Assembly: GCA_951406725.2 (NCBI GenBank) | Contig: OX597831.1 | Span: 82,336,001-82,400,000, forward strand | Length of the DNA: 64,000 nt | Reading direction: 5' to 3' | Source of the DNA: Octopus vulgaris | Lineage: Eukaryota | Part shown: one piece after another, positions 1 through 64,000 of the stretch | Layout: every line of letters begins with the position of its first letter | Numbering within the stretch: position 1 is the first letter of the stretch | Translations under genes and position numbers: made by a program | Notes under the pieces: model-generated | Seen by the model: only the letters and a program-made list of their open reading frames with translations | Told to the model about the DNA's origin: nothing | Database searches by the model: none

Positions 1-393
1 CTGTAATTTATGTATGCACACATAAGTGCGTGGCTGGATGCATGTGTGTGTGTGTTTATAACACACACACACACACACACACACATTTTGGATGTATTTC
101 ATTATAACATTAATTTTAAAAAATTTCTTTTAACAAAATGGAAACATTATAGAACTGAATGACAACATATTTTGAATGCAGAAGATTCTACAGACATCTG
201 AATAAGCTGGTGGCAAGCAGCAGAAAAAAAGCAAATAAGGGACAAAAGGGGTTACAAAAGAAAAAGAAACTAAGGTTTTACACACACACACATGTAAACA
301 CAGAAGGGTTTGAAGTCAGCTGAAGACAGAAAAGCAATGGGTTGGAGAAGGTTAATATGAGGCATGACACGATGACACCGGATCAAATTTTAC

Positions 394-474
394 CTCAGTC
401 ACAGCTGGTATCGTAGGGGCTGCTATGAATACCACAAAGGGAGAGAATTCTGCTGTTCGCAACACCTTTACTGC
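394..474 (-). CDS. CASK: CASK GuK exon ([27 protein letters not shown]), 81 nt, phase 0-0
   Basis: Acceptor ttttcag, donor GAG|gtaaaa, branch-point-like ACTAAC about 40 nt upstream. Matches CASK [22 protein letters not shown]. Confidence 0.93.
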
Positions 475-1392
475 CTGAAAAAAATGACAAGCACAAAAAT
501 ATGTGTAAATGTTAGTCGATGGGGGAGAAATCTGTGGCAGTGAAGAAGACAGACCATTGATAAGCCATTTATTTGAGAGAGATGTTAACTGGAGATTAGT
601 TATTCATTGAAAACTACAACAGTAATTAGATGGTTTCAGGGAATGTATTCAAGATATTGTATCATAGATGATAATTTAGGAAACAAACTTCAAGTTTGAA
701 TTCTGAAATCACTATTTGTGCTAATTTTTGTTATTATACCCTGCTATTAATTCTGCTTCAGTACCTGCATAACATAGGGTGCACATGATCCAACCACAGG
801 TAAACATGACTCAGTTTTGTCCTATAAGAGATACCCAGGGATCAGTATGAAGTTCACTTTTTGGGGGGTCTACATTCACGGCTATTTCTCTTTAGTAGGG
901 AGATAGAGTCATTCTAAGATATTGGGACCTTTCTTTGTCTTTTAGTGACAAACAATACTCATGATCTTCAATTTTCTTCAGGGTCTACATGATTTTTAAG
1001 AGGAAGTAATCTTCAAACTGGAGTCCCTTCTCAAAAGGTTGCGACATGAACTCTGTTAAAGGCATCTAAGGACCAGGTGGTGGAGTTAAAGTGGGTGACA
1101 AATTAAATCAACCACCATAGTACATCCTGAAAATACCACAAGGTATCTTGTTTGATAGCCTAACAGTTCCTCCTCACTCAACTGGTTTTATGTTATGAAA
1201 TCCCGCAAAAGATGAAAGGCAGAGTTGACGTCTGTCTGCAGTTTGAATTTAGGACACATCCAGGACAAGTAGACCAAACTACGAGGTTGGTATTTGGGAT
1301 AGATCTGAAGAGGATTAATGTACCCCAAAACATTGTTAATTACAGTTTAGTAAAGAAATCTGCTACATTGTGTCAGTCATGTAGTTATCTAA

Positions 1393-1765
1393 CCTCTTTT
1401 ACTTGTTTGAGTCATTGGACTGCAGCCTTGCTGGAGCACCACCTTCAAGCATTTTAGTCAAATGAATTGACCCCAATACTTAACTTTTTAAATCCTGATA
1501 CTTATTCTATCAGTCTCTTTTGTTGAATCACTAAGTTACAGGGATAAACACACCAACATTAGTTGTCCAGCAGTGACAGACAGACACACACACACACACA
1601 CATAGATATATGTGACAGGGTTCCTTCAGTTTCTGTCTACCAAGTCCACACAGAAGGCTTTGGTTGGCCTGAGACTATTGTAGAAGACACTTGCCCAAAG
1701 TACCATGAAGTGGGACTGAACCTGGAACCGTGTGGTTGAGAAGCCAGTTTCTTACCACAGCCACA
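1393..1765 (-). mobile_element. tRNA-derived SINE, family S1
   Basis: Diverged reverse complement of the copy at 58459-58868. Confidence 0.8.
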
Positions 1766-2457
1766 ATATATTTATCAAACACACATTAATAAACATCATT
1801 TAAGATATATTAATTTGCTTTATAATTAACAGTTTATATTTAGCACAGACAATCAATGAGACAATTAGCATTTAAGTTGTGACCCTTTATGTTCTAATAT
1901 ATAGGGATTACAAAAAAAAAAAGCCCTGCCCCTATGAAGTTATCACTTGAAAGTGTAAAAGACTTGCTAACTTCTATGCAGTCTTAATACTCCCCAAATG
2001 TTTTAAGAGTTGTCATGTCAGGAATGTCAGAGCCAGAAAATGAATTCAACCCAAACAATCACTCCCATCCAGTGACATTGGTTTTAGTATTAGAGGCCAA
2101 GCTTTTCCCTAAATTACACAAGAAATTAAACCCTTTGTTTCATTATTTTATCCCTTTCCTAATGAATACATTAATATATTTAATTAGAAAAGGATAAAGG
2201 TTCAAATATTGTTTAATTATCAAGGTCTTTTATAATTATCTAAGCATTTGTTGTCTACAAAAATATTGATCTTTTTAAACTGGTGAGACATTTGTCTTGT
2301 TCTGTTTTGTCTTACAATTTTAAGCCAAGAAATAATTGTTGAATTTCCTTCTAATACGATGCAATTTTCAATGACAATATCCTGAAATAAAATGTCAAAT
2401 TTTAAAGAACTAATACATGATAAAGACAATGGTAGATACATACTTTTGAAAAAAAAG

Positions 2458-2506
<49 letters not shown>

Positions 2507-3049
2507 ATTAATCAATTTTTGGTTAGCCTAACACTGAATGATGAATCATTTCTTTTCGAAATGAAAGAAATGTAATAATACAAATATTTCAATGAAAAGA
2601 AACCGGTATGGGTGCAGTGGATTAATGTATTTAGGTTTAAAGTGTAAATCATGTATATGTTTATATGTGTGTACATGTATGTTTGTGTGTTTTGTGCATT
2701 TCAATATGATACTGGAAAATTTCCCATGAGTATATTCTGCCACAAAGAACTTTAGTATAGGCTCCAATACATAATGTGGTGTGCTGAGAGAATTAGTTAA
2801 GCAGTTAAATTTATAATTCTAACGAAAAGGAAAATTATTAGCATTAATTTTAAATATATATATATATATATATAATTATTGGAGATTAGTACCAACATTC
2901 CTATGTGGCAGATGTGATAATTGTAAAGAGATTCCACCTTAAATGAAACCATTGGTAGCTTTGTTAACCCACACATAAACAATATTTATTCTCCAACTTG
3001 ATGTTTAGCACTCATTCTCACTCACCAGGTTGGACTGCTGAACTCTACA

Positions 3050-3222
3050 CAGTTTTTCTCTTTCTGTTTTTTTCATTCTCTCTCCAATTTTTTCTTTTAT
3101 TCCTTTCTATCGAAGAGCATAGGCTCGAAACATAAAGGACTTTTCCATTTTTCCTGAGCGTTAAACTAATACACCTGCTTGTTGTTCCTACACCTGTCTT
3201 CATCTTTTGTTTTTTGTAAATT
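3050..3222 (+). mobile_element. Penelope-like terminal-repeat fragment (family P1)
   Basis: Related copies at ~29980-30125 (minus) and tails at ~26310-26360 and ~34348-34425. Carries a GAGC-ATAG-GCTC-GAAAC hammerhead-like motif. Family assignment is inference. Confidence 0.5.
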
Positions 3223-4133
3223 TGGCGGTGACAGCCAAGGATATGCGTAGGGTTGAAAGAAATGAATCCAGTATGCTTTGCTGGATGTGCAATGTCAGTG
3301 TACATGTTGGACAGAGTGTAAGCATCTTGAGAGAAAAGTTAGGCATAAAAGGCATCAGATGTGGTGTGCAAGAGAGACAAATGTGCTGGTATGGTCATGT
3401 GATGCATATGGACAAGGACAGCTGTGTAAAGAAGTGTCAATCTATAACTGAGGAGGGAACCTGTGGTAGAGGTAGACCCAGGAAGACATGGGATGAGGTG
3501 GTGAAACATTTTCAAACTTTGGGCCTTACAGAGGCAATGACTGGTGATTGAGACTTTCAGCAATATGCTATGCTTGAGCATTTGTGGCTGATGCTGGTGT
3601 CACATAACTGGCACCTGTGCAGGTGGCACGTAAAAAGCACCTTTCGAATATTGGGCCTCACAGAGGCAATGACTGAGACCTTTGACATTATGTTGTGCTT
3701 GAGAAGAAGCCAAGTAAAATTGCAGTCATAGCAGATATCGGTATCACACAAATGGCACCTGTGCTGGTGGCATATAAAAGCACTTTTCGAGCATTGAGTC
3801 TCACAGAGTCCGTTTGGCATTATGCTGGGCTTCGAGCATTGGTCCTCACGCAGGCGATGACTAAGTCCGTTTGGCATTATGCCGTGCTTGAGAAGACGAC
3901 GCATCAAACTGCAGTCACAGCAGATACCAGTGTCACACAAATGGCACCCGTGCCAGTAGCATGTAAAAGCATTCATTACACTCTTGGAGTGGTTGGTGTT
4001 AGGAAGGGCATCCAGCCATAGAATACCATGCCAAAACAGACAGGAGTCTGGTGCAGCCTTCCAGCTTGCCAGCCCTGGACAAACTGTCCAACCCATGCCA
4101 GCATGGACAATGGACTTTAAATGATGATGATGA
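3222..4133 (+). mobile_element. RTE-clade LINE 3' fragment (ORF2 C-terminus, long repetitive 3' UTR, (GAT)n tail)
   Basis: ORF 3207..3551 contains WYGHVM...GRGRPRKTW, typical of the RTE ORF2 C-terminus. Ends ...ccaacccatgccagcatgga...atgatgatgat. Confidence 0.85.
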
Positions 4134-4156
4134 TATATGTCTGTATATATTTATAC

Positions 4157-4212
<56 letters not shown>

Positions 4213-4774
4213 CGTTAAGCTTAAAAGTGATGCACATTTCTGACTCAAGGTAGATAGAACAAACTGCTCCAAATCGTTATTATAGCCTCTGTGTGAATGA
4301 AATCAGGACTGGTTGGCTTGGACTGACATAGAGTTGCATAATGTATAATAATGAAGCCAGGCCAAGTAATATGTTTAACCTCTAAGATAATTGTGCAATA
4401 GAAAAAAATAAAAACACAGGAATTTCGTCTCTTATTCAAAATCTTCCACATCAAACTATCTATCTATCTGTTCATCTGTCTATCCATTCTATCATTCTAC
4501 ATATTTTATCCATTTAATATATGTATGACCAATATCCATTGAAATGAACACAAATAGATTTGAGTCTTGACAAAGGAACATTTTGGTGTGTAGACATTTT
4601 GTACAGACTGAGTTGTATAAGGAGAAACAGGACCAGTGAGTAAAAGAATGTAATAATTTTTAGGAATGAATTCTAACCCCAGGCTCTGTTATTGGAATTA
4701 GACACTCAGCCACTCACACAAATGCAGGTTAAAATATATTGACTAAAACTATATGTGTGTGTGTGTGAGTGTGT

Positions 4775-5074
4775 GTGGAGGCGCAGTAGCCCAGTCATTA
4801 GGGCAGCAGACTCGCAGTTGTAGGATCGCGGTTTCAATTCCCAGACTGGGTGTTGTGAGTGTTTATTGAGTGAAAACACCTAAAAGCTCCATGAGGCTTT
4901 GGCACAGGGTGGTGGCAATCCCTGCTGTACTCTTTCGCCAGAATTTTCTCTCACTCTTTCTTCTGTGGGCCTGCTCGCTTAGCCAGCAGGGTGGTGTCAT
5001 TTGAAGGCTAAAACAATGTGAAGTGCATTGTGACCGGCGATGTGTAGCAACATCTGATAGCCTGGTCGGTCACG

Positions 5075-5080
<6 letters not shown>
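4775..5080 (+). mobile_element. tRNA-derived SINE, family S3
   Basis: Degenerate Pol III A and B boxes (GGTTTCAATTCCC). Second copy at 63845-64000. Confidence 0.8.
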
Positions 5081-5128
<48 letters not shown>

Positions 5129-5584
5129 ATTTCACCATAATAGACAATAGAAACTGAAGATAGTTTCGATATAAAAATGAAGAATGAACTTTATTCAATC
5201 AATAAACATTGACGATAATCATTGTTGTTGGATGAGATAACAGTAATTTTATGAAGTAGATAATTTTGAAATATCAGCTGTAACCAGCCTTCTTTCAATT
5301 GACCATAATGGCATTCAACTGGCAGGTCATTTATGGACTCTTGGTGGCCATTTAATAGATTTTTATATGACCAGAAAAGGTAGTATTAATAACAAGCTCA
5401 TTATATACACTGCTTTAGGTGCACGACAACTGATCAGAAAAAGTAACAGCACACAGAATATGCACAGAAAGTGAACAGTGAATGAGTTTAGAAGAAACAA
5501 GAGGGGGGGGCTTCAGCTGTACGATTAGACTCTTAACTCTTAGTCCATATTTAATGTCAATGTTCCATTGAGTCTCTAGAGAAG

Positions 5585-6030
5585 ATATTTCATTCTTTCT
5601 TCACTGCACTAATGTTTACCCCCTGAGATACTCATCACTCTCTGCCGCTGCCAACAGCAGTGGCAGCCATTCAAGAATTTGGACCTGGAGATCTTCATTT
5701 CCAGCGACTTCAAGGGCCACCTCCCAGTGGTGTCGGGTATCAACGAAGAGCCCTCGAGGTCTGGGGTCTCCTGCCCCTAAGCCCTAGACCATCACCTAAT
5801 CACCCTTACCCGTCTTTGTTTAACAACAACAACAACAACAGCAGCGGCAGATGGCGTTTTTGTGTCCTGACCACTTCTCGACTGGACGGGCCCTTGGAAT
5901 GATGGGCTCTCGGGGCCACAATGTGCATTCGAGGTGTTGATATTCACTGAGTCCTGCAATTCACATGGACAGCCGTGCTCTTTGTCAACAAACAAGCTGA
6001 GTGACCCCACCACTGTCCAGGGTTTCGGTA
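5585..6030 (+). mobile_element. Possible decayed non-LTR retrotransposon endonuclease remnant
   Basis: GC-rich island. One frame reads IFISSDFKGH, resembling the GDFN motif of APE endonucleases. Heavily decayed. Confidence 0.3.
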
Positions 6031-6219
6031 TTTGCTGCTGCTGCTACTACTACTACTGCTACTACTACTACTACTACTGCTACTGCTGCTGCTGACTCAT
6101 CTAAATTCTACAGATTTGAGAACCAATGATGGGATACGCTTCATAGAAACTTTGGTTGGTTCACTCAGTACAACATCTGTCTGGTTAAACTAGAGATTAC
6201 TATAATTTTGCCAGTGCAA

Positions 6220-6258
<39 letters not shown>

Positions 6259-7294
6259 GGGCCTAACAAGGGAATCTTCTTTATTGTTGGCAATTAAACA
6301 ACCCTCACCAATGAGGGAAATTGAATAAATGACAGGTGTATGTGTGAGCTGTTTCTTACACAATCACACACAATGAATTATTGATTCAATGATCTTCAAA
6401 TCAATCTTAATCAGACAAAATTAAACCACTTAATTAAACAATTGTTACTCATTCTGAGGCACAAAACAACGACTCTTTGATAAATGGCTGCAAGAAAAAG
6501 AAAATATGTAAAAACAAATAAAAATTGGAAAATGGCTTTTAAAGATGCCTGCAAACTATTTTTTCTTCAGTTAAAAACTAAATATAAACAAAAGTCATAA
6601 CAGCTCCATGAAGAGATTTACATAAATGATGTAAGGAATACTGGTAGTCTTGTGTTACTATTGAAATGTTCTGATCACTTCTAATTATGGTGCAGGGGCT
6701 AGAAATTAAACATAGACGTATAAGTCACATGTCTAAGCAGTTTGGAGACTTATGTGTGCACTTGTGTGAGTGTATAGTCTACAACTAAAAAAATAAATCA
6801 AGGAAACAGCTTCTAAATGGTCACTGAATTAACTTTCTCAACAAATTCAGTATTTTTAGTTTCAATTCTAAGTCTTGGGACAACTGGTTCTTACTAGAGA
6901 TGTTAATTTCCATACAGCCTTTTTCTACCCCCCTCCACATCTCCCTCTACCAAATTCCACTCAAAGAGCATTAGTGCCTTTGACGTTATAAAAAGACATT
7001 TGTCCAAAGTTCCAAGCAATGGGACTGAACACCAAACCTTATGATTGTAAAGTAAGCTTTTGAACCATTGGCCACATAAATGTGGGTGTTTATGACAAAG
7101 CCACAACAGCTGAAATGGTAGCATCAAATAGACATGGCACCATTTACGTCATTTCTTTCTGAAAGTATTTAAATGATGAATTGAGTTCCCATTGGGAATT
7201 GAAGACAAGTTGCTATGTTGTGCCATTGACTGAACTGTTTATTGTCTAAGACTTTGCTAAAAGTCTTTTGGAAATTAGTGCGTTTATGTAAATC

Positions 7295-7703
7295 AAAATC
7301 AAATTCGACAACTGGTATCCATGCTAGTGGGGTGCAAAGAGCACCAAAAGAGCACCATATGAGGGTGATTGTTGACAGAGCAGCTAACCGGCTTCCGTGC
7401 CAGTGGCACATAAAAGGGCACCATTCGAGTGTGATCATTACCAGCGTCGCCTTACTGGCACTTGTGTCCATGCTAGCAGAGTGCCAAGAGCACCATCCAA
7501 GCGTGATCGTTGCCAGTAAAAAGCACCCACTACACTCTTAGAGTGGTTGGTGTTAGGAAAGGGCATCCAGCTGTAGAAACTCTGCCAGATCAAGATTGGA
7601 GCCTGGTGCGGCCATCTGGTTTGCCAGCCCTCAGTCAAAATCGTCCAACCCATGCTAGCATGGAAGGTGGACGTTAAACGATGATGATGATGATGATGAT
7701 GAT
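7295..7703 (+). mobile_element. RTE 3' UTR fragment with (GAT)n tail
   Basis: Same tail as 3960-4133 and 32950-33115. Ends about 110 nt from the CASK exon donor at 7811. Confidence 0.85.
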
Positions 7704-7810
7704 GTTGTTGTTAATGATGAGGATGTTGATGGTGACCATTGTTAGCGATGCTGATAAGGATCGTGTTATGATGATAATGATGATGACAGTGTTAATGAAG
7801 ATGTCATTAC

Positions 7811-8013
7811 CTGAGGTTCTACGTCAAGTATTGCCATAAGACTTTCAGCATGTATATGTCGTATTGTTTCTAATTTCGTTCCGTACATAGCATCTTCATG
7901 TGTTCCATATTCTAAATATTCGTTAGCTTCTATATCAGCCATCATTTTCTTTCGTGTCACAAAATAGTAATTTTTCCCATTTTCTTCATCTTTTCGAGGC
8001 GGTCGTGTTGTGT
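7811..8013 (-). CDS. CASK: CASK GuK exon ([68 protein letters not shown]), 203 nt, phase 1-0
   Basis: Acceptor tcttcag, donor CAG|gtaatg. Overlaps ORF 7766..7960. Contains the GuK TTRP and EYG...YGT signatures. Confidence 0.96.
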
Positions 8014-8431
8014 CTGAAGAGAAAGACAGAGAGAAAATTATTTCTATACCAAAAGAGATTTAATTAACAAAGTCTACAACTGAGAAATAATTATTGCATT
8101 TGTTTAGCTTAACTCAACCTTGATCAAGCAGTTCTATGATCAGAGGCATTCCAATCATGACCAACCCATTTTTCATCTCTTATGTTGTAGGGTTGATTTA
8201 AAGGTATTTGGCTGTTATTTTTAGCAAATACAGGTTCTCTTGTTAGCTTTAGTAGAGGTCCTAAAGTGACTGACCATTAAAACATGAATTACTGCAGGTA
8301 TATATATATATAAAATAAAATTTGAAAATTTGAGTTTGTGAGGATATTTTTATTCCATAATTGACAGTTGTTTCAGCAATTTCATAGTGATTAATTGTCA
8401 TGGGGATACTGATAATGATAATAATAATAAT

Positions 8432-8684
8432 AGTCAAGATGATGAGCGCGATTTGATTGTAAGATATTTTATTAGTTGAACGATATTTCAACAGTACTTC
8501 TGTCTTTGTCAAGTTCAAAATAAGAAGTGATAAAAATTCAAAATTACAGAAATTTAAATGTTTAAATTTCTGTAATTTTGAATTTTTATCACTTATTTTG
8601 AACTTGACAAAGGCAGATATACTATTGAAATATCGTTCAACTAATAAAATATCTTACAATCAAATCGCGCTCTTTGTCTTGACT
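8432..8684. repeat. Long near-perfect inverted repeat (~125-bp arms, 2-nt loop at 8559-8560)
   Basis: Centre reads aaattacagaaatttaaa-tg-tttaaatttctgtaatttt. Twin MNLTK... ORFs on opposite strands confirm the symmetry. A few mismatches and one 3-nt indel. Confidence 0.97.
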
Positions 8685-8722
8685 GTTTACCTTTGTGAAG
8701 AATTACGTCAATCCTTTTTAAA

Positions 8723-8770
<48 letters not shown>

Positions 8771-11087
8771 TAATAATAATAGAACTTCCCTCCTGTGTGA
8801 CGAGTGGTACGTGCTAGTTGTTACAAATACAGTGATGTAGGAAGTTGGGTCGGCAAAGTCAGTCATAGATAGTTGTGTCTTATCTAACTAACTATACTGC
8901 TATACCAGAGTGGACGTTATAACAGTCTGACGTTGGATTACAACACTAAAATATAATAATCATTATTGTGTGTCACCTGGTTGTTTTTATGACTAGGTAC
9001 GTCACATCTCTGTATGTTGGCTAAAAACATTGGTAATGAAAAGAGCATCTGACCATGAAGCGCTGCTTGAGAAAAACTATCCGACTCATGCCATTGTGGA
9101 CGAGTAGACACAAAGCAGTGATGACATTGACGATACTTATCTCGGTTATCAAGAAATTATTGTTTTCTTTTTCTTATCAAGGCTAAGACCATGCCGGGGC
9201 AGTGATGTTCTAAGTCAGTGCTCCAGTATGGTCTTAGCCTTGTTATCTTAAAAGCTGGGATTAACCAGATAAGGTTATGTACTCCACTGCATAAGCTTTT
9301 ATTCTCTGAACATTTCCAGACAATCTGCCTGCTCTTCTTCATAGTTAGGAGTATAAAATTGAGTTAGCAAAATAAAGAATGATGTGAGCTTGCTACCTCT
9401 GGGTTTGTAGTCTAGTGGCATACCCTCTTGATTGATTTTGTGTGAATGAAGAGTTAAGTTCACATCATTAAATGAATTGCTTAATTAAGGTCAATATATT
9501 AAAATTCAATAATTGAATTCTAGCACCAATTCTCAACAAGACTTGTATGGTAAATGGTTGAGTAAATTCTAAAAAAAAGGTAAATGATCTACAAGACTGA
9601 GAATAACTGATCTGAGGCAGCCAGAAGAGTTCTTTTATAAACCGCTGATCAAAAGGTGTACAAGAATTGCTTTAATAGAGATGCTAGTATCAAAAAGTCA
9701 AAGAATTCTCTGTTGGAGATGTAAACTAGTATCTCAAATAATTGGATGTATCAAAGGATCCATATTAGTTCTTCTCTCTGTTGCCAGCATCAAGGGATCA
9801 AAAGAGCAGCCAATAGTCGCTACTTATCAATAGATCCCCTGACAATTCCTCTGCTAGTTTCCATTGGAAAGAAATAATTTCAATGCCAAGCTGCATCTCT
9901 TTGATACCAGGCCGTTTCCTTATTGATTAAACTTTGAAAGCTAATTATGCATTCTCTCTCCTTCTTCTTCTTCTCTCTTCTTACAGTAAATTAAACAACA
10001 TTTCATATAAGAGGCTTCATTCACATTCCTGTTTTATGCATCAGTGAACAACACTCCTTTCCACCCCACCCCCCTCCTTTGCTCTTCCTACTCTCTTTAT
10101 TTTCTGATAACTCTCCTCCTTTCTCTCTCTTTCTTACTAACTCCTTTGCTAAGGCATTATCCTTACTGTAACATTATTAAAAACATTACTGTTTGTTTAC
10201 CAAGATATTTGTCGAATACGAATCTCATTTCTCTCTTCATTCTCTCCATGGATTTTCCTCTGGAGTTGGAGATTTTTCATTGCTCTCCGCTTTGTACTAT
10301 CCGCTCTATTTCCAGCTTCATTCCAACATGATCAACACAAGATATTGAAAATCAACAATATTCACTTCAATGTTCTTTTCAAAAGGCTAAGTCACGTTTC
10401 AAGAAATGGAATTAGCATCAAAATATTTGGATCTTGTTTGCTAGATCTGTAAATTTATGTTTTTGCTCATAGTCAAGTTTTAGCACCAACTGTTTGAAAT
10501 AGATTCCTCCATTACACACTATAAGAGCCTATAGAAACCACATATATGATACAAACCATAGTATAAGATAGTACCTTAGACACCTTATTATACAACACCT
10601 TGTTATACCTCAAAGATATATCTGTTACACTTCATTATATAAGTAAATATTTGCTACAGATTGCAACAATTTTCAGTACCATATTTGATACAGACTGGCA
10701 CTTTAGACTGTAGTACTACGGTATTATTATTGATACAGAGTATACTACCTAATAATATCTCAGATAATTACTTTCCTGGACAGAGTCCTCTAGTAGCGTA
10801 ATGTAGTTGACTCAGACTGGAGTGTCTCATAGTACTTTGGTATAACTACACACTAAACATAGATGCCAAACAGTGTCAGAAATTATATAAAGGAAAGAAA
10901 GTTTAGTTCAGAGAGTTCTAGAATACTTAGTTGAAATTGATTTACGGAATATTTGGTAAATCAAGATGTGGTACAAGTGGAACTAAAAACCCAGTCTTCA
11001 ACAGTGCAACAATGCTTTACTAAATAGTTCTTTTGCAGCATTAAGATATTAAATTAGTAATAATGACTACACGGTCTTTAAGTTGCA

Positions 11088-11120
<33 letters not shown>

Positions 11121-11912
11121 CAAGGTAAATAACTCTTAGTTTGCTTGAAGACAGATACCTCCCACCTTCCAAAATAAATTCTACCCCACCCTTCCTCACA
11201 GTTAACCAAAAAGTCATTCTTTATGTATTCGTTCGACCCACAAGAAATAACGATCGAATATCCATCGAATCACACCCTGCTATCTTAAATAAGGGAACCA
11301 CATTAGATAAGTGCCTGTCCTAACAAAAGGGCTGGTTACAATTTGAATGCCTTTCATCATGGGACTGCTCAGTCTGGGTAGAGCTGGAGTTAAATAACTT
11401 TACAATTAAGTAATTAAGGCACCCAACAATAAAAACTGTTCTGCTAATAAAATATTGCAGCCCTCAAAAACTGAAAATAAAATTAGAAGTTAATCATTTT
11501 GCTGAGTTTTTACTAAAACTAAATCTATTTATCAAATAAAATTTAAATTTTAGTTTAAAATATAACAACTTAATGAGAGTAATTTCTGTTGAAAGCTGCA
11601 GATTATAAGAGCATAAGATTAAAGATTGATTGAAGACTGCCATAACTCTGAAATGGAACAATGGAAAGATTTGAACTTACCATGCAAGTTACCAAAATGT
11701 TTGCCATTTATACATACAATCTTTCCCACTTTACTAATCGCAATAAGTTGTACCTACTTATATATTTATACAGCTAGATGAACTTGGTTATCAAGTGTTT
11801 AGTTCAGCATTTCTCAGCCCTAGGGTGGTTCCGTGCTAAGGTTCCGAGATAAGCAAATGCTAATTTCATGATCATAATATTACTATACATGAACAACATA
11901 TTATTGTAATCA

Positions 11913-12301
11913 TCTCTATATATATGAAGCTGAAGTTGTCTGTGTATGGCAGGTTTGGTAGCCTTCAACTAACACTCTCTCCTCCGAGACCCTGCGGTGC
12001 AAGTTGACCAAAATTGAAAGCATGATAGAAGGCTTGCTCTTTCTTCCATAGAAGATAAAATTCAAATCGGACCATGTTAACACCAAAAATTATTTACATC
12101 AAAAAGGTGCTTTTTTTCTATGAAAAGCCCTATTTTGTACGATTTTCTGACTGCTGCGTCGCCATTTTCCGGTGTATTTCAACCAGAAAAATGTTCACTT
12201 AAAGAGAATAACAAGTTACATAATACAAAATTTTTACTTTTCAAAAATTCCAATTCTAAAGGGTCGAAACAAACTTGAGCAACGTCGAGCGATACTGCTA
12301 G
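11913..12301 (+). mobile_element. Non-autonomous Helitron
   Basis: Starts A|TCTCTATATATATG and ends with an imperfect GC-rich hairpin, then CTAG|T. Inserted between A and T with no target-site duplication. Confidence 0.75.
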
Positions 12302-12874
12302 TATTGTATATAGACATCATCCTGTCTAACCTATTATGTTATCAAAAAGAATATAACAACCATTGGCGATATATTTAGTGATGTCTATAATTTATGGACC
12401 CCCTATATGTGTGTGTGTGTGTGTGTGTATATTTACCACGTGAACTATAATGAAAAAATATGAGAAAGATGTTATATAATTTTTTTTTGTGCAGGGTTCC
12501 TTGAGACGTAATTTATTTCAAGGGTTACACAAGGGTAAAAAGTTTGAGAAACACCAGTTTAGGTCAAAACCAGTGGTGTACTAGACATTACTGAATGTTT
12601 GGTTAGTCAGTCAGCTGTGACTTTGATTGGTGTAATACTGTGACAGAAGTTGTTGTTCTCAACTGACCAGTTGCCAAATAACAGTAAAACACCTGTGACC
12701 TTGCAATACCACTGTATTTAGAGGGTCAAAGACAGGGAGATTGAAAATCTCAAGGGTTCAGTATTGTAGATGGGAGGATAACTGAAGACGTACGGATCCC
12801 AATGTTTTACTATTCCAGAATAAACTCCAAGAACAAACCAGGTGGGAACTAATACATACACACACCTTATATTG

Positions 12875-13060
12875 TTTTACCTTTTACTTGTTTCAGTCGT
12901 TAGACTGCAGCAGCCATGCTGGAGCTCTGCCTTCATGGACTTCTATTGAATGAATTGATCCCAGTACCTTTCTATTTTAAAACTTGGTAAATTGTTTTGC
13001 CAAATTGCTATGGGGATGTAAACACACCAACACCGGTTGTCAAACAGTGATGTCAATCCC

Positions 13061-13097
<37 letters not shown>

Positions 13098-13640
13098 TCA
13101 TCATCATCATTTAACACCCGCTTTCCATGCTAGCACGGGTTGGACGATTTGACTGAGGACTGGCAAACCAGATGGCTGCACCAGACTCCAATCTGATCTG
13201 GCAGAGTTTCTACACCTGGATGCCCTTCCTAACACCAACCACTCTGAGAGTGGAGAGGGTGTTTTTTACGTGCCACTGGCACGAGGGCCAGTCTCGCAGT
13301 ACTGGCAACGGCCATGCTCAAATGGTGCTTTTTACGTCCCCACCGGCACGGAAGCCAGACAGCTGCTCTGGCAGTGATCCTGCTTGGATGGAGCTGTTAG
13401 TGCTCCACTGGCACGGGTGTCAGTCATCGAATTTGGCTCAATTTCGATATATATATTTATATATATATATATATTACACATACATATATATATATATATG
13501 ATGGGCTTCTTTCAGTTTCCGTCTACCAAATCCACTCACAAGGCTTTGGTCAGCCCAGGAAAAGACTTGCCCAAGGTGCCATGCAATGGGACTGAATCTA
13601 GATCCATGTGGTTGAGAAGCAAGCTTCTTACCACACAGTC
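12875..13640 (-). mobile_element. S1 SINE split by a nested RTE 3' UTR fragment (13096-13445, minus)
   Basis: S1 tail at 12875-13050 and S1 head at 13500-13640. The RTE tail ((ATC)n...ttccatgctagcacgggttggacg) lies between them within a TA tract. Confidence 0.78.
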
Positions 13641-13857
13641 ACACTTGGGAAATAATTTTCATTTTTTTCCCATTGATTTTAATTGGTCAATGTAAAATTT
13701 TTAATTTCTAATTAATTGCAGAGTACTTAATGAATAAATGCCTTGATTAGATAAGGCGAGTGTTGTGAGAGGCATGCACGCACCCCCCCCTCTTTAACCC
13801 GTTCATCCACCAGTTGTGTGCTGTTGTTCAATATGGCCAACTGTAGAACATACTTAC

Positions 13858-13938
13858 GTGGAATGGGATAAGCAAATTTGTTTGGATGACTTGTAATTAA
13901 TGTGTTTTTGATGTGCCTTCGTCCAACACCATGTGCGC
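13858..13938 (-). CDS. CASK: CASK GuK P-loop-region exon ([27 protein letters not shown]), 81 nt, phase 1-1
   Basis: Acceptor ttccaccag, donor CAC|gtaagt. Lies inside ORF 13727..14062. Confidence 0.96.
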
Positions 13939-14159
13939 CTGGTGGAAAAGACAAAATTTGGAAGAAAAATGAATTGTTAGATACATTTTGATAATTGCTA
14001 GGTAGGGGTGAGGGTGGGGGAATTGTTAGGTGGGGGTGAGGGTGGGGGAATTGGTAGAGCAAAGGGAAAAAATTTAGTATTCAGTTACATCCCTTTATAC
14101 TGCATGTTCAAATGACATCGAGGTTAATAAATACCAGTCAACTATTGGGGTCAATTCGA

Positions 14160-14465
14160 GCATTAGACTGCAGCCATGATGTGGCACCTTCTTGAAGGGT
14201 TAAATTGACCCCAGGACTTATTCTTTTTAAGCCTGGTACTTCTTCAAACATTCTCTTTTGTCAAAGTTCTAAGTTACAGGGATGTAAACAAACCAACACT
14301 GTCAGGCAGTGGTAGGGGACAAACACACACAGATGATTGATTTCTTTCGGTTTCCATTTACCAAATCCACTCCTAAGGCTTTGACACTCATGCAAGGTTC
14401 CACGCAGAGCGTTTGAACCTGGAACCGGGTGATTCAGAGGCAAATTTCTTACCCCGTGGCTATGC
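14160..14465 (-). mobile_element. S1 SINE, diverged
   Basis: Similar to the reverse complement of 58459-58868. Confidence 0.7.
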
Positions 14466-15905
14466 CCTGTCTCTAAATGATTCTGATATAAAAGTAGACA
14501 CTGACAGATGATGCTGTGGAGATAATTCAAGGTAGGAGACAGTAATTACAATCAGTGTAAAGAGATAAAAAGACAGGTGATGAGGTTAGCTGGTAAGTGA
14601 GAGGAAAGCGGTTCAAGTCTTAACAGTGCTTAAATCATTTGATATTATCAAAGCTATTTTGTTTGTTGTTTTGTATTGTTTCGATGAGTTGTCTTTATAG
14701 AACGCATCACACACAGTTTATAGATTCTATAGTTGGATTTACTCAACTATAGAATCTGTCAAGAGAGATGTTGTGGAGTCTTACATGCCTTGACAAAAGG
14801 GATAAACATATCAGTTACATTAATGTCCATATTGTCACTGCCTCAGTTTGATTATTTTCATAAATTGGTGGTTGGTTGTGTCTTTTTTTTTTTAGTATGG
14901 TTTGAAGGAAGGGACATAGTTTTTGAGTGATGTGGGATTGATGCTGTGGTTAAACCTCAGGGACTGCAGGATAAATGTGTGCATAGAAGGGAATTTCCAA
15001 CGGAAGAATTACTTGTTGTGGTTAGGGTGGGTGAATGCAAATGGACAATGGGGGTAGAGACAGAGCCCAAGGGCAAAGACAATGTTTACATGGGTCAGAA
15101 GTTGGAGTGGTATTGACCACCTGGTCAGTTCAGGATATTGTAGAGGATGTGTGTGTGTGTAGCCTCATTCCAGATGTGTTTCACCTGAGTTTTGTAGAGA
15201 GTTTGTTGCTGTTGTTGTTGTTGCTGGCCCTGAAGAGGAAGACCAGAACCAGATATCGTTTTGCTTAGTCGAAGGTGACGCCTTGCATTTGTGGTGACTT
15301 TAAAGGGTTGTTGTGTATGTAATATGAATAATGACTATTGAATAATGACTATTCTTTTACTGGCGAGGGAGACTAGACAGGCACAAGATGTCAATTAAGT
15401 TATTACAAGGTTAAGGAGGAATGAAGAGTGATAAAACTGGGTCTCATTGGTGAGGGTTAGTAAGTCTTAGACATAAAAGACCAGCAGTGAAGTGTATGTG
15501 GAGGGGGAAACCAACCCATGTGTTGATAGTGTGGATCAGGGAGAGAGAGAGAGAGATAGAGCTCTCTATTGGTACACACACACACACACACACATTGTGA
15601 TATTGGGATCTGACAAGAAACTATTGACATGAGAGGTGGATGGAGCCCCTTGGTGTGAAGTTTTGCTGGGAGTTCTCATTTCTAAGTGATAGTGACATGT
15701 ACTCACGTCACAAAACAAAATACACAATATTATTTAATCAACTTATGAAGTCCAGCTGTGAGTTAGAGAAACTTTATAATAGAGGAGGAGGAGGAGGAAT
15801 TATTGAAAGGTAAATTTGGGTTTGTCACAGTCAAAGGGAGATAATTATTTTTGTAGTGTTTCAAAAAAAAAAAAAGAAAGCCTTACTAGGTTGATAGTGT
15901 ACTAC

Positions 15906-16143
15906 GTGAGGAGTCAATGATTTGCCCCCCATCTGGTGAGGAGTCAACGATTTGTCCCCTATCTGGTGAGGAGTCAACGATTTGTCCCCCATCTGGTGAG
16001 GAGTCAACGATTTGTCCCCCATCTGGTGAGAAGTCAACGATTTGTCCCCCATCTGGTGAGAAGTCAACGATTTGTCCCCCATCTGGTGAGGAGTCAACGA
16101 TTTGTCCCCCATCTGGTGAGGAGTCAACAATCGGTCTCCCATC
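15906..16143. repeat. 30-bp minisatellite, ~8 copies
   Basis: Unit GTGAGGAGTCAACGATTTGTCCCCCATCTG, head-to-tail with no spacers. Confidence 0.97.
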
Positions 16144-19100
16144 AGCAGATCTGCACTGAGGTTTCTCTCTCTTTTTTTTGTGTGTGTGTCAAAGCTCGTT
16201 TCAGAAAAGTGCTTTATGTAGGTAGGTAGGTACAGACCATTGCTCAAAGAGCAGGAATATGCTATAATTAATGAGTGTTTAATTAGATTTCAGCCCTGGA
16301 TTTAAATTGTGAATGCTATAACCATTTCCTTTCAAGGAATCATTTACAAACAGTTAACTAATCAAAAGAAGAACTCATAGAAGAAATCCTTATTCTGTTG
16401 GCAATTTGGTAGAGCTTCACATACAACACCTTGTACTATGTGTTCTAGCTCTCTCTCAACTCTGAGTTCAAATCCCACCGAAGCCATCATTGCATTTTGT
16501 CATTTGGAGGTTGGCAAAGCACCAGCCAATCACTATGGCTGATTCTTCTGGCTTTCTGGAAGAGGTCATCTATGTCTAAATCTTAAGAGAGAGATGATCT
16601 TTGTCCAGTTTAAATTGGCCAAGACCTGTTGTGCATTATGAGAGTACCATCAGGAGTTAATGAGCTGAGAAAGGAAGAATTTAATATTGACTTTTTAAAG
16701 GCACTGGCCGAGTATCCCTATGACAAAAAGCATTTCAATTATGACCATCTTGTCTTGTTTGGGACATTCTAACTTATAGACAAAACTAAATGGTAAGCCA
16801 GGAGGAAAACTTGTAAACAGAGGTAGTGCTACAGCATGGCCTTATAGGGGTAGGGGGTATATATTCTTTAAAAGCATATTTTATTTTGCAGCTGGAAAGA
16901 ATATAACATGGCCAACAGAGATACGGCACTACGATATCTTGTTAATGTAACTGTGTGTTACAGAGACAGAACACAGCATTCTGGTGTCTTGTTGATCGTC
17001 AAAGATTTGTTGGGTTTTAAATATTCATTGTTTTTTCCAAAAATCCCTAATTGAAAGGAGGTTGGGTAGCATCCATAACAGTTACTAGGCTTTCTGAGAT
17101 TGATGGCAGGAAGTGAACAGAACTGGAAACTTGGCTTGTAATAGATTGGGTTTCACTGCAGATCCCTTACAACCGAGTGATAGAATTAAATTGGATGATA
17201 GATTAGATCTAACCCCTGGGGAAGGATTAGTATAGTTCCAGCATCAAACTTCCATAAAGTGGTGTCTACTAAATTTTTACTCTCAAGACTTCGGCTGACC
17301 TCAGGCTATGATAGAAACCATCAGGCAAAGGTATCACATGACTGGATCAAAACAGAAACCATTCAGTTGCTAAGTGACCGTCTTAACCATACAGTTGTCT
17401 CCCTTAACTACACAGCCATTCTTCTCCCTACAAATTAGTTGTGAGCAATAAATAGGGTGTGGCTTATTTCTTGACGTTCACCAGGACGGTGCATAATAGG
17501 GTTACTGATCAGTGGGGACACACAAGGAACCTTTCTGGGTTTTGTACAGTCCAGAGAAGGGTGAGACACAAATTTCTATGATGAGACTAACAAAGGGTCT
17601 GGCTGGGTTTGGAGGATATGTTCAAAAGCTCAGAGCCCATTGTAGTAGCAGTCTAAGGGCTTGTAGTTTAAGTTTTGGGTGTTCAGCTCTCAATCATAAG
17701 GACATGGGTTCAATAACTGGACTGAGTGGTGAGTGTTTTTGAGTCTGACACTTCATGTCACACTACAGGAGTAGTGTGACATACAAACCAGCACAGGTTG
17801 CTGGCATAATTCTCTCTCTCCCTCTCTCTCTCTAGTTGTTACCTCTTGGATGTTCTTCAAGATCAAAGATGGGAGGGCTGAAGGGGTGTCTATGTCTATT
17901 CACGACTACACACACACACCTAAAACAATAAAAGCATGGGTCAGGTAACTAAATCCTATTTGCATTCATGTGACAACTGGATGTACATAAAGGATTAGAG
18001 GAGGGTGGGTATAGGAAAACTTCTGGCATTGGGAATTCCAGGGATGGCTGCAGGATAAGGGTCCATACTTCTAGAGTTCTGAGAGGTGTTGGTGCTAGAG
18101 ATAAACTCGTTACAACCTGTAATTACATCTTGAAAGTTGGCTTAGTTCACGGAGAGTTTAAATAGCATCATTTCTGATTACTTAACATTGCTGTCATATT
18201 TGTAATGGATGTTGGCAGTTGTGTAGGCAACCATTCTGTGGTGGTGGTCTTGGTTGTATAGGCAATGGAAGTGGTAAAAGAGGTGTTACTGGAGGTGATG
18301 ATGGTCTTCATGGTGCTTATAAAAGTAGTGATGGTACAGGTGGTCATAAAGGTAGTTGATGGTGGCGGAGGTGGAGGTGGTGGTCATGGAAGTAGTAGTA
18401 GTAGTAGTGTTTGTAGTGGTGGAGGTGTTTGCAAGGGAATCATGTGCAGTTTCCATGTTGATACCATATTTCTATTAAATGCATGTCAAAGAAGTGACAT
18501 CTCCTTCTCCTACCTCATATTTCTCTCTCTCTCTCTCTCTCTCTCCCCCTCCTCCTGTTTTCCCCTCTCTCTAGCTTCTTGTCTTTCCACCTCTGTTTCC
18601 CCCTCCTCTCTCTCTCCTAACCCTCACTTCTCTTCTCATGGATTTAGGCGAACAGCAAGTTGGTGTCAAATTAAATTAGTTTATAGAAGAAATACTTTCG
18701 ATAGATTTTGTGCTTTGACTGGGGGTGGGTGGGGTGGGGGGGCAGAGGTAGTTTAGAGAGAGAGGTACATAGGTTGACAGGGAGGGGGGAGGGGGGAGTT
18801 CGTATTCCTTGAACATGTTCGAGTTGAGTTGCTATTCGAAGCAATGGAATATAATAAGATTAAGCAAATAGAGTGGGGGGTGGATAGGTTGAAGTGGATT
18901 GCAGCGGAGTGGAATGGAATGACAAAGGATGGGGGGGGGAGGAGAGAGAGAGAGAGAGTGAGAGAAGGAAGAAATTGTGGTGGAGAGAATTTGTCAGCCT
19001 AAAAGCACAGACACAATGAGGGGGGGGGATCATGAAATAATGATGTGGGAGGAGGGAGGAGGAGGAAGCATTTGCATGAATGTAGAAGAAATAAGGTGGG

Positions 19101-20026
19101 AAGTGGAAACGGAGAGACAAACACAGATATGGACTCACAAATGCAGGCATAGAACCTGACACGCAGTTAATTATATACATAAGCATACGTATTCATATAG
19201 CTTTACAGATGCATACACACACACACACACACACACACATTCGTGCTTACAAATGCAAATGCAAATAGTTATACTTGGACAATTCATTTGTTTTCAGGAA
19301 GTAAAGAATATACAAGAAAGATTGATAAAACTAAAGAAATTGAGAAATGTGTCTGTGAGAAAGGGGGAGAGGTGAGAAAGAGAGAGAGGGAGAGATGAGT
19401 GTTTCTTTGAGTGGTGTTTTGTCTTTGTCAAGTGGACCGATGATTAAAGATGTCCTGGCCATGATCATCCATTCTTTTTTGTATATCCTTGCAGTGTTCC
19501 ATGGCTTGGTGTTTGAAGCAGACCAGATGCAGTGAGGTGATTGCACACCAAGGTGACACTTTCTCCATGAAGCTCATGGCATTGGTAGAGTTTTAAATTA
19601 TTCTACTCATTGTATTTTCATAGGCTTTGTACAAATAGCAGAAAAGCATTGTTTAATGAATGAACAGAGTAGGAGATGGCACAGAAAAACTAATGGTAAA
19701 ATAGTTTCTGTGATAACGACAAACATTTTCTCACAGATCATTGCAATATAACACAATAACAATCTTAATTATTGTAATGACATAATAAATATTACAGCAG
19801 TTGCAGATGCGTGTATGGTGTTTGTCTTTGGGTGTACGTCTGCCTATTCTTGTCTGATACGGGTCCTGGAAACAAAAGTTCCTTGAACCCATGTTGAGTG
19901 CCTTTAGTAGAGCCCTCTCTGTTGCAGGTGTTCCACTCAGATCTTTGCCCTTCCTACCCATCTCTGAGGCTCAGTAAAAGGGTCAAGAGTATGATTATAG
20001 ACAATAATCAACAAAATCTTCCTCAC

Positions 20027-20167
20027 CTAAAAGGACCAGTGTCTTCCGTAGAAATGCCGGTAAACGCGCGACTTCTTCATAAGTAACTAAATCCAATTGG
20101 TCAAAAATGGCATTGAGTTTGGCTAAGTATTTGTCTTTTTTTTTCCGTCCAAACCACGAACAGTGAC
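20027..20167 (-). CDS. CASK: CASK HOOK/GuK-start exon ([48 protein letters not shown]), 141 nt, phase 1-1
   Basis: Acceptor tcttccag after a long pyrimidine tract with GCTAAC, donor TAG|gtgagg. Lies inside ORF 19995..20276. Confidence 0.96.
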
Positions 20168-20798
20168 CTGGAAGACAGAGAAGAGAAGAAAGAACGTTAG
20201 CATTAAACAGTATAACAAACGAGTTAATACACACATATATACACACATATACATATATACATGCACGTGTATACATTTATATACACACATCGTGAATATG
20301 TATTGACACATACAGTGGGGTGTCAGTACATAATTGTAAGGGTGTTATTAATGTTCCTCTCATCTGGTGTCCTTGTGGCAAATAAAAGAAATCATTATTA
20401 TTGTTATTATTATCATTATTAAGTTATGCAATTGTTTTCTGGTATTTGTTGTGACTTTTTTACTTTTTGAGTTCAAATTCCACTGAAGTCAAATTTACCT
20501 TTCGTTCTTTCAGGGTCAGTGAAATAAGTCACTGGTCAATCACTGGGGTTAGTCATATCAACTTGTTCCCCTCCCCACCCCATCTACCAAATTTCAGGCT
20601 TTGTACCTAAATTAGAGACTGGTATTCATTATTCAATTCATACCCCACTGAGATTAACTTTGTTTTTCATCCTTTGAAGTCAGTAAAGTACCAGCTAAAT
20701 ACTGGTGTCAGTCTTGCTTCTAAATCGTTTGGATGATTTCATTTATGACCTTTGGTTGTTGTTAAAAGATATCATTATTGCTAGCACTGGGCTTGTGA

Positions 20799-20882
20799 CT
20801 CTATTCCATGTAGTGTTACCTGTTGTGCTCTATTCCATGTAGTGTTACCTGTTGTGCTCTATTCCATGTAGTGTTACCTGTT
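20799..20882. repeat. 29-bp tandem repeat, ~3 copies
   Basis: Unit CTCTATTCCATGTAGTGTTACCTGTTGTG. Confidence 0.92.
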
Positions 20883-22986
20883 TTTTTCCAAGAGTTCCTT
20901 TAACTGTAGTTACACCTTGAGGCATAAAAACAATCTCTTTATCTGCCAGAATATAAAGCAGACATAAAAGCCGATTCCAAAATGTAAAATATGTTAAAGT
21001 GACACTGAACAATGTTTATAGAATAAAGTCTGGAATGTGAAAGAAATTCGGTAAATATGCTGAGTTAATGGAATATTTTCACTTTATATTCCAGGACTTG
21101 ATGCCAGAATAGAGAGAAGAATTTTTAAAAAATAATTAGAATATCTTATCTCACAACATATCAATTAGTTTTGTCTATCTTTAGAGGTTAAAGCAATCAT
21201 CAGGTATTGTGACTAAGATGGAAATAATTATGGTTTATATTCTACATTATTATCAGATTGTTGTTGGGTGAATGGGTAGGGTACTAGGCAGAGAGTGAAG
21301 TTTGTGGTTTTGAGTTCAATTCCAACTGTGGATAGTCTATTGAAATATTGTTCATCTTCAGCAGAACCCTTTAACAAATACCATTTTATTGTCAAGGAAT
21401 TGGCAGACAGGATCGTTCTCTAATTTTAGGCTCTTAATCCACCTTCAACAGGTGACTATACCATGTCGTGTTATCACATTCAACAGGTAACAGTTCCATG
21501 CTGTGGTGCTGTTTCCTAAGCCTTTCTTGTTGTTATTGAGAACCCTCACTCTACCAGGTATGCCTTGATCCAATGATCAGACCTTACAGTCATGGCCACT
21601 TTGTCAAACACTGTAAATTATCTGTTCAGTTTTAAGAAGGCAGTAATTGATTTAAGGTTGACTCGGCTACTATTTTTAGTTGATCAAATGATTTTAAAGG
21701 TTCTCTCTTTGGCTTCTAAGCTTTCCCAAGTGTTTGTAGTTGACAACACATGAAAGGCCATATTATTTACCTATACAAAAAGGTAGCAAGCGAGCAGAAT
21801 CTTTTGAGCATGTCTTGAGATGATTTATAAGTTCAAATCCCACCAAGGCCAACTTTACCTTTCATCCCCACTCTGGGGTCTGTAAAATAAGGAACCTGTG
21901 TCTAGTACAGGGGTCATTCTAAATGACTAACTCCTTCCCCTCATAATTGCTGGCCTTGTGCCTCAACTAGAAATCATTATTACCTGTATTGAAAGCTATA
22001 CAGGTATTATTACATGTGTATGCAGTATTACAGCTCGGTACTAAAACCTTTATGCAGTATTACTGCTTATACACTATTACTTTACAGCTGTATAGTATTA
22101 CATCTTACAAGTACATAAAAAGCTACATAAAAAACCATTTTGCAACTCTGCAGTTTAACTACTTTTATCAAGCAGCATTGAAAGAGATATCTTCGATATT
22201 TTCTCCATTATTGACTGTTTCATTCCATCACTGTGAGGCTTCTTCCTATATCTCTGCAAATCAGAAGATTTACAGCAAAAATAGACTTCATAAAAAGAAA
22301 ATAAAATAAAAAGGCATAATAAACGAAGAAAAAACAAACAAAACAACTGAATCTAATTGAATATGGAATCTATTTTTTTATGTCTTCTTTGCCGTGTAGG
22401 AATATCAAAGCAACAGTTTCAATATGGAACACACTCTGGGAGTCCATTAAACATTCCTCTAGTTTCACGGGGTGAAAGGAGAAAAAAATATGGAAATAAA
22501 AGAAGAAATGAAGCATCTTTTCAGGAAAATCACCAATTTAGAACCTGTAACCATTAGAAGAATATCAGGAATAGATGCAATGGCATGTGGAAATTGGACA
22601 GTAAATTTACTGCCAACTGCTGATAATGTCATTTTATAGGTGCCTTAAGTCAGCTTAATACCAGCTTTATTATTATATCAGCTGAAACATCTATCTGCCA
22701 TTATATTCCTCTCGGCACCTTCACAACTTTCCCATTATTCAATGACACATTTCTCCCAACATTATCTACTTTTCGAAAATCCCTAACTTGCCACTTCATA
22801 TTTCTACTGCTGTCTCCTTTTATTTCAATTTTCTTTTGTTTTGCATAGATGACATCTTAATCTTTGCTGACAGCCATTTTACTTGTGTGTGTGTGTATGT
22901 ACACACTCACACACACACCATGGATACTAATGCTGAACCTGCTATTTTAAAGATAACATATTGGACACTGCTGACTTTGGATTTTT

Positions 22987-23213
22987 AGCGAGCTGGCAGA
23001 AACGTTAGCACACGGGGCTAAATGCTTAGCAGTATTTCGTCTGCTGCTACATTCTGAGTTCAAATTCCGCTGAGGTCGACTTTGCCTTTCATCCTTTCAG
23101 GGTCGATAAATAAAGTACCAGTTATGCACTGAGGTCGATGTAATCGACTTAATCCGTTTGTCTGTCATTGTTTGTCCCCTCTATGTTTAGCCCCTTGTGG
23201 GCAATAAAGAAAT
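22987..23213 (+). mobile_element. tRNA-derived SINE, family S2
   Basis: A-box-like TGGCAGAAACGTT and B-box GAGTTCAAATTCC. Central gcctttcatcctttcagggtcgataaataaagtaccag. Several copies in the window. Confidence 0.85.
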
Positions 23214-25602
23214 ATATAATATGGTAGAGTATATTTGTGTGTGTGTGTGTGTGTGTAGGTAAGTACCACCAAGAAAAGATTATTTAACACTGTTGAATAT
23301 TTGTGTTAATGATTAGTGACATCTCAATCTGCATTAATCAGTCCCACCATCAATGGATCAGCAAATCTGATTCTTCAGAGGATGTTGATCGAAGCGATGA
23401 AGCAGCCAATCCTTTAAAGAAGGATGATTGCCAGTAACGCTCATTCTTAGTTTAGTCTGTCTAGGTCATGTGATGGAAAATTGCTAGGCAACTGGTAGTA
23501 GCTGTAGTGGTTGGGGCTGAACCAGGGACATCTTTGATGCAATAGAAAAGAACCGTATCTCTTGTTTTCAGTTCCAGTGGAATTCCAGTAAAGTCTCAAA
23601 GAAACTAATGAGACACGGTTGGCAAATGACAGGGAACTTTGTATTTTGGTCTTCAAACTACTGTGACTGAGTTCCTTTTGAGCATTGGGCCTCATGAGGG
23701 CAAAGTGGCTGAGCACCTTTTAAGTGTTGGGCCTCATGGAGGCAATGACCAAGACCTTTGGCATTCTGTCGTGCTTGAGAAGAAGACCCATGAGGGCCAA
23801 GCTTTGTTTTAAAGTAAAGGAAAGATAATTTAATATGTTCGAAGACAAAGGAGTAGTAGAGAGATTGTGAACACAGTATGTATGCGTAATGTTCACAAGC
23901 AAAGAAACTGAATGAACTTCTGCACATATCGATCAGCATTGCAATAGATGAACTCTTGCAGCAATCACTGGGAATGCTTAGTTTTCATTTTCCATAATTA
24001 ACTTTTAAATTTATACTTTTTCATTTAAAAAAATACCCAAGTGAGAGATCATTAAATGATGTATTGCTGTATATGTTTGTATGTGAGTTTATGTGTGTTT
24101 TTATGTGTTTGTATATATGCAGAAATACCCTTGGTTGGTGCCAGGGTACACAGTAAAACCAGTGGGAGTAAGGGACACCCCCCCCCGCCACTAGTTGTTG
24201 TTGTTGTTCTAGGAGAAGGACACTGTGATGTAAACCTGTGGTTTCCCATGATTGCTGGTCATCTCACATCAGCCCTTTCACTGGGAACTAATCCCTGACA
24301 CTCACAAAGTGGTATTCATCAGTGGTACAAGCACTTATCACAATCATCCAGTGGCACTTATCTGCTTGTGGTCACCTCATTTGTCATTCCGGCCACTGAA
24401 AGTCCTACGACAGACACTCACCTAACCTGTTGGAAGGGCACTGCTGGTTAGTCTGTCACTTCTGCTTCGAACCATGCAGGTTTGCAAAGGGAATGTATAG
24501 TCAACCGAGAGGTCATGGATGGATAGTCAGAAATACCATTGACAGTGAGGAAGCACAAGGAGATGGCAATCATTTGTGAAAATGGAGCAATTACCATATA
24601 TATATATATTAGGTGCAGGTATGGCAGTGGAATTAAGTTTGCTTCCACACCATGTGGTTTGGGGTTGAGTTCTACAGTGGCACCTTGGACAAATACCTGT
24701 TACTATAGCCTTGACTTCACCAAAGCCTTCTGAATGGATTAGTAGACAGAAACTGACAGGAGCCTCTTGTATGCTTGTTTTTTGTGTTTGTTTATTTTTG
24801 TACTTCTCTGAAAATTGCACAAAACGATGTTGCTTCACTTCTCCAGTCAATGGGCCACCTACCAGCTTTGGGTATTTGAAGGTTTGGGTGGCATAAGACA
24901 TTCCTGACACGAAAAAGAATTAAGGTTTAGTAAATGAAAGGGTATGTGGGTGTAAAACAGTCCCTTGATATATTTGTCTAACACTGCAAGCATGGAAAAA
25001 TGGAAAAATGGACCAAAATCTATTTCTTGGTATTCAGTCACTATTTTCAATCTTTTAGATTGCAAGTATTCTCAGTTATGTCCTTTGAAAGGCTTCGAAA
25101 TTAATTACATCGACTCCAGGACTCAATATGGTGTCTTTTTATTGAATAGCTAAGTCCTTTGGTGCAAAGAGACATAACTCGGTACTACAAGTTATGTTTG
25201 TTCAATGCACTGCTTAACACTCACACGTGCCTAGGCAGCTCCTGTCAAACTGTCCAACCCATGCCAGCATGGAAAGCAGACGTTAAATGATGATGTGTGT
25301 GTGTGTTTGAGAGAGAGAGAGAGAGAGAGAATGGCTTTGCACAATTTCCTCCCCACAAAGCATTGGTTAACCTGAGGCTATGTTAGCAGTGACTTGACTA
25401 ATGTGGAGCACAGAGCCATCTTATTGCAAAGCAAACTTCTTATCCGCTCAGAGATTATACTTTTTTTTTATTGATCTCTCCTTCAGAGGTTAAAACTATT
25501 TCAAGACGTCCACTCACCCACCCATCAACCCACATTTTTCACAAATGCCTAGAAATAAAATGAAGACTACTTTAATATTTGCATGCATAAAATATATTAT
25601 GC

Positions 25603-25662
<60 letters not shown>

Positions 25663-26010
25663 GTACTTATGTATTTGTGTATAAATGTGTGTCTATGTAA
25701 GTCTATATATATATATGTATATATGTGTATCTATGTATATATAAATGTATGCATGTTTATATGTATGTGTCTGTGTGTATATATGCACATGTATATATGT
25801 ATGTGTATGTATTTGTGTGTGTGTGTGTGTGCATATGCACATGTATAACTGTGTGTGTGTATGCACATGTATATAGGTTTATGTACGTATATGTATTTAT
25901 ATATATGTATATAGATAACCTTAATGAAATGAAGGTTACATTGTTGCTTGGAATTTCAATGTTAAGTCACTGACCACTGCAGTGAGTCAACATAGAAACT
26001 GCAGGTGACT

Positions 26011-26041
<31 letters not shown>

Positions 26042-26857
26042 TGTATATTGATCATTCATTTTTATACATTTTGAGATCTGGTTATGTTTTATAAAAGTAT
26101 ATTTTATTGGTTATTTATGTTTTGGTTTATGTCTGTCACTGTTTGAGTTGCATAGAAGTGTTTTTATCTCTAATTTATATTTTATATATTTATATTGTGA
26201 AATTGGATTAAATACTAAATTGAATTTTTCCCTGTAAGTTTGGAGTTATACTCCCTAATATTATCATTATCATTATTATTATTGTTATCATTATTATTAT
26301 TATTTTGTTTTGTACACCACCTGTCTTTGTCTTTTGTTTTTATCGTAAACTCTCCCTATATATAACATACATAGCATTTATTCTGCACAATGTTTTAATA
26401 CCTCATCATAAAATTGAGAATAAGCTGTAACGATGTATAATGCTATTTCTTTATAGTCATATATCATATCTGTCTGCTGCAGCTACAGAATGGTATGATT
26501 GGTGTAGTGCAGTAGAAGCCAGGTACCACATACTGTGAGAGGAAATGGTGGAGATAGGGTTCTGTGACAAATGACCATTAGAAGAGGTGATGAGGTTAGA
26601 TGTATATAGTGCTGCTCACAGACAAGATAAATGGCGAAGTGCCATGCATAGACCCGTCATAAAACCACAGTAGCTTAGAAAAGCATTCACTAAAATCTTA
26701 ATAAGTTGTGATAGATTTATCATTTTAACATCCATTTGTCTTCTCTGTTTAATTGCTGTGTCTCACCACCCTCGTCAGACATGTTATTATGGTTTTTGCA
26801 TGCGGATTAGAACCTTGTGTCACCGAGAGAGAGAGAGAGATAGAGAGGGAGAGATAG

Positions 26858-26923
<66 letters not shown>

Positions 26924-27784
26924 GTGTTTGTCTTTAGTAAGTACCCCAAGCTAGGTTAGGCAATGATCGTTGATGTAACATTTTTCAATTTGAAGAAATA
27001 GAGGAATTTATATTGGAATGGAGATTTTGGAAGAGAATTCTTGGGAAAATATCTGAAATAGAAAGAAGAAACTCGGTGAGGTTTTCCAATATTCGACAAT
27101 CTACTAGCAGTGATGCTGCACTGGCATCATAGCTAGCAACATGTTGTCCTTGTTGGGTTTGATGCCATCAGGAAGGTGAAGAAGATGTTGTTACTTTACT
27201 CACAGAATCAGACAAGATGGATATTAACATGCTGCCAAACCATGTTCTACCGTATAATTTACCATAGTTAGCTGTGTAAGAGAGAGGAAGGGTGAGGAGA
27301 GATTTCCATGGAAGAATAAATGATGTAACCATAGAAACAGCAAATAACATCCATGACGTAGTAAAGATCAAAAAAGAAAGACAATTCCAAGTGCATTTAA
27401 ATCATTCTTTCTTTTTCAATGCTGAAAGCTGATTGGCTGCATAAGTTAAGATAGAATTTGCCAGCAAAGTGAATTACCATTGTCAAATGTAGCTAATAAT
27501 GATTTCTATATAATTAGTTATGCTTAAGATGTATTGTATTCTTTGTATTCCTGTCATAAGTAGCAGGTTTTCATAGAGCAGAGGAAGTTTCTGTTAGTCA
27601 TTAAATATCTGAGACACCAATTTACTTTCTCTCCATCTTCATCTCACCAGTAAAGACCAACAAAGCATCCAACATGGCATAGATATTGACTATAGCACCA
27701 GCCTATACTCTCACTCAAGGCCTTTTATACAGCTGTATAGACATATAGTTACTGGTTGAAACATTAACCTATACTTTTACATGA

Positions 27785-28022
27785 TACCTATTTCTTTACT
27801 ACCCACACAAGGGGCTAAACACAGAGAGGACAAACAAGGACAGACAAACGGATTAAGTCAATTACATCGACCCCAGTGCATAACTGGTACTTATTTAATC
27901 GAGCCCAAAAGGATGAAAGGCAAAGTCGACCTCAGTGGAATTTGAACTCAGAACGTAACGGCAGACGAAATACCGCTAAGCATTTCGCCCGGTGTGCTAA
28001 CGTTTCTACCAGCTCACCGCCT
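27785..28022 (-). mobile_element. S2 SINE
   Basis: Reverse complement of 22987-23213. Confidence 0.85.
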
Positions 28023-28327
28023 TAGTTGTACCTAATGTACAACTATTTAGGCCCACAGTTATAGGCTGCGAAATTAGCTGATACTTTCACATGGTGCCTA
28101 TTATACAGCCAGATAGACTGCTGCAACAACAATACAAACTCAGCTTGTTAGATAATTTGGATGAATAAGATTGGCAAATAGCAACATTGGCAAACTGTTC
28201 GCTTTAAAGTTTTGAATATGTTTCTAATGCAACACAATCTGTTATTTTAGCAAAACTTACTGCTTTGGTGCTCAGTTATGTGATAGAAAGGGACACAACA
28301 GAATACGCACACACACTCCTCCTCCTC

Positions 28328-28404
<77 letters not shown>

Positions 28405-29344
28405 TATACATATACATACAAAGAGAGAACTTCTGGAGTTGATGAATTAACTGCAACTAAGAACTGAAAGCAAACGACATTGGACAGACGAGTAGCAATT
28501 ATAGAGAGACAAGAAGGACAGGTTGTCACAGTGAAGAGTCTTTAAATATCTGTTTATTGGTTGCTGCTGCTGCTGCTGCTTCCAAGTGATAGATGTGTGT
28601 TTGCGTCTGTTATTACTATAGAGGAGGAGGAGGAGGATGTCAATATTACTCTGAAAATTATCTTTCAAAATTTTTCTCAAAGTTGGAAAACTTTCAAAAA
28701 TGATGAAAGAGATAAATCATCAAACTAGTTTGTACAGGTGAATTGGGTGGGGGATGAGAGGGGGAAAAACAGTCAGGTAATTATAGACCTGTATATATAT
28801 ATATTTATGAAGGTAATTATGCACCTGCATATGTACTAATTTATAGATCTGCATATAATAGTTCATCATCATCATTTGTCCTTTTTTTTCCACGCTGGAA
28901 TGGGCTGGAATGGTCTGATAAGAACTGGCAAGCCAGAGGACTGGGCTGGGCTCCAGTGTTTGCCTTGGGGGTGGTTCTACTGCTAGCTGCCTTTCCTAAT
29001 GCCAATCACTTTACAGAGTGTACTAGGTGCCTTTCTCATAGCAACAGTATTCGTAAGGTCACCTAACCCCCAAAAGACAAGGCTCCCTCAGGTGAGTGGG
29101 TTATGTGTGTGTGTATGTATGCATGTTTGTCATTTAGTTTTATTTCTAAATTTCTTGCCACCTGAGAAAGAACCTAGATCCAAGGCTCCTTCATTAGAAT
29201 TTCAACAACATCAGCTGTGTAATTTTTTTATGTATGTATGTATACATGTAGATTCATATGTTTTATGTATATATTCTCATGCATATACTTACATATCTAG
29301 ACATGCTCATATATATATTTAAATGACAAACATCTGGAAAGTTT

Positions 29345-29935
29345 CACAGACTTTTACAGTTCCAGTGATGGATTGGATCTGTAGTCTTCGAATCAACAAC
29401 TTTCTCCTTTCTGGTTTTTGAGAAGCCTAATTTCTCAAGATTGGTATTTAGCCAGTGTGTTACATACCCCATGGACCCAATAATTGCAAGTATAAACCTG
29501 AACTTGTAATATGGATAGAGCAACTCCAGATTTCCCAATAGTTCAGCATAGGTGTTCTCTTTCTTACTGGTCTTCAGCTTTATGTTACCATCTGCTGAGC
29601 ACAGTTTCTATTCTCTATCTCAAATCATTATATCAAGTCTATTCCACTAATACTTCCTTTTCATTTTAAGTGGCTATGGCCTCTACCATACTGTGGGTTC
29701 TTATTTCTTTGTCTTTAGGGTTATCCTTTTGATGGATTTCATTACAGAGTGTCCTAGCTACAACATCATGTCTCATCGATAGATAATACTGTGATGACAT
29801 TTTCAGACAACTGCTTATGATGTGGATAATATCTTCAGTGTTAACTCCACAAAGCCTGCATCGGTTGTCACATTTTGCTGCTTTTCCTGCATCTCTCTCC
29901 CTTTTGTGCATCAGGCATTTGGTTGATAAGTGTGT
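29345..29935 (-). mobile_element. Non-LTR retrotransposon 3' remnant with CCHC knuckle and restriction-like endonuclease region (R4/Dong-like)
   Basis: ORF 29666..29983 reads CRLCGVNTEDIIHIISSC...YYLSMRHDVVA, a CCHC plus RHD motif of REL-endonuclease LINEs. Continues in ORF 29344..29538. Confidence 0.75.
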
Positions 29936-29979
29936 GTCTATGTATGCATGCATGCATACATGGTTCGAATGTACAGAAA

Positions 29980-30125
29980 ACAAAACACAGAGACAGGTGA
30001 GGGAACAAAAAGCAGGTGTATTAGTTTGATGTTCAGGAAAATTGGAAAAGTGTTTGATGGTTCAAGCCTACGCTGTTAACTGGAAAGGGACAAGAGGGCA
30101 AAAATGAAGAGAGAAAACACATCAG
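29980..30125 (-). mobile_element. Penelope-like terminal fragment (P1), diverged
   Basis: Reverse complement of 3050-3222. Confidence 0.5.
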
Positions 30126-30224
30126 AATGAATGGTTCCACTATAAATATATGTTTATAACTATAATAGATCTTCTGTCGAAAACTGTTGTCCCTAGAATA
30201 AAAATTGATAATCTATTGAATATG

Positions 30225-30281
<57 letters not shown>

Positions 30282-30755
30282 TATGGGAAAATAAGAAGAA
30301 CACGGTCTGTTTATCTGTTTCCTGGTTTCTCTCACTTGAGTGTAGCTACAACTTTGAAATTTTCAGTTATGTTCTATCCGTCTTGTAAGGGAGTGCGGAA
30401 CCAAAGTCAACCAAGCCATAAAGGAACCAAGTACCAGAAGGTATTTTTCTTTGACATACCATTCCTTGTTTGCATACATACACACCTGACAGGCATCTGT
30501 GACTTAAAGCTGAAGTACAAGATACTTCCCTAAGGGGCTGCGCAGTGTTAAACGTTGATATTAACAAGTAACCATAATACTTTTATTTTATTAATTTCTC
30601 TAAAAGGAACCATGAAAAATGGAATAAAAGCTGTCAGTTATATCCACCCCACTACCAATCACTTAGTCACAAGATGTGACCAGTGAAGGATGTATTATTA
30701 ATGTTTAAGTTGTCAAATAAATTAACAAAAAACATTAATGTGAAACCACAATTCT

Positions 30756-30880
30756 CATCATTTATCATTATCAATCATCAATCTTTATATAAATCATTTA
30801 TCATTATCAATCATAAATCTTTATATAAATCATTTATCATTATCAATCATAAATCTTTATATAAATCATTATCTTTATCA
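30756..30880. repeat. 36-bp tandem repeat, ~3 copies
   Basis: Unit ATCATTTATCATTATCAATCATAAATCTTTATATAA. Confidence 0.9.
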
Positions 30881-31634
30881 ATCATCTATATTCAAAAGAT
30901 TCTGCCATGCTCTAATTTTTATTTTCACCAAAGAGGTTATCAATGGATACAACACAGTTTGCTGCTCAATAAAGAAGTGAAATCAATGAAGACAAAATTT
31001 TAGGAAACTCAATATAAACCATTCCTGCCAACAGTTCTGGAGAGGAATCTTGCAAACAATGATATCACAGATTTGTTTCCTGAGACAGAGAAACAAAACA
31101 ACAATTTATGGAAAATACAGCAACAGGACAGTTGATAGTTTATATTCTTTCCTGTTCTGCTTTTATCTGTGTTAGTCTCAGTCTATTCAGCTGTAAGCGT
31201 GTACCACATTGTGGTGCTACTCACTCTGTTACTGAGCAAAATGGAGCACTACATGCAAACAGTCTTCCACCATGCCACCCATTATGGAATGTCCAAAATA
31301 ACAGCTTCTAACAAGAGATTTCTTTTATTAACCTCAGAGCAATGACAGACTGTCTCTTTATTGGAATTTGAACTCAGGACACCAAAGGATATAACACGAG
31401 ACATTTAGCCTGACCTTTTATCATTTCTACAGCTTAACAACAACAATAACGATGATGATGGTGACGAGGGCTTCTAATGTAAGCAGTAGAACTCAAATAC
31501 GGCAGGGCAGGAGTAACTTCAGACATTAGCTGATACTTTTTCTCCAACACACAAGGATGAACATTAAAATCTACTTTGGCAGGATTTGAATTTACTCCAG
31601 TGGTGTCCACTACTGCTCTTACTACTATTTCCTG

Positions 31635-31820
31635 AAGTCCCGGTCACTAGTCATTGCCTCGGTGAGACCCGATGTTCGAAGGTCATGCTTCACCACCTCA
31701 TCCCAGCTCTTCCTGGGTCTACCTCTTCTACAGGTTCCCTCAGCTGCTAGGGTGTGGCACTTTTTCATACAGCTATCCACATCCATTCTTGCCACATGAC
31801 CATACCAGTGCAGTCGTCTC
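31635..31820 (-). mobile_element. RTE ORF2 C-terminal fragment
   Basis: Reverse complement of the RRLRWYGHV...[15 protein letters not shown] segment at 32250-32445. Confidence 0.8.
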
Positions 31821-31828
31821 TATGTATG

Positions 31829-31891
<63 letters not shown>

Positions 31892-31902
31892 ATATATATA
31901 TG

Positions 31903-31939
<37 letters not shown>

Positions 31940-32092
31940 GAACATATATATATATATGTATGTATGTATGTATGTGTAGATATATATGTATGTGCATATA
32001 TATGTATGTGTATATATATATGTATATGTATATATGTATGTATATATATATGCATATATATATAAATATATATATATATATGTATGTGTATG

Positions 32093-32125
<33 letters not shown>

Positions 32126-32149
32126 AGTATATGTATGTGTATATATATG

Positions 32150-32180
<31 letters not shown>

Positions 32181-32184
32181 GTAT

Positions 32185-33115
32185 TCTCACCCTGAGAGAA
32201 GCACCCTGACAGAAATGCTGGACATAAGAAGCATCAGATGTGGTGTGCAAGAGCGACGCTTGCGATGGTATGGTCATGTACTGCGGATGGATGAGCAGAG
32301 ATGTGTGAAGAAGTGCCACTCCCAAACTGTTGAAGGTATCAGGGGGAGAGGTAGACCCAGGAAGACATGGGATGAGGTAGTCAAGCATGACCTCAGAGCG
32401 TTGGGCCTCACTGAGGCGATGGCGAAGGACCGAGATCTCTGGAGATATGCTGTGACTGCAAAGACCCGGGCTGCTTCCTGCACCAGTTCCGCATAGCCCC
32501 TGCCCATTCAAAGTACCCTGGATTCCAGAACATCCCGCTGTGCTTGAGGAGACCTGTTGAGTCATGAACATGAACATCGAAATAAATATCAATGGAAATA
32601 GTAGTCGTGATACCTGTGCCGATGGCACATAAAAAGCACCATCCGAACATGGCCGACTGGCTTCTGTGCCGGTAGCACATAAAAAGCACCATCTGAACGT
32701 GGCCGATGCAAGTGCTGCCCTGACTAGCTTCTGTGCCGATGGCACATAAAAAGCACTGTCCGAACGTGGCCGATGCCAGCGCTGCCTCGACTGGCTCCAG
32801 TGCCGGTGGCACATAAAAAGCACCATCCAAACGTGGCCGTTGCCAGCGCCGCCTTGGCTGGCTTCCGTGCCAGTGGCACGTTAAAAGCTCCAACCGATCG
32901 TGGATGATGCCGGACCACCCCTGGCACCTGTGCAGGTGGTTTGTAAAAAGCGCCTACTACACTCACGGAGTGGTTGGCGTTAGGAAGGGCATCCAACTGT
33001 AGAAACTCTGCCAGATCAGACTGGAGCCTGGTGCAGCCCCTGGCTTCCCAGACCCCGGTCGAACCATCCAACCCGTGCTAGCGCAGAAAACGGACGTTAA
33101 ACGATGATGATGATG
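32185..33115 (+). mobile_element. RTE-clade LINE 3' end (ORF2 C-terminus, 3' UTR with ~67-bp internal repeats, (GAT)n tail)
   Basis: ORF 32131..32496 reads [14 protein letters not shown]...[17 protein letters not shown]. Confidence 0.88.
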
Positions 33116-33254
33116 TGTAGTATATGTATATGTATATATATGTATGTGTAGTATATATATGTGTATATATATGTATGTGTAGTATATATATGTGTATATA
33201 TATATGTATGTGTATATGTGTGTGTATATATATATATATGTGTGTGTGTATGTA

Positions 33255-33305
<51 letters not shown>

Positions 33306-33319
33306 TCGAACTCAGTACA

Positions 33320-33605
33320 CATATCAACATTACGTCACAATTACTTCACCTCAACCAGTCCAGCTCCCTTTAATACCATATCAAAATACATCAAAACGGA
33401 AACGGATCCCATAAAATTCAAGCGTTCACAGGACAAATTTCTTCAAAAAATCCTGGACCAACCTCTTATACCCGGATATGCCTCCAACAATAATAACCCA
33501 TTGATATAGTGGGTTGTGGTACTCCATATATGACTAAAAGGCTTCACCAGGAAGTGCTATTGAGTTAGACATGGCCTGAGCCTATACTGGCTGAAACTCA
33601 TCAGT
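33320..33605 (+). mobile_element. CR1-type LINE 3' fragment
   Basis: KYIKTETDPIKFKRSQDKFLQKILDQP..PGY and the tail are homologous to 53590-53870. Confidence 0.85.
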
Positions 33606-33606
33606 T

Positions 33607-33930
33607 ATACATGCATGCATGCATGTATGTATGTATGTATGTATGTATGTATGTATGTATGTATGTATGTATGTATGTATGTATGTATGTATGTATGTAT
33701 GTATGTATGTATGTATGCATGCATGCATGTTTGTATGTATGTATGTATGTATGTATGTATGTATGTATGTATGTATGTATGCATGTATGTATGTATGTAT
33801 GTATGTATGTATGTATGCATGCATGCATGCATGCACGCACGTACGTACGTACGTATGTACGTACGTATGTATGTATGCATGCATGCATGTATGTATGTAT
33901 GTATGCATGTATGTATGTATCTATGCATGT
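33607..33930. repeat. (ATGT)n / (ATGC)n tetranucleotide microsatellite
   Basis: Directly visible. Confidence 0.97.
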
Positions 33931-34282
33931 GCAAGACCCTGCCTCTATAAAGCTGGACTCAAGAGTCATCTTCGTAGTCATAAAGCGAGACAGATGAGTG
34001 ACAACCTGGCCACTGTGGTTTGTGTTACACACCATACTAATCATATCTGTCGGGCATGTGGAAGAGAGTGTAATTCGGCAGGAGGACTTAAACGACATGC
34101 AAAGGTACATGAAGCCCAGTTACAACTACAGCCGGTTATTACCAGTGAAGGTTTTAGTTGCCAATTCTGTACAAGACATTGTAGATCTTTAGCTGGGCTA
34201 AAAAGTCACATTCGATCACAGCACCAGTAACAGTTAAGCTTCGTGCAATGGCCATACTCGATAACGAGGGGGCAGCCATAAT
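33925..34282 (+). mobile_element. 5'-truncated retro-fragment encoding C2H2 zinc fingers (probable RTE-type LINE 3' end)
   Basis: C..PCLYKAGLKSHLRSH, CRACGRECNSAGGLKRHAKVH, CQFCTRHCRSLAGLKSHIRSQH, stop at 34230, then a short tail. Embedded in microsatellite; no TGEKP linkers. Confidence 0.65.
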
Positions 34283-34587
34283 ATGTATGTATGCATGCAT
34301 ACATGCATGTATTTATATATGCATGTATATATTTATACATATGTGTGTGAGCGTTATACTAATACATCTGTTTGTTTTGTACACCACCCGCCTTCATCTT
34401 TTGTTTTTCTCATGAACTCTCCCCCTGTATGTATATATATATGTGTATATATTTATATATATATGTATGTATTTATATATGTGTGTGTATGTATATATGT
34501 GTATATACGTATTTATATATGTGTATGTATATATATATATATATATGTGTATATATATATGTGCGTGTGTGTGTATATATGCATATA

Positions 34588-34735
34588 TATGAGAGTGAGT
34601 CAAAAAGTAATGCCTTTTTGTGTAGGAGAGGTATAATTACCAACACAGAAACATGTATCATACATCAAAATGAAGCTGGTCCTCTGTGGATCACATCCCT
34701 ACTTCTCAACATAGTCACCGTTTCTCTCTGTGATG
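34588..34735 (+). mobile_element. Possible mariner terminal fragment
   Basis: TATGAGAGTGAGTCAAAAAGTAATG resembles a mariner TIR starting at TA. No partner end seen. Confidence 0.4.
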
Positions 34736-34762
34736 GGGTCAAGAGATGATAGTCCATATATA

Positions 34763-34838
<76 letters not shown>

Positions 34839-37800
34839 TAGATAGATAGATATTTTTTATTTTTTTATTTTATTTTATATAGTTTCAGCTCACGAGCTGT
34901 GGCCATGCTGGGGCACCGCCATATATAGATATATATGGATACACATATATGAATACGCATGTGTATGTATACATATCCTCTTCTTGGAAGAAAATGTGCC
35001 ACTGAGAACATTGACAAGTTTTTACCAAGTATGGAAGCTGTTCATTCTTGTGTCCAAATCAACCACAACTTGTTTGCACTCTTTATTTTCCTTGATTTAT
35101 TAAACACTATGAAATTTTGTGTCTGTTTTTCACACAGCGAAGAAAGAGAAATTCTTCTATTAATTTTGTAGCATAAAAATTCTTTTTCTTTTTTTTTAAT
35201 GAATCTGATTTTAATGAAGTAAATAGCATAATTAAATAAATTTAATTACAAGTATTTGTAATTAATGCTTCATGGAGTTCAGTACTTTTATAAATTGTGA
35301 TTAACTAACAGTTTATTGTAGATGAGAGGGTAACATCATTGACCAAATAAATAAACCACATGACAACCAGTTTGACCAATTGCTGACCCTGCATTACGTC
35401 AGTGGTCACATGGCTCAGTTCACTTAGCTGAACATAGGTACCACATTATAGTGACAATACATTGGTCTAAACAACCACACTGTTAGACATAATTGTTACT
35501 TAGCTTGATAACTGACAGTGTTAAGTTAAACTCCTTCAAGGGATTTGAGGAAAATACCCCATTACTGAATCTCACCCAAGAGATCAACTGTAATCCCTGC
35601 CCCACCCCATTGGATCTAGGGACTGGTTCTGATTTTTAACTGCTGCTGATAAAATCAAACTGATCACAGACAAGACATCTACCACAAAAGATCTGACCAT
35701 CAAAAAGAGTAGAGTTCGATAAACCGAAATACACGTTGGTACATTCATTGTTATTCATTTCACTTTTTGAGGAACTCTCAGAACTATCTTCCTGTAATGA
35801 CTTAAAGGTGTTAGTTTTTGTCATAACATGTTATCACTGCTTTTCCTCTTTGTGTGCAAAGCTTTTCAATATTAAATTTGTGATGAGAATTGTTTGAGAA
35901 CAGTGTGACAAAACAACTACAACATAAAGACAACAGGCTGAACGATATCTGTATAATGTATAGAGAGATGTGTAGGGAAAATTACAATGAAATTCACCTG
36001 GAAAATTATAAAATTATGTGGAAAATGACAGAATTACATGAAAGCAACAAAAAAATTAAATATATAAATAAAAACCAATGGTTATCATTAAATAAATAAC
36101 AAATATGAGGAAAGATTTTAATGATTGATAGTAAAGTGTTTAAATTAGTGTATACAAACTAGAGAGAAGAGACTCTGACATATGATTGGAGGGGATTAGC
36201 AGTGGATTAGAGGATTAGCAGATATTTAAAGTGGATTGTGAATAAAAATAATTTAGAACAAACAGAAAACCAGGAAATGTTTGTGATGGAGAAATTAGAG
36301 GTTTTATAGCAAAAGCAAAATATTAATAATGGCTAATGACACTGCTGTTGCTAATGATTACAAATACACACAGGCACACACATCTTTATATATATATATT
36401 TCATGCAGATAAAGATTCTGTGTGTGTGTGTGTGTGTGTGTGTATACATATGTATGTATGTATGTATATGTATGTATATATGCACAGACACATGCTAAAC
36501 ATAACCACACACACAACATACATGATGTATATTAAAGAACATAACAAGAACAAGAAACTCAAAGAAACAACAGTGAAGCCTCACTCCTGAATGAATAAAT
36601 TACGTCCACTTTGTGTATTGAGTACTATTTTCTCTCATTTACTTATCCAAGCATGTAAGTGTGGTGTACGTACATACTTACACACATGAACACACCCTCT
36701 CACAATACACATTTGTGTGTGTGTGTATATATGTGTGAGTGTGTGTATGTGTGTATTTGTGTGCGCACGCACATCAGCTTTTAACTTTTCATGTGATTCC
36801 TGACGAAGTGTTTTGATTTATTCATGTTTGAAAACAATGACGACAACAGCAATATTACAAACATCAAAGCCACACCCATCACCACCATCAACAACAACAA
36901 CAACAACAACAACAACATTGAAAGACGAGCTGATGGAGGCAACTATTAAAATTAAACTGTAGAATTTAAAATTTGAAAGTCTGTGAATCAACATTACTGA
37001 TAACAATGTTGGCTGTTGAGGCAGATAACAATCTCTTGCAAAACAGAAAGAAATATCGAATCGCAAGTTAGTCTTTCAAATTGAAGTCAGCAGTGTTGAT
37101 CTAGATTACAAATTTAGTAATTAAATATATTTTTGCTATCAACTTTTGAATCAGTTAATATTTATTTCATATTTATTTCATTGTTGTCAAAAATATCAGT
37201 AAATTACTGATAATTAGGTCAATAGAAATATTTATAATTATTTGTTAAAATTGTTTATTTCAAATTTATTAAAAAAAAGCCTTGAAAATATTTGATTTTT
37301 ATTTCTATTCTATCTTTTTATTTTCATGTGTTTGAAAAAAAAATACTACAAGAATCTAAAAATGTCGAAATAGATGTCTACAACATTGAATATTATTTAT
37401 TTAATTTAGTACAAACTAATGAATTCATTTATTCTTTAATCTAGTTATAGAAGCAGAACAAAAGTCACTAATTATCCCATCCGATGCTCTAAGAATTCCA
37501 TCAAGCCGCTTCTGCCTTGAACTGGGGCTTTATTAACTCCAATCCAGGATGAAACAGTTGATCTTGCTGGGATTTGAACTCACAATGCAAGAAATCAGAA
37601 CATGTACTGCAATGCATTTTACTCTCAAGATGTTGTTTATGCAGCTTCCCTGGCCAATGAGTGCCCACATGGTTATTAATTTATCAGAAATAGCTGCAAA
37701 ATCGCCTGACAAAGGAAGGACTCATTGGATAATGTAGATAAACTGAATAAAAGACAGAAATGTCAATAATAGAGCATCAGGAATCTGTGGATTGACCAGG

Positions 37801-38401
37801 GGTCAGTGCTAGAACACTGACTGTGGGCTAATAGCTGGCCTTCAACATACTTCAGTGTCCACAAAAATATTACAAAATGAGTTTCCAAGAATTAAATATT
37901 TATTTCTCTTTCACATAAACACCAAATTAATAATATAAAAACAGAATTATTTTCCCAAATTCTCCAAGATTATTGATTATTCAGAACATTAAATACGAAG
38001 ACCGTTGTTGTTGATAGATTACAAAGTGATACAACAACAGTGAAGGAATACAGTTTTATATTTTCTAAACCTGATTCTAAAATTTAATGGGGGGGGGGGG
38101 GTGAGATAGCAGAGCACCACACTAGATTCCTCATAGTATTCACTTACATGTCTCTGACTATACTGTAAGCACAGATGCATAAAAGTAGCTGAAATATAAC
38201 TGGCTCAGTAACCTCTTGCATTAGTGTTTGGCTTTGTGCCTTGTTAAAGATGTGGTTCATTAGTTAAGTATCTAATTAGTAATGATAATAAGATAATATT
38301 GCCACTTAATGAATGTATGGACAAATGTAAACATTCAGGAAATCTTGTTGTTCTACTCACTCATTAATCATTTCACTCGAATGTTTACATAACTCATTTA
38401 A

Positions 38402-38437
<36 letters not shown>

Positions 38438-40246
38438 TAACTATGTCCAGGGTATGATTTAATGTACTACAAGTGTTGGAGGGTAAGAGGAAATGACTTA
38501 TCTAGTTCTGGTTTGTAACATTGTGAGTTCAAATCCTGTCGAGGTCAACTTTGCCTTAAATCCTTCTGAGATTAACAAGTACGGTAAACTACTCTTCATT
38601 TGCTTCTTAATTTATCATCTAAATTATAATTTTCTACTGGAATCGGTGAACAGTAGCATTGTCATTACGTTACAGGATTCCAACAAATCAAAAAGTGAAT
38701 CACTGCATTTCTGATGGTGAGGGCCATAAGGGAGTGTCTGTATCTTGGTGCAGAAAAACTGTTGTAAGGAACTTCTTTTGAAAAGCTTTTCTGGTTGATA
38801 GAAATCAGCAAAAGCAGTGTCCATTGAGTAAATTTCACTCACAAAGCATTAGTTAACCCATTGTTTTGAGTAGAAAGCACCTTGGGATTGAACCCAAAAC
38901 CATGTAGCTGTGAGGTAACTAAACAATGGTCATCGCTAACTTCACCTTTGCTGTTTACATTGTCGTTGTCACAGTATTTGTTACAAAGTGATTACTTTAT
39001 AGTAAATAGTCTACATTGTACTTACAGCGGTTCCTATGTAGTGTTTGTGCTATAGTTGTCTTAGTATTTAGCAAGTGAAACCTCCTTTGTTACATGTGTG
39101 TCTAACTGTAAATACAATGCATGTAGAAACTCCAAAAGAGTTTCTTCATGAGACTCTGTGAGCAGAAAGTTCCATCAACTCTGCCACCTCTTTTCTATAG
39201 AATACTTTTAACAACTACTTTAAAAATTGTTTACAAGAATTAAGTAAAGATGTTTTCTCAGAACCGAAAGTAAAAAGAATATTTCTAGATGAAGGATTAG
39301 AATCTCTTGAAACAGTGAAAGATATTAACCATAAATACTGGCAGAAACTGAGAACAATTTAAAATGTAAATCGGAAGATTAAAGAAGAAAAAAAAAAGGA
39401 TTTAGGAAAATAGATTATAAATTCCTGCCTTTTTATGTTGCAAGAGTTGGTTAAAAGGATCATTTAAATTATTTTACACTTTCAATAAAAATAAAAGAAG
39501 CAACCCATAATAAAATAAATCTCATATTTTAAAGTTCCAGCATTAGTGGAACTTTGTGTAATCTTCCATTTAGTTTGAAAGTTATTTGTTAAGATTGACC
39601 CCCAATCAATCTCTAAATCACCAATAAGTTAGTTTGATCAGTTTAAAAACGATGTTGCAAGTTAATATTCAAGTGGATTCACTAGTTTTATTATTTTCTC
39701 TCTCCATTTTTTCTTTAAATTGTGTCAGCTTTAAAGCTGTGGTCATGCTGGGGCACCACTGTTGAACTTTTGAAATAAAAACACAATAACTCTAGCCAAA
39801 AAGAATGGTGGTGGGGAGAGTGTGTGTGTGAAGAATAAGAAACATATGGCATCATTCTAAGAACATAACGGAAATAAAGAAAGACTATAAGTGTTGGAAG
39901 TGCAAGTTGTGAATTTTGAATAAATAACTAAAGGTTGCTGTTAAATTTCTGATGGCAAACTAATTCAGGTTAACACAGGAAACATACTTTGAAGAAAGAA
40001 ATGGAAAATCAGTTATAAAATTGCAAGTGGTTATATTTGTTTCTGTTTTTGTGTTAAGAAATCTTCTTTCAATAATCTAAATGTCACGACATGCAAGTTA
40101 GTGGAGCTTGGCAGAAAAAGAATAAAATTAAGCCGAGAGTGAAATATATTTTCTATCTAATCGCTTTGGTAGCTTTGTACATATATACTTGCCTCCATTT
40201 TCTCGTCTGGAATACTTGTCTATATTTTCTTTCTTCGAATACTTGC

Positions 40247-40394
40247 CTGCACTCTCCTGTTTGGCTCTCTCAGAAGCTGCCGATGCCACACGACATTCTT
40301 GCAACTCTGGAGACGGTATAAGACCGGCTGGCTCCGTGGAGGGTGAGTTCCACTTTCGGGCCTGCCACCAATGAGGGTCATCTTTGTTGATTAC
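40247..40394 (-). CDS. CASK: CASK SH3 second exon ([49 protein letters not shown]), 148 nt, phase 0-1, GC donor
   Basis: Acceptor tttcag. WWQ and GLIPS are SH3 motifs. Donor CAG|gcaagt gives the phase 1 required by the next exon. A second in-frame GC donor would end the exon at 40193. Confidence 0.9.
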
Positions 40395-40567
40395 CTGAAA
40401 CACACCAAAACATACACACCTGTCAATGAAGGCAAATCTAATTATTTCAACCATCATATTAGTTATTGTAGTAATTATAAATCAGATTTCTGTGTTCAAT
40501 AAAGAAGAAACCAATGTGTGAACTAGACTTTAGCAATCAGTTGCTTAATTAATAATAATAATAATAA

Positions 40568-40762
40568 TCCTTTCTACTAAGGCACAAGGCCTGAAATTTT
40601 AGGAGATGGGACCTAGTCGATAACATCAACCCCACTGTTTTACTGGTACTTAATTTATCGACCCTGAAAGGATGACAGGCAAAGTCAACCTCAGTGGAAT
40701 TTGAACTCCAAACGTAAAGACAAATGAATTGCATTTTTGTCTGATGTGCTAATGATTCTGCT
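40568..40762 (-). mobile_element. S2-like SINE in the intron between the two SH3 exons
   Basis: ctggtacttaatttatcgaccctgaaaggatgacaggcaaagtcaacctcagtggaatttgaactc. Confidence 0.75.
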
Positions 40763-41351
40763 GATTTAAATAATACAACTAATAATAATAAGTATTAAAG
40801 TCTCGATGACATCTTGTTTAGTTATTCCCATTTTGTAATAAATGACATAATATTAGAACATCATATAATTAAGTTAATGAGAAATTGTTATAAATGTAAA
40901 ATTATTTTGGAATTATTTAGTTTTTTTAAGAATCTTTGGGGTTCAGTAGAGGTTAAAAACTATTGTAATGACTATTGTAAATGGTTACTGCAATGATTGT
41001 TGTAATAACTGTACTGTAAGGACTACTGTGAATGATAGTACTACAATGGCTGTTGTAATGACCACTGCAATGATTGTCACAATGACTCAACAGAGGAAAC
41101 AGATGTGTAATTATTTTTGAAGTCCGTTTAAACATTTCTCATAGAGTCTGGATTCCATTTATCTGGAAATTTACAATGTTGCATTCACTTTTAGAGATTT
41201 AATGTCACACACCAACTTGTCCCATGCTCGAATGTTGCTAAATATTTATCTGTAGACCCCCACCCCTACAAACTAATCCTCGTGTGGAAGAGCTAGATGG
41301 TTTCATACTGGTAAATAGCTAAAGAAGAGAAGGTAGAACTTATCAATTTAC

Positions 41352-41450
41352 CTGTAATACATCTCCGATTTTGAAGGGTATTCCGGCTTGGGGGCAAGGA
41401 TTTAGTTCATCGGATGTTGGATCATAATCAAACAGAGCCCGAACAAATAT
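41352..41450 (-). CDS. CASK: CASK SH3 first exon ([33 protein letters not shown]), 99 nt, phase 0-0
   Basis: Acceptor ttccatag, donor CAG|gtaaat. Contains the ALFDYDP SH3 motif. Not in the ORF track; translated by hand. Confidence 0.95.
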
Positions 41451-42439
41451 CTATGGAAATGAAAGTTGAGAAAAAAAAAGAAAAAGAAAAAAAAACAACA
41501 GATATTGATAATAATTATTAGAATTTTTTAAATAAAAAATATTAGAAAAACTAAAGAAACAAAAACACCAAAACTTTTTTTTAAAATGCACCGTTAATTA
41601 AAACAATCAATGTTCAATTAATAGCAACAATTCTCAAGCCTTCTGGAAACAATGTAAGAGTTAAGTTTAAGAATTATATTTCCCAAATTGAACATAGGTA
41701 AGTGCAGATTTTGGCAAGTGTTTCTAGCAAAGTTGGCTGACCACATAGAAGCTACTTTCTTAGCCCGTATAACTTTTTGTTATTCCTCAGTTTTGCTTTA
41801 ACATGCTTCATACACTAATATAGTGTTTATTTTTTATGTCTGTACAGGTATGTCTTGGACGAGGCTTATTGCAATAATGTTCCATGGCCAGATGTTCTTG
41901 ATATCAACCTCTACTTGCTTCCAATTAAGGTGTGTTTAATTCATATCGTCTATAAGTGGCATTAACAAATATCCCTGCTGCTTTAATGTCTGTCAATGTG
42001 GAGACATGCATGCACGTGCGCCTACACACATACACACAAGAAAGAGACAGCCTACTGTACCGTTTTAGTGCATTCAGTCAGGGGCCATAGTAGAAGGCAC
42101 TTGACCAAGATGTCACAGAGTGAAATCAAACTGGAAACCATGCAGTTATGAAGTGAACTATTTAGCTATACATCCCCACCACCACCACCACCACCACACA
42201 CATTGTTGAACTTTAGAGGCCAGGGTCATTTTTGTCAATAAAAAACACACTCAATGGTTCTGTTTTGCTTCTTATTATTAGTGGTCAACAAGTTAAGGAC
42301 AGTGGATTGATAGCATCAAAAGAGCATCAGACATATAAGGTAATATCAAAAGGCTCCTGGACTAGTTCTGTAGTGCACCAACAGAGGGCAGCACATGGTT
42401 GCATGTGCAGCGAGAGCTAGCAGTGACCTCCATGAGGCA

Positions 42440-43160
42440 GTGTGCTGATTGACATAACTGTGTTTACTTTGTATTTTTGTGATCATGTGTTTGCTGTAGA
42501 CTGCAATCTTTGTCATGGACAGAAAATGGGAGCAAAGAACTGAGAAATTTTGCATTAAACTTGGGAAGTCTGCAACAGAGCTGTTCAGCATGCTTACGGC
42601 AGTGAGACAATAGGTTATATGCGATTGTTTCGAGTGGCATGGGTGGAAGAACATCACTGGAAGATAACGAGCAATCTGGAAGACCAGTGATGAGTGTTGT
42701 GAGAGGACAACAACATTGCTGATGTCGTTGGTCTGTGATACGGGTCTGTGCAGGCAATTCTGACATTGGCAAAGAATTGGATTCTTCGAATGGCATCGCA
42801 CGCTGTCACTGAGCTCCCCTCACATGTGAGTTTTTTGTCAAAAACAACATGGTATCACTTCCACCCCTGCCCTATTCACCAGATTTAGCACCTGTGGACT
42901 CACATTTCTTCCCTAAGATGAAAAGGCAGCTCAAAGGTCACCGTTTTAACACCATTGTTGAGATCAAGAGCAAATCACAGAAGGTGTTCAATTCACAGAA
43001 AACGACTTCCAGGCCCCGGATTCCAAAAGTGGGCAGGAATGCAGGGACCAGTGTATTGGTGCACAAGGGGACTGTTCTGAAGGAAATATTGAGGCTTATG
43101 TAGATAAATTATTTTTTATTAAACTTAACTTGTCCAGGAACTTTTTGATTCCACCTCGTA
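42440..43160 (+). mobile_element. Mariner (DD34D-type) transposase relic, internally deleted
   Basis: N-terminal ...KFCIKLGKSATELFSML and ORF 42849..43103 with PYSPDLAPVDSHFFPKMKRQLKGHRF. Ends ...ccacctcgTA. Confidence 0.85.
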
Positions 43161-43627
43161 AAGTGTTAACTTTGTTGTCATCCTTTTGTGGGGGAAGGGA
43201 GTCAATTAAATATATGACCACTCAAGTACCAAAGTTAAATAATTGTGCCTTTATTAGAAGCTATTATTGTTAGTCAACTAGCTAATTTGCTAGTTTATTG
43301 CTTGCTTGACCAATCATTTGCTCATTTAATTAGTCCTTTTGTTGTCATACACGACCTCACCAGTGACACCCACATTGGTTCCAAACTGGACATATTGTCA
43401 TCTACTTCTTCTGTACAATGGACTGCATGTGTTTGTCTCTGTGCTTTGCATGATAAGTGCTGAGGTACATCAACTGTGCATGTGTCTGCATCTTGTTTCT
43501 CCTCATCTGTTTGGGTTGGGTACATCATGGTCCAGTAGTTTCTTCCTTTATTAAGATTTCTCGTATATACAGATCTCTCTCTCTCTCTCTCTCTCTGCAT
43601 GTATATATGTGTGTGTGCGTGCATGTA

Positions 43628-44798
43628 TATTGGGTTGGCCAAAGAGTCTGTTCAGTTTTTGTCAACTCTAAATTTCAAGCACTCTGACAAGTGGCTACCT
43701 TCAGTCTGTCTCTTACACATGCATACTTGTAAGATACTCGACACTTCAATGTAGCTTGAAGCAAACTCGCAATGGGACAGGCTGTATCTTGGGCGCTTGG
43801 GGTCACCCTGGAAATGGACAACCAAAATGAATATTATTAACACTGCAAGGCTTTTTCATTTACGAAAAAAGAAGTGAGAAAGAAAGTGGCAGAATCCGGC
43901 AGGAAGGTTTGATCTGTGTTGGGAAAGGATGCTGTTATGGAATGTGTGTACCAGGAGTGGTTTTCAAGATTTTGATTCATGATGCACCTTGCTCTGGCTG
44001 GCCTACTGAGATCAACAACAACATCAACCCCAGTTGTATGATCAGGGAGATTGCAGATATTCTCCAAATTTTCAAATTGAGTGCTGAAAAACATCTCCAT
44101 CAATTTGGTTGAGTCAGATCAATGTTTGGGTCTGACATCAATTGAATGAGTTCCACCTGCAATTTGTGGCAGACACACAAAGAAAACAATCCTTTTCAGA
44201 AAAGAATGTGGGAATGGGATGAAAATGGATCATCTTTTAGAATATGAAGCACAGATGATTATGGGGAAGTGCAGCAAACAACCTCTAAAGCAGGACTTTA
44301 CCCTAAGAAGGTTATGCTTTCAATTTGGTGGTGAGCTTTGGTATAGTCTTTTGTAAGCTTCTTTCCATGGAGAAGGCTGTCAATTTGGATGAGCAAATTA
44401 AACAACCCACCAGAAGCGTCCAGCACATGTTAATCATAAGTGCATTGTCTTTCATCATGACAATACCAGTCATGTAGAATTTATTGAGGCTTGTTCGGGA
44501 AGTTTTGCCATGCCTTCCAGTTTTTCCTAACCTGACATCTTCAGAGATTTCTTCCTACTTTGGTCTCTTCAAAACTCATTGGATTGACAAATCTTCATCT
44601 TGAAGAGAATGTGAAAATTTGCCTGAAAGAATTATTTGCCAGTAAAACAAGGAAATTCTTTGAGCAAGGTTCTACCCACAAGATGGCAGAGGATACTGGA
44701 ATGAAGAAATGGTAATTATATCACTGATTGAATAAATCACTTTCTGCTTAAAATTTGTCTTATTTTAACTTTAAAAAAATTTTGGGGCCAACCCAGTA
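43628..44798 (+). mobile_element. Near full-length decayed mariner element with TIRs
   Basis: TA-TTGGGTTGGCC ... GGCCAACCCAG-TA, ~1.17 kb. Decayed transposase pieces: ICVGKG, DAPCSGWP, REIADIL, VFHHDN, LPCLPVFPNLTSS (degenerate YSPDL). Confidence 0.82.
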
Positions 44799-45747
44799 TA
44801 ACATATATATATATATATGAACATACGCATGCACACACACACACGCACACACACACACACACACGCACACACACACAGATATATATGCATATAGCTGTGT
44901 ACACACATATATGTGATGATGCCAGCATAGAAAAATCCTAAAAATTGTGATGTTTATGATAATGATGATGATCATTATGACTCTGTAGCGTCTGTAATTC
45001 TATAAGCAATTACTTATGGATTCCATTGTTTGCCATTTTGAAGACAGGTTAAAGGAAGGTTAATTGAATAGGCGAGGAATACTGTAGATGTCTAAAGACA
45101 GTCAGACATTGTGTAACGTGAACTTGGTCAACCTACTCCCTTTATTGTAAGCCAATCAAATTACAATTATGGGTCTATTGTTGTGGCTATTGGAATTGGT
45201 TGACATTGAACATTATGATGATGTTATATTCCTATATGTATACATTAAGTGTTTAAGTGACAACGTATATATATATATATATAGATACATATGAGTGAAA
45301 GTGAGTACAATATGCAGAAATAGTGTAGCAGTATATATTAAAAAGACACTGAATGTATACACTCTAGGTTTCTCTATATATCTGCCCTGTGCTTATATAT
45401 ATATATATAAAAAAACATAATAAATGCACAAACAAATGGAAAACAGACACAGGTGGTCACCAAATTCTCATCAGTTATTGACCAAAGGATCAACTCAATT
45501 CTGTACACAAACACACACACACGTGTGTGGATACAGTAAGCTTCTTCCAGTTACCATCTTATCAAATCAACTCACAAGGCTCTGGTTAACCCTGGGCTGT
45601 AGTACATGACATTTACCCAAGGTGTCACACCATGGGACTGAACCTGAAACCACTTGGTTAGCAAGCAGACTGCTTCACTATACAGCTATGCTTGTACTTT
45701 AGGCGTATGTGTCTGTATATTTACATACATGTGTGTGTATGTATATA

Positions 45748-45972
45748 TTTCTTTACTACCCACAAGGGGCTAAACATAGAGGGGACAAACAAGGACAGAC
45801 AAAGGGACTAAGTCGATTACATCGACCCCAGTGTGAAACTGGTACTTTATTTATTGACTCCGAAAGGATGAAAGGCAAAGTCGACCTTGGTGGAATTTGA
45901 ACTCAGAATGTAACGACAGACGAAATACCGCTAAGCACTTCGCCCGGCATGCTAACGTTTCTGCCAGCTTGC
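45748..45972 (-). mobile_element. S2 SINE
   Basis: Near-identical to 27785-28022. Confidence 0.87.
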
Positions 45973-47264
45973 TGCTATGTGTGTGTATGTATAAGATCTG
46001 TGTTCTGCTTGATAGTGTATATTCACTGAAGTACAGGTGATACAGAGGCAAGAAAAACTTAGGATTCTGATATGCTGGCTATCGTCATCATCATCATCAT
46101 TGTTTAACATCCGCTTTATATGGCACATACACACACACACACACAAGAGTGTGGAGCAGAGAGATGATTTAGAACTGAGTAATATACACATCTATGTCAG
46201 TGGTGGTTGCATTGTTACACATTCAAATTGAACAATTTAATCTGGCTGTCAGATTTCTTAAGTATTTAAATGTAACCTGCTTTTATAGGATTAAACATAC
46301 TTTGTTTATAAATTCCATTTTACCATTTTCCTTTGCTGCAGCTTAAGTTCAATGCTGCACCTAATGAGGACAGCAACATGCAACATTGCACACTTTCTTT
46401 AATGGCATGTCACTTTCGACCGACAGCATTAGGCTATCGGTTTCAAACATGTCATGGAAATATTTTTAAAATATTGTATACCCCACTCCTATATACACAC
46501 ACACACACACAAACAAAAGAAGCAAAAGTAGGGAACACATCCACTACAAAAACAAGATAGAGATTAGATTGTAGCTGAAATTTTCTTAAAATATAAACCA
46601 AGTCGATGGATTATGGCTGAGAAAATGTTTATAAAAGGAAAAACTAAAAAACAAAAACAAAAAAAAAAGGGGAATTTCTTGTGTTCTTGTGCAGTTTGTC
46701 TTCCTATTTCCTGATCAGTTTGTATCTTGTGTGCCATATTCCACAGTCTTTTGGTAAAATCACTTCAAAGGAATGTCAGAACCATCAGATCTGAGGCTGG
46801 ATTAAATGCAATGCCATCATAGCCTCCTTCAAAGCAAATTTGTTTTTGTTTTTTTTGCTTCCTTTTTTCTTTTTCTTTCCTGTTTCTCTATTGAATAGAA
46901 TGTCAAGTTAGGCCGTTATTTATTCTATGGCAATGGACATTCGGCAATAGTGATATTATCTTTATGGAAAAAGATACATTAGAAAAATATTGGTAAATAC
47001 AAGTACACACGCACACACACAGGCACATGTGTGTGTGTGTGTGCATTTGAGCCTCCCCCCCCTATATATGTCTATGAAGTAAAATAAGGACAACAGACAA
47101 GGTTAAACAATCAAAGCAACATATACATCTGTCTGTCTGCATGTATCTATCTATCAATCTAATACATATCTTTATCTATATATATATATATATATGTAAT
47201 ATATATCTCTTGTGTGTTTATATATATATCTGTATGTATGTAGCTAGATTGACATATATATATG

Positions 47265-47301
<37 letters not shown>

Positions 47302-47410
47302 TATGTTTATATATATATGTAATAAATATCTGTGCGTGTATATATATATATATAAATAAATAAATAGATATATAATACATATCTGTTTATATATATATGT
47401 AATACATATC

Positions 47411-47462
<52 letters not shown>

Positions 47463-47506
47463 GATATATAATACATATCTCTTTATATATATATGTAATA
47501 CATATC

Positions 47507-47568
<62 letters not shown>

Positions 47569-47687
47569 TATATTACATATATATATATATATATATATTT
47601 TGGATTTTTTGATTTTTAAAATTCTAGTTTCATCTCACAAGCTGTGGCCATGCTGGGGCACCGCCATTATATATATTATATATATAT

Positions 47688-47769
<82 letters not shown>

Positions 47770-47771
<2 letters not shown>

Positions 47772-47972
47772 CCAGCTCCGTCTGGCACCTGTGCGGAATG
47801 GCACGTAAAAAGCACCCACTACATTCATGGAGTGGTTGGTGTTAGGAAGGGCATCCAGCCGTAGAAACACTGCCAGATCAGATTGGGCCTGATGCAGCCT
47901 TCTGGCTTCACAGACCCCAGTTGAACCGTCCAACCCATGCTAGCATGGAAAGCGGACGCTAAATGATGATGA

Positions 47973-47975
<3 letters not shown>
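47770..47975 (+). mobile_element. RTE 3' UTR tail fragment within a TA array
   Basis: ggcacgtaaaaagcacccactaca...ccaacccatgctagcatggaaagcggacg...(GAT)n. Confidence 0.85.
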
Positions 47976-48030
<55 letters not shown>

Positions 48031-48072
48031 TATATATATATGTCTAATATATATTTATATGTAATATCTATA

Positions 48073-48134
<62 letters not shown>

Positions 48135-48149
48135 TTACATATTTTGGGG

Positions 48150-51100
48150 GGGTTTCAGCTCAGAGCTGCGGCTATGCTGATGCACTGCCGTTTTGTGCTA
48201 CACTGTTATTACTAAAGTGCTCCTCTAATATGTAGCACTTGGTGAAGAATGGAGTTTGATATAGCTACCCTCATTTGCATCTCTTACCATGAGTTAGGTT
48301 CATCTGGGACTCTCGACAGGAAGAGGTCCAACCTTGATTTAAAAACACCTACATCTACTTTGTGCAAGTTCCTCAGACTCTTTGGCAGAATATTAAAAAG
48401 CTGTGGGCCCTTGAAACCCAGGCTGTTGCAGTAGCTGATCCTGAAGCGTGATGGCATTGCTGGGATCTTTGGCACTATGCAGTGTCGTCCCATTCTAGCA
48501 TTGGTGTAGCTTACAATGCCAAAATTTGGCACAATTCCTTCCAGGATCTTTTAGATATATATTACTGCATACCTCTCCCGTCTTCTCTCCAGGGAGTAGA
48601 GTCTTAGCTGTTTCAGCCTTTCCCAGTAGCTGAGCTGTTGCAAAGAGACGATCTTCTTTGTAAATCTTCTCTGGATGGCTTCAAGGTCCGCTGTTAATTT
48701 CACACTGGTGGGTGACCATAGCTGTGAGCAGTAATCCAGGCGGCTGAGGACAAATGTCCACCAGAGGACCATCATGGTTTCCTTATCTTTGGTTCTGAAT
48801 GTTCTTAGGATCCATCCAGCCAGTCGTCTGCACTTTGTCACCATCCTGGTAATGTGCACTTGGAAAGAGGTATCATCACTCATGTCAATACCCAGGTCCC
48901 TCACAGACTTAGGCTCTGGGATTGAAATTCCCTGTGGACCAGTGTACCCTGTAAGTTTAATATTCAGTTTTGGATGCTGTTAGCACAGGGCCTGGAATTT
49001 TTCAGCATTAAACTGCATATTATTATCCTCAGCCCATCTGTAGATTGAGTCCAACTCCTGCTGCAGGTGTGCAACATCGCTGGGGTTCTGTATTTTCTGC
49101 GAGACTTTCATATCGTCTGCATAGCTTGCCAGAGTGGCTATCCGGGCATTTGAGGGCATATCTGAGAGGGCCACTATAAAAAGCAGTGGTCTCAAGACAG
49201 TGCTCTGTGGAACACCGCTCACTATTTGTGTGTTCATAGAGGTGGCTCCATTAACCACTACTGCCTGACTCCTATCTTTCAAGAACTCATGTAACCACAC
49301 TCCGAGTTTTCCAGCTATGCCGAGGTCACGCAGTTTGTAGCATATCATACCATGATCCACCTTGTGAAAAGCTTTTGTAAAATCAAGGTATATTACGTCC
49401 ACATTTGATTTGTTGAGTAACTGCCTCAACACCCAGTCATAATGTTGTAAGAACTGGGTCAGGCAGCTCCTACCTGGTCGAAAACCATGCTGGGTATCAC
49501 TCAGCAAGTTATTTTCCTCAAGGAATGCGATTAGTTTCTTTCTGACTATCTGTTCCATGACTTTGCTGATGTGTGAAGTCAGAGAGATAGGCCTATAGTT
49601 TTTGGCATCTGCTCTACTTCCCCCTTTATGTATTGGGCATATTATTCCCTCCTTCAGCTTGCTTGGCAGTTTGCCATTTGTAAGAAAGCTCTGGAAGAGA
49701 ATCTTGAGGGGTTTTGCCAGGGCATACTTACACACTTTGAGGAGGATTGCTGGGAAACCATCAGGACCAGCAGTTGAGTTTGTGTTCACTTCATCTATGG
49801 CTAGTAGTATATCTTCTTCGCTAATGTCAATGTATTCTATTGTAACTGCCTCTCTGGTTATAGGTGAGGCGGCAAAGAAGTCCACTGGTTCGTTCACTTG
49901 TCTGTGTTCCAACGGGGTGGTAAACACACTTTTGAACTGGTCATTCAGTATCACACTGATCTTAGTTGGACTGTCTGTGAGGGAGCCTTCCTTTTGGAGG
50001 AGGGGTCCTATCTCGTAGTGTACTGAGACTGTTTCTTTCGCATAATGAAAGAAAGCCTTTGGGTTTGATTTAATGTTTTTTATAACCCAGGCTTCTTTGT
50101 CTGCCTTCTCCTTCACATAGGATTGTTGCAGCCTTTTCTCGATTTCCATCAGTGTTGTTTTTAGGCAGGACGTTTCGCTACTTTTGGGATGTTGGTTGAG
50201 ACGATTTGCAACCTTCGTCCGTCGTCTCATGAGAATCTTCCTGTCTCTTGGAATCTTTGTTTTGGCCTTGTGCTCTGGGACATATTTCTGGCATACAGCT
50301 TGCACTGAAGACATGAAACATTCTAGTTTCATGTCAATGTCTGGTGTAGAGAGACATTTTGGCCAGTCCTCTCTGAGGATCGCTTTTTGGATCGATTTCC
50401 AATCTGCTTTGTGGAAGTTCAGATTGGAGAGATTTCGAGTGCTTCCTTTAGGCTGTATGTCTCTGGTTACTTTCGGCCCAAACATAGACAGCTGTATTAT
50501 GTTGTGATCCGAAACTGATGTCAGTGTCATTTTCACATCATGAATGATGTCCATATTGTTCATGAAGCAGAGATCCAGAATTTTATTTGCCCTAGTTGGT
50601 TTGAGTACAGCTTGCACCATGAATAAGGCATTGGTGAGGTTGAGCAGGGACTCTACCTGTGCTTGCTTGCAATGATTCATTCCTGAGAGTATGAGACCTT
50701 CGGGCCATTTGACGTTGGGGAAGTTGAAATCACCCATAAGAAATATGGTCACATGGTGTTCCAGATTCATGAGGATTTCTTTAATTCTTGTGAGGCAGTC
50801 TTCAAACTTGCCTATGTGGTTTGGAGCATCCGGTGGGCAATATGTATTGCATATGACTATATTATGTTGTCTTATGTATACAATTAAAGTGTCACATACC
50901 GAATTTGAGTATGTCAGTAAGACCTGGGGTGTGAGGTCATCCCGGATGTATACAGCAACTCCACCATGGCTCCTTTCCCTTCTGTCTGTTCGTAGTATGG
51001 CATAGTTTGGTACATGTACTTCTGCGTCCTCTATATCAGGGCTGAGGTGAGTTTCCACGAGTTCTATACATAGGGCTTGATTGCATGCAGTAAGATCTCC

Positions 51101-51180
51101 CAGGAAAGAAATTTTGTTTTTATTTTGATGCAAAAGGTCCCCAATATTTAGTAAAAGTATTAAGGTGACGGCTGTGCAGG
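48150..51180 (-). mobile_element. CR1/L2-group LINE ORF2 (APE endonuclease + reverse transcriptase), near complete, inactivated
   Basis: ORFs 48980..51133, 48551..48904 and 48284..48532 share one frame broken by two stops. Endonuclease motifs ETHL, GDFN and SDH; RT motifs YRPISL, QHGFR and YADD. The QG motif is mutated (GVPQSTVLRP). Confidence 0.95.
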
Positions 51181-51182
51181 CG

Positions 51183-52243
<1,061 letters not shown>

Positions 52244-53873
52244 ACACAATTCAGCAGTAGGCCCCGATAGGTTCCCTGCTTGTGTCCTGAAGGTGTGTCG
52301 ACACCAACTTGCATCTCCCCTTGCTAATCTGTGGAGAAACTCACTGGATGCTGGCTATATTCCAAAAAACCTTCTGTCCCAGTCTGTTGTCCCAGTTTTC
52401 AAAAAGGGAAACAAGTCCCTTGCAGTGAATTACCGTCCGATCTCACTCACCTCACATATCATCAAGGTATTTGAGAGGGTGGTGAGATCTCGAATAACCC
52501 AATTTCTGGAAAGCAACAGACGGCTGATCTCCAACCAACATGGGTTCCGTAATGGAAGGGACTGCCTAACGCAGCTCCTGCATCACTTTGAGGACATTTT
52601 GAGAGCTTTGGGAGAGGGCTCCAACACCGATGTCATCTACCTTGATTTCAGTAAGGCCTTCGACAGGGTCGATCACAAGATCCTATTGAAAAAACTATCC
52701 AACATTGGTGTCTCTGGAAAGTTACTGAAATGGATCAAGTGTTTCCTGACAGACAGATCTCAACATGTTGTAGTTGAAGGGGTAAAATCAAGCCCAGCCA
52801 AAGTCAGTAGTGGCATTCCGCAAGGCACTGTGCTGGGCCCACTTCTTTTCATCATTTACATTAATGACATTAATGACATCATCAAGCACAGCAACATAAA
52901 AATCTTTGCAGATGACTCCAAGCTACAGAAGGTCATAAATAAGGCGAGTGACCGGACATGCCTGCAATCAGATCTACTGGCTGTTATCCAATGGGCAGTA
53001 AAAAACAATATGCTGCTGAACGAGGATAAATTTGAGCTAATCCACTTTGGAAAAGAGGATGCCCTGAAACTCCCATACTCCCTTCCTTCAGGTGAAACTC
53101 TCGCGGCGTCCAACAACATCAGAGACTTGGGAGTAATTGTGGACAACAACATAAGCTGGGCCACTCATATAAACACCAAAGTTGACATGGCCCACAGAAT
53201 GTGTTCCTGGATTCTCAGAACTTTCCAGTCGAGAGATATCCACACCATTATCCTTCTCTTCTCCACTTTTGCCCGACCCCACCTTGAATACTGTTGTCCA
53301 CTGTGGTCTCCTCACACAATACAAGGTATCATAAAAGTTGAAGCACCTCAAAGGGCAATCACAAAAAAGATAGATGGCATGACAGGCCTCGACTATTGGG
53401 GTCGACTAGAAAAGCTAAAACTCTATTCTCTCCAACGTCGTCGTGAGCGCTACATCATCTGCATGATGTGGAAAATATTCCATCAGCATTGCCCAAATGA
53501 TGTTGGCATCACCTTTAAGGTACATCCAAGGCTTGGGCCCCGTGCCATCCGCCCAAAACAAAAATCGCACTCTCATCTCATAACAACAATATGGCACAAT
53601 TATTTCACCTCAATTGGCCCCGCTCTCTTTAACATTACACCAAAACACATTAAAACAGAAACTGACCCTATAGGGTTCAAGAAGTCTTTGGACAGATTCC
53701 TTCAAGAAATCCCAGATAAACCCCCTACACCCGGATATGTCTCTGTAAACAATAACTCTCTACTTGAGTGGGCCATAGTGCCCAAATTCTGACTTGAAAG
53801 ACTTCACCAGGTGGTGCTATTAAGTTAGACATCGCCTGGGCCAATAATGGCCGAAACCTGTCAAAGTATCAAA

Positions 53874-53874
<1 letters not shown>
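52244..53874 (+). mobile_element. CR1-type LINE, 5'-truncated, intact RT domain and 3' tail
   Basis: Uninterrupted ORF 52293..53792 with YRPISL, QHGFR, YLDFSKAFD, GIPQGTVLGP and FADD. Tail hairpin GGCC-aataat-GGCC-GAAAC followed by (TCAAAGTA)2. Confidence 0.95.
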
Positions 53875-53913
<39 letters not shown>

Positions 53914-53946
53914 CATATATATTACATATATATATATATATATATT

Positions 53947-53978
<32 letters not shown>

Positions 53979-56900
53979 CTTACATATATATATATGTCAA
54001 TCTCGCTACATACATATACACATACAAGAACACTCTTATAATTGAATATGTCATTTTCCATGCTACATAATCAGTTGTTCAATTAACTGAATTATCTATT
54101 TATTGATTGGAAGTGGTTGAGTATTCCAAAGACTCCTATTCTGAACATATTCCTTACTTCCAATCAGTGCAACCCAGGCTGGGTCAAAGTCTTCCTACAT
54201 ACAAACACTATAGAATCTTACTCAGATAGTTCTATACAGCACAAGCTGTACAGTGGGATTGAACCTGCTGCTGCATCCATTACACACATCCCTAATTAGG
54301 GTAATTAATCTAGATAAGAAATACAACAATTGTTGCAGGGACTGCATTGGGTCATAATATAAATGGTAGGATAGAATACAGTCCCCAGTCAACTTTCATC
54401 TAACTACACACCTTGAATCCAGCTTGTCTTTGCTTCAACATGTTCTACTTTACTAAGATTGCAGTATGTGATTTGAGGAAGATTTGGCTGCTATTTCTAT
54501 AAAATCTGGTGATTGTGAAGAAGTTCCCTTGTTGATTTATAATATATAGACGTATAAATAGCAGCAAACGAGTAGGGTGTAAAGGACATTAACATTGTAT
54601 ACTGATGTAAACTGACTTCAAGATGTTGTGGGGTTTGTTGAAGGAAAATATTGGAAATTCACATAAAAAAAGTAGAGATCATGTCTTTGTTTACTAAATA
54701 TGACATCTGGTTTCCTCCTCATCATCATCATCATTGAACGTCCAGTTTCCATGCTGGCATCGGTTATGGTTACTAAACATGAAATATGGTTGTAGTATGA
54801 TGACAGTATGAAAAAACTTCAGCATCATCAATGCTATGGATGGAGGAAACTGATGAAGAATCAAGAATATTAAAAGTATAAGAAAACAATTTAGACTCTA
54901 AGAAACAAAAGATTGGTTAATGCAATGATAAGTTTATCATTATTGGTGGTAGAAGTTATTCCAAAGATGAAAACTAATCTAACCCCTTGGTGATGTTGTG
55001 TTACAATGGGCAGCATCTCAAGTAAGGAATCAAAGAGAAGGACAAGAACTGTTGATTGGTCATTTCTACAGATTTTGTAAAGAAAAAAACTTGAAAAAAA
55101 AATCAGTTTGTTATCTGAAGAATGAATAGAAAACATTGATTGGAATGATTGTTGAAAGACATAATGAATGTAATTGGGAAATTATCCGTAGTTGGGTGAA
55201 GTAATAAGAATAAATGATGGTGTTGCAGAGATGTCACACTGGCCTAGAGGTAGGTAGGGTTTACAAACTGAGGATCAGGTTGGAGAATTAGAAAGAAATT
55301 CTGTTTGGATTTTGAATAACACCTGTGTAAATCCATTGCGTGGAAGGAAAAGATGGAATGATGTGAAGTGGAGGGAATGACTAGAATTAAAAAATGGGAA
55401 AGTTAAGCAACAATGCTGAATAATTATATTGATGACTGGAATGATAAGTCTTTCAATCAACAAATGGAATTTGATTGTTGTAAAGGAATAAGAAACTCTT
55501 GGCACCCTGGCATCTGTTTGGTTCACTGTGGCTGCTTCAATTATAAACAATGATGTTGATGGCATTTTACCATGAAATAGTTTGGAGATGAAAAATAAAT
55601 GGTAAACCGAAGCCAATGATATTGATTTGTTTTATCCTGGAAAAATGGACAGAGTAGATCCTGCTGGGATTCTGATTGGAAACAGAGAGATATGAGATTA
55701 TTAACATTAGTAAAGTCTGGTGCTCTACCAATTCTAATGTTGGACTGGCAGCAGTAGTGATAGTGGTGGTAGTAGCAGCAGCTGTAGTGGTGGTAGTTCT
55801 GGTGGATGGGAGAATGTGACAAAATAGAAAAATATTCATTCAAAAAATAATATCAAAAAGTGTTAAAGAAAATTAATAAAATACCAACAAAGAAACAAAG
55901 ATGATGTCATGCAGATATTTTCTCAGTGAAGCATAAAATGGAAGGAGAAAATTTTTAGGAAATGAAAGTATAAACATAAACAAACGGTAAAGGGAAGACA
56001 AATCTTGTGAACTCGTATGTCTAGAATTTCTCGACTGTAAACGATTTACATTTTGGCTTTAGATTTCCTTCTGTACCGTTTGGCTGGCTTTATTATTTCA
56101 TTCTCCTTCTAAAGGACACAGCTGATTTAAGTTTAAATATTTTGTTTAAATATGAGAATATAAAGACATTGCAAGTAAGAAGTCGCAACTGTATCCAAAT
56201 CGCAAAGGGAAGCCAATTGTTAGTTTATAGTTATTACTGTCCTAAAAACATGTCACACAGTTGGATTAAATTTTTTTTCTTTACAGTTAATCAAAGGGAT
56301 AGACTAATTAGATAACGAACGACATTGTTTAGTGGCATGTCAGTGAGTGAGGCTACCACATTGTCTTGTGGTGTGTTTGTGGCAATACCTACCATTGTTA
56401 CTGAGAATGTTGCTTGAAGTGAAATGGACTTTTAACTGAGGAAACATTTCTCTTATTTGTATTAATGCTATTGAAACACTGAAATGGTGATTATCAAAGG
56501 CCAGTTTCAAATGAATTGACTTTCTTTCAAAGATGCTGTATTTGCAATTGTAACAAGCAAAGGTTGATGATATTGTTTCAATATCTAGTCTAGACATTTC
56601 ACTTATCAATCTGAGAAAGAACTAAACGCATAATGCTGATATTGTAGAGATGTTTTACAAGAGATACAGCATCTAATGCTTTGATTGCATTTATTTCACC
56701 TCTGTGGGTAGGTATGAGTGAAAATACATATTTCTTCAGTTTTCTTTCTTTGAAAAGACCAGGAATGCTAGTGGGGGTTGCAGTGGTGGCTGAAAGGTCA
56801 AGTGTATTTAAACAACCTGAGAATAAGGACATTATTAAGGTTGTTAAGAATAGTTGATTAAAAGGTCAAAAATCTGTTGGGTGGAAATATACACACACAC

Positions 56901-58458
56901 ACACACACATTTATCTATATATATAATGGCATATGCACAATAATGAGGGCTTAGTCTCATTAACAATACACACATGTAAAAAGTCACTGACTTACATACA
57001 CACATATGGTTTATTTTGTAGTACATCACACGTGTGAATGTGTTCTTTGGTTATTTATAATGTCAGTAAGAATTGTGAAACATTATCTTTAACCAAATTT
57101 TGCAAGATATTCCATCAGGCTCGAGAATAATGCTGTTGTAGTATGTGTACGGATTTATTTTGTAATTCGTTAAATGACTTGTTGTCCTACTCACAAGATG
57201 GGTGATTGGAGAGTAGGAAAAGTTTGGAGAGCAATTACCTCTGCTAACAACAAAAGGATTCTCTCATCAAATGAAGGGCAGATTGTGGTCAAAGTACATT
57301 GTTGTCTTGTAGTGAAACATGGCCACCACCAAATGTAGAGGATATGTAAAGTTGGGCAGAAACAAAACGAGCATTTTTCTCTGGCTTAGAACAGCAACAT
57401 CTGTTCTTCTCCAACTGATCTTCAAAGGTAGTTTCATGTGTGGCTCAACAGAGTCTAAACACCCAGTCTTCAGTAACATGACATAGTTAATGGTTTCTAA
57501 CACAGCACACACCACCACCACTACCACTTCTACTGTTACTACTACTACTGCTTCTATTATCAGCTTGTTTGCTGCTACCACTGCCACTATGACCCCCACC
57601 TGACACAGTTAATGTAAAACATTTCATGAACATATTGGATATATGAAAAAGGATAAACATCACAACATCGTTTCTTTCCATCAATAAAACTGAACATTTC
57701 ATTACTGTAATAGAAATGGTGTTGGTAGTAGTAGCGGTAGTAGCTGTAGTTGTTGTTATTGCTCATGCTATTGTCCTCATACACTCTGATGTCTGTGTAT
57801 GTGTGTGGTACAGAAATTCCATAAAGGAAATGAAAATTGTATTGAATTGCAATATTTATGAGTCTGTTGCTTTCTAGGCAAACAACAACAACAACAACAA
57901 ATATCTATTAATAATAATAACAATAATATTTTTTCAATTCACCCATCATATTTCAGCTTTAAATTTTGATAAAAGCCTGACTTTAGCTGATATTACTAAA
58001 TAATGGGTTTATCTCTTTACTCCGATTGTCCATATAATGGTAATTTCAGACATGGAATGGTTTATATGCTGTGATTGTCCGTAAACCAGAAATATATGAC
58101 GAGCAGTGAAACTGTGCGGTTCCAGAAGAGTGAAGCTATTCTGCTATGGTAATATTGCATCACAGAAGATATTGAGGAAATGGTGTTCTTTAAGGGGGGT
58201 TTTTGGCTGTTCTAACAGAGTCACATGACCATCAGGGTCTGAGGTGAAACTGCATCAGTTTGTCAATATTTGTTTTGACAAAAATAACTCATAATGCAAA
58301 AGCAGCCATAAAAATAGTGAAATTGTCACATGTAAAGTGGGGGGCTATGCCTGTCACATGTGGTGGTGGTTGTGGGGCTGTCACATGGGGAGTGTCGCTT
58401 AATGTTTGGACTTCACAACACTTTACTTGTTTTCATATATGTTTTATTTATATATAGG

Positions 58459-58868
58459 TGCAGGAGTGGCTGTGTGGTAAGTAGCTTGCTAACCAACCAC
58501 ATGGTTCCAGGTTCAGTCCCACTGCATGGCATCTTGGGCAAGTGTCTTCTGCTATAGCCCCAGGCCGACCAATGCCTTGTGAGTGGATTTGGTAGACGGA
58601 AACTAAAAGAAGCCTGTCGTATATATGTATATATATATATAAGTGTGTGTGTATATGTTTGTGTGTCTGTGTTTGTCCCCCTAGCATTGCTTGACAACCG
58701 ATGCTGATGTGTTTACGTCCCCGTCACTTAGCGGTTCGGCAAAAGAGACTGATAGAATAAGTACTGGGCTTACAAAGAATAAGTCCCGGGGTTGATTTGC
58801 TCGACTAAAGGCAGTGCTCCAGCATGGCCGCAGTCAAATGACTGAAACAAGTAAAAGAGTAAAAGAGA
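58459..58868 (+). mobile_element. tRNA-derived SINE family S1, full length
   Basis: A box TGGCTGTGTGG, B box GGTTCAGTCCC, internal microsatellite, and a LINE-like tail ending gactgaaacaagtaaaagagtaaaagag. Confidence 0.88.
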
Positions 58869-58937
58869 TACCTTAGAAAAAAAAATAGTACCACTTTTAC
58901 TTTTGGTGAATGTCTGTGCAGATCGCTTTCTTCTTCT

Positions 58938-58939
58938 AT

Positions 58940-58989
<50 letters not shown>

Positions 58990-59002
58990 TTACTACTACT
59001 AC
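58938..59002. repeat. (ACT)n trinucleotide microsatellite
   Basis: Directly visible. Confidence 0.95.
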
Positions 59003-61326
59003 TTCTTCCACTCCAGCAGTTCACCAACAATTTCAATGTATTTCTATGTCTTTATATTGTATGTGTGCTTCTGTGTGTGTTTGTATGCATGTATTTGAGT
59101 ACTTAGTGGTGTGTGTCTGTGATTAGATTTGCCTGTTTAAACTCTTGTTTTCCCTTATTCTGCTTTTGTTACGTACATACATATGTGCACATAAACATGT
59201 CACCTTACACCATGCTTCATATCTCATCATGTTTCAAGAAAGCTGGTTATTCTTTCCCCCTCTACGACTGACAAACCTCCACAACCTGTCCAAGATTTTA
59301 TTTTTCCCTCTAAAAGATTTTTAACTGCATTAAACTTATCATTTGCTGCTGCTGGATCATAGTAAAGAAGGGGTTACAATCAGGGGTGGAGATTGCTTCT
59401 CCCTCATGGATTTGATAACAAAATGTTGAGGCAGATTTCATAGACTGCAAAGACTCTTGAACCAGCGCTCAGGAGGACAACACAGTCCAGTCTCAAGAGC
59501 TGCTTATACTCAGAGGATTTAGATTTAATTAAGATTAAAAAGATCTCTAGCTATGTTTATTGACTGATCTGAAAATGGTGAAACAATATTCCAACTTGGA
59601 AGGACTTGGAAAGGACCATTAGGCCTGTGAATCTTTTGAAGGAGGTCAATTTGGGGGAGTGTTTATTGATCCCACATAAATTACATATCTGCTGACATGT
59701 AGTGTGTGTATGTGTATATAAATGCATGTGTGTGTCACATGTTGACATGTAGTATACATGTCACCTATTGACTTAATATAGTATATATTTGTTGATGTGT
59801 AGTGTGTGTGTGTGTCAGCCCCGTGCTGACAGGGTATATATGTTGTATGTTGACAATACTGGTTTTTATCATATTCTAATATGAAACAAATTACCAACCG
59901 ACCGACTGACCAGCTGCAATAAATTTAGTTTATTATAAAACAAAAATATATAAAAATAAAAACACAAAGGAAGGTTATGAATGCAACAACTGATCTACAT
60001 CTGATGACACATGCTTGCAAAGGGTTAAAGAGCATGCATGACAACACATAGGATTGAAACCCTGATGGCACTTAGAACAATGCAAGAAGGTTTATTGCTA
60101 AGCTGACTAAGAAGCTTTCCCATATGGCAGCAAACTTTATTATTATTATTATTATTATGAGGATGGATGGCAGAATGGTGGATGCTTGACAGAATGATTT
60201 GCAGTACTTGGTTGGGTCTCTTTAAATTCTGATTTCAGATATCAGTTTGAACCGTTGTCCTTCATCCTTCAATACTCTCTGTAGAAGTTTGCATTATTTC
60301 GTTAGGGCGAATGGAAGAAGGATTTTTAAAAAATAATATACCCCCCCCCTATAAATCCATTCAGTTACATTTGCTTCTGTTTGAAGAGTTTCCAGCCCAA
60401 ATAATGTAAAGAAAATTCACACTTGATAATTGAACTGTGAAAGATGGTTTATAGGATTCAGTAGCATTGTGGTTCATTAAGAACTGGAAGTCTGAGAGTC
60501 TTAGATGCTCTTGTAACCAAATATCATTATTTGTCATCATTCATTAACACCACTTTCCATGCTATAAGGGGTGAGAGCATGAGGCAATGCCCTCCTACAC
60601 TGGCCAGGGCAAAGGTCATTTTTGATTATTGTGTTTTGTGAGGTGTAGACAAATATTTCCTTACAAGTGGTAAAAAGTTTGAAAGTAATAATAATTATAA
60701 ATTTATGATTAAAATATTTGAGTCACTTTGTTCTGAGTGATGGAGAAAGTTTTTGGGCTGTTTCAAAAACTGAAAGATAATGTTTCACAGACTAATATAT
60801 TGTTATGCTAGATAATTTATTTTAATGATAAGAGATGGAGAAAGAAAGTGTCTTTTATTGATGAAAATGAGCTGGAATTTGTTGATCTTTGAGTTATCAC
60901 TAAAGAGTCAACTTAGATCCATTCCTGTCTACATAGAGAAACTACCAACAAAAGGGCAGAGTTTAGTGACAACTCATCAGGAACTCTCCACCGATATGTG
61001 GGCTTTGTAGTATTGCATGTTGGTTTAACTAGATACCACTTCTGCAACAGTCATCTTAAATGTTTGAGTCAAATATTCCCTTTTAAATTTCCAGTTGTAT
61101 TCTTTAAAATCCTATTTGTAATATCACTAGTTAACCCTGAAAAACAGACTATTATTATCAGTATGGTAGCATTTCTGGGCAACTGGAGACATGATGGTGT
61201 TGAAGAGTCCTTAGTAAAGAGATGTTAAATAGTCACCACTGATAGAACTGTTTGCTATAGTAATAGTAGTGGGGGGGAGGAGGAGGAGGATAAGGAGGGG
61301 GCAGTGAAAATAAACGTAAACTCAAA

Positions 61327-61332
61327 CATGCA
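61327..61332 (-). promoter_or_regulatory. UGCAUG (RBFOX-type) element ~120 nt downstream of exon B
   Basis: Plus-strand catgca is TGCATG on the transcribed strand. The position is typical of inclusion-promoting sites, but a single hexamer can occur by chance. Confidence 0.35.
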
Positions 61333-61451
61333 GCAAAATAAAAATGAAACAAAAAATTAACAATGAACTGGCACCAGACTATATAGCTACTGCTAGACTG
61401 GGTAGGGGTCACTGCTGCCGGTGAAAGGCTGCAGGTGAATAGGATGATTAC

Positions 61452-61505
61452 CTCACACCGAGCCGGAACATATCTGTAACTAGGTACAGTCCGTTGTGCT
61501 TCTTT
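61452..61505 (-). CDS. CASK: CASK PDZ-SH3 linker exon B (KEAQRTVPSYRYVPARCE), 54 nt, phase 0-0
   Basis: Acceptor tttctgtcattccag, donor GAG|gtaatc, no stop. VPSYR...CE matches the end of the CASK PDZ-terminal exon. Confidence 0.8.
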
Positions 61506-61605
61506 CTGGAATGACAGAAATTGACAAGAAAGGTGCTTCAGAGAAAAGGGAAGTGAACAAGAAAATAAAGAGGATATAAGCAGTCTCAGATAAGGAATAA
61601 CATAC

Positions 61606-61701
61606 CTCTTTGGGGTTCAAACTCTGGTCGAATTTGTCACTGAAGTACCAGGAGGAAGCTGATGGGACAACATTGAAGCTGACGGGGCCTTGTAGAGATT
61701 T
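61606..61701 (-). CDS. CASK: CASK PDZ-terminal exon A (KSLQGPVSFNVVPSASSWYFSDKFDQSLNPKE), 96 nt, phase 0-0
   Basis: Acceptor ttttgtcag, donor GAG|gtatgt, open frame. GPVSFNVVPS aligns to CASK [10 protein letters not shown], the last PDZ beta strand. Confidence 0.72.
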
Positions 61702-62524
61702 CTGACAAAATAGTAAAATAATAAATGAATTAGGTTAAACATGAAATACAGAAGATAATACACACAACATAAGTTGTCTTTAATATGATTTAATTAAAAT
61801 CGTGTTGGAGTATTGCATGAAATATTTCAGTGAAAATGTCAGTTCAATGACATGGGGGCGGGAAACAATCAAGGTTTTATGGTAATTATTCAAAAACTAA
61901 AGAGAATTTAGCAATCAAAACTATTGATCTGCAGAAAACATTGGTAAGTTATTTCATTACTTAGCCTCAGGTTTATATGTATATTATAGCTAATATATTA
62001 CACTCCAGTTCGAACCTTATTATATCTGGTCATTTAAAATCAATCTTAAATCATTTACAATGGATTTCATATTAAATAATATATTTTACATCAATCAGTT
62101 TTGTTTGTACTAACTGAAGGCTTTCAAAATTCAGCTATGAAATTCTCTGTCACTGTCTCCATGATATAAACGGCTATAAGGCACCATATTTAATATATTC
62201 ACAAGAAAAGCCCTATATCTGACTGGTAATCCCCATTTCTTTATTAATCAACTTACAATGATTATTCAGATCTAATCTATTCGTTATTTGTAATTACATT
62301 CTACACAACTTGTTACAATGTTTGTCTCTTTGAAATCCCTACATTGATTGAAATCAATACTTCTTAACCCTGTCATCAAACTTAATCCTTTCAAATTCCA
62401 TCTAAACATCATCAATTTTATCGATTCCCCTCCACCCCCATTCTGACCCCCTGATTGTAGAGGAACACCTTATGGTCAAGTGTCTCCCTCCTTTGAAAAC
62501 ATTAAATATATTTATATTTGTGAC

Positions 62525-62750
62525 AAAACTATTGAAAAGGTTGCAAGATGCAACGAAAATTTTAGGAAAATAAAAGTAAGAAATAACTGGAAATTTTACT
62601 GGTGAGTGTGTTACATAATAAGGCACAAAAAGAAAATGACTCTCCCCAGACACAACGGAATATGCTTCAACACATGAACTCATATAAAGAATCTTGCAAA
62701 CCAAATCCAAAAACGAAATACTTGTGACAATTATATAGGAAAATACCATG
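62525..62750 (+). mobile_element. Probable Penelope-like terminal-repeat fragment (P2)
   Basis: Contains TTGAAAAG-GTTGC-aagat-GCAAC-GAAA, a hammerhead-like motif. Single copy in the window, so assignment is inference. Confidence 0.4.
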
Positions 62751-63844
62751 TATGACATTATGGAAGTGACTCTATACTATCTGTTTTATGTCTGGAACAA
62801 TCCTTGGCTCTCTTTGATATATTTGGTGGATTTGGGGTAAAAATGTAATAACACTGGTAGGATTCCTGATTGTTGAAAAATATTGGAAAGAAGAATTGGG
62901 GAATAATATAACATGAGATAATATTGGGAAGATGGAAGAATGCTGCAGATATATTTTGTGGTGTTATATAGAATAGAACAGTTTCCATTGACAACAAAAT
63001 TCAATTTGTCTACATTCTACACAATTCTAACAAAACTCTCTTCCATGATGCCAAACTACAAGAGTTAATAATTGTAAGAAAGTTTCAAAGAATGGCTGTA
63101 AGTTTGTGCTTAAAAATCACTTGATTCCTCAAATTGTTTTTGGCATGTGATTTCTGCGATAATTATTGATTACTAGGAATGGAAAATATCTAAGAATGGA
63201 ACCAAGTCCATTTTTAAGGAAATCTAGCAGACGATATGAGAACTATAATAATATTTGTAGAACAAATAGCTTGAGTAAAATAAACTGAGCTGGTAGTGGT
63301 CATGGTGGTTGTATAGAATTGGTGGTGGTTGTAGTGGTAGAGGTTACAGGGTTGGTGGTGGATGTAGTGTGGTGGTGGTGGTGGTGTTTATAAAAGTGCT
63401 TATAGTGAAGTGGTGGGATGGTAATATTTAGTGACAGCGATGATAGTAGTGGTGGTGATAGTAGTAGTAGTATTGCTAGGAATGGGGTGGTGGTAGCAGT
63501 GGTGCTGGTTGTAGTTTTAACAATCCCAAAAGATACATCAGCCATTTATTATTCAAATATCCACAATATTCAATGGTAAACGTTATATGAATGTTATTGT
63601 TATTATTGGCCTTGAGCCGAAATCAGAAACCATTCTCTTTTATTACATTCTCTTTTATTTATGTGTTATTCAATCAATACGACCGGTTGCAAGGCTTTCA
63701 GATCACAATCATAGACTTCTCAATAGAGTTCAACATTCATTAGCTACTGTACTCTATAGGAAGCTATATCTTACATTAGAGCACAGTGACATACATTCCA
63801 CAGCAGAGTACAATGACATTTAGTATGTATCACTATAGAATGCC

Positions 63845-64000
63845 GTGGAGGCGCAATGGCCCAATGGTTAGGGCAGCGGACTCGTGGTTGTGGGATTGCG
63901 GTTTCGATTCCCAGACCAGGCGTTATGAGTGTTTATTGAGCGAAAACACCTAAAGCTCCACAAGGCTCCGGCAGAGGGTGGTGGCGATCCCTGCTGTACT
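63845..64000 (+). mobile_element. S3 SINE, runs off the window end
   Basis: TGGCCCAATGG A box and GGTTTCGATTCCC B box. Matches 4775-4930. Confidence 0.85.

Follow-up and report, generated by a model that had tools for sequence, protein, structure and literature searches.

The CASK gene of Octopus vulgaris raises the question of how a single exon-intron junction came to hold two GC donors in the same reading frame, whether both are used, and what difference the segment between them makes to the protein. The explanation that best accommodates the observations, and that can be held with considerable confidence, is that the two in-frame donors, 54 nt apart, likely stem from triplication of a 27-nt junction segment in a cephalopod ancestor, and that the resulting insert likely adjusts partner binding by the HOOK region. 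The conserved alternative 5′ splice site that octopus CASK carries is real, and its origin is unusually legible.

The window, meaning the whole 64-kb stretch of DNA that was analyzed, contains octopus CASK on the minus strand, with exons located by tblastn from 61701 down to 394. At the exon near 61500, the sequence sides with O. sinensis against O. bimaculoides, as expected of O. sinensis or a close relative. Most of these exons are 97-100% identical to Octopus CASK, and they encode the PDZ, SH3, HOOK and GK segments of a CASK/LIN-2 MAGUK. The human CASK GK domain (1kgd) matches one of the collected proteins, P0027, with E=1.8e-86, and the full-length matching protein P0002 has CaMK and L27 N-terminal domains (precomputed Pfam) that are encoded outside the window. 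Between 40394 and 40247 (minus strand), the exon shows no difference from Octopus CASK; taken singly, it gave a sub-threshold SH3 match in Pfam and no match in a PDB search. The relevant part of the gene is organized as follows.

41352..41450, minus strand: upstream CASK exon encoding the first half of SH3, with a GT donor; the 957-nt intron that follows is spliced out in all four RNA-derived runs
40247..40394, minus strand: core exon encoding the remaining half of SH3 plus the HOOK helix; its end is the ancestral proximal donor
20168..40192, minus strand: GC-AG intron with a pyrimidine-rich acceptor, 20,025 nt from the distal donor or 20,079 nt from the proximal one
20027..20167, minus strand: downstream exon encoding the basic HOOK cluster RKKKDK and the start of the GK domain

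The large intron has the features of a U2-type GC-AG intron, with donors that match 8/9 and 7/9 of the consensus and an AG acceptor preceded by a pyrimidine tract at 20168, and it is spliced: contigs leave the genome at 40192 in three of the four runs and branch there in the fourth. The junction at its 5′ end consists of the following elements.

40241..40246, minus strand: proximal GC donor GCAAGT (CAG|GCAAGT, 8/9), orthologous to the outgroup GT donor and giving the short isoforms
40214..40219, minus strand: dead middle donor copy ACAAGT, with G+1 changed to A
40187..40192, minus strand: distal GC donor GCAAGT (GAG|GCAAGT, 7/9), used in RNA-derived contigs
40193..40246, minus strand: alternative exon extension of 54 nt or 18 residues, 72% purine, with six GAA/CAA triplets
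40184..40264, minus strand: three tandem 27-nt copies spanning the ancestral exon-intron junction, each unit comprising 18 exon and 9 intron nt

Thus listed, the donors on the minus strand follow one another at 27-nt spacing as CAG|GCAAGT (exon end 40247), TAG|ACAAGT (40220) and GAG|GCAAGT (40193), with U1 consensus scores of 8/9, 6/9 and 7/9, respectively. All three sites fall in phase 1 in the exon frame read from 40394, which suits the downstream exon, opening with GT-CAC at 20167. GT dinucleotides in the same phase are poor candidates (2/9 at 40253 and 4/9 at 40181), and the better ones, at 40243, 40216 and 40189 (5-6/9), are in phase 2. The first-pass annotation had described two in-frame AG|GCAAGT donors exactly 54 nt apart with an inactivated copy between them, both in the phase needed downstream and neither rivaled by a better in-phase GT, the distal one adding 18 residues ahead of an intron of about 20 kb, and each of these points is borne out by the coordinates, phases and in-frame translation given here.

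That description attributed the second donor to duplication. Tandem copying did take place, but it involved more than a donor: the entire junction was triplicated as a 27-nt unit, with copies at 40264-40238, 40237-40211 and 40210-40184 that agree pairwise at 18, 20 and 18 of 27 positions, as against 5/27 for comparison with either flank. Tandem Repeats Finder (TRF) reports a period of 27, 2.4 copies and 78% matches, and a degenerate pattern of the unit has two matches versus a mean of 0.00 in 100 shuffles, a lenient control in that the pattern was itself derived from the copies. The motif AGGCAAGT occurs three times on both strands of the 64-kb window, two of these at the repeat. In the protein register, the copies read RAKQESAGK / YSKKENIDK / YSRRENGGK. 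The exon part of copy 1 agrees with copy 3 at 9/15 positions, a score attained by 2/250 null in-frame 15-mers, and agrees poorly with copy 2 (7/15, attained by 41/250 null 15-mers). RNA folding of 40170-40280 revealed no unusual structure (z=-0.94; 36/200 shuffles equally stable).

Both donors are represented among recorded proteins. The Octopus-type proteins scored, 16 in all (15 of 38 cluster members plus P0001), comprise 10 long and 6 short forms, and both isoforms are present in each of O. bimaculoides, where 3/8 listed RefSeq isoforms are short and one of these is identical to GenBank UVH70852.1, and O. sinensis, where 3/6 are short. RefSeq isoforms rest on RNA evidence. The 12 Sepia or Sepia-like proteins are divided into 6 long and 6 short, with 1 long and 3 short forms in Sepia pharaonis and 5 long and 3 short among Logan full-ORF contigs with Sepia-like residues. 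Recorded proteins join ESAG or ENGG straight to HCSWF. Because all recorded forms make this direct join, no intermediate exon is needed, and none is present in the recorded proteins, in keeping with the expectation of the earlier annotation. The two donors are joined to the same acceptor, with the short form coming solely from annotation records and Logan proteins, and in Octopus from annotation records. The proposal that they act as alternative 5′ splice sites accordingly stands on isoforms of both kinds in two Octopus species and Sepia, and contigs attest to the distal junction.

Comparison with other lineages indicates which donor came first. The insert is absent from 86/86 scorable mollusc proteins outside the cephalopods (gastropods, bivalves and a chiton; 89 were examined, three of them without the region). 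At the genomic level, the donor at the proximal position is GT in 78/78 outgroup loci, representing 54 distinct junctions, with two further loci spliced; these are the best 80 of 204 metagenome relatives, none of which is cephalopod-like (best identity 69%), and by sequence most are annelid-like and two are bivalve. No Nautilus sequence was recognized among the matches. Since the outgroups have GT at the proximal position, this site is ancestral, and its GC dinucleotide and the extension are derived.

Under the same repeat scoring (n=64), all outgroup loci but one reach at most 15/27. The exception, L039 (27/27), is an annelid-like metagenome contig in which 83 nt spanning the orthologous CASK exon end (positions 1300-1550) were recently triplicated in tandem; the copies differ at a few bases and supply three GT donors, of which the two additional ones are out of frame. 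If real, L039 would show a mutation of this type soon after its occurrence, and an assembly artifact is possible.

The age of the extension can be gauged from its conservation. Between octopus and Sepia, 17/18 residues of the insert are identical, compared with 46/49 in the flanking exons, and for the Logan protein P0005, the corresponding values are 15/18 and 45/48. As this level of conservation is close to that of the flanking exons, the extension predates the split of the octopus and cuttlefish lineages and is under selection on the protein, the splicing signals or both. The octopus-cuttlefish split dates to roughly 270-300 million years ago.

These observations can be assembled into a likely sequence of events. 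The ancestral junction would have been the proximal one, with GT as its donor dinucleotide, as in outgroups. The GT then became GC, probably before the triplication, given that C is found at +2 in all three copies; this is weak evidence in that the positions are silent third codon positions and were read in octopus DNA alone. A unit length divisible by three left the reading frame intact, and G+1 disappeared from the middle donor; both are visible in the sequence. Both remaining donors are GC and so would be similarly weak, and a GT at the proximal site would make a 9/9 consensus that would probably win outright. The purine-rich GAA/CAA elements of the extension probably favor the distal site. 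Six such triplets are reached by 42/720 exon windows (which include a few intron bases) and 5/368 intron windows, and a synonymous-recoding null gives P=0.046, such that an enhancer role for this enrichment is suggestive only. A precedent comes from BTK, in the available part of the account of which a weak GC site beat a strong GT through GAA/CAA enhancers in an exonised segment. More generally, the accessible portions of two surveys describe GC donors as weaker than GT donors, compensated by a stronger consensus and enriched in alternative introns (PMC3167603; PMC2490688). Purifying selection acted on the extension, as seen at the protein level, before octopus and cuttlefish diverged.

The position of the insert suggests what it might do. 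It contains six K/R and three D/E residues and lies just N-terminal of the basic RKKKDK cluster, six residues before it rather than inside it. In AlphaFold models, the HOOK helix ends at the junction, the insert falls in a stretch with pLDDT<50 and the basic cluster that follows is unstructured; the long form was modeled for Octopus and the short form for Sepia, with low confidence across the HOOK region in both, and the models are uninformative about function. PALS1 provides the nearest solved PDZ-SH3-GK chains, but the HOOK region is missing from their alignments, so these offer no template for the insert. In mammals, the CASK HOOK region binds protein 4.1 and the dystrophin complex, according to the available part of 10.1101/813030, and related MAGUKs are described in similarly partial texts, in which MPP1 uses a KKKKYKDK cluster for 4.1R (PMC7662862) and the I3 insert of SAP97/DLG1 decides calmodulin binding to HOOK (PMC9307800). 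Calmodulin binding by the CASK HOOK region is not documented in the literature consulted, and the tuning of a protein 4.1/calmodulin-binding HOOK proposed in the first-pass annotation is putative. Given a basic insert that is predicted to be disordered and the binding of the mammalian HOOK cluster to its partners, the octopus insert could well have a spacer-and-charge role, lengthening the linker from the HOOK helix to the lysine cluster, to which protein 4.1 binds in mammalian MAGUKs, and perhaps altering access to this cluster or SH3-GK closure. A phospho-switch operated by serines of the insert was considered and rejected, as these serines are replaced by proline in Sepia-like proteins. The cluster itself (20140-20125, minus strand) reads RKKKDK in Octopus and most molluscs, three residues shorter than the RKKKQYKDK-like cluster found in the chiton, annelids, insects and deuterostomes.

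Another possibility, though a rather unlikely one, is that both forms are made and that the insert is filler of no functional consequence, accommodated by a disordered loop that is permissive to insertions. The low model confidence across HOOK in both forms and the substitution of the potential phospho-site serines by proline would suit such a loop, as would the unrelated inserts that occupy the same HOOK position in 42/45 insect proteins (16-25 residues) and 6/9 proteins of the ribbon worm Lineus (16 or 22 residues, with two different starts; P0098, P0181, P0113, P0150, P0213 and relatives). The insert is, however, conserved between octopus and cuttlefish about as well as the flanking exons, and in both Neodiprion and Lineus, insert-bearing forms coexist with insert-free ones, which suggests repeated use of the site at the start of HOOK. 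A role for the octopus insert in HOOK partner binding thus remains the preferred reading. The start of CASK HOOK is a site at which optional inserts evolved separately in cephalopods, in insects and in a ribbon worm, which opens HOOK function to testing with natural variants.

The relative use of the donors was assessed in RNA-derived contigs rather than reads, in four runs (X3, X7, X9 and X20) of 24 listed, over 39900-41500; these come from four studies and two organisms. None of the listed runs is recorded as RNA, and the four are taken to be cDNA on the strength of the spliced 957-nt intron found in each. Every one of them has a contig that lacks this intron and then continues through 40247 to 40192 with 0 mismatches. 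In X7, X9 and X20, the contig record extends beyond 40192 without matching the local genome. In X3, the spliced contig ends at 40192, a second contig runs into the intron at depth 16, and the excess bin depth implies a further short piece of ~30 nt at depth ~58. Both continuations, into the intron and into the downstream exon, open with G before diverging, so a contig joined to 20167 would be expected to match the genome as far as 40192; the partner exon of the distal junction is taken from the proteins rather than from contig letters. The proximal junction is seen in none of the four runs, and there is no extra depth at 40247; contigs drop rare variants, and their lack of the short form does not amount to its absence. 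As only distal-donor contigs are seen, the derived long form looks dominant in these four runs. Within the 957-nt intron, the segment 40600-40760 is a high-copy, transcribed repeat to which thousands of contigs per run map, and it is probably a common octopus interspersed repeat.

The intron-entering contig of X3 bears on a further outcome, in which neither donor is used, for which two elements of the intron are relevant.

40128..40130, minus strand: stop codon that a transcript spliced at neither donor would reach after 21 intron codons
39687..39692, minus strand: first AATAAA downstream of the distal donor, in an A-rich run; a candidate intronic poly(A) signal or internal-priming site

The X3 contig passes the distal donor unspliced and reaches ~39736 if colinear, ~45 nt before this AATAAA, and the upstream intron has no cover in X3 at 40440-40547 or 40818-41303. 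The four runs of X3's study hold 0.92 of words, versus 0.69 in the other runs guessed to be RNA. GC donors have been linked to intronic polyadenylation in human annotation, in the available part of PMC7242645. The read-through, which comes from one study, fits intronic polyadenylation and nascent RNA primed on the A-run equally well, and a read-through tail is found in none of the proteins collected. It is a possible but improbable extension of the scheme that the twin weak GC donors form a three-way switch specific to coleoids, yielding a short HOOK, a long HOOK or a read-through transcript polyadenylated near 39690. The product of the last of these would be a CASK protein devoid of the 4.1-binding cluster and the whole GK domain.

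Contigs of the long form alone, in 4/4 runs, might be taken to mean that this form is effectively constitutive in Octopus and that the short form reflects infrequent, noisy splicing at a vestigial ancestral donor that persists only through the coding role of its bases. The bases of the proximal donor do encode G-K-Y of the insert, and protein selection alone could keep most of them. This interpretation nonetheless seems quite improbable in the face of short isoforms in O. bimaculoides (3/8 listed), O. sinensis (3/6), Sepia (3/4) and the Logan contigs (3/8), and of an 8/9 consensus retained at the proximal donor. A genuine alternative 5′ splice site, with the long form prevailing in the runs at hand, accounts better for both kinds of record.

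A mechanistic variant would have the short mRNA made in two steps, the 54-nt GC...AG segment being removed as a mini-intron or recursive step that recreates AG|GCAAGT. The segment starts with GC and ends with AG directly before a donor, and both routes would give the same mRNA, but a segment of only 54 nt that is 72% purine has no pyrimidine tract of the kind a recursive site carries, and no 54-nt skip is present among the joints listed, making this route very improbable. That the GC dinucleotides are assembly or sequencing errors for GT is scarcely credible, as both are matched with 0 mismatches, the proximal one by contigs from four runs and the distal one by the X3 contig that enters the intron.

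With the choice between two spliced GC donors thus favored, the event is of a known type, that of exons with alternative 5′ splice sites, in this case bordering a GC-AG intron, and both isoforms are already in public annotations. No published description of it was found in a literature search that covered few subscription journals; the insert peptides were not found in three supplementary files of PMC9282427, and the available parts of PMC11718197 and PMC3488318 contain nothing direct on it. The triplication of the CASK junction reveals no new mechanism. Its interest lies in the birth of an alternative splice site that is legible in the DNA long afterwards, as three junction copies, one dead and two live, both GC, which makes it a rare case.

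The nearest parallels differ in instructive ways, insofar as the accessible portions of the sources allow comparison. The cases of Koren et al. (2007; PMC1876488) likewise involve a new in-frame intronic donor that competes with an ancestral one and an extension that is a multiple of three, but their new sites arose by point mutation, with duplication not mentioned in the text, whereas octopus CASK underwent junction triplication. In those cases, moreover, the ancestral form is the major one and the extension is poorly conserved; in octopus CASK, the derived form is found in 4/4 runs and the extension is well conserved, so the newer isoform seems to have outstripped the ancestral form, opposite to the usual pattern in the accessible text of that study. 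A tandem duplication that copies a splice signal, with a length divisible by three that allows alternatives, is described in the available part of Lehmann et al. (2010; PMC2891723); in their model, a new intron comes from a duplicated exonic proto-splice site, whereas in octopus CASK, an existing donor was copied and intron became exon. U2-type GC-AG introns, as portrayed in partial texts (PMC2490688; PMC3167603; PMC7242645), resemble this one in near-consensus GC donors derived from GT and in alternative use, and BTK intron 3, seen in similarly partial form, resembles it in a GAA/CAA-rich exonised segment like the CASK extension. Unlike the GC-AG cases known from these texts, both rival donors in octopus CASK are GC and are copies of one another; they lie 54 nt apart, as opposed to the common 4 nt, and they begin an inner intron of 20 kb, human GC-AG introns being, by contrast, shorter on average.

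On the protein side, within what the accessible passages cover, the I2/I3 inserts of SAP97/DLG1 (PMC9307800) and the octopus insert are alike in that splicing alters a disordered basic HOOK region between SH3 and GK, and exon 23L of human CASK (PMC8208546) is alike in that HOOK is changed by alternative splice-site choice. As far as can be seen from these texts, SAP97/DLG1 I2/I3 and CASK 23L are unrelated to the octopus insert in sequence and origin. DLG1 I3 differs further in having partners that have been shown, calmodulin and protein 4.1, whereas those of the octopus insert are putative.

Other parts of the gene also show variation. Isoform X8 of O. sinensis (P0024) has a GK segment that is 64% identical to the window exon at 394-477 (minus strand), which suggests a mutually exclusive GK exon outside the window. 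The Aplysia CASK record P0061 contains the segment from SH3 through HOOK to the start of GK twice, as either a true exon duplication or an annotation artifact. P0027 lacks a small exon at 61443-61540 (minus strand), between PDZ and SH3, which in Sepia P0037 is extended at its 5′ end; it is likely another alternative exon with alternative acceptors, comparable to human exons 19/20.

Follow-up and report, generated by a model that had tools for sequence, protein, structure and literature searches.

An old tandem duplication of the PDZ-terminal exon of CASK in lophotrochozoans, with a shortened copy probably serving as an optional linker exon in octopus

The window, i.e., the whole analysed stretch of 64,000 nucleotides of Octopus vulgaris (assembly GCA_951406725.2, contig OX597831.1, positions 82,336,001 to 82,400,000), carried part of the gene CASK on the minus strand. 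The exons of the PDZ-SH3-GK module were found in order, in agreement with named CASK proteins and with the domain order and sequence of the CASK/MAGUK p55 supramodule (1kwa, 6nh9, 4wsi, 1kgd). One GuK exon in the window was 100% identical to Octopus CASK records, and an Octopus isoform placed by tblastn had its exons ordered along the window and the stretch upstream of it, most mapped exons being 100% identical. The features concerned were as follows:

61606..61701, minus strand: CASK exon A, 96 nt, 32 codons, KSLQGPVSFNVVPSASSWYFSDKFDQSLNPKE
61452..61505, minus strand: CASK exon B, 54 nt, 18 codons, KEAQRTVPSYRYVPARCE; optional cassette
61506..61605, minus strand: A-B intron, exactly 100 nt, GT-AG
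41352..41450, minus strand: first SH3 exon of CASK, downstream partner of A and B; loose contig ends match its start
82429789-82429875 of the contig, minus strand: preceding PDZ exon, 32 kb 5' of A, beyond the window
61506..61535, minus strand: candidate alternative acceptor extension of B, with the AG at 61537-61536
61327..61332, minus strand: UGCAUG, 120 nt 3' of B

A preliminary description of this DNA had reported two phase-0 exons 100 nt apart, both starting with AAA and ending in GAG before a gt, and the mapped exon bounds bore this out: exons A and B were both phase 0/0, each with an AAA start after cag and a GAG end followed by gt. The upstream PDZ exon and the downstream SH3 exon both joined A and B in phase 0, so that every combination of the two stays in frame. 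The introns flanking the pair measured approximately 32.1 and 20.0 kb, the remaining mapped introns approximately 0.9–20 kb, with one additional gap of 114 kb; the intron range of 6–20 kb given previously was thus roughly right, except for two introns near 1 kb. Repeats and base pairing around exons A and B amounted to just short pairs at chance level. Further along the gene, the second SH3/HOOK exon (40394-40193, minus strand) had two GC-type donors 54 nt apart in an identical nine-base context, placing its end at 40247 or 40193, and an optional 18-residue insert was present or absent in octopus and decapod-type proteins.

Splicing was read from assembled contigs in six of 18 runs guessed to be RNA (six studies, three organism labels); none was recorded as RNA, yet their contigs joined at exact splice sites. 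The examined stretch excluded the flanking exons, which made a joint skip of A and B invisible in contigs. Contigs also lose rare forms, and their depths (e.g., 27.4 vs. 17.4 in X9) were not taken as inclusion levels. The upstream exon was joined to A in all six runs, A to B across the 100 nt in four (X9, X7, X14, and X1), B to SH3 in five, and A to SH3 with B left out in five (X9, X14, X8, X6, and X1). Exon B is hence a cassette exon, both included and skipped with the frame kept, as seen side by side in X9, X14, and X1; X8 held both the B-SH3 and the A-SH3 joins. A B-only join from the upstream exon was found in none of the six runs among the joins listed, the B contig of X8 being without upstream letters; since contigs lose rare forms, a minor B-only form may exist in octopus.

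The protein records gave the same picture. Of 16 octopus records (15 from a 38-member cluster, plus P0002), 12 contained A+B, three A only, and none B only, while the single record with neither exon was one database model, P0002. RefSeq Octopus CASK models likewise contain both A and B and show the two splice forms seen here (XP_036365343.1, A+B; XP_036365342.1, A-only). The choice observed in octopus was therefore A vs. A+B. Joint use of both segments in CASK mRNA, one of the options raised beforehand, was confirmed by the A-to-B join in four of six runs. Their use as mutually exclusive alternatives was not upheld for octopus, given that same join and the absence of B-only forms from the joins listed in all six runs and from all 16 records.

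Several further observations were made in this material. The PDZ-terminal exon was skipped entirely in P0002, P0019, P0025, P0069, and P0090 (octopus, ant, and unnamed CASK records); such skipping would remove the last PDZ strand, and these records may be model artefacts or real. Contigs of X1, X6, and X7 lay within 61100-61481, in the intron just 3' of B, and a 2.5-kb contig of X1 continued from B, representing either unspliced pre-mRNA or an alternative 3' end. A second, low-depth contig of X1 (6.1 vs. 77.2) differed by one letter in exon A at approximately 61634, near a lysine codon; A-to-I editing and allelic variation are no more than guesses here. The UGCAUG noted earlier near 61327, which we take to be an Rbfox-type motif, was indeed present at 61332-61327, but it proved non-specific: a match is expected by chance in about 7% of 150-nt stretches, and four of 12 mapped exons (three besides B) had one within 250 nt downstream. 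Its reading as a sign of neural control was rejected, as it is not specific to B.

The origin of both exons was assessed by alignment to peptides of other species. Octopus B scored 36.7 against 18 distinct intact B peptides from non-cephalopods (shuffles 1.8 ± 3.8; none of 2000 reached it) and −0.3 against the non-cephalopod A set, a value reached by 125 of 2000 shuffles. Octopus A scored 38.3 against the A set and 15.4 against the same 18 B peptides, neither score being reached by any of 2000 shuffles; compared directly, octopus A and B showed weak similarity (score 7.5). As B matched the B set and not the A set, and A matched both, B is the ancestral exon in truncated form and A its derived twin. 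The proposal of a tandem duplication of the PDZ-terminal exon was thereby supported, since both copies, aligned to intact B peptides, outscored every one of the 2000 shuffles; the two exons are adjacent, homologous to one ancestral exon, and share phase 0/0, as tandem duplicated exons do.

In cuttlefish, B was intact, with 23 residues. Octopus B was identical to it at 11 of 18 positions, with a single five-residue gap across the PDZ strand, while octopus and cuttlefish A were identical at 30 of 32; the earlier view that A keeps the strand and B is without it was correct. Among twelve proteins carrying these exon peptides, from cuttlefish or from unnamed Logan sequences, eight had intact B only, two A only, and two A plus an extended B. 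The N-terminal residues of B varied among Octopus species, and its last 12 residues were identical in both named species with a B record. Two of six unlabelled runs were examined (X18 and X20, both from other organisms); the two bridged the region, with no 15-nt insertion among the rows listed, and had in common one change in B at 61493, a sign that more than one species has the short B. Within the sample, which is without Nautilus, vampire squid, and cirrates, the five-residue loss appeared to be octopus-specific. A search of metagenome contigs for genomic DNA of relatives gave no matches.

Exon A aligned to the terminal part of the PDZ domain in solved human CASK structures (1kwa, 6nh9) and likewise in PALS1 (4wsi). 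For the A-only protein P0127, AlphaFold2 (mean pLDDT 75.8, pTM 0.62) placed a strand at residues 95-102, within exon A (residues 91-122), and gave residues 105-119 a pLDDT below 50. By alignment and model, exon A covers the close of the final PDZ helix, the final PDZ strand, and a tail that is predicted to be disordered and is nine residues longer than in the ancestral exon. High-affinity neurexin binding was reported to require the whole U-shaped PDZ-SH3-GK module (PMC12666738). Human CASK exons 19/20 sit in the same PDZ-SH3 linker, and the human linker variants were described as all binding neurexin, one slightly more than two others (PMC8208546), which speaks against a large effect. Because high-affinity neurexin binding needs the whole module and the human exons lie in the same linker, tuning by B is plausible; by analogy, inclusion of B may tune partner or neurexin binding.

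It had been suggested that a canonical copy of the exon lies upstream. Motif scans of the window and 150 kb upstream revealed no third copy. Local alignment of 5226 windows in 52 kb of flanking introns ranked B (42.1) and A (34.5) at the top, with no third copy, and the next-best windows, near 89.7 kb and 53.6 kb, were absent from the top AG..GT candidates. Among 670 open AG..GT candidate exons in both introns, only A and frames overlapping B stood clearly above background. A genome search with the cuttlefish-type PDZ-end peptide, a first look that may miss a 23-residue exon, had just two hits, namely the upstream exon and a 39% match (E=1.37). The suggestion thus found no support in the flanking introns or the genome search; B is itself the canonical copy, intact in cuttlefish.

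The spread of the pair was tabulated in 33 non-octopus lophotrochozoan groups (species or genera), with most states read from database gene models and incomplete cluster listings. Left out of the tabulation were one further chiton record bearing a B-type exon (P0364), which may belong to a paralog, and several records that were short or unnamed. A plus an intact 23-residue B occurred in 19 of the 33 groups. Separate A-only and B-only isoforms were seen in 12 of 33 (cuttlefish, the Logan set, Patella, Haliotis, Biomphalaria, Physella, Mytilus, three scallops, Mercenaria, and Lingula), and for 10 of these no A+B record was seen. Nine of 33 groups had intact A+B models, always with A ahead of B. 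Only A was recorded in nine of 33, including oysters (27 of 27 records seen), and only B in four of 33 (unionid mussels and three annelids); an exon missing from such incomplete listings need not have been lost, and oyster B may be either lost or unannotated. The Lingula records comprised five A-only and five B-only, and Helobdella had B. Protein records thus placed the pair in gastropods, bivalves, other molluscs, the brachiopod Lingula, and the nemertean Lineus, and the divergent longer tail of A was already present in species in which B is intact. The comparison with mollusc orthologs therefore dated the duplication before octopus, with the intact pair widespread. Insects and deuterostomes had one strand-bearing exon in the records listed.

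The peptides of each type were consistent among themselves, although the rows are related and not independent: the 32 A peptides were 26-35 residues long, 31 of them with V at core position 11 and 22 with a terminal KE, and all 22 B peptides were 23 residues long and had I at that position. Core position 3 was hydrophobic in A but L/M in deuterostome single copies and is hence not diagnostic. In a tree of 16 columns, 24 of 26 A cores fell on one side of a weakly supported split (UFboot 54), and two nemertean A cores lay outside the A group. Dreissena had A-only records (three) and records of A plus a divergent 22-residue optional segment (five: P0244, P0323, P0326, P0327, and P0329) sited where B would be; it is possible that this segment reflects a parallel, independent decay of B. 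Judging from these peptides, the duplication likely happened once, before mollusc diversification.

The 100-nt A-B intron had a pyrimidine tract at nt 31-66 (89% C/T), and its only yUnAy branch-like motifs lay 15, 29, 40, and 52 nt from the donor. With a steric limit on the branch point reported at approximately 50 nt from the donor (PMC7969005), the A-B intron still looks, in its sequence, like that of an exclusive pair; as A is spliced to B in octopus, any steric block is not absolute. The 30 nt before B translated identically to two cuttlefish gene models (P0007 and P0140) in 10 of 10 codons, so that 61535-61506 may be conserved as an alternative acceptor or as a regulatory element. An extension of B from the AG at 61537-61536 was absent among the joints listed in the six RNA-like runs.

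The arrangement resembles tandem duplicated exon substitution events (PMC9741552; OGDH 4a/4b, PMC7969005), which are described as likewise adjacent, homologous, phase-matched, old, and alternatives in related species; as in OGDH 4a/4b, the octopus intron is short and pyrimidine-rich, with branch-like motifs mostly within approximately 50 nt (PMC7969005). Unlike mutually exclusive homologous exons, however, A is always used in octopus, A is spliced to B, and B is without the homologous strand. Human CASK exons 19/20 are described as likewise optional in-frame PDZ-SH3 inserts in the PSG module, proposed to alter flexibility (PMC8208546), whereas the optional exon of octopus, B, is one of two copies of the PDZ-terminal exon itself and is truncated. 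The human study reports no variant without both inserts (PMC8208546), while octopus A-only was found in five of six runs. The last PDZ strand is supplied in octopus by the derived copy A, whereas insects and vertebrates use the exon orthologous to B. A title and abstract search (molluscs, lophotrochozoans) found no published description of the CASK exon pair, although exon catalogues in supplements could contain it; the main text of the human-centred PMC9741552 makes no mention of CASK, and RefSeq record names are silent on duplication, orthology, and strand loss. Both exons and both forms are already in RefSeq, and their duplication history was not found described.

We place the probability at roughly 0.78 that the locus reflects an old lophotrochozoan CASK exon duplication in which, in octopus, A completes the PDZ domain and the shortened ancestral B serves as an optional 18-residue PDZ-SH3 linker exon. 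An ancient either/or pair was likely turned into one in which A is always used and B is an optional linker. Ancestrally, A or B would have been used, with some A+B read-through, which would have been harmless because both exons are phase 0/0 and multiples of three. In A+B transcripts the strand would come from A; the strand of B would then have been redundant and could have been deleted along the octopus line, and, since a truncated B alone would be unable to complete the PDZ fold, A would have become obligatory. With B included, the PDZ-terminal segment grows from 32 residues to 50, and the longer segment may have a modest tuning effect on how the PDZ-SH3-GK supramodule closes and on ligand binding, in the manner of human exons 19/20.

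The same history would hold if octopus B were a decaying remnant, included through tolerated leakage without a selected role, to which we give somewhat less than even odds. Such decay would agree with the faster divergence of B than of A (11/18 vs. 30/32 identities to cuttlefish), with first residues of B that differ across Octopus species, with a tail of A already predicted to be disordered, and with the reportedly small effect of human linker variants on neurexin binding (PMC8208546); the oysters, A-only in 27 of 27 records, are also consistent with a dispensable B. Nevertheless, the deletion in B is in frame and both splice sites were retained, the two named Octopus species that have a B record agree at all of its final 12 residues, B was joined into contigs in five of six runs, and the 30 nt preceding it keep their 10/10 residue match to the cuttlefish models.

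Two other histories concern the duplication itself. Several independent duplications behind the A-type exons of different lophotrochozoan lineages are improbable: A tails are poorly alike across classes, and the nemertean A cores stand apart from those of molluscs with a support of just 54 for the A split, but A precedes B in all intact A+B models seen (nine groups), A copies have V11 (31/32) and terminal KE (22/32) in common, and octopus A scored 38.3 against non-cephalopod A vs. 15.4 against B. The preliminary description had favoured a lineage-specific duplication with reciprocal partitioning, i.e., a recent event on the octopus line after which A and B split the parts of the ancestral exon, with a canonical copy elsewhere. 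Octopus taken alone would suggest as much, with the strand in A and the terminal motif in B. This history is nonetheless very improbable and already largely refuted by cuttlefish, which have the same A with an intact B: the pair is common to gastropods, bivalves, a brachiopod, and a nemertean, in cuttlefish, gastropods, bivalves, and Lingula alike, a long-tailed A is accompanied by an intact B, and a third copy was found neither in the flanking introns nor in the genome search.

On the preferred reading of an old pair recast in octopus, the locus records a datable change of splicing logic, from intact and alternative exons in cuttlefish to truncated and additive ones in octopus. A bolder extension, which we regard as doubtful, would see a lophotrochozoan-wide either/or switch of the last PDZ strand and tail rewired repeatedly (in octopus and, separately, Dreissena) as the ancestral exon decayed to a regulated linker cassette, with octopus B inclusion acting as a neural switch of closure and neurexin-type affinity that converges, along another route, on the mechanism of human exons 19/20. 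The practical impact is moderate, as RefSeq models already include both exons and the effects of the human analogue are small. The exon pair lies inside the CASK PDZ of common models of mollusc neurobiology (Lymnaea, limpets, abalone, and scallops), and three natural states of one synaptic scaffold, namely intact B only, A only, and A plus a short B, are open to direct comparison.
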